DNA of 32,000 bases from Wolbachia endosymbiont of Drosophila innubila (GCF_021378375.1 NZ_CP076228.1:780001-812000), one strand, 5' to 3'; counted from the stretch's first letter, positions 1-32,000 are shown. Numbers and translations: made by a program. The notes: generated from the sequence alone by a model not told the origin.

Positions 1-28
1 TGCTTTGCTAAACATAGTTTAGTTCGAG

Positions 29-101
29 TGGCTGAGGAGGGACTTGAACCCCCGACCAAGAGATTATGATCCTCCTGCTCTACCAACTGAGCTACTCAGC
101 C
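29..101 (-). tRNA. tRNA with CAT anticodon (elongator Met or lysidine-modified Ile2)
   Basis: The reverse complement reads GGCTGAG-TA-GCTCAGTTGGTAGAGC-A-GGAGG-ATCATAA-TCTCT-TGGTC-GGGGG-TTCAAGT-CCCTC-CTCAGCC-A. It folds as a full cloverleaf with a G1-C72 acceptor pair, so it is not an initiator. The anticodon loop is AT-CAT-AA. CCA is not encoded. Confidence 0.9.
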
Positions 102-1393
102 TAATTAAAAACCTTATTATACACACGATCTATATGTTTCGTATAATACTTCAAATCAAACAAAGATTCAAGTTTTTCCGAGTTAATAACCTTAAGTAAG
201 GGTTTATCTTGTTTCAATTCGGCCAGAAAATCACTGTTGTTTTGTTTCACTTTCATTGCATTGCTCTGAACAATTTTATACGCCTCTTCCCTCGCCAAAC
301 CACTATTTACTAACTCAAGCAATACACGCTGTGAGAAAACTAAACCTTTTGAAGAATTTAAGTTCTTTTCAATGTTTTCCTTATTGATCACCAATTTATC
401 TATCAAATCTGTTAATCGCACTAAAGCAAAATCCATTGTTATACAAGCATCAGGAGCAATGCATCTTTCCACAGACGAGTGTGATATATCACGTTCGTGC
501 CACAATGCAACATTTTCTAACGCAGGAAAAACATAACTGCGTATTAAACGTGAGAGTCCAGTCAGATTTTCACTTAAAATAGGATTACATTTGTGTGGCA
601 TAGCAGAGCTTCCCTTCTGCCCAGTGGAAAAATGCTCAGAAATTTCGCCGATTTCAGTTCTTTGCAAATGACGAATTTCAACAGCAACATTTTCTATTGA
701 ACTTGCAATTACTCCCAAAACTGAAAAGAACATGGCATGTCTATCACGAGGAATGATTTGAGATGATATGGTTTCAGGTATGAGTCCCATTTCTTTCGCT
801 ACATATTCTTCAACAAACGGATCAACATTTGCAAAATTGCCTACTGCACCTGATATTTTACAAATTGAGATCTCTTTTTGCGCGCTAATTAATCTCTGAT
901 AATTGCGTTTAAATTCAGCATAAAATCTGGCAAATTTTATTCCAAGAGTTGTTGGTTCTGCATGCATTCCGTGACTGCGTCCAACACAAACAATATCTTT
1001 ATAGTCCTCAGCTTTTTTTTTCAATGCTGCAAGTAAATTTTTTAGATTCTCGAGCAAAATATCACAGGACTCTTTCAGTTGCACCGCAAGGCATGTATCC
1101 AAAACATCAGAACTTGTCATTCCATAATGAAGATAACGAACATCAACTCCCGCTTTTTTAGCAATATATGTCAGAAAAGCTATAACATCATGTTTTACAA
1201 TGGATTCAATTTCGTTGATACATTCAACATCAAATTCAATAGCACCAGAGAGGTTCTCAGCAATATTATTCGGAATCACTCCTAACTTTGCTTGAGCTTC
1301 ACACGCTAATTTTTCTATTTTAAGCCATATATTAAATTTATTATTTTCCTCCCAAATGGAAGACATTTCTTTTCTGCTATAGCGGGGAATCAT
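101..1393 (-). CDS. purB: Adenylosuccinate lyase
   Basis: The 430-aa ORF has full-length resemblance to PurB/fumarate-lyase superfamily proteins. It includes the GSSAMPHKCNP signature loop. The stop codon TAG (101-103) shares one base with the downstream tRNA. Confidence 0.93.
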   Translation of the reverse strand: MIPRYSRKEMSSIWEENNKFNIWLKIEKLACEAQAKLGVIPNNIAENLSGAIEFDVECINEIESIVKHDVIAFLTYIAKKAGVDVRYLHYGMTSSDVLDTCLAVQLKESCDILLENLKNLLAALKKKAEDYKDIVCVGRSHGMHAEPTTLGIKFARFYAEFKRNYQRLISAQKEISICKISGAVGNFANVDPFVEEYVAKEMGLIPETISSQIIPRDRHAMFFSVLGVIASSIENVAVEIRHLQRTEIGEISEHFSTGQKGSSAMPHKCNPILSENLTGLSRLIRSYVFPALENVALWHERDISHSSVERCIAPDACITMDFALVRLTDLIDKLVINKENIEKNLNSSKGLVFSQRVLLELVNSGLAREEAYKIVQSNAMKVKQNNSDFLAELKQDKPLLKVINSEKLESLFDLKYYTKHIDRVYNKVFN

Positions 1394-1623
1394 TTTTGAT
1401 TTATTCCAATAATGGTGTCATTCCAGTGCGTGACACTGGAATCCAGATATAAAAGTATTTGCAAATTATTCAATGGACAACGGATTCTAGAAGCATAAAA
1501 TAATGTCCATGATGAAATAAACTGGATCCCAGTGTCACGCACTGGGATGACATGAGGGAAGCACTGGGATGACACCAGCTTAGCCATGGCAGAAATTTCT
1601 TTACGACTATAACAAGGGATCAT
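1390..1623 (-). other. uORF made of a diverged duplicate of the purB 5' end fused to the palindromic element
   Basis: The ORF starts MIPCYSRKEIS, compared with purB MIPRYSRKEMS. It reads through the repeat and ends with a TGA that overlaps the purB ATG (ATGA at 1390-1393). Its start lies 6 nt downstream of the rplI stop. Confidence 0.5.
1414..1576. repeat. WPE-like palindromic element, full copy (163 bp)
   Basis: Terminal inverted repeats are GGTGTCAT...ATGACACC. Internal arms are GTCATTCCAGTGCGTGACACTGGAATCCAG and CTGGATCCCAGTGTCACGCACTGGGATGAC, around an AT-rich core. The same architecture recurs at 27612-27772, 29478-29647 and 31067-31268. Confidence 0.85.
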
Positions 1624-1629
1624 CTTTGA

Positions 1630-2184
1630 TCAGCTATCATCACCATCAGTAGCTTCTTTATTCGCATCTTGCTCTGCCTCTTGTTGCTCAGACTTCTGAT
1701 TTTGCAATTTTACTTGCCTTAGCTCATTTGCATCTGTTTCGGATTTCACGACGTATATAGTAATTGGTACTACTACTTCACTATGTAATTCTACGTTTAC
1801 TTGGTATTCACCCAAGTTTTTGATGCTTACTCCACCAAAAGATAAACTACGGTGATCTATCACATGTCCTTCTTGTAGTAAAATTTTCGCAATTTCACGT
1901 GTTGTTACAGAACCAAAAATTTTACCATCCTCTGAAGCTTGCTTTATTAATACCACAAACTTATCATGTAGTGACAACGCAAGCTCTTTTGCTACATTTA
2001 ATCTTTTTATATTCTCTTCTTCCAGTAATAAACGTTGCTCCTCTAGCTTTGTTAAATTTTCCTTGGTAACTTTCACCGCTTTTCTTTGTGGAAAAAGAAA
2101 ATTACGTGCATAACCTGGTTTAACTTTGACAACTTCACCAAGCTTACCTAAAGTCCTTATATTTTCCTTTAAAATTATCAACAT
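1630..2184 (-). CDS. rplI: 50S ribosomal protein L9, with an acidic C-terminal tail
   Basis: The N-terminus MLIILKENIRTLGKLGEVVKVKPGYARNFLFPQRKA is the canonical L9 N-domain. The gene is the last member of the S6-S18-L9 operon. Confidence 0.93.
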   Translation of the reverse strand: MLIILKENIRTLGKLGEVVKVKPGYARNFLFPQRKAVKVTKENLTKLEEQRLLLEEENIKRLNVAKELALSLHDKFVVLIKQASEDGKIFGSVTTREIAKILLQEGHVIDHRSLSFGGVSIKNLGEYQVNVELHSEVVVPITIYVVKSETDANELRQVKLQNQKSEQQEAEQDANKEATDGDDS

Positions 2185-2191
2185 AAATTAC

Positions 2192-2467
2192 CTAAACTTT
2201 TTTAGTACAGTAAGGAATAAGAGCTAAAAAACGTGCCCTTATGATCGCTAAGCGTAACTTCCTTTGTTTTTTTGCACATACGCCTGTTAATCTTCTAGGT
2301 AATATCCTACCATAGTCAGAGGTAAACTTGGATAATAAATCTATATTCTTATAATCTATGTCTTCATCTTTAGACGCAGCAAGAGGGCAAACTTTAGAAC
2401 GCCTAAAGCCAGTCCTATTATTTACAGATACGTAAGAATTATTAAAACTATTTCGTCTTTTCATCAT
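2192..2467 (-). CDS. rpsR: 30S ribosomal protein S18
   Basis: The 91-aa ORF contains the S18 motif [49 protein letters not shown]. Its start overlaps the rpsF stop (TAATG). Confidence 0.93.
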
Positions 2468-3240
2468 TATGCGCTTTGCTCCTCAATTTGTTTATTCATC
2501 ATATGAGATTTACCTTCAAAAATTTTATCAACCTGCACAGGAAAGTGGCGAATAACGTTCTCATTAAGTTTCATTCTACGCATAAATTCATCCAGAATGC
2601 TTGCAGTAGAACTTATGCACATTATACAATAATGACCGCTCTTCATTTTATTTTTGTGATATGCAAAATCCAAAAGACCCCAATGTTCATACTTGATTAA
2701 TCCTGATGCTTCAATGTTTTTCAAAAGCATTTCCAACGCTTTGCTCGATTGAGTTGGACCGTTTATTCTAAAATCTTTCAAAGTATCTTGAAAAATCTTT
2801 ATTAGATGTTCTGAAATATTTCTCTTCAAAGCATTTACTGCGTTATGGATAAACGCACTTTTAGTACTGCCTCCTAGAAATTTTGTAAAATCTTGCGTTA
2901 TTCCTAAATCTTTTAGGTCATCTTTCAACTCTTTATCGATTTTTGACTTCACTTCTTTCAAATTTGAAAGATCTTCTTCTAATTCAACCCATAAAATTTT
3001 TGTAAGATCTTCCAAGAAATCAGAGTAAGCAACTAGACTTTCTTTAATGTCCTCAGCACGCACTTCTAACTCTTGTTTTGTAAGCTTGTCATTTCCTTTT
3101 TTCAGAATATCCCTGATTTGCTGGAACATAATATCTGCTTTAATATTTTTCAATGAAACAGCTAGCTCTTGGACCATCTCCTCTACTTCTTGCTGTAACA
3201 ATCCTTGTTGTGCTATAAAAGTAAATTCATAAAGATTCAC
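2467..3240 (-). CDS. rpsF: 30S ribosomal protein S6 carrying a 143-aa internal insertion
   Basis: The N-terminus [12 protein letters not shown]... and the C-terminal part ...[28 protein letters not shown]...[13 protein letters not shown] match S6. The ORF is 257 aa, whereas a typical S6 is about 100-135 aa. Confidence 0.85.
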
Positions 3241-3288
3241 TATATCTTCCTTTAATACCGATTAAATATTTCATTATATAAAGCTTTT

Positions 3289-6200
3289 TTATATAAGCAA
3301 GTTATTTGTATTAATTTCTACGCATTTAATCCAGCTTAAATTAGATATTTCATAAATTACTTGAGGAGCAATTGAGTATGCACCTGGTAATAAGATGCTC
3401 ACTTTATGTTTTTCGAGAAGAAGTTTTAGCATTATTTTGGTTCTGCCTTCATCTTTCAATATTGTGTTTAATTCCATAGCGGCTTTTTGCGAATCCGTGC
3501 ACTCAGTGGTGAGAACTAATTCTTTTATTGTAGAAGTGACTCTTTTTGTAAACTCAGATATATCCTTGCCTGCTAATCTTGTTGTATTTTCCGAAGCTTC
3601 AAGATCAATTATCACAAATGTTCCTGGTGAAAATAAATCTCTTTTTTCTTCTATTATTTCATTATTGTAGAATGCTATTTCAGAAACGTTATGGGGATCA
3701 GAAAGTGTGAGGATAACAAACCTTCCACGCTCTGAAGTTCTCATACGTGCATTTAATATTACCCCAGCAGTTTTTGCTGTTCTATTTTCTCCGATAAACC
3801 CAATATTTAACTTTTCCAGAAGAGTTCTAAATTTTTCAAGCGGATGATTAGTTAAATAAAATCCTAGTGAAAATAACTCATGTTCTAATTTTTCCTCTTC
3901 ATCAAAATCTTCCACATTCTCAAGTTTCGGTTTGAGGACATCAAGACTACCAAACAAAGCAGCTTGACTTGATTCTCTATCCTGTTTGTTTTTATTTGCA
4001 AAGTAAATCAGCGTGTCCATTGACTCATATAGCTGCTTTCTGTTCTTATGCACGCTATCGAATGCTCCGGATTTAATCAGGCTTTCTAGCGCTCTCTTAT
4101 TTATTATATGACCTGAATTTTGAATGAATTCCCATATGTCCTTACAAGCGCTTGAACGTACGTTCACTATTCCTTCCGCTATAGAAAAACCAACATTCCT
4201 CAAGGCAGCAATACCATAACGTATGCGTTCATCCTCTATTGAGAATTCAGCTTGAGACTTGTTTATATCAGGTGAAAGAACGGTAACGCCACTAAACTTT
4301 GCTGCATGATAAAATAAATTCAGTTTATCTCTATCATCAATATTCAGATTCATTAGTGCTGTAAAAAATTCTAATGGATAATTAGCTTTAAGGTAAGCCG
4401 TTTGATAAGATATCACCGCATATGCTGCAGCATGAGATTTATTGAACCCATAACCAGCAAATTTTGCAACAAGGTCAAAGATATAACTTGCCCTGTTGTA
4501 ATCAACGCCATTCTTCGTTGCCCCTTGGATGAAAAGTTCACGTTGTTTATCCATCTCTTCCTTGATTTTCTTACCCATAGCACGTCTCAGCAAATCTGCT
4601 TCCGCTAAGCTATACCCGGAAAGAATACGGGCTATTTCCATCACTTGTTCTTGGTAAATTATTACCCCAAATGTCTCTTTTAATACTTCCTCAAGTAACG
4701 GATGAATATAATCTGGCTTTTCAAGTCCGTGTTTTCTTGCAACATAAGTTGGAATGTTATCCATAGGTCCTGGACGATAAAGGGAAATTAAAGCGATAAT
4801 ATCTTCAATGCAGTCCGGTTTTAGTTTAATTAAAGCTTCTCTCATTCCCGAACTTTCAAGCTGAAACACTCCAATTGAATCACCGCTTGAGAGTATCTCA
4901 TAGGTTTTTTGGTCATTTAAAGGAACTGAAGAAATATCAATCTTTTTTCCATCACGATTAATTAAACGACATACATGATCTATTAGCGTTAGCGTACCAA
5001 GCCCAAGAAAATCAAATTTTATTAGCCCAGCTTTCTCCACATATTTCATGCTGTATTGAGTGATTGGCAAAGCCGAATTTGGATCATAGTACACAGGAAC
5101 AAAATTTTCCAACTTTTGATCACATATTACAATTCCAGCAGCATGAGTTGAAACGTGACGATATATTCCTTCGAGCCTTAGCGATATATCAAGAAGCTTT
5201 GCAATTACCTCATCACTATCCCGCTCTTTCTGCAGGTTTTGATCAAACTCTATCGCTTGTGATAAAGTTACAGGATTTACTGGATTAAATGGAACCATTT
5301 TAGATATTTTATCCACTTGAGAGTAAGGCATTTGCAATACTCTACCAACATCACGCAATACTGCCCTTGCCTGCAATTTACCAAAAGTGATTATTTGAGC
5401 AACATAACCGTACTTTTTCTGAACATAATCAATAACCAGGTCCCTTTTCTCTTGGCAGAAATCGATATCAAAGTCAGGCATCGATACACGATCAGGATTC
5501 AAAAATCTTTCAAATATTAGGCCAAACTTTATTGGATCAAGGTCTGTAATCTGCAAGCCCCAAGCAACAATTGATCCAGCACCAGAGCCTCTTCCTGGAC
5601 CAACTGGAATGCCATTTGCTTTGCTCCAACGAATGAAATCAGAAACTATCAAAAAGTAGCCAGCGTAGTTCATCGAAGTTATCACACTCAGTTCGTAATT
5701 CAGCCGATCGTAGTATTGTTTAAGGTCTATGTCTGTCTCATTCGCAATACGGAATTCTAATCCTGCAACTGCCTGCTCCCTCAGTTCTTCATTCTCAGTT
5801 TTATTTTCTCGACAAGGAAATTTAGGCAAAATAGGCTGCCTGCTTCTTGGCATGTAAGAGCACCGCTTAGCTATCACTAAAGTGTTATGAATTGCTTCGG
5901 GAATGTCGCTGAACAGCTCCTCCATTTCTGCCACAGACTTGAAGTAATGCTCGGTAGTTAACTTCTTTCTGTTATTCTCCAGGGCATAACTCCCCTCCGA
6001 TATACACGTTAATATATCATAAGCCTCATAGTCAGACCTATTTGGAAAAAACACATCGTTCGTTGCAACTAGTGGTATATTGCGCTGATAAGCAAAGTCT
6101 ATCAAAGCTTCTTCAAGCTCTAGCTCTTTATTCAGCCCATGACGCTGCAATTCAACATATAAATGACCATTAAATGCTGAAAGCAGTTTTTCAACCGTTT

Positions 6201-6663
6201 CTTTATCTTGCCCCAACAATAGTTGAGCCAAACATCCACCGGTTAAAGCGATCAGACCCGTACTTAAATTCAATAGCTCATCAAAATCAACGTAAGGAAT
6301 ATCGCTGTTATTCTTGCGCTTTCTAAAAGACTCACTCACCAAAGTGACTAAATTAGTGTACCCTTGCTCATTTTTTGCAAGCAATAATATAGGTAAATTT
6401 TGTTCTGAATGTTTAACTATAATATTGCATCCTATTATTAGCTGTATTCCCCTACTTGCCGCATATTCTGCAAATTCAAGTGAGCCAAACAAGTTACCTG
6501 AATCAGTAATTGCAACCGCTGGCATTTTATTTCGCAAACAAAGGCCGATCAGCTCCTCAATTTTAACCGAGCTTTCAAGCAGCGAATAAACACTATGAAC
6601 ACGCAAGTGTATGAACATAAAAAACTTTAGATCAACAAAAAAGGATAACATTAATTTACTCAT
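3289..6663 (-). CDS. dnaE: DNA polymerase III alpha subunit
   Basis: The 1124-aa ORF has a PHP domain start (FIHLRVHSVYSLLES) and a polymerase core (GRGSGAGS..., YRPGPM). The true start is more likely the ATG at 6616-6618 (MFIHLRVHS) than 6661-6663. Confidence 0.93.
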   Translation of the reverse strand: MSKLMLSFFVDLKFFMFIHLRVHSVYSLLESSVKIEELIGLCLRNKMPAVAITDSGNLFGSLEFAEYAASRGIQLIIGCNIIVKHSEQNLPILLLAKNEQGYTNLVTLVSESFRKRKNNSDIPYVDFDELLNLSTGLIALTGGCLAQLLLGQDKETVEKLLSAFNGHLYVELQRHGLNKELELEEALIDFAYQRNIPLVATNDVFFPNRSDYEAYDILTCISEGSYALENNRKKLTTEHYFKSVAEMEELFSDIPEAIHNTLVIAKRCSYMPRSRQPILPKFPCRENKTENEELREQAVAGLEFRIANETDIDLKQYYDRLNYELSVITSMNYAGYFLIVSDFIRWSKANGIPVGPGRGSGAGSIVAWGLQITDLDPIKFGLIFERFLNPDRVSMPDFDIDFCQEKRDLVIDYVQKKYGYVAQIITFGKLQARAVLRDVGRVLQMPYSQVDKISKMVPFNPVNPVTLSQAIEFDQNLQKERDSDEVIAKLLDISLRLEGIYRHVSTHAAGIVICDQKLENFVPVYYDPNSALPITQYSMKYVEKAGLIKFDFLGLGTLTLIDHVCRLINRDGKKIDISSVPLNDQKTYEILSSGDSIGVFQLESSGMREALIKLKPDCIEDIIALISLYRPGPMDNIPTYVARKHGLEKPDYIHPLLEEVLKETFGVIIYQEQVMEIARILSGYSLAEADLLRRAMGKKIKEEMDKQRELFIQGATKNGVDYNRASYIFDLVAKFAGYGFNKSHAAAYAVISYQTAYLKANYPLEFFTALMNLNIDDRDKLNLFYHAAKFSGVTVLSPDINKSQAEFSIEDERIRYGIAALRNVGFSIAEGIVNVRSSACKDIWEFIQNSGHIINKRALESLIKSGAFDSVHKNRKQLYESMDTLIYFANKNKQDRESSQAALFGSLDVLKPKLENVEDFDEEEKLEHELFSLGFYLTNHPLEKFRTLLEKLNIGFIGENRTAKTAGVILNARMRTSERGRFVILTLSDPHNVSEIAFYNNEIIEEKRDLFSPGTFVIIDLEASENTTRLAGKDISEFTKRVTSTIKELVLTTECTDSQKAAMELNTILKDEGRTKIMLKLLLEKHKVSILLPGAYSIAPQVIYEISNLSWIKCVEINTNNLLI

Positions 6664-6714
6664 GAGAACATAATTTTCATGAGAACAAAAGCCTATAAAA
6701 TTCTAAAATTAAAA

Positions 6715-7271
6715 TACAAAAACTTACTTGACAAACTCCGCCAGCGCCCTTATCATGAAACTGAAGCTATTGTATTTGCTTTCGCCAATCTGCAGATTAA
6801 AAGGTAAGGATTACTTAATGTATCGGCGTCTCATGTTCAATTTTTTGCAGTATATAGATACTGTATGTCTTTACAAAACTTCATCTACATCTAGATTTTT
6901 ATCTAAATAAGCTGAACGCGCTTATAAAGCGTTACAAGACATCAAAAAATGCCAATACTCGACAGAGATAGTAAAAGACTAGCTAACTCGGGGATTCTTT
7001 GTCTTTTTTTCTGCTTAGTAAACTTCTTAAACATTTGCAGCGTAAGTTAGTTGCAATTAAAAGCAGCTTAATCTTGCTTGTCAAGCGTTTAAAACATAAA
7101 AAACGCCAATATTTTAAAGCGGATAATAACCCCAGGGCTTCTTTTGCCTTTTTTTTCATTTGGTAAATTTCTTAACGTTTGCAGCTAAACGACAACCGTC
7201 ATCCCGCTGCTTGTTAGCGGGATCTCTTGTTAGCGGCTGAGATACCGCGAATGAATCGCGGTATGACGTAG
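6715..7271. repeat. Left copy of a ~557-bp inverted repeat (non-coding element with promoter, tandem sub-repeats and terminal hairpins)
   Basis: This copy is the reverse complement of 29698-30254, with only a few mismatches by eye (for example ATGAAACTGAAG versus ATGATAGTGAAG, and ACGTTTGCAG versus ATATTTATGG). Confidence 0.92.
6728..6756 (+). promoter_or_regulatory. Consensus-like sigma70 promoter inside the left repeat copy
   Basis: TTGACA (6728-6733), a 17-nt GC-rich spacer AACTCCGCCAGCGCCCT, then TATCAT (6751-6756). It is directed into the repeat, and its outer end faces the divergently transcribed dnaE. Confidence 0.6.
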
Positions 7272-7300
7272 GGATTGCATTAGCTATAATTCTTTAGTTT

Positions 7301-8623
7301 TCACTTTTCTTTTAACCTTGCAATGATATTTTCTTTGCCGATAAAAATTAATAGTTTAGCGAGCTCTGGTCCTGTTTCTGTTCCTGTTAAAGCTGAACGC
7401 AACTGCGTAAATAGGTTTTTTGCCTTTATATCCACTGTTTGTCGAATAGTTTTGACCCATTCTGACAACGTGTTTTCATTACAATCACCTTGGGGCAATG
7501 CATTGAACGCAATTTTTATAAGCTCCTTATCAAGAATCACAGGCTCTATATCAGATTTGCATATTTTCCACCACTTGGCCACCTCAGAAAACCTTTCTAT
7601 ATTGTTCCTTATAAAATACCAAAACTCTGAGGAGCCCACTCCAATTTGATTTAAACGGTCTTGCACCATTTCAAATAGCATTTGTTGCAGCACTTTGCTA
7701 TTTAGCTTATACATTTCACTCAAGCTGAATTGTGCAGATGCTGAGCTAAATTTTTTAATGTCAAATGAATCAATCAAAGATTGCATACAGGCGCAAGCTT
7801 CAATTGGATTGGATGTTCCAAGCTTCACTAAATAACTAACTAGTGCCATCGGTTCAATTTCATCTTCTTTTATAGATTTGATATCCAGCCCGCCTTTCCG
7901 TTTCGATATCTTGCTATCATCAAAATGTAGCAAAGACAGGTGAGCAAATGTAGGGATTTTCGCTTTTAATGCTTTAATCATTTGGATTTGCACTGCGGTA
8001 TTAGTTACATGATCTTCCCCGCGTACAATATGAGTTACATTAAAGTCAACATCATCAGTAACAGAAGGTAACATGTATGTGTAAATTCCATCTTCTCTTT
8101 TTACCACAGGGTCGCTGACGCTACTGGTTGCAATATTTATTTCACCTTTAACTTCATCATTCCATTTTACAACTTCATTTCTATCCAATTTAAATCTAAA
8201 ATGTGGTCTTCGTCCTTCTTGCTCATAACGAATTTTCTCTTGCTCAGTTAGAAGTAACGCGCTTCTGTCATATACCGGGGGAAATCCTTGTTTTAACTGC
8301 AATTTTCGTTTAATGTCTAACTCTTCTCTTGTTTCATAGCATGCATAAATATGCCCTTCTTTTATTAACTGCAAAAACACCTCATTGTAACGCTCAAAGC
8401 GCTCTGATTGCTTAAAACTTGCATCCCAATCTATGCCAATCCATTTTAGGTCTTCTATGATATCATTTATATATTTGACATCTGAACGCTGAAGGTCAGT
8501 ATCATCAAAACGGAGTAAAAATTTTCCGTTTTGATTGCGTGTGTACATCCAACAAACCAAGGCAGTTCGTACGTTTCCTACGTGGAGGTAGCCAGTTGGG
8601 CTTGGAGCGAATCTTGTTAGCAT
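7301..8623 (-). CDS. gltX: Glutamyl-tRNA synthetase
   Basis: The 440-aa ORF has the HIGH-type motif [11 protein letters not shown] and a KMSKS-type motif KISKRKG, and resembles class I GluRS overall. Confidence 0.92.
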
Positions 8624-8800
8624 TTAAATAGCAATATTGTTTACTCTAATTTATTTTAATTTTATATAAATATATGGCTAGAGCAAGCGAGATCTGCTAA
8701 TACAATTGAGCAAGAGAAGAATAAGTATGGCTATAGCATTGTGGCACCTTTGATATTTGATGGATTAAGACCATATGATAAATTCAAGAAAATTCACAGC

Positions 8801-10826
<2,026 letters not shown>

Positions 10827-10864
10827 AACTTGGATTGTATATTAAATCAAAGTTGCAAGACTAT

Positions 10865-11746
10865 TTAGAGAGTAGCCAATTCTTTCCATCCAAGAATCAT
10901 TTTATTGACTTGCCTCAATTTTTCAACAGAAGGCAAGTCTTCTGTGCTGAGCGGTAGGCGGACAGTTTGATGTTCTATGAGCCCAATATCATGCAAAAGT
11001 GCTTTAGTGGGTATTGGGTTGCTGGCAATAAATAGGGCTTCGCAAGCCTGTTGCCAGATATCTGCCTGAGGGTTCCTGCCATTGAGGCACTTCTTAACAT
11101 ATTCATGTGCTACATATGGCCAAACATTGGAAGCAACGGAAACCAAGCCAGCCGCACCATAAGCGGCCATATCGGATATCATATTATCATCTCCACAAAA
11201 GACCTCAATATTTGGTGCAACTTTCTTATACTGAGCTAAAGTATCAACAGTGCCACTTGAATCTTTGATAGCCCAAAATTTTTCGTGGCTGGATAAGTTG
11301 CGTACAGTTTCAGCGTGAAGATTTATTCCTGCTCTTGATGGAATATTGTAAAACATAACCGGCACATGTGCTTTCTCAAGCAGCTTTTCAAACCATAAAG
11401 TCTGCCCCATAATTCCGGGCTTTGCATAAATGGGAGTTGTCATTAGATAGCCATGAATAGGCATACCCTTGCAAAAATCAAGCCATTCAAGAGTCTGATA
11501 TAGATTCACTCCTGGTACGCCAATTATAATTTTCGTATTTAATTTTAGCTTACATACGAATTCAACTAATGTACGCTTTTCAGAATCAGTAAGCGATAGG
11601 CTCTCACCTGTGCTACTCAGCAACACTACGCCATTTTCAGCTTTAACTTGCATTGTCAGTAAACGCTGCAAACTGCTATAATCTATACTATCTCCATTGC
11701 AATTAAAAGGAGTAACACAAGCAGTCCATAAAAATGTAGATTTCAA
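10865..11746 (-). CDS. dapA: 4-hydroxy-tetrahydrodipicolinate synthase
   Basis: The 293-aa ORF has DapA motifs STGES, FYNIPSRAG, and AIKDSSG containing the catalytic lysine. Confidence 0.88.
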   Translation of the reverse strand: MKSTFLWTACVTPFNCNGDSIDYSSLQRLLTMQVKAENGVVLLSSTGESLSLTDSEKRTLVEFVCKLKLNTKIIIGVPGVNLYQTLEWLDFCKGMPIHGYLMTTPIYAKPGIMGQTLWFEKLLEKAHVPVMFYNIPSRAGINLHAETVRNLSSHEKFWAIKDSSGTVDTLAQYKKVAPNIEVFCGDDNMISDMAAYGAAGLVSVASNVWPYVAHEYVKKCLNGRNPQADIWQQACEALFIASNPIPTKALLHDIGLIEHQTVRLPLSTEDLPSVEKLRQVNKMILGWKELATL

Positions 11747-11755
11747 TTTAAATTG

Positions 11756-12238
11756 TTAAAATGGTATTTCATCGTCGAGTAGTTCATCTTTTATATCGTT
11801 GTCAAAACTTTCGTGTTTATCTTTTTGTTCTGTTTCACCTTGTTTGTATTCACTTGGCTTGTAATCAGAATTTGGCGCACTATTTCGTGAATCCAAGAGA
11901 GTAAGAGCGCTATTAAAATTATATAGAACCACCTCTGTTGTGTATCTTTCACCACCGTTTTGGTCAGTCCATTTTCTAGTTCTCAAAGAACCTTCAACAT
12001 AAACTTTACTGCCTTTACGTGCAAAATCTTTGACGATTTTTACTAATCCTTCACTAAAAATTACGATATTATGCCACTCTGTCTTTTCAGAGCGCATACC
12101 GGAAAGTTTGTCAGTCCAACTTTCAGACGTGGCTATTGAAAAACTTGCCATTTCTTTTCCATTTTGTGTAGTCCTAATTTCAGGATCTTTTCCTAAATTA
12201 CCAACTAGTATGACTTTGTTTATGGTACCACCAGACAT
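11756..12238 (-). CDS. ssb: Single-stranded DNA-binding protein
   Basis: The OB-fold N-terminus is INKVILVGNLGKDPEIRTT and the acidic C-terminal tip is DDEIPF. Confidence 0.93.
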   Translation of the reverse strand: MSGGTINKVILVGNLGKDPEIRTTQNGKEMASFSIATSESWTDKLSGMRSEKTEWHNIVIFSEGLVKIVKDFARKGSKVYVEGSLRTRKWTDQNGGERYTTEVVLYNFNSALTLLDSRNSAPNSDYKPSEYKQGETEQKDKHESFDNDIKDELLDDEIPF

Positions 12239-12305
12239 AATTATGCTCTAAATAAATCCTTTTATTATCTTATGTGAAAATACTATTGTCAAATTTAATT
12301 AAAAG

Positions 12306-12379
12306 TGCGCTTGGAGGGATTCGAACCCACGGCCTTTGCCTCCGGAGGGCAACGCTCTATCCAACTGAGCTACAAGCGC
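12306..12379 (-). tRNA. tRNA-Arg (CCG)
   Basis: The reverse complement reads GCGCTTG-TA-GCTCAGTTGGATAGAGC-G-TTGCC-CTCCGGA-GGCAA-AGGCC-GTGGG-TTCGAAT-CCCTC-CAAGCGC-A. The anticodon is CCG. CCA is not encoded. Confidence 0.9.
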
Positions 12380-12392
12380 ATATATATTTAAG

Positions 12393-13211
12393 TTATTTAA
12401 TAGATAAGCCATCCAAGTCAAATTTTTGTTTTGGATAAAGCGTAAACATAATACTCCCATATCCAAAATATACATTTTGAGAATCATTCGCATGCTTTTT
12501 TATTGCTTTTTGATCTACGGTCCATACAAAAGTTACATAATTTTCAGTGACTGAGTGCACTTTTAAATCCTTAGTATTTATAAACAGTTTTCCATTTACC
12601 CATATTTTCCATGTATCGGGAGAAAGATATAAAATTGAGTCTAAACTCACTACCTTACCGTTGAAATTATCTGATACTTCCTCTTTTGCAGCTCTTGAAG
12701 ATCGTAAATTGAACTTTTCCATTTCATTGACCATTCTATTAACTGGCTCTTCATCAAAAAAAATGCTTTTTACGTTACTATATTGTGACAAAACGTCAAA
12801 GTCACTTTCCACTGCTTCTCTTATTATATCGTCCCGATCTGTATAGCTTAGTTTTTGATTGTTGATAAAGAAACACTCTTTTGCACGCAAATTTGCTATA
12901 TCAATAAAATCGTCGATTTCTTGATTGCCAACTTTAAGAATACTTTCAAAATATCTTTTTTCTATCATCATTCCATACTGAGAATGATGACAAACCATTT
13001 CATCATTACCTTGTTTTTCTATATATACGCATAAATTTCCACTATTTAATCCTAATATTTTATGCTCAATAAAATCTTCATTGCCAATATATTGTCGGCA
13101 AGAATACTCCTTACAAATTTCTATGCTTTCTATGATATCTTCACAACTGCAATATGCATTAACATTGGAAATGAGTAGCGTAAAAATAAAAAACAGCTTT
13201 ATGTTCATCAC
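12393..13211 (-). CDS. Secreted/periplasmic hypothetical protein (third gene of the envelope operon; C-terminal beta domain possibly like the PilP/GspC HR domain)
   Basis: The signal peptide is MMNIKLFFIFTLLISNVNA. There are seven Cys between residues 21 and 113. The C-terminus is beta-rich (KVVSLDSILYLSPDTWKIWVNGKLFINTKDLKVHSVTENYVTFVW). The start lies 1 nt after the upstream stop. Confidence 0.6.
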   Translation of the reverse strand: MMNIKLFFIFTLLISNVNAYCSCEDIIESIEICKEYSCRQYIGNEDFIEHKILGLNSGNLCVYIEKQGNDEMVCHHSQYGMMIEKRYFESILKVGNQEIDDFIDIANLRAKECFFINNQKLSYTDRDDIIREAVESDFDVLSQYSNVKSIFFDEEPVNRMVNEMEKFNLRSSRAAKEEVSDNFNGKVVSLDSILYLSPDTWKIWVNGKLFINTKDLKVHSVTENYVTFVWTVDQKAIKKHANDSQNVYFGYGSIMFTLYPKQKFDLDGLSIK

Positions 13212-13212
13212 C

Positions 13213-13821
13213 TTATCTACTTAATATAGTATACCAATCAAAGACTATATTAGCTCTCACTATCTCTATCATATTACCATTCAAAATCTGATTCATAGTT
13301 GCAGCATCAATATTTCTCTGCTTATTTAAAATAAGAGATTTGATCATAACATAACCTGGCAGATTTGGAATAGACTGTAGAAATAAAAAAATATGCTTAT
13401 CGCTGATTGAGCTTAAATTTAGGATCACTTCACTTTTTATTACTTTTGTGCGTTCACTTTTGTTGTGGAGCTCAACTTCTTCGGGTATAGAAATTGATAT
13501 TTCAGGTTCTAATATATAGTACTTTTTATATAACTTGCTAAGCTCGAAATTTAAATTTGCAATGTATCTGCTACTATGTAAATTTGAAGAGGAAATTTTT
13601 TTCCATAAATCTAGGTTTTTATTTAGAACAACTTCCTTTTTTTGAATTCCAGTAATCTGTAAATTAATAGAACGTATTTTATCAATCGCAATTTGGTTTT
13701 TATTATAAATCTTTTCGTTATAGATAACAACATATGTTAATAACCCTATTAATCCAACAGATAATAACAAATACGATATAAACTGAATTGTAGCTTTTCT
13801 TTTTAATTGAGAGATAGTCAT
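13213..13821 (-). CDS. Bitopic membrane protein, hypothetical (PilO/GspM-like topology)
   Basis: A single N-terminal TM helix (residues ~12-34) is followed by a coiled-coil-like stretch. The C-terminal pattern VILNLSSISDKHIFLFLQSIPNLPGYVMIKSLIL...IVFDWYTI resembles the PilO/GspM ferredoxin-like domain. There is a 4-nt gap to the upstream gene. Confidence 0.6.
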   Translation of the reverse strand: MTISQLKRKATIQFISYLLLSVGLIGLLTYVVIYNEKIYNKNQIAIDKIRSINLQITGIQKKEVVLNKNLDLWKKISSSNLHSSRYIANLNFELSKLYKKYYILEPEISISIPEEVELHNKSERTKVIKSEVILNLSSISDKHIFLFLQSIPNLPGYVMIKSLILNKQRNIDAATMNQILNGNMIEIVRANIVFDWYTILSR

Positions 13822-13825
13822 TAAT

Positions 13826-15265
13826 CTACATTGCCTCTCCTATTTCAACATCAATAGATAGATTTTGCTCTTTAGCAGCAGGTAAGCTAGAAATATTAAT
13901 GTCATAGGTACGAAAATTATCGTTTAAATTTTTTCGTAGTTTCTCGTATTGATGAGAAATATTTTTACCGGATTGAAAATTAAACTTTAAAGTTGTGGTA
14001 ATATAACTTTTTGCCTCATTATAATTCCATTCAAATGATCGAAGCTCTATACCTGGTATTTTTAACTTTTCTACATACTTAACTTGTGTAAGAGGAGAGT
14101 ATTCTATTTTTGATAAAATATTATTGATATTAATAAAATCATAAATTTCATCTATTTTTTTTACATTATAGCTTTGGCTAAGTTTTGTTAATTGGTTATT
14201 TAAGGTGTTCTGCTTTGCTGATAAATTATCAACGACATTGAAATTTGAATACAAATTTAGCAAACAAAGGGTGTTTGTTATAACTAAAACCAGGGCGAAG
14301 TATAGAAAAATTCGAGGAGAGTTTAAATAAAGGTAATTGAATAGATAAAATTCTTTAGTTTCCTTTGTATTAAAAATAGCTGCTAATTTATTCTTAAAGC
14401 TATGAAACAAAATTATGGTATCGCAAAAGTTATCTTTTTCACTTATAGCTAGTTCTGCTCCTAATAGTTTGCCTAACTCATATGGAGTTAATATGTTCAC
14501 ACTGTTCTCTGAAAAATTTATGACTGATAAACTAGCTTTGATATCTTCTGACACTATGATACAAAGGTCGATAGGGTTATTTTTTTCAAACCCAAACTTA
14601 GTTAAGGATCGAATAGTATCTTGCACTTCCTGATATATTCCACCAGCGATAATTCCTGGTAAATTATCATTAGTAAATGATGTTAAGCGCGTAAATACCA
14701 TTTTATTCTCTTTGAGAACCACTTGTCTATAGCCTCCCGTTTTAGTTGCAGCAACTATAATTTTCCAATTATTAGGATCTTTATGTAGAATCTTTTTTGT
14801 TATATTACTTATTTCTATAGGAAACATTAATATTCCCTTAAAGTTGGAGCCTATCTCAATAAACACATTCAACCAATATTCTACTAAATGCTTTGCTTTT
14901 GATGAAACAAGAAGATAGCACCAGTTTTGATTGAATTTGTTTGGCTTCTCAACAAAAAAAACTGAACTTATGTCATTATTACGAGAAAAATGCTCCATCT
15001 TTGTTTTTGCTGATAGATAGGCACTAATCTTGTTTGCCCTTGTAATAAACTGTAGCGAGTAATTTTGATCTGCATGATTAAGCACCAGGTATAAAGGTGC
15101 TTTTTTATCTGACGAAAGACATGAAATTAAATCAGAAACTGCTTTATCGTTTTTGCCCTTAACAAAATACCTTTTATTTAAAGTATTATTTTTAAAATAT
15201 AGTAACATTATGCCTTCTTCTCCAATAGAAAGCATAAACTTACTTTTGGATTTTGAACTAAACAT
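13826..15265 (-). CDS. Membrane protein, hypothetical (topology like a PilM-PilN fusion or GspL)
   Basis: The 479-aa ORF has a ~315-aa cytoplasmic alpha/beta domain and a single TM at ~318-339 (IFLYFALVLVITNTLCLLNLY). A ~140-aa periplasmic part follows, with a coiled coil and then beta strands. Confidence 0.6.
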   Translation of the reverse strand: MFSSKSKSKFMLSIGEEGIMLLYFKNNTLNKRYFVKGKNDKAVSDLISCLSSDKKAPLYLVLNHADQNYSLQFITRANKISAYLSAKTKMEHFSRNNDISSVFFVEKPNKFNQNWCYLLVSSKAKHLVEYWLNVFIEIGSNFKGILMFPIEISNITKKILHKDPNNWKIIVAATKTGGYRQVVLKENKMVFTRLTSFTNDNLPGIIAGGIYQEVQDTIRSLTKFGFEKNNPIDLCIIVSEDIKASLSVINFSENSVNILTPYELGKLLGAELAISEKDNFCDTIILFHSFKNKLAAIFNTKETKEFYLFNYLYLNSPRIFLYFALVLVITNTLCLLNLYSNFNVVDNLSAKQNTLNNQLTKLSQSYNVKKIDEIYDFININNILSKIEYSPLTQVKYVEKLKIPGIELRSFEWNYNEAKSYITTTLKFNFQSGKNISHQYEKLRKNLNDNFRTYDINISSLPAAKEQNLSIDVEIGEAM

Positions 15266-15626
15266 ATTAACAAAGCATATACTTATCTAGAATTAAAAAG
15301 GCAATTTATTGAAATTCATTAAACGTTAGAGGGAAATATTGTTATAAATTTTCGCAGCAACATTATTTATATTATAATTTTTTTATAAAATTACCACTAA
15401 TATTAAGTTATTTAGATAACAAATTAAGAAAATTCATTAAGACGAATTTGTTGTTTTTCAAGTTGTAGGTAAACCTAAGCCACTTTAGCTATATCTGCCG
15501 ATTGACTTTAATTAATAAGAGTTATTAATCTATTTACTATTCTTGTAATATTATTTCTAATGGTAAAGAAATATATATTTTTCTGGAACAGTTGTTATTT
15601 CAGATACAGAATTTATTGTAAGTAAA

Positions 15627-17372
15627 CTAACCATTTGCTGAAGAGCGCTCATCTTCTGTGGTACTTGATGATGGAGCAACTAATTTGCTCAAAATCTCAT
15701 CTTTTGGTCCCATAGCGTAAATGATACCATCTGACATGAGGATCACCTTATCAACTACGGACAATAACGGTAGCTTGTGAGTGATGATAACAGTAGTAGT
15801 ATTTTGTTTTCTTGCAATGCCAATTGCATTAATTAAGCATGCCTCTCCATTGCTATCTAAGTTAGCGTTTGGTTCATCAAGTACTAAAAGTTTTGTGTGA
15901 CCATAAAAAGCTCTGGCAAGTCCAAGAAGCTGTTTTTGGCCGCCAGAGAGCGTTACTCCTCCAGGACCTCCTATTGTTGTATCATATCCATTTGGTAAGC
16001 TTAGTATTAGTTCATGTATTCCTGCAATTTTTGCTGCTTTGATTATTTCTTCAGGATTTGGATCTGGCCTCATGCGAGCAATATTAGCTTTGACACTAGT
16101 GTTAAATAACTCAATATCCTGAGGTAAGTAGCCAACATAATTACCAAAATTTTCTCGATTCCAAGTATATACATCAGCGCCATCTAGTCTGACTACACCA
16201 GATATTGGCTTCCATACACCAACAGTTAATTTTGCGATAGTGGATTTACCAGAAGCACTTGCACCAATAACACCAACTACATCTCCAGGATCTATAATGA
16301 ATGATATTCCTTTTACTGTCGGCTTATTGCTTCCATAAGGAGTAAAAAATACTCTATCAAATTCCAATTTTCCTTCAGGTTCTGGTAGAGCCATCGTTTG
16401 CTCTCTTTTTGGCGATGTTAATATAAGTCTTTGTAGCCTTCCATATGACATTCTAGCCTGATTTAAAAACTTCCAAGTATGAACCGCAGCGTCAAATGGT
16501 GCTAATACTCTACCCATTAAAATTGAAGCAGCGATGATGCTACCGGCAGTCTTATGAGCTGTGATTGCAAGTAATGCACCTGTTCCAATTACTGATATTT
16601 GCAGAGTTGAGCGCAAAAATTTAGTGATTCCAGTAATTACATTAGAGCGATTTTGTGCTTTAATTTGCATTGCTCGGTTCTGATCATTTCGTTTACACCA
16701 ATCAGAGACTATGAATTCTGACATGCCCATAGCTTCAACCACTTCTGCATTTCTTGTTGCAACATCTATAGCATTGATATTCCGTATAGTTTCTTCGTTG
16801 GTTTCTTGTAATATTCGTTTAGTGGCAAGTTCATTCCATATTGCCATAGAGACTAATATAATAATTCCAGTAATAGCTATAAACCCCGTGGAGGTATGTA
16901 TCATGAAAATCACAACAAGGTAAATTAACGACCATGGAGTATCAAACAGTGAGAATATACCATTTCCTGTAATGAAATTTTTTATCACTCCGAGATCTCG
17001 TATTGCTTCACCACTTGAAGTTGAGCTCTGCACTGACGTTAGCCTGATTGACCTTACTATCAGATCTGGTGTTGCAGTTTTATCGATCCAATCACCTATT
17101 TTTGCCATGGCTAAATATCGACAAGTTTCAAGCATTGCAGAACATGCAAATGCAGATAAAGTGATAATTGTCAGCATAGTTAGTGTTGATACACTTTCGC
17201 TCGATATCACCCGATCAAGCACTTGAGAGATATAAAGTGGTAGGAATAACATTAATAAATTGATTCCCGCACTAAACCAAAAGATAAACCAAAATGCACT
17301 TTTGCATTTTTCTAGGCAAACATATAGAGTACTTTGCTTCAATTCTTTTTTTATTGATGGCGTAATTTCCAC
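15627..17372 (-). CDS. Type I secretion system ABC transporter, permease/ATPase (PrtD/AprD/HlyB family)
   Basis: The 581-aa ORF has an N-terminal six-TM domain, Walker A GASASGKST, ABC signature LSGGQKQ and Walker B LLVLDEPNANLD. There is no N-terminal C39 peptidase domain. Confidence 0.88.
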   Translation of the reverse strand: MEITPSIKKELKQSTLYVCLEKCKSAFWFIFWFSAGINLLMLFLPLYISQVLDRVISSESVSTLTMLTIITLSAFACSAMLETCRYLAMAKIGDWIDKTATPDLIVRSIRLTSVQSSTSSGEAIRDLGVIKNFITGNGIFSLFDTPWSLIYLVVIFMIHTSTGFIAITGIIILVSMAIWNELATKRILQETNEETIRNINAIDVATRNAEVVEAMGMSEFIVSDWCKRNDQNRAMQIKAQNRSNVITGITKFLRSTLQISVIGTGALLAITAHKTAGSIIAASILMGRVLAPFDAAVHTWKFLNQARMSYGRLQRLILTSPKREQTMALPEPEGKLEFDRVFFTPYGSNKPTVKGISFIIDPGDVVGVIGASASGKSTIAKLTVGVWKPISGVVRLDGADVYTWNRENFGNYVGYLPQDIELFNTSVKANIARMRPDPNPEEIIKAAKIAGIHELILSLPNGYDTTIGGPGGVTLSGGQKQLLGLARAFYGHTKLLVLDEPNANLDSNGEACLINAIGIARKQNTTTVIITHKLPLLSVVDKVILMSDGIIYAMGPKDEILSKLVAPSSSTTEDERSSANG

Positions 17373-17614
17373 AATCTTCCTCTTAATTTGATTACATGCA
17401 CCATATACAATTTTTATTACAAAAATATTAATAACGGTAGTTAGCTTACTTTAAGTGAGTAAAATATTAATATATGTGAATAGGAAATATAAACAATGGT
17501 AAAAAGAAGTATAGTTAATATTTCCTTCATTGCCTATAGCGAAGCTACGTCATACCGCGATTCATTCCATAGCTGTACGAACATTCATTTTTGAAGGTAA
17601 ACTGCATAGCAAAT

Positions 17615-17643
17615 GGTGTCATGAAAGTAGCTGACACTGGGAT
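17615..17643. repeat. 5' half of a WPE-like element, interrupted
   Basis: GGTGTCATGAAAGTAGCTGACACTGGGAT matches the 5' arm of the copy at 27612. It stops exactly where the inverted-repeat-bounded insert begins. Confidence 0.7.
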
Positions 17644-17969
17644 GGCTTTGTTGCATCGCTACTTATGAAAGGCTAACTATAATTAGGATTATAAGCAACT
17701 TATTGAAAATCTTGTTTTTTTGCAATCAATCTGATCAAATTTAAGAATAGTAATTTGTTATTTATATTAATAAATTTAATTCTATTGAAAATAGCTAAAG
17801 CATTGAAATTCTTGAATTTTAGCCAGATTAGTGAGTGGTAGTGAAATTTCTTTTACTCAAAATTAGGTATTCACTGACCGTTCTTGTTATAAATACCAGA
17901 ATAATAAGCTACTGATATTCTCCACCTTTTTTATCTTTAATCCATCATAGCTAGCGATGCAACAAAGCC
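17644..17969. mobile_element. MITE-like 326-bp non-coding element with perfect 18-bp terminal inverted repeats
   Basis: GGCTTTGTTGCATCGCTA (17644-17661) is the exact reverse complement of TAGCGATGCAACAAAGCC (17952-17969). The 290-bp AT-rich core has no ORF. Confidence 0.5.
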
Positions 17970-18062
17970 CACCGATTCATTCTACTGCAACGCAGAAAAT
18001 TCGTACAATTGTGCATAATGTGGGGCTTCTGGCTACATTTTTCTATTGAACTCACCTTTTCT

Positions 18063-18854
18063 CTATGTGACAGATTTCGTATTAAATTTTAAATTTAATG
18101 CGCCTAGATATACAAGCATTCCTAGCAAAACCATAGGTATAGAAAGCAACTGCCCCATAGTTAAATCAAGCCACAAATAGCCAATTTGATAGTCTGGTTC
18201 GCGAAAAAACTCAACGAAAAAACGTGCTATTCCATACCACATAACTGCAATACCAGTTAACGCACCGTGATACAGTCTTATTCTAGTTAAGAAAAACAGT
18301 GAATTTGCAACTGCAAAAAGTAGCAGTCCTTCAAAAAGTGCCTCATAAAGCTGGCTTGGATGATGCAGCAAATTATCACCACTCTCTGGAAATACCATAC
18401 CCCATGGCATAGTTGTAACTCTGCCAAATAACTCTCCGTTTATAAAATTGCCTATGCGACCTAAAAATAAACCTATGGGAACTCCGCAAGAAACTAGGTC
18501 CAGTGCATAAAATGTAGGGATATTATGTCTTTTACACGAAATTATTACTGCAAGCAAAACTCCTATAGCACCACCATGAAATGACATCCCTCCTTCCCAG
18601 GTCTTCAATATCTCAATAGGGTTGCTTATATAAAGAACTGGATCATATATCAATACGTAGCCAAGTCTACCTCCAAGGATAATACCTACAATAGTGGCTG
18701 TTAATAACGAATCGTAAAAATTCTTAGTAAATATTTTTTGGTCATCTAGCTTATGTAAATACCAATATGCAAACACTATACCCAAAACGTAGGCTAAGGA
18801 ATACCAATATATAGAAACAGGACCGATGCTGAAAATTACTGGATTTAAAGACAT
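18063..18854 (-). CDS. lgt: Prolipoprotein diacylglyceryl transferase
   Basis: The 263-aa polytopic membrane protein has Lgt motifs (GGMSFHGG, GRIGNFINGELFG). Confidence 0.92.
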   Translation of the reverse strand: MSLNPVIFSIGPVSIYWYSLAYVLGIVFAYWYLHKLDDQKIFTKNFYDSLLTATIVGIILGGRLGYVLIYDPVLYISNPIEILKTWEGGMSFHGGAIGVLLAVIISCKRHNIPTFYALDLVSCGVPIGLFLGRIGNFINGELFGRVTTMPWGMVFPESGDNLLHHPSQLYEALFEGLLLFAVANSLFFLTRIRLYHGALTGIAVMWYGIARFFVEFFREPDYQIGYLWLDLTMGQLLSIPMVLLGMLVYLGALNLKFNTKSVT

Positions 18855-18860
18855 ATTTTG

Positions 18861-19310
18861 CTATAAATTATTCTTAGACAATCTACTTTTTTCACGATCC
18901 CACTCTCTCTGTTTTATGGTTGCTCTCTTATCGTAGAGTTTTTTTCCTTTTACAATGGCAATTTTAGTTTTTGCAAATCCTTTATCGTTAAAATAGACCG
19001 AAAGCGGCACAACAGTTATCCCAGCAGTCTTGATTTGACCAATTAGTTTATTTATCTCCTTTTTATGCAAGAGTAATTTACGTTCCCTTTTTGGTTTATG
19101 ATTTTTTCGGTTCGCAGCTTTATATTCTGCAATATGCATATTGTGCAGCCATACTTCGCTATTCTTTTCAACAACGTAGGCGTCGGAAATATTTACTTTT
19201 CTTTCTCTTAGCGATTTAACTTCACTGCTTAATAAGACCATACCCGCTTCAAATTCTTCTAAGATGAAATATTCAAACCTTGCTTTCCTATTTTCTGCAA
19301 TAACTTCCAT
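18861..19310 (-). CDS. smpB: SsrA-binding protein
   Basis: The 149-aa ORF contains [17 protein letters not shown]..., KLLLHKKEI and a basic C-terminal tail. Confidence 0.93.
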
Positions 19311-19430
19311 ATCTAAAGATATCTTTAAGCTTCAATATATTACAGAGTTTTTGACTTAATTCATAATAAAACAGTTATCCCAATAAATATAAGGTGCCAG
19401 GCTAGTCTGATAGCAACAGGATAACAAAAA

Positions 19431-20208
19431 TCAAGTAAGTGCTTTTTCTGTCTCTCTAGGCACAGGTTCCTTTACTTCTTTCATTTCAGGTTTAGGCTTT
19501 GACATTATATATTGACCAGCACCAACTATGAGCGCAGATCCTGCAGCTAGTCCAATTATTGCTGGTACAGATAGGGCAGTAGCAAATGCAAGTGCAACAC
19601 CAACTATCACTGCAGTTACAAAACACACAATAACACCTTTTACAATTGCATTTTTTGCAGATTGTTCTTTATTCTTTCACAATTGCATTTTTTCCAATTT
19701 GTTTTTCTTCCTTTTTCTCTGGAAGCTGCATTACATCTTTATTTTCAGTAAGATCCTTTGGCGTTTTTTTATTCTCATTTTTTAACGTTTGCTTTTTTTC
19801 CGCTTCCTCTAAAAGCTGAATTATACCTTGATCTTTAGTGAGGTCTCTTGGCGTTTTTCCATCAACATCTTTTAATGAAGGGTCTGCTCCAGCTTCTAGC
19901 AGAACTTTTACTATACCTTCGTGGCCATTTTTAGCAGCAAGATGTAAAGGAGTACGTCTATCACCATTTTTTGCCTTAACCTTTGCTCCTTTTGCGATTA
20001 GAGTTTTTACTACATCTTCGTGGCCATTTGCAGCAGCAACATGCAAAGGAGTCCATCTATCAGCATCCTTTATATTAACATCTGCTTTCTCAACTAGAAT
20101 TTTTACTACCTCTATGTGGTTCCCTTCAGCAGCAAGATGTAAAGGTGTACATCTATCATCATCTTCTGCATTAACATTTAGAGGTTGTCCGGAAACTAGT
20201 AAATTCAA
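19431..20208 (-). pseudogene. Ankyrin-repeat protein with a C-terminal two-helix TM anchor, disrupted twice
   Basis: ORF 19669-20208 has 3-4 ANK repeats (TPLHLAAxxGHxxVVKxL). Its apparent start is a TTG inside the IS terminal repeat. ORF 19431-19628 encodes the hydrophobic tail. The two ORFs are separated by a +1 frameshift caused by a 37-bp tandem duplication. Confidence 0.8.
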
Positions 20209-21095
20209 GCATATTCCCTCTTTAACATAACCCTACTCATAGCTAGGTATATGAAATTCTCAGTGGATGTTGTGAGTAAATCATACTCCTTCGATAGCCT
20301 TCTATTCCTATTAACCCAAGCAAAAGTCCTTTCTACAACCCATCTTCTTGGCTGTACTTTAAACCCTTGTTCTCTTGTTGGTAGTAGCTCAGGTGGCGTA
20401 TCTTTGTGCACCCAAAATCTACATGGAGGCCTTTTAACAATTTCAATATCTATGTCATATTCTTCCTTTATGTGATTCTTTAAATTTCTTCCTTGGTATC
20501 CCATGTCAGCCCACATTTTTTTAACTTTAGTATATTTTGTTCTCATATTGTTTAATGCTATTTTAATACCATCTCTATCATTTTCGTTAGCAGCGCCTAC
20601 GTAACAACCTAGTATAAAACCCTGAGTGTCTGTAATTATATGCCTTTTTCTACCCTTTACTTTTTTACTTCCATCATAGCTTTGATCCCCCCTTTTCTGT
20701 AGTCTTTACAGATTGACTATCTACTATACAGGCACTCGGCTGCTCATTCTTTCCTATTTTTCTTCTACTATATTTTGTAATTTCATAATTCATTTTCTCA
20801 AAAATTCCCTGCTTCTTCCATTGCCTGAACTGCTCATACACAGTCTTCCATAGCGGAAAATCATTTGGTAAATACCGCCATTGACACCCTGTACGCAATA
20901 CATAGAAAATTGCTTCTAATATTTCTTTTTTGCTATACTTTGGCAGCCTTCCTCCTTTCTTGTATGATACTCTGAAGTGTTTTTCTATTCTTGCCCATTC
21001 CCTTTCGCTTAGATCTGTTGGATACTTTTTTCTCATCTTTACCCCGTACTAAAATTTCAGATATTATAGCCTTTTACTTGTTTCCGGACAACCTC
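20181..21095 (-). mobile_element. IS5-family insertion sequence (ISWpi1-like), 915 bp
   Basis: The terminal inverted repeats are GAGGTTGTCCGGAAAC[T/A]AGTAAA, matching at 22 of 23 positions. The flanking triplets are TTA (20178-20180) and TGA (21096-21098). A two-ORF transposase lies inside. Confidence 0.88.
20205..21036 (-). CDS. IS5-family DDE transposase, OrfA (20674-21036) and OrfB region (20205-~20690) joined by a frameshift at a G6 run
   Basis: OrfA reads MRKKYPTDLSEREW...CIVDSQSVKTTEKGG. The +1 frame after GAAAAGGGGGGAT (C-run 20687-20692 on the + strand) continues as DQSYDGSKKVKGRKRHIITDTQGF...MWADMGYQG...VVERTFAWVNRNRRLSKEYD. Confidence 0.85.
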
Positions 21096-21200
21096 TGATA
21101 TAGATTTTATTATACTCTTTGGCATAACATTTGCAACATACTTTATCTATAAATGGAAATTATTATACTTGCAGCTAGACACAATTTGAAATAATTTACA

Positions 21201-21972
21201 CTATAAAGTTAAGGAACGAGATCCCAGATACAAGTGTCTGGGCACTGGGATGACAGGAGGGGGGGTTGGAATGACACCAGTATGGTTATTAATTGAATAA
21301 ATAACCTCCTTATTTTCAGAAATCATTGGCAAACAAATGTGATGCCATATGTTTTTTGGCTTAGATAAGAGGTGCCCAGTTAAGTCTTCCAGGTGGAGCC
21401 TATGCATCACAAGCACAATTACTCCTTTTTTTCTATCGTTGAGTCTCGTTACTAAAGTCTGATCGAACCAGTTTGTGGCACGTTTTCTAAATGTTTCACT
21501 CAAAGCTTGAGCAGGGTTAAGCGGATCATCCACAATAATAGAGTCACCACCTTCACCGGTTAATGTTCCTCCAACTGATGTTGCGATTCTGTATCCTCTC
21601 TGCACTGTTTGGAATTTATATTTAGTGTTCTGGTCTTTGGATAGTTCTACCTCTGGAAATAGTTCTTTATACCAATCAGATTGCATTATGCACCTGGTAT
21701 CAAGCGAATGTTTTTCACTAAGCAACTTAGAATAACTTGCAACTATTATTCTTGCAGTTGCCCAGTATCCATGCGGGCCACGCAACACTCATACATATGG
21801 ACTTCATTGAACGCGGAGGCATATTGAATATTATGCGCCTTACTTCGCCAGCATTCGCTGCTTCCAGCCTTTCTGCTATGACTTTTATGTACTGATAATC
21901 ATTATACTCACATCCCGGCACCACTGTTTGAAAGCACAGTTCAATGAATTTTAGAAAATTTATATTATCCAT
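21201..21972 (-). pseudogene. Phage terminase large subunit (ATPase domain) remnant, frameshifted and truncated at the 3' end
   Basis: The 81-aa and 195-aa ORFs overlap. Together they give ...IIFNMPPRSMKS...VAWPAWILG / ARIIVASYSKLL...GGDSIIVDDP...VLVMHRLHLEDL, which carries Walker A-like and Walker B motifs. The reading frame runs into a WPE half-copy (21220-21278) and ends. The nuclease domain is absent. Confidence 0.7.
21220..21278. repeat. 3' half of a WPE-like element
   Basis: GATCCCAGATACAAGTGTCTGGGCACTGGGATGACAGGAGGGGGGGTTGGAATGACACC matches the 3' arm of the 29478-29647 copy. Confidence 0.7.
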
Positions 21973-22088
21973 ATGTGTATTTTAGTGAATGGAATGTAGA
22001 CTTTAATAGTTTTGATTTGTCTTGTAAGATTGAGGTGTTACAGTGACAGGCTTACAATGCTGCTAATTTAGTAAATAACCTACGAGTG

Positions 22089-23582
22089 CTATTTCTTCAA
22101 CTTTATCGAAGTAAAGAATTGATTTCCATTGCGGTAAATGAGCAACATTATTGAATCTTTACCGTTTTTCTTTACTGCTGAATCAACTTGTTTTTGAAAA
22201 TCATTAGTATTTTCTATATCGGTTCCATCTAATTGGATAATAATGTCTCCTTTTTTAATACCACGCAACGTGGCATTACTGTTACTATCTACATTGGTAA
22301 CTATCACACCTTTTGTAGGTACATTATTTTTACTTTCTTTTGATTCTTTTGGCAGATTTGAAACAGTTAAACCGGTTACATAATCAGATGTTGATTTATT
22401 TTCTTCTTGATTGTTATCTTGGCCATCATTTGTAGATTCTCCGATCACAACTTTAATATTAACCTCTTTGCTCTTTCTAAGTAACTTAACTTGCACTTTT
22501 TTCTCAGGTCCAGCTCTTGAAACCATTTGAGGTAATTGTGTCATTCTATCGATTTTTTTACCGTCAAATTCTAATAATATATCACCTACTTTAATCCCAC
22601 CTTTTTCTGCAGGACTATCCTTTACTATACTTGCAACCAATGCGCCTTTTATATCTTTTAAACCCAAGGACTCAGCAAATTCTTTCGTTATAGGCTGAAC
22701 TTGCACACCAAGCCAACCATGTTTTATTTTCTTGCCACTTTTTAATGTGTCAATAATTGACATAGCTAAATTAGATGGTATGGCAAAACCTATACCCACG
22801 TTGCCGCCAGACTCAGATGGAGAATAGATAGCAGTATTAATACCTATAACTTTTCCATTTAAATCAAATAACGGTCCTCCAGAATTACCCCTATTAATTG
22901 CAGCATCAGTTTGAATAAATTCATTCATAGTGCCAATACTAATGTCCCTGGACCTTGCAGATATAATTCCTGTGCTTACAGAGCCACCCAAACCAAATGG
23001 GTTACCTATTGCCATAACCGTATCACCAACCCTTGCTTTATCAGAATCACCAAATGCAACAGAAGAAAGATCTTTATTAGAATTAATCTTAAGCACAGCA
23101 AGATCAGTTCTTGCATCATAGCCTAAAACTTCTGCTTTGAAATAAGTATTATCGTTCATAGTAACTGTGATATCTTTGGCGTTTTTAATAACGTGATAAT
23201 TGGTTACTATAGTTCCACCTTTATCTATAATAAACCCAGAACCAAGCAACACCACCTCTTTGTTAACACTAGGGCCCCTATCCATAAAAAACTGATCAAA
23301 ATGCTCAAAAAACTCTCTAAAATCATCAAAAAAATTATTTCCTGGCATAGATGGAACTCTAGTTCTGCTGTTATTTTCTTGTTTGATGATTTGTTCGCTT
23401 GAAATATTTACAACCGCAGGAATGAGTTCTTCCACTAAATCGGCAAGTCCTTGATTACAGTTGCATGCAGTAGTGCTAGCATCAACGACCTTTTTTGCAT
23501 TCCAATCAAACATATTAGCATACGAAGAAAACGCAATTAGAAAATATGCAAATATAGATAAAATAAATGCCTTACTTTTCAT
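22089..23582 (-). CDS. htrA: Periplasmic serine protease DegP/HtrA (trypsin domain plus two PDZ domains)
   Basis: The ORF has a signal peptide, a catalytic triad context (TNYHV, D...LAVLK, GNSGGPL) and two PDZ-like segments. Confidence 0.92.
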   Translation of the reverse strand: MKSKAFILSIFAYFLIAFSSYANMFDWNAKKVVDASTTACNCNQGLADLVEELIPAVVNISSEQIIKQENNSRTRVPSMPGNNFFDDFREFFEHFDQFFMDRGPSVNKEVVLLGSGFIIDKGGTIVTNYHVIKNAKDITVTMNDNTYFKAEVLGYDARTDLAVLKINSNKDLSSVAFGDSDKARVGDTVMAIGNPFGLGGSVSTGIISARSRDISIGTMNEFIQTDAAINRGNSGGPLFDLNGKVIGINTAIYSPSESGGNVGIGFAIPSNLAMSIIDTLKSGKKIKHGWLGVQVQPITKEFAESLGLKDIKGALVASIVKDSPAEKGGIKVGDILLEFDGKKIDRMTQLPQMVSRAGPEKKVQVKLLRKSKEVNIKVVIGESTNDGQDNNQEENKSTSDYVTGLTVSNLPKESKESKNNVPTKGVIVTNVDSNSNATLRGIKKGDIIIQLDGTDIENTNDFQKQVDSAVKKNGKDSIMLLIYRNGNQFFTSIKLKK

Positions 23583-23585
23583 AGA

Positions 23586-24458
23586 CTATTTCCACCCCTT
23601 ATTTAAAATATCTAAAAAGTTATTGTTTGGTGAAAGTACAAATTTAGTATTATTTTCGGCAAATGATTTACTGTAAGCGCTCATAGAGCGATAAAAGTTA
23701 AAGAACTCTTCATCGACCTTAAATGCCTCATTATAAACTCTAGTTGCTTCAGCATAACCACGGCCCCTTATTTCGTACGATTCTTTTACTGCACTGGAGA
23801 TAATTTCCCTTTTTAATTTATCAGCTTTTGATCTAACTTCCTGCCCAGCTTGCTCTCCTTCTGCTCTAATTTCTTTTGCTTCTTTTTCCCTTTCAGTTTG
23901 CATACGGCGAAATATTGCAGAACTATTTTCTTCTGGTAAGTCTGCTCTCTTAATTCTTACATCTATTATTTCTATGCCAAATTTTTCAGCTTCAGAATAA
24001 ACTCCACGCTGAATCAATTGCATAACCTCTGATCTTTTTTCATTCAACAAGCTAATCAACGAAAATCTGCCTATATTTTCTCTTATGTGTGCTTCTATAA
24101 CCGGATATAATCTTCTAACCAGACCTGATTCATTCCTCACAGCCTGGTAAAAAGTAACAGGATTTGTTATTTTATATTTTGCATACGCATCTACTATAAT
24201 ACGTTTTTGATCCGCTGTTATCACTTCCCTTGGGATCTTATCAGGACTTAAATCTAAAACTCTTTTATCAAGAAACTCTACACTATTTATGAATGGCAAC
24301 TTAAAATATAAGCCACTTTCCCTAACATCCCTTACAACTTTACCGAGTTGTATAACTATCGCTTGCTTTGTTTCTTGCACAACAAATATTGAATTAAATA
24401 AAACAATCAGTAAAACAACAAATACAGAAACAAAAACAATTTTAATATTACTACTCAT
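23586..24458 (-). CDS. hflC: Protease modulator HflC (SPFH/band 7)
   Basis: The 290-aa ORF has an N-terminal TM and an SPFH domain. It sits immediately downstream of hflK and upstream of htrA. Confidence 0.88.
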   Translation of the reverse strand: MSSNIKIVFVSVFVVLLIVLFNSIFVVQETKQAIVIQLGKVVRDVRESGLYFKLPFINSVEFLDKRVLDLSPDKIPREVITADQKRIIVDAYAKYKITNPVTFYQAVRNESGLVRRLYPVIEAHIRENIGRFSLISLLNEKRSEVMQLIQRGVYSEAEKFGIEIIDVRIKRADLPEENSSAIFRRMQTEREKEAKEIRAEGEQAGQEVRSKADKLKREIISSAVKESYEIRGRGYAEATRVYNEAFKVDEEFFNFYRSMSAYSKSFAENNTKFVLSPNNNFLDILNKGWK

Positions 24459-24460
24459 GG

Positions 24461-25495
24461 TTATTTTCCTAAATTTGTAAGAGGTAAATAAGAAAACATA
24501 CCTTTCAGATCATCAGTTACAACAACTTTGTCTACCTTACTGAAAATATTTTCCATAGTTTCAAGATAAATACGATTCTTAACGAGAGAAGGATTCTGTC
24601 TATATTCCTCATAAAGAGATAAAAAGCGATTTGCATTACCTTTTGCTTCATTTATTATTTCATTTTCATATGCTTGTGCATCTAATTTTATCTTTATCGC
24701 TTCACCCTTTGCTCGAGGTATAATATCATTATTATAAGCATATGCTTCGTTTATAGTACGCTCTTTGTCTGCACGAGCACTTTGTACATCTCTAAACGAA
24801 CTGATTACTTTTTCTGGTGGATCAATTTTTTTCATTTGAACAGATAAAATCTCTATACCCATTTGGTATCCATGAAGAATCTGCTGCAATAGAATTCTAG
24901 TATCTCTAGAAATTTCTGGTCTGCCTTGACCAAGTGCAAAAGAGATCGTATTTTTACCTATTATTTCTCTCATGGCACTTTCAGCAGCATTTTTAACACT
25001 GAAACCGGGTTTGTAATCCCGCACTTTGAATAAATAGTCCTTAGCATCTCTAACGCGCCACTGAACCTCGAAGTTAACGTTGACTATATTTTCATCTCCA
25101 GTTAGCATCACGCCTTCACCGCGATCTGTATCTCGCCCATAAGAACTACTTACCCCAATTTCTTCACGATTTACTTCCTTAACGTTCACTTTAAAAACCT
25201 TGCCAATAGGGTAGGGGAAGTGATAACGCAAACCAGGTGTTTCTGTATTAGAATATTTACCAAAGGTAAGTTCTATACTTTCTTCACTAGGATGGACAAT
25301 ATAAAATCCAGTGCAAGCATAGAACAGCAAAATAATGAAAATGATGAAATAAGGTTTTTTGCCCCTGTTTCTGGTTAATCCATTAAGAAAGAACCTTATA
25401 TCAGATACAGCTTTACTTAAAATATCTTCATTATTAGGAGTTTTGTTCCCTACCGGTTTCTTTCCCAAATTCCAAGGATTATTATCATCAAACAT
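24461..25495 (-). CDS. hflK: Protease modulator HflK (SPFH/band 7)
   Basis: The 344-aa ORF has the N-terminus NPWN...GKKP, a TM helix and an SPFH domain with a coiled-coil C-terminus. Confidence 0.88.
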   Translation of the reverse strand: MFDDNNPWNLGKKPVGNKTPNNEDILSKAVSDIRFFLNGLTRNRGKKPYFIIFIILLFYACTGFYIVHPSEESIELTFGKYSNTETPGLRYHFPYPIGKVFKVNVKEVNREEIGVSSSYGRDTDRGEGVMLTGDENIVNVNFEVQWRVRDAKDYLFKVRDYKPGFSVKNAAESAMREIIGKNTISFALGQGRPEISRDTRILLQQILHGYQMGIEILSVQMKKIDPPEKVISSFRDVQSARADKERTINEAYAYNNDIIPRAKGEAIKIKLDAQAYENEIINEAKGNANRFLSLYEEYRQNPSLVKNRIYLETMENIFSKVDKVVVTDDLKGMFSYLPLTNLGK

Positions 25496-25577
25496 AATGA
25501 TTGATTCTATAATTAATACGCTAATATTACTTCTTTAATAAGAAAATGCAAACATAAATTGCTATTTTATTTACAAA

Positions 25578-25793
25578 TTAATCATCAGGATGGAAAACAT
25601 GATCGTACACTTCCTTTTCTCTATGTAATATGGTCGACTCTATGGAATTTTCTGGCTTTTTTTTGAATTCTTTGTTGTCACTCTTTAAGTGCACTACGTC
25701 TTTGTGAAAATGGGAATTATACCTAAATAGTAAAGCTATTATTATTAAAGTTATAACAGCCAAAAAGATGAGTGTTCTTTTTCTATACTTCAT
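25578..25793 (-). CDS. Small single-pass membrane protein, hypothetical
   Basis: The 71-aa ORF has an N-terminal TM (TLIFLAVITLIIIALLF) and lies upstream of hflK on the same strand. No family was recognised. Confidence 0.3.
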   Translation of the reverse strand: MKYRKRTLIFLAVITLIIIALLFRYNSHFHKDVVHLKSDNKEFKKKPENSIESTILHREKEVYDHVFHPDD

Positions 25794-25948
25794 AAATGCT
25801 GCAGCTTCTTGACCTAATTTTCTATGTTACCACAAAACACGTCAAGCGAAATTATTTGAAGACAAATAAATACTGGCAATCAATTTAACACTAACTTAAG
25901 AATCAAGGAATACAATTATAATATATTTAATTAATAGTGAGGTTTAAA

Positions 25949-27472
25949 ATGTTACATAATGAAAAAAATTCAAATTCTGTTGGAACTCAACAAAACCAAC
26001 CAGAAGATAGTTTTGATTTGAATAAAACGATGCAAAATCTACCAAATTCAGATATTGCTAATGATCACAAGAAGCTAAAAGAAAGAATGACTGACCTGTT
26101 AAAAGGAGATACAGAATTCTCTAAGATGAAACAAGGAGATAAGATTCTTGTAGTAAGTACAGCAAGTGGATTATTTACGGCAGTACTACCACTTTTGGCA
26201 GTTGGTGCAACACTTGCTATACCGGGTGCTATAGTTGGTCTTGCTTTATATTTCGCTGTAAAAGTCGCTGTAAAAGCAGTTCAATCTGGATATAAAGGGC
26301 TCAAGTGGTCAGCAGAAAAAACAGTTGATGGGGCGAAATATACTGCTGGGAAAGTTAAGGACGCATCAACATACGCTGCCGGAAAAGTTAGAGATGGTGC
26401 TATGCATGTTAAAGATAAGGTGAAAGAAGGTTATGAACATTCAGTAGATTCACTGAAAAAAGGCGCTAGTTTTGTAGGCGAAGGAGTGGCAAATAAGTTC
26501 CATAAGGCATCTGGTGAGACGGACTATTTAGATAAGGTAAAAAGGTTTACTCCAGATGCAATTAAGAAATCTGACGAAATAAGAAATGATATGAAAGCAA
26601 TTTTTGCTGATAAAGGAAATAATTCTGGGTTAGTGAAAAATATACTTTCTGGAATATCGTCAGAAATTGATTTAAAAATGGCAGAGAAGGCAAAATCAGG
26701 GGAGATTGAACATACTTCTGGATGGCAAGCACAGAAAGAATTCATTAATAATTTAAATGAAAAAAGCTTGCATAACTTGTTAATACAAAGGTCATTACCT
26801 AAAGGTAGTTATTTCATCGACAGTGTTTTCTCTGAACATCACGATGAAATTAAGAAGGTTATTAAAGAATGTAGAAAAAATCATTTGTACTCAAGCGTAA
26901 GCAATATGTTTGACAGAGCAGAGAAAAAAGCTAACAGGCCTTCTGTCAAAAGTTTAACTAGGTCTGTGTCATCATCATTCTCTTCACTGGGAAGAAAAGG
27001 CTCTGAACAATCTAACAGCTTGTCAAAAAGCAATTCACTAAATTCTATAGGAACTGAAAGTACTGCTACTGTCTCTGATTCAGATTCTCAGAACTTTGCA
27101 ACAGTCCGTAGAAGCAATTCATCTAGTAGCTTAACTCCTAAGCTTACTCCAGTTGCTCCACCAGAACTACCTAGAAGCGCCTCATTGACTAACTTAAATG
27201 GACAAAGTTCTTTCAGTGAAGATGTTCTCAGTGATCCTATTGTGGAGCAAAACCTGGATAGTTTGAGTAACAGGACTCTCACTCACAGTAATTCTACTGA
27301 TAGTGGAATGGGTTCTGGTTCTTCTACGCTAACAAGAAAACAAGCTCTTCCTTTAAAAGAAGAATTTGACAGAGAACTCGAAGAAAAGTTGGCAAAACGA
27401 CGCGCATCTCTAGATCAACCTAGTGCAGAACCTGTCAACTCAAGAGCTACAGCAACTCCAGGAACAGTGTAA
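25949..27472 (+). CDS. Membrane-hairpin protein with synuclein/LEA-like 11-mer repeats and a Ser-rich disordered C-terminus; candidate secreted effector (WalE1-like)
   Basis: The ATG at 25949 is preceded by GAGG with a 6-nt spacer; the GTG at 25937 lies within that SD. A hydrophobic hairpin spans residues ~66-110. The 11-residue repeats are AGKVKDASTYA / AGKVRDGAMHV / KDKVKEGYEHS. The C-terminal ~180 aa is Ser-rich with repeated R-x-x-S motifs, including KRRASL. Confidence 0.75.
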   Translation: MLHNEKNSNSVGTQQNQPEDSFDLNKTMQNLPNSDIANDHKKLKERMTDLLKGDTEFSKMKQGDKILVVSTASGLFTAVLPLLAVGATLAIPGAIVGLALYFAVKVAVKAVQSGYKGLKWSAEKTVDGAKYTAGKVKDASTYAAGKVRDGAMHVKDKVKEGYEHSVDSLKKGASFVGEGVANKFHKASGETDYLDKVKRFTPDAIKKSDEIRNDMKAIFADKGNNSGLVKNILSGISSEIDLKMAEKAKSGEIEHTSGWQAQKEFINNLNEKSLHNLLIQRSLPKGSYFIDSVFSEHHDEIKKVIKECRKNHLYSSVSNMFDRAEKKANRPSVKSLTRSVSSSFSSLGRKGSEQSNSLSKSNSLNSIGTESTATVSDSDSQNFATVRRSNSSSSLTPKLTPVAPPELPRSASLTNLNGQSSFSEDVLSDPIVEQNLDSLSNRTLTHSNSTDSGMGSGSSTLTRKQALPLKEEFDRELEEKLAKRRASLDQPSAEPVNSRATATPGTV

Positions 27473-27495
27473 TAAGTAAAACTTCTACCTTCTCC

Positions 27496-27531
27496 AAAAG
27501 GATGTTACTCAATGAGTAACGTCCTTTTTTT
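27496..27531 (+). terminator. Rho-independent terminator downstream of the effector-like gene
   Basis: AAAAGGATGTTACTC-AAT-GAGTAACGTCCTTTTTTT forms a 12-bp stem with one G-U pair and a 3-nt loop, followed by a T7 run. An upstream A-run makes it potentially bidirectional. Confidence 0.8.
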
Positions 27532-27611
27532 GTTTTTAAACTATAGAAAAATCCTAGATCCCAGCGGTATGCGTACAACCGTATGAACATTGTGATTTCT
27601 CTGCTAGGAAA

Positions 27612-27772
27612 GGTGTCATCCGAGTAGCTGACACTGGGATCCAGGAAAGTTTGCTTGTTTACAAGCAAACTAGCATAGGAAGTGGTTACAACGTTTTCGA
27701 TGAGATTATATGGAAAACTGGATTCCAGTGTCAAGCACTGGAATGACATCACAGGGGCACTGGGATGACACC
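27612..27772. repeat. WPE-like palindromic element, full copy (161 bp)
   Basis: GGTGTCATCCGAGTAGCTGACACTGGGATCCAG ... CTGGATTCCAGTGTCAAGCACTGGAATGACATCACAGGGGCACTGGGATGACACC. The architecture is the same as the copy at 1414-1576. Confidence 0.85.
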
Positions 27773-27913
27773 TTTACGTTTGAGGCAAACTAGCTATAAC
27801 ACTTAACATACTACCTTTGCAAACAAATGTTCATACAGTACGCGCTGGCGTTATTTTCTCTTGATGAATAAATCTCGGTAGAGTATAGTAGCAATGCATT
27901 TATGTAGCTACTA

Positions 27914-28249
27914 ATGAATAATTTAGTTTTGGTTTATACAACTTTTTCAAATTTTGAGGAGGCTAAAACTGTTTCTGAAGAATTGTTAAACGAGAAATTA
28001 ATTGTATGTGTAAATATATTTCCCGAAGTGAATTCTCTGTATTTATGGGAAGGTAAAATTAGTAATAGTTGTGAAGTAGTGGCAATTATGAAGAGCAGGA
28101 ATGATCAAGTTGATAAAATTGTAGAAAAAATCGAAGCAATGCATTCTTATGATCAGCCAGCTATTGCTGTGATGCCCATAGAAAAAGCAAATAAATCTTT
28201 TACTAATTGGGCTAATAGTGTTATTGATGTAAGTAGTATTGGGGTGTAG
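27914..28249 (+). CDS. cutA: Divalent-cation tolerance protein CutA
   Basis: The 111-aa ORF follows the CutA1 pattern (VLVYTTFSNFEEAKTVSEELLNEKLIVCVNIFPEVNSLYLWEGKI...HSYDQPAI). The last 10 nt, including the TAG stop, overlap tRNA-Gln. Confidence 0.88.
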   Translation: MNNLVLVYTTFSNFEEAKTVSEELLNEKLIVCVNIFPEVNSLYLWEGKISNSCEVVAIMKSRNDQVDKIVEKIEAMHSYDQPAIAVMPIEKANKSFTNWANSVIDVSSIGV

Positions 28250-28314
28250 CCAAGTGGTAAGGCAGCGGTTTTTGATACCGCCACGCGAAGGTTCGAATCC
28301 TTCCACCCCAGCCA
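28240..28314 (+). tRNA. tRNA-Gln (UUG), CCA encoded
   Basis: TGGGGTG-TA-GCCAAGTGGTAAGGC-A-GCGGT-TTTTGAT-ACCGC-CACGC-GAAGG-TTCGAAT-CCTTC-CACCCCA-G-CCA. It closely parallels the canonical bacterial tRNA-Gln, with a U1-A72 pair. Confidence 0.92.
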
Positions 28315-28332
28315 TATTGAAGTGGGTGTGAA

Positions 28333-28908
28333 ATGATATCACTTTTCTATAAATTAAGATTATTGAATTATATATTAGGTAGTCTAAAAGATATAATTGT
28401 GAAACTGTTTCTCTTCACAATGTATCTTTACACATTCAGCATTGTGCTCATGTTTCTCAGCAATGGTTTTTGGTATGCTGTAGAATTTTGCTCTTTCAAA
28501 AATGCGTTTTACCGTTTGTTTCAATATTGCAAGTGGTATTATGAAAATAGGGAAGATCTCGGTTACGGAATTTCTATTCGAATATTAGTGGCGTTTCTTA
28601 CTCCGCATTTTCTCTATAAATTATTACTTGGCACAGGCTGGAAGTCCTTTTTAAAGGAAAAGATAATACAGATACTCAACACAAGAAGAAAAAAGGGTAG
28701 TGAGTTCAGTAACAGTAGCAAACCAAGTGGCAGTAGTTATAGTGATAAGAATAATTACAGCAATAACAGTGGTAACAATGAGCGTCAAGCTCAAGATGCA
28801 AAGCGAAAAGTAAACATGATAAAGCAGCTATTAATCAAAGATATAGAGGCAACTATAGATAGGAGATTGAATTATATTTTTTTCGGTAAAAGGAGTAAAC
28901 CTCATTAA
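28333..28908 (+). CDS. Hypothetical membrane protein with a Ser/Asn-rich low-complexity C-terminal region
   Basis: The 191-aa ORF has two or three hydrophobic segments in the N-terminal half, followed by SEFSNSSKPSGSSYSDKNNYSNNSGNN. No family was recognised. Confidence 0.4.
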   Translation: MISLFYKLRLLNYILGSLKDIIVKLFLFTMYLYTFSIVLMFLSNGFWYAVEFCSFKNAFYRLFQYCKWYYENREDLGYGISIRILVAFLTPHFLYKLLLGTGWKSFLKEKIIQILNTRRKKGSEFSNSSKPSGSSYSDKNNYSNNSGNNERQAQDAKRKVNMIKQLLIKDIEATIDRRLNYIFFGKRSKPH

Positions 28909-28923
28909 GTATATAAAAAGGCT

Positions 28924-29211
28924 TTATCTAGTAAGGCTTTTTAAGGTTGGCTGTATTTTATTTTTTACGTATACCGGATCACAATCAGCCAATATACATG
29001 TGTGCACAAAATCTTGACTAAAGTCTGACAACCAAGAAATTGCCTTACGTTTTTCTACCAAGCTTTCTGTTTTTTTACAGTTACTTGCTGCATCAATCAT
29101 TGCCTGCGCTATTACTGATTTCCACAGCAAATAATACCTTTGTATATCATCTGACGTACTATTTGTTTCATAGTGGTTAAAAAATTCTTTAAAATTGAAA
29201 TTGTTTGACAT
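28924..29211 (-). CDS. Hypothetical small protein
   Basis: The 95-aa ORF is convergent with the previous ORF and directly abuts the repeat pile. No family was recognised with confidence. Confidence 0.35.
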   Translation of the reverse strand: MSNNFNFKEFFNHYETNSTSDDIQRYYLLWKSVIAQAMIDAASNCKKTESLVEKRKAISWLSDFSQDFVHTCILADCDPVYVKNKIQPTLKSLTR

Positions 29212-29261
29212 AATGATACCTCTTTGGATTGAAATTTGAAATGATTTGAGTTTATGTCGCC

Positions 29262-29697
29262 ACAGCAGATTCCGCTAACAAGCAGCGGGATAACGAATTA
29301 CTTAACCGTCATTACACCGTCATACCGCGATTCATTCGCGGTATCTCGCTAACAAGCAGCGGACCGTCATACTGCCGCGGCGCTAACAAGCAGCGGGATG
29401 ACGGTTGTCAGGCCAGCGCCCCCATGATGTCATTCAAGTAGCTGACACTGGTTCCTTTATGACGGCAGTGCCCCTATGGTGTCATCCCAGCGTTCCTATG
29501 ATGTCATCCCAGTGCCCAGACACTGGGATCCAGGAATTTTGATTGGACACTGGGTTGGTAAGCATAAAAGTGTTATGTAAAATACAACATTCTTGATGGG
29601 ATTGTGTGAAATGCTGGATCCCAGTGTCTGGGCACTGGGATGACACCATAGGAGGCTGCTTGGATGACAAAAAAAGGAGCACTGGAATGACAGCAAT
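29262..29697. repeat. Pile of nested short palindromic repeats (GCTAACAAGCAGCGGGATGAC / CGTCATACCGCGATTCATTCGCGGTAT hairpins plus a WPE-like copy at 29478-29647 with extra half-arms)
   Basis: There are several copies of two hairpin motifs at 29270-29410. These are followed by GGTGTCATCCCAG...CTGGGCACTGGGATGACACC and flanking half-sites. Confidence 0.8.
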
Positions 29698-30254
29698 CTA
29701 CGTCATACCGCGATTCATTCGCGGTATCTCAGCCGCTAACAAGAGATCCCGCTAACAAGCAGCGGGATGACGATTGTCGTTTAGCCATAAATATTAAGAA
29801 ATTTACCAAATGAAAAAAAAGGCAAAAGAAGCCCTGGGGTTATTATCCGCTTTAAAATATTGGCGTTTTTTATGTTTTAAACGCTTGACAAGCAAGATTA
29901 AGCTGCTTTTAATTGCAACTAACTTACGCTGCAAATGTTTAAGAAGTTTACTAAGCAGAAAAAAAGACAAAGAATCCCCGAGTTAGCTAGTCTTTTACTA
30001 TCTCTGTCGAGTATTGGCATTTTTTGATGTCTTGTAACGCTTTATAAGCGCGTTCAGCTTATTTAGATAAAAATCTAGATGTAGATGAAGTTTTGTAAAG
30101 ACATACAGTATCTATATACTGCAAAAAATTGAACATGAGACGCCGATACATTAAGTAATCCTTACCTTTTAATCTGCAGATTGGCGAAAGCAAATACAAT
30201 AGCTTCACTATCATGATAAGGGCGCTGGCGGAGTTTGTCAAGTAAGTTTTTTGT
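29698..30254. repeat. Right copy of the ~557-bp inverted repeat
   Basis: This copy is the reverse complement of 6715-7271. Its outer end faces the divergently transcribed murD. Confidence 0.92.
30213..30241 (-). promoter_or_regulatory. Consensus-like sigma70 promoter inside the right repeat copy
   Basis: On the minus strand this reads TTGACA (30241-30236), a 17-nt spacer, then TATCAT (30218-30213). It is identical to the left copy. Confidence 0.6.
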
Positions 30255-30320
30255 TTCTATTGAATGACAGTTGTAACCTACGAAAGAAGTCTGTTGTAAT
30301 TTGTACGATATCTTTATAAA

Positions 30321-31874
30321 ATGGTTCGCATAAGTTATCTAGCAGTGCAACTAAACAAATACAAAAATCAAAACGTCGCGGTTTTTGGTCTTGGTAAAAC
30401 TGGTTTATCCGCCATTAACGCTCTAACAAAGAGTGGTGCAAGAATATATGCATGGGATGATCATGAAGAGCAAATAGCAAATGCAAAAATGATGTATAAA
30501 AAATGTAATTTTATTCATCCCAAGGAATACAATTGGCATGAGATCAGTGCATTGGTTTTAAGCCCTGGAGTGCCAACAGAGCCACATTGGATAGTAAAAC
30601 TTGCAAGGAGATTTGATTGCAAAATAAAATCAGACATTGAGCTATTTCTTGAAGCTAAAACTACGAACCAGAAGGTAATAGGCGTCACAGGAACAAATGG
30701 TAAATCAACCACTACATCACTAATAGGGCACATATTAAAATCTGCAGGGAAAAAAGTAGCTATTGGTGGAAATTTAGGCATTCCTGTTTTGGATCTAGAA
30801 AGAGATGCAGAAATTTATGTAATCGAACTCTCCTCTTTTCAATTGGAGTTGATGAATGAAATTAACGTGGACATTTCAGCACTGCTCAATATTACACCAG
30901 ATCACATAGATAGGCATGGAAGTATGGAGAACTACATAGCAACTAAATTAAAACTGATAAACGGTAGTGAGGTTGCCGTAATAGGATGTGACAATGAGAT
31001 TACTGCTGATATATTCAACAAATTCACTGGAGACAAAATTCCAATCTCAGTAACATATTCCCCGATGTCATTCCAGCGCGTGACGCTGGAATCCAGAAAA
31101 GAAAAACCATTGCCAACTACTCAGATGACAGAGGGTGGTGCAAGAGATCTAATATCATTGGCAGGTAACAATTTGCTTGATTATAGTGAACAGATTACTG
31201 GTATAGATCGAAATTATCTGGATCCCAGTGTCAGCTACTTGGATGACAAAAGGGGCACTGGGATCCAGAAGATCTCGTTAAAACTAGAGAATCATAGCTT
31301 ATCAGTAAGCGACGTGAAAATAAACCTAATATCCAACGCAGAAAACATAGCAGCCACATATGCCGTATGTAAGGTACTTGGAGTAGATAGCAACACTATT
31401 ATCAATGGAATCAAGTCCTTTTCAGGACTGAGGCATAGGAATGAACTGCTTGGGAAAATAAGAAATGTGTTTTTCGTGAACGATAGCAAAGCAACTAATG
31501 CAAAATCGAGCGAAAAGGCGATCTTATCTTATGAAAACATAAATTGGATCGCTGGTGGAAGAAGCAAAAAAGGTGGAATAGAATCATTAAGCAAGCATTT
31601 TACAAGGGTTAGAAAAGCTTTTCTTATTGGAGAATCAACCGAAGCTTTTGCAAATGTTATGGAGAATAAAGTAGATTATGTTAAATGTTGCAATCTAGAA
31701 GATGCATTCAGATTGGCTTTTGAAGAGGCCTTAAATAGCGCAGAAGAAGTAACAATATTACTTTCTCCCGCGTGTGCTTCTTTTGATCAATGGAAAAATT
31801 TCGAGGAACGTGGTGAAGCATTTTGTAGAATGTTTGAAAATCTCAGGTACAATCACACATGCTGTTTAGTATGA
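30321..31874 (+). CDS. murD: UDP-N-acetylmuramoylalanine--D-glutamate ligase with an in-frame palindromic-element insertion
   Basis: The ORF has an N-terminal Rossmann motif GLGKTG, the P-loop GVTGTNGKSTT and the C-terminal domain motif NDSKATN. At 517 aa it exceeds the typical ~440-450 aa. Confidence 0.9.
   Translation: MVRISYLAVQLNKYKNQNVAVFGLGKTGLSAINALTKSGARIYAWDDHEEQIANAKMMYKKCNFIHPKEYNWHEISALVLSPGVPTEPHWIVKLARRFDCKIKSDIELFLEAKTTNQKVIGVTGTNGKSTTTSLIGHILKSAGKKVAIGGNLGIPVLDLERDAEIYVIELSSFQLELMNEINVDISALLNITPDHIDRHGSMENYIATKLKLINGSEVAVIGCDNEITADIFNKFTGDKIPISVTYSPMSFQRVTLESRKEKPLPTTQMTEGGARDLISLAGNNLLDYSEQITGIDRNYLDPSVSYLDDKRGTGIQKISLKLENHSLSVSDVKINLISNAENIAATYAVCKVLGVDSNTIINGIKSFSGLRHRNELLGKIRNVFFVNDSKATNAKSSEKAILSYENINWIAGGRSKKGGIESLSKHFTRVRKAFLIGESTEAFANVMENKVDYVKCCNLEDAFRLAFEEALNSAEEVTILLSPACASFDQWKNFEERGEAFCRMFENLRYNHTCCLV
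31067..31268. repeat. WPE-like palindromic element inside the murD reading frame (boundaries approximate)
   Basis: GTCATTCCAGCGCGTGACGCTGGAATCCAG ... CTGGATCCCAGTGTCAGCTACTTGGATGACAAAAGGGGCACTGGGATCCAG. It is translated as ...MSFQRVTLESRKEK...NYLDPSVSYLDDKRGTGIQK.... Confidence 0.8.
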
Positions 31875-31880
31875 TGTTGC

Positions 31881-32000
31881 GTGGAACAAAAGTTAATAAT
31901 AGATAAGCTAATTAGGGTTATTCCATTTGAAGGGATAAGCGATGAAACCCTATTAAAGGTGTGCACTGACCTTAATCTAGCTAATAGCTTTTGCAAATTT
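31881..32000 (+). CDS. 5' fragment of an ORF running off the window (possibly a COQ9/RpsU-divergently-transcribed-family protein)
   Basis: The frame is open from the GTG at 31881 to the window end: (M)EQKLIIDKLIRVIPFEGISDETLLKVCTDLNLANSFCKF. The family guess rests only on N-terminal pattern resemblance. Confidence 0.25.
   Translation, partial: MEQKLIIDKLIRVIPFEGISDETLLKVCTDLNLANSFCKF

Follow-up and report, generated by a model that had tools for sequence, protein, structure and literature searches.

Three adjacent genes of Wolbachia, which correspond to WD_0771, WD_0772, and WD_0773 of the wMel group and are all annotated as "hypothetical," probably encode the alignment (assembly-platform) subcomplex of an ancestral type IVa-like pilus, a relic that has been retained and probably repurposed in Wolbachia. 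The genes were analyzed in a window of 32,000 nucleotides from the Wolbachia endosymbiont of Drosophila innubila (NZ_CP076228.1:780001-812000), and all positions are counted from its first nucleotide. The evidence comes from the fold of gene 1, the membrane topologies of the products, the synteny of the trio in distant relatives, its conservation, and the selection acting on it.

The operon and its products

The trio consists of three tightly packed ORFs on the minus strand: gene 1 (13826-15265; 479 aa, ATG start), gene 2 (13213-13821; 202 aa, ATG start), and gene 3 (12393-13211; 272 aa from a GTG start). These coordinates are exactly those of the original prediction, which gave a spacing of 4 nt between genes 1 and 2 and of 1 nt between genes 2 and 3. 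Both values were reproduced in our ORF listing if gene 3 is read from GTG, but an ATG directly follows this codon, and the 271-aa product of the shorter ORF (12393-13208, minus strand) is identical to the deposited WD_0773. Because most gene 3 orthologs are also 271 aa long, ATG is probably the start and the true spacing between genes 2 and 3 is probably 4 nt. All sequence motifs quoted in the prediction were found in the translations, and hydropathy agreed with the topologies that it had given for the three proteins (one span in gene 1, one span in gene 2, and a signal-peptide-like stretch in gene 3). The trio gave zero matches in Pfam, NCBIfam, or PDB sequences. The three are real genes and not chance ORFs, because they are kept across Wolbachia, Ehrlichia ruminantium, Neoehrlichia, and ~30 distant MAG loci, with a dN/dS of ~0.16. 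A gene for a PrtD-type ABC protein of type I secretion (T1SS) is located upstream of gene 1 on the same strand (15627-17372; TIGR01842, 670 bits), and a tRNA-Arg lies directly downstream of the trio. A Pfam scan covered the 14 larger ORFs of the window (the small ORFs within 18063-21788 and 27447-28908 are outside this set) and revealed neither a secretin or pilin nor a prepilin peptidase or T2SSE ATPase.

The gene 1 product has a transmembrane (TM) helix at residues 317-340 (14246-14317, minus strand), which is its sole span in a Kyte-Doolittle plot (19-residue window, at least 1.6) and is helical in the AF2 model (pLDDT 75.6). The cytoplasmic part (residues ~1-300; 14366-15265, minus strand) is assigned to an actin-like (ASKHA) domain from its secondary structure and fold matches. 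In a Foldseek search of the PDB, the model matched PilM (5eoy, 2ych, and 5eou) and the cytoplasmic domains of EpsL (1yf5), PulL (5tkw), and GspL (4pht), all with E values of 1e-8 to 1e-7 and a probability of 1.0. FtsA structures fitted about equally well as PilM, and the top target-normalized TM-scores (0.54-0.55) were those of the EpsL, PulL, and GspL cytoplasmic domains. As modeled, this domain has the ASKHA fold of the PilM/FtsA/GspL subgroup; it appears to be made of two RNaseH-like halves, with no evident space for a 2B insert of the PilM/FtsA type. All family-invariant residues are located in it (G15, G18, Q67, G144, E151, W167, R180, Q181, F191, P261, and D282).

The periplasmic part of gene 1 (residues 341-479; 13829-14245, minus strand) was delimited from the AF2 elements. 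The C-terminal elements of the model are H317-365, H369-386, H391-399, E406-416, E421-430, H436-450, E455-458, and E469-478, that is, a long coiled-coil helix followed by a predicted alpha-beta-beta-alpha-beta-beta unit, a layout like that of PilN or the C-terminal part of GspL. Apart from coiled-coil proteins, the profile of this part matched only PilN of M. xanthus, and that without significance (E value of 0.85). The gene 1 family comprises 1162 representative clusters. Neither Pfam PilM_2 nor NCBIfam pilM matched gene 1, and neither 38 family members scanned singly nor one pilus-linked relative gave such a match. Because of the fold match of the cytoplasmic domain together with the succession of TM helix, coiled coil, and twofold alpha-beta-beta, gene 1 probably encodes a bitopic protein in which PilM and PilN are fused, in the manner of GspL and MshI; GspL or a PilM-PilN fusion had been proposed from its architecture.

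The gene 2 product, which is 100% identical to WD_0772, has a single TM segment at residues 10-36 by hydropathy, with KRK just before it, and is thus laid out as an N-in bitopic protein with a coiled coil (residues ~37-105) and a C-terminal domain of ~95 aa. The PDB sequence matches of the coiled-coil region were coiled-coil proteins only. Of the 62 fetched loci, 57 have gene 2 right after gene 1. An N-in bitopic topology, a coiled coil, a C-domain of ~100 aa, and a position after a PilN-type gene are shared with PilO, GspM, and MshJ. No relevant Pfam match to PilO, GspM, or MshJ was found among 42 members of the gene 2 family, and hhalign comparison with HofN, HofO, and GspM of Escherichia coli gave probabilities of <1%. 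We infer that gene 2 occupies the PilO/GspM/MshJ position, with a putative PilO-like fold.

A short stretch resembling a signal peptide, MMNIKLFFIFTLLISNVNA|YCSC, opens the gene 3 product. Its AF2 model (pLDDT 64.5) contains two folded domains. The N-terminal one is a Cys-rich alpha+beta domain (residues ~22-117 in the 272-aa numbering; 12861-13148, minus strand) modeled with a pLDDT of ~80 and carrying invariant cysteines at positions 23, 33, 38, 61, 74, and 113. It was found only in Anaplasmataceae (Wolbachia, Neoehrlichia, and Ehrlichia) and is missing from the MAG relatives. The C-terminal all-beta domain (residues ~181-272; 12396-12671, minus strand) was delimited by alignment and by seven strands of the model, and its core, W..W.NG ... 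F.L.PNQ.F, is common to Wolbachia and the pilus-bearing relatives in our alignment; tblastn detected no trace of it in the Ehrlichia or Neoehrlichia loci. In the relatives' pilus clusters described below, the third gene of the trio (G3) is a homolog of gene 3. Judged from its sequence, we regard it as an exported periplasmic protein and the third component of the module. The likeness to PilP or GspC HR domains that was suggested for it found no support: the best Foldseek match of this moderate model in the PDB had a non-significant E value of 0.33, its N-terminus (SNVNA|YCSC) has no canonical PilP lipobox, and no PDZ or other Pfam match and no HR-domain fold match were obtained. Unlike the TM anchor of GspC, its N-terminal hydrophobic segment is short, with what resembles a cleavage site after it, and many of its relatives have Ala-rich endings followed by Gln, resembling signal peptidase I sites.

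Pilus synteny, retention, and selection

In ~30 loci of alphaproteobacterial and basal-Rickettsiales MAGs, at 20-28% identity, the trio directly follows two pilus genes in the order PilB-like, PilC-like, G1, G2, and G3. The PilB-like protein combines MshEN and T2SSE domains with a c-di-GMP motif of the MshE type and scores 499 bits against TIGR02538; the PilC-like protein contains a T2SSF domain. In ~10 of these loci, about a third, two ATPases of the PilT/PilU family (430 and 477 bits in the one locus scanned, where the cutoff is 319) and a TPR protein are encoded just downstream on the opposite strand. The suggestion that the trio is a relic inner-membrane platform thus gains strong independent support from the pilB-pilC synteny, with pilT/pilU in about a third of the clusters. 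Such pilB/pilC linkage is absent in the window and in the Wolbachia, Ehrlichia, and Neoehrlichia loci.

In the loci of Wolbachia, Neoehrlichia, and Ehrlichia ruminantium, the trio alone is left with the same tight spacing, and the Ehrlichia and Neoehrlichia proteins show 22-35% identity; a Mesenet contig carries genes 1 and 2 and then ends. Each fetched Wolbachia locus of sufficient reach carries the three genes together, bar one in which they are pseudogenized, and of the 19 Wolbachia-clade loci covering the entire trio, 17 have all three genes at full length. The exception is the Wolbachia genome L025, in which the trio is shattered into small ORFs between intact flanks; at least one lineage can therefore do without the module. 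Three draft assemblies have a shortened version of either gene 2 or gene 3. Across Wolbachia lineages, the dN/dS was 0.16 for gene 1, 0.17 for gene 2, and 0.16 for gene 3, as compared with 0.15 for ssb and 0.19 for dapA, at a dS near 0.9-1.1. All domains of the trio are constrained, and within gene 1 the two segments of the cytoplasmic domain show the lowest value (0.13). A compact operon that is kept under purifying selection indicates that the trio still works, and since this selection acts on it with no motor genes alongside, the old scaffold probably has a new use in the endosymbiont.

Type IV pili (T4P) have been placed in the last Rickettsiales ancestor, with losses later (PMC9352585; PMC10847448). 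For the Anaplasmataceae ancestor, a published table gives pilB, pilC, and pilD a score of 0, and two unannotated families with faint T4P_pilN matches are kept, 01Z70 in this ancestor and in Anaplasma, Neoehrlichia, and Ehrlichia, and 023KA in the three genera (PMC9352585). Ancestors of the Rickettsiales would have possessed a type IVa-like pilus machine with the trio as its inner-membrane and periplasmic alignment subcomplex, in which gene 1 would be the fused PilM-PilN, gene 2 the bitopic partner in the PilO/GspM/MshJ position, and gene 3 the periplasmic component in the PilP/GspC position. The motor genes pilB, pilC, and pilT/pilU would then have gone from the locus in Wolbachia, Ehrlichia, and Neoehrlichia, leaving the trio as an operon. 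Genes 1 and 2 may pair in the inner membrane via their TM and coiled-coil segments, gene 3 may dock onto them in the periplasm, and the constrained cytoplasmic domain of gene 1 may still bind a cytoplasmic partner, so that together they would form a membrane-spanning scaffold in a non-pilus use. No link in sequence to PilM, PilN, PilO, PilP, GspL, GspM, or GspC was found in the Pfam, NCBIfam, or PDB profiles, and hhalign comparison with the E. coli Hof/Gsp proteins likewise gave none for the trio.

Possible partners and alternative roles

The "orphan" label that was attached to the trio may be too strong, and absence of other pilus genes from Wolbachia is judged here from this window and the literature. 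It is possible, although we hold it only tentatively, that the trio works with an MshL-type secretin and/or a PilT-like ATPase encoded elsewhere, as a reduced, pilin-less trans-envelope machine. In Supplementary Data 4 of a published reconstruction, a secretin family (90% K12282 mshL) is scored for the Anaplasmataceae ancestor but not for Anaplasma, Neoehrlichia, or Ehrlichia canis, and it must therefore sit in other Anaplasmataceae taxa; a "T4P_pilT" family listed there occurs only in Anaplasmataceae (PMC9352585). Many Wolbachia strains have one "type II secretion system protein" (one per strain among the strains listed in the totals table), which is 495 aa long in wMel and wHa and is a candidate by its published label only (PMC7397232). 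Going by these data, an MshL-type secretin or a PilT-like ATPase may be left in Wolbachia. Moreover, the cytoplasmic domain, with which GspL and PilM bind the ATPase, is the most constrained part of gene 1. The C-domain of gene 3, kept in Wolbachia and the pilus-bearing relatives, is missing in Ehrlichia and Neoehrlichia, in parallel with the scoring of E. canis and N. lotoris as lacking the secretin (PMC9352585), but this co-variation is seen in a handful of genomes. Against retained partners, pilB, pilC, pilD, and pilins are all scored absent in the same reconstruction (PMC9352585); no secretin or T2SSE ATPase was found among the scanned ORFs of ~430-560 aa in the fetched Wolbachia loci; and no Foldseek match of the moderate gene 3 model ties it to secretin binding.

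A more specific and rather doubtful form of this idea makes the trio the core of a minimal pilin-less apparatus, in which gene 1 would hold a leftover PilT/GspE-like ATPase at the inner membrane and the gene 3 C-domain would reach an MshL-type secretin. The Ehrlichia group would then have lost the secretin and the gene 3 C-domain, keeping the inner-membrane half only. If true, it would be an unrecognized conduit or envelope-coupling device in an obligate endosymbiont, beside T1SS and T4SS.

We consider it improbable that gene 1 now serves, like FtsA, as a membrane-anchored protein of the cytoskeleton or divisome, with envelope partners encoded by genes 2 and 3, as an exaptation to division or envelope growth. 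FtsA structures fit its model as well as PilM does, and the pilus alignment subcomplex of P. aeruginosa is reportedly recruited to future division sites. However, FtsA is anchored by an amphipathic helix, whereas gene 1 has a true TM segment and a 139-residue periplasmic part, a fusion that is the design of GspL and MshI; its ancestral linkage is to pilus motor genes, and no division or cell-wall gene adjoins the trio in any fetched locus. We accordingly rejected gene 1 as an FtsA in spite of the fitting fold.

That the trio is a decaying, functionless remnant heading for loss is very unlikely. The pseudogenized L025 locus, the shortened genes of the three drafts, and the departure of the motor genes would agree with decay, but the reading is largely refuted by a dN/dS equal to that of ssb and dapA at the dS given above, by the predominance of full-length trios in the Wolbachia clade, and by the persistence of the tight operon in Ehrlichia and Neoehrlichia.

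Least credible of all is a role as accessory or substitute periplasmic adaptor of the T1SS ABC transporter: the neighbor is PrtD-type, lies 361 nt upstream on the same strand, and has, as predicted, no adjoining HlyD gene, but the functional link did not hold, since outside the window the adjacency is confined to four or five of the fetched loci (gene 1 81-96% identical to that of the window), other Wolbachia loci have different genes before gene 1, no T1SS ABC permease adjoins the pilB-pilC-linked trio in the relatives examined, the trio has no HlyD-type domain (Pfam and NCBIfam), a result on which it was rejected as a membrane-fusion protein, and HlyD (a separate 505-aa protein in wMel) and TolC are encoded elsewhere in Wolbachia strains, with three T1SS genes per strain among the strains listed (PMC7397232).

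Comparison with known systems

A retained alignment subcomplex may be compared with PilM-PilN-PilO-PilP of the type IVa pili (T4aP) of P. aeruginosa, M. xanthus, and T. thermophilus. Gene 1 matches PilM in the fold of its cytoplasmic part; both systems have two bitopic proteins built of TM segment, coiled coil, and small alpha/beta domain (putative in gene 2), followed by a periplasmic third; and the relatives' genes sit with pilB and pilC, and in ~10 loci also with pilT/pilU. The trio differs in that PilM and PilN are one chain, in the lack of profile similarity to PF11104, PF05137, PF04350, and PF04351, in a gene 3 product that is not a canonical lipoprotein and has no PilP fold match, and in the lack of pilB, pilC, pilQ, or a pilin adjoining it in Wolbachia.

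Among type II secretion system (T2SS) components, GspL resembles gene 1 as a single chain with an actin-like cytoplasmic domain, one TM helix, and a periplasmic domain, ferredoxin-like in GspL; the 2B subdomain is seemingly missing from gene 1 too, judging from its modeled elements. In contrast to GspL-GspM-GspC, the trio gave no T2SSL, GspL_C, T2SSM, or PDZ profile matches, GspC has a TM anchor where gene 3 has an apparently cleavable signal peptide, and the PilT/PilU retraction ATPases in ~10 of the relatives' clusters speak for a retractile pilus and against a T2SS.

The MSHA pilus of Vibrio has a fused PilM-PilN protein, MshI, of ~480 aa, followed by a partner of ~216 aa, MshJ, an order and sizes like those of genes 1 and 2. 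It also has a TPR protein, MshN, and a TPR protein likewise lies near the trio in the relatives' clusters, whose assembly ATPase carries MshEN together with a c-di-GMP motif of the MshE type. MshK is much smaller than gene 3, which carries the Anaplasmataceae-specific Cys-rich domain. The Rickettsiales secretin family typed in Supplementary Data 4 as K12282 mshL is a further likeness (PMC9352585). The NCBIfam and Pfam models linked to MshI, MshJ, and MshK gave no match to the trio in this profile-based comparison.

To our knowledge, Wolbachia has no flagellum. PilMNOPQ homologs have been described as co-opted to build a cage that surrounds the flagellar motor, and these cage proteins, in contrast to the trio, keep recognizable Pil sequences and a known partner, the motor itself (PMC10823254). 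As a precedent, the cage nevertheless shows that pilus alignment proteins can come to serve as a structural scaffold for another envelope machine (PMC10823254).

The locus and its neighbours

The three tightly packed genes of the original prediction were reproduced by ORF calling on the minus strand: gene 1 (13826-15265, 479 aa), gene 2 (13213-13821, 202 aa), and gene 3 (12393-13211, 272 aa with its GTG start), the orthologues of WD_0771, WD_0772, and WD_0773, with gaps of 4 nt (genes 1/2) and 1 nt (genes 2/3). A second gap of 4 nt is more likely, because the deposited WD_0773 protein begins at an ATG located directly after this GTG. Gene 2 shares 100% identity with WD_0772, gene 3, in its 271-aa form, is identical to WD_0773, and the window comes from a Wolbachia of the wMel group; database names for the homologues of all three are "hypothetical protein" throughout. 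The trio is preceded by a gene for a PrtD-type T1SS ABC protein (TIGR01842, 670 bits) and followed by tRNA-Arg, ssb, and dapA, and housekeeping genes (purB, rplI, rpsF, dnaE, gltX, ligA, htrA, hflKC, and murD) make up the remaining large ORFs of the window. Promoter and terminator scans gave counts not above those of shuffled sequence.

Several other features of the window were recorded. A 64-aa ORF (12299-12493, minus strand) overlaps tRNA-Arg (12305-12379) and is almost certainly spurious, and the GTG start of the 257-aa "rpsF" ORF (2467-3240, minus strand) is probably far too early, because the S6 domain is found at residues 169-233 only. A 511-aa ORF between hflK and tRNA-Gln (25937-27472, plus strand) gave no Pfam match at E <= 1e-5. 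WsnRNA46 (Rfam RF02625, 66-76 bits) is present in three copies (1396-1572, 27594-27768, and 29480-29661), the first of which scores on both strands.

The proposal that the trio is an accessory of, or an adaptor for, the neighbouring T1SS ABC protein was rejected, since the ABC gene precedes gene 1 in the window and in only four or five fetched loci (gene 1 81-96% identical to that of the window), with other genes in this position in the remaining fetched loci, since the Pfam scan detected no HlyD-type domain in the trio, and since HlyD (505 aa in wMel) and TolC are encoded elsewhere in Wolbachia according to the available part of a published inventory, whose totals table gives three T1SS genes for each strain visible there (Lindsey, PMC7397232).

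Topology, fold, and sequence relatives

The predicted topologies held up in hydropathy analysis: gene 1 has a single transmembrane segment (residues 317-340), gene 2 a single N-terminal one (residues 10-36) preceded by a KRK cluster, and gene 3 a short signal-peptide-like N-terminus that ends at VNA, before YCSC. The AlphaFold model of gene 1 (mean pLDDT 75.6) consists of two parts, an alpha/beta domain up to residue ~300 with two beta-beta-beta-alpha-beta-alpha halves, and a C-terminal part with a helix (317-365) that includes the transmembrane segment, two further helices, and then beta-beta-alpha-beta-beta. The periplasmic layout of the model, alpha-beta-beta twice, recalls that of PilN, PilO, and the GspL periplasmic domain. 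Foldseek comparison of the model with the PDB gave 51 matches at E <= 0.001, the best being PilM of P. aeruginosa and T. thermophilus, and FtsA, followed by EpsL, PulL, and GspL with their cytoplasmic domains (E 1e-8 to 1e-7, probability 1.0); GspL-type domains had the highest target-normalised TM-scores (0.54-0.55), and sugar kinases and other actin-fold proteins gave far weaker E-values. Judging from these matches and the layout of the model, gene 1 is predicted to be a single-chain PilM-PilN of the GspL/MshI design, in agreement with the architecture first proposed for it.

The resemblance of gene 3 to PilP or GspC, which had also been suggested, found no such support. Its AlphaFold model is weaker than that of gene 1 (pLDDT 64.5) and shows a Cys-rich alpha+beta N-domain (residues 22-117) and a seven-strand C-domain (187-270); the best Foldseek match in the PDB had E = 0.33, and the features expected of PilP and GspC were not found. 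Folds of this C-domain and of the gene 1 periplasmic domain were compared by Foldseek with the PDB on whole models.

The three proteins matched no family in Pfam or NCBIfam, nor did Pfam match any of the relatives scanned singly (38 of gene 1 and 42 of gene 2), and an NCBIfam scan of a pilus-linked relative left the trio families unmatched. Sequence-profile searches of the PDB with four alignments found coiled-coil or chance matches only; M. xanthus PilN appeared twice, at E ~0.85. In profile-profile comparisons, the gene 2 family gave no match to the gene 1 family (probability 7%) that would suggest a PilN/PilO-like paralogy, and the three families all scored <1% against single E. coli sequences of HofM/N/O/P and GspC/L/M, a test of low power. 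The profile searches that had been proposed for the trio thus gave no significant match to PilMNOP or GspLMC, while structure comparison of gene 1 did match PilM and GspL.

Homologues of gene 1 were found in every sampled Wolbachia supergroup, in Neoehrlichia (31% identity), and in two metagenome proteins of 622-624 aa; those listed for gene 2 have at least 83% identity. A profile search with gene 1 against 1.84 billion representatives gave 1162 clusters at E <= 0.001, 381 of them at <= 1e-30. Looking up relatives by name added Mesenet and Ehrlichia ruminantium, and no Rickettsia orthologue was present among the 20 representative matches looked up in this way. Gupta and Mok (2007, PMC2241609) described WD0771 as specific to Rickettsiales, Rickettsia included, and WD0772 as confined to Anaplasmataceae other than Neorickettsia, treating both as "signature proteins" of these lineages and proposing no function for either.

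Gene order in relatives and the third component

In a distant metagenomic locus, the gene 1 homologue lies directly 3' of genes for a PilB-like ATPase (MshEN + T2SSE) and a T2SSF platform protein, and homologues of genes 2 and 3 come after it. We surveyed 58 loci, with one genome per species, by ORF calling, BLAST clustering, and gene order. About 30 of them share the order PilB-like ATPase (~620 aa), PilC/GspF-like platform (400 aa), and families of genes 1, 2, and 3; these loci are from MAGs with labels such as Rickettsiales, Alphaproteobacteria, Hyphomicrobiales, and Rhodospirillaceae. About 10 loci also encode two ~375-aa T2SSE proteins and a TPR protein just downstream, on the opposite strand. 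The neighbours were typed in one locus, L040, where the long ATPase is nearest to PilB (499 bits) and GspE (486 bits) and carries an MshE-type c-di-GMP motif, the platform protein is nearest to GspF and PilC, both short ATPases exceed the PilT/PilU family cutoff, and the TPR protein, typed in L039 as well, weakly resembles PilW. Thus, the three families take the place that pilMNOP would have in the gene cluster of a retractile, type IVa-like pilus, and we regard this comparative genomics as the decisive evidence for the putative pilus ancestry of the trio.

A ~245-aa soluble ABC ATPase is encoded directly 3' of the gene 3 family in about 15 loci (in L040, 10240-10974, with best matches to DrrA-, GldA-, and NodI-type proteins, all under cutoffs). 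Several further loci have an ATPase from this cluster immediately 5' of pilB and on the strand opposite to it, adjoining a squalene/phytoene synthase-family gene in six.

The third component of the pilus cluster is replaceable, because its slot in L030 (9656-11761) and L043 (3897-5387) is filled by another, longer protein (701 and 496 aa) with weak beta-flower or DUF3659 matches only. Gene 3 itself has a mosaic make-up: it shares the C-terminal beta domain and the preceding SIFF motif with the gene in third position in the pilus-linked clusters, and its Cys-rich N-domain was found in Anaplasmataceae only. The orthologues of Ehrlichia ruminantium (L061:10067-10609) and Neoehrlichia (L026:12006-12566 and L027:11962-12549), of 180-195 aa, retain the N-domain together with the SIFF motif and lack the C-terminal domain, of which tblastn found no trace in these loci. 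As the secretin is likewise scored absent in E. canis and N. lotoris, this pattern, with the C-domain present in Wolbachia and the pilus-bearing relatives, would fit a contact between the C-domain and a secretin, which is a lead rather than a result since few genomes and a published table stand behind it.

Retention in Anaplasmataceae and possible partners

In the Wolbachia and Neoehrlichia loci the three genes alone are left, without motor genes; the Mesenet contig ends after genes 1 and 2, and Ehrlichia ruminantium has an equally tight trio (482, 208, and 180 aa). The trio is under purifying selection, with pairwise Nei-Gojobori dN/dS across Wolbachia loci of 0.16, 0.17, and 0.16 for genes 1, 2, and 3, next to 0.15 for ssb, 0.19 for dapA, and 0.06 for the T1SS ABC gene. 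All domains are constrained. Within gene 1, constraint is strongest on the cytoplasmic domain (0.13), which contains all of the family-invariant residues, and this strong constraint argues for a persisting cytoplasmic partner.

The expected conservation was borne out by this constraint (dN/dS ~0.16) and by the presence of the trio in relatives, but not in one Wolbachia MAG (isolate C61_2, JBPETD010000001.1; L025:10001-12990), where the trio is broken into ORFs of ~100 aa or less, still with 50% identity to gene 1 by tblastn, between intact flanks (a 406-aa gene upstream, ssb and dapA downstream). In this one lineage, a module that is conserved elsewhere has been lost. Gene 2 or gene 3 is shortened in three draft assemblies, which may reflect real changes or assembly errors. 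In wCori, the Wolbachia of Ctenocephalides orientis, two adjoining Tc-toxin-domain ORFs lie ~5 kb downstream of the trio (L023:17472-20851), one with ABC_toxin_N and a neuraminidase-like domain and the other with a TcA TcB-binding domain.

Published reconstructions infer that the ancestor of Rickettsiales had type IV pili, which were lost repeatedly afterwards (Schön et al., PMC9352585; Castelli et al., PMC10847448). In the available part of Supplementary Data 4 of PMC9352585, pilB, pilC, and pilD are scored 0 for the Anaplasmataceae ancestor, and two families persist: 01Z70, unannotated with faint T4P_pilN matches, from the Rickettsiales ancestor to Anaplasma, Neoehrlichia, and Ehrlichia, and 023KA, another family of this kind, in a single basal MAG and those three genera. 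Going by these entries, 01Z70 and 023KA probably correspond to the families of genes 1 and 2; if 01Z70 is gene 1, its scored absence from Rickettsiaceae conflicts with the reported occurrence of WD0771 in Rickettsia (PMC2241609). The same part of the data (families 02CW5 and 02CK6) scores a "T4P_pilT" family in Anaplasmataceae only, and an mshL-typed secretin as present in the Anaplasmataceae ancestor and absent from the five Anaplasmataceae genomes visible there. Lindsey (PMC7397232), in the part available, lists one "type II secretion system protein" in many Wolbachia strains (495 aa in wMel and wHa), which is WD_RS02220 (WP_022626270.1) in the supplement, with its type unstated there. These three are possible partners of the trio. 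The 495-aa protein was not found among ten ORFs of ~470-520 aa in the fetched Wolbachia-clade loci, which encode MurJ, TrkH, Rho, GatB, a recombinase, toxin domains, and similar. Our literature searches found nothing useful on secretin, mshL, or PilT in Wolbachia or Anaplasmataceae, and nowhere a description of WD_0771-0773 as pilus-derived.

The best-supported reading, which we hold to be likely, is that the trio is the alignment/assembly-platform subcomplex of an ancestral Rickettsiales pilus, kept after the motor genes were lost at the locus. Genes 1 and 2 would pair via their coiled coils, gene 2 with a PilO-like fold, gene 3 would dock onto the module, and the whole would serve a present partner. 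Since the trio is kept without motor genes and yet is under selection, it has probably been repurposed; a scaffold that outlasted its motor at the locus points to exaptation, and in the small genomes of Wolbachia and the related pathogens Ehrlichia and Neoehrlichia a selected gene is presumably needed. Pilus ancestry gives these hitherto "hypothetical proteins" a testable structural role, and pilus loss in crown Rickettsiales, or at least Anaplasmataceae, appears incomplete. More than 1000 clusters (50% identity) of proteins in PilMN/O/P position, belonging to an alphaproteobacterial type IVa-like pilus, are invisible to Pfam and NCBIfam, and therefore profile-based surveys could undercount components of this pilus system. 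Should a leftover secretin or ATPase indeed cooperate with the trio, this would amount to one more envelope machine in Wolbachia, relevant to host manipulation and to drug targeting of filarial Wolbachia.

The module is predicted to work like PilMNOP, GspLMC, or MshIJK, but no sequence profile places it among them, and gene 3 also lacks the features of PilP and GspC. Its best placement is with the type IV filament assembly platforms, as a divergent variant that has so far lacked annotation, and what is unusual about it is its survival without neighbouring motor genes in obligate intracellular bacteria.
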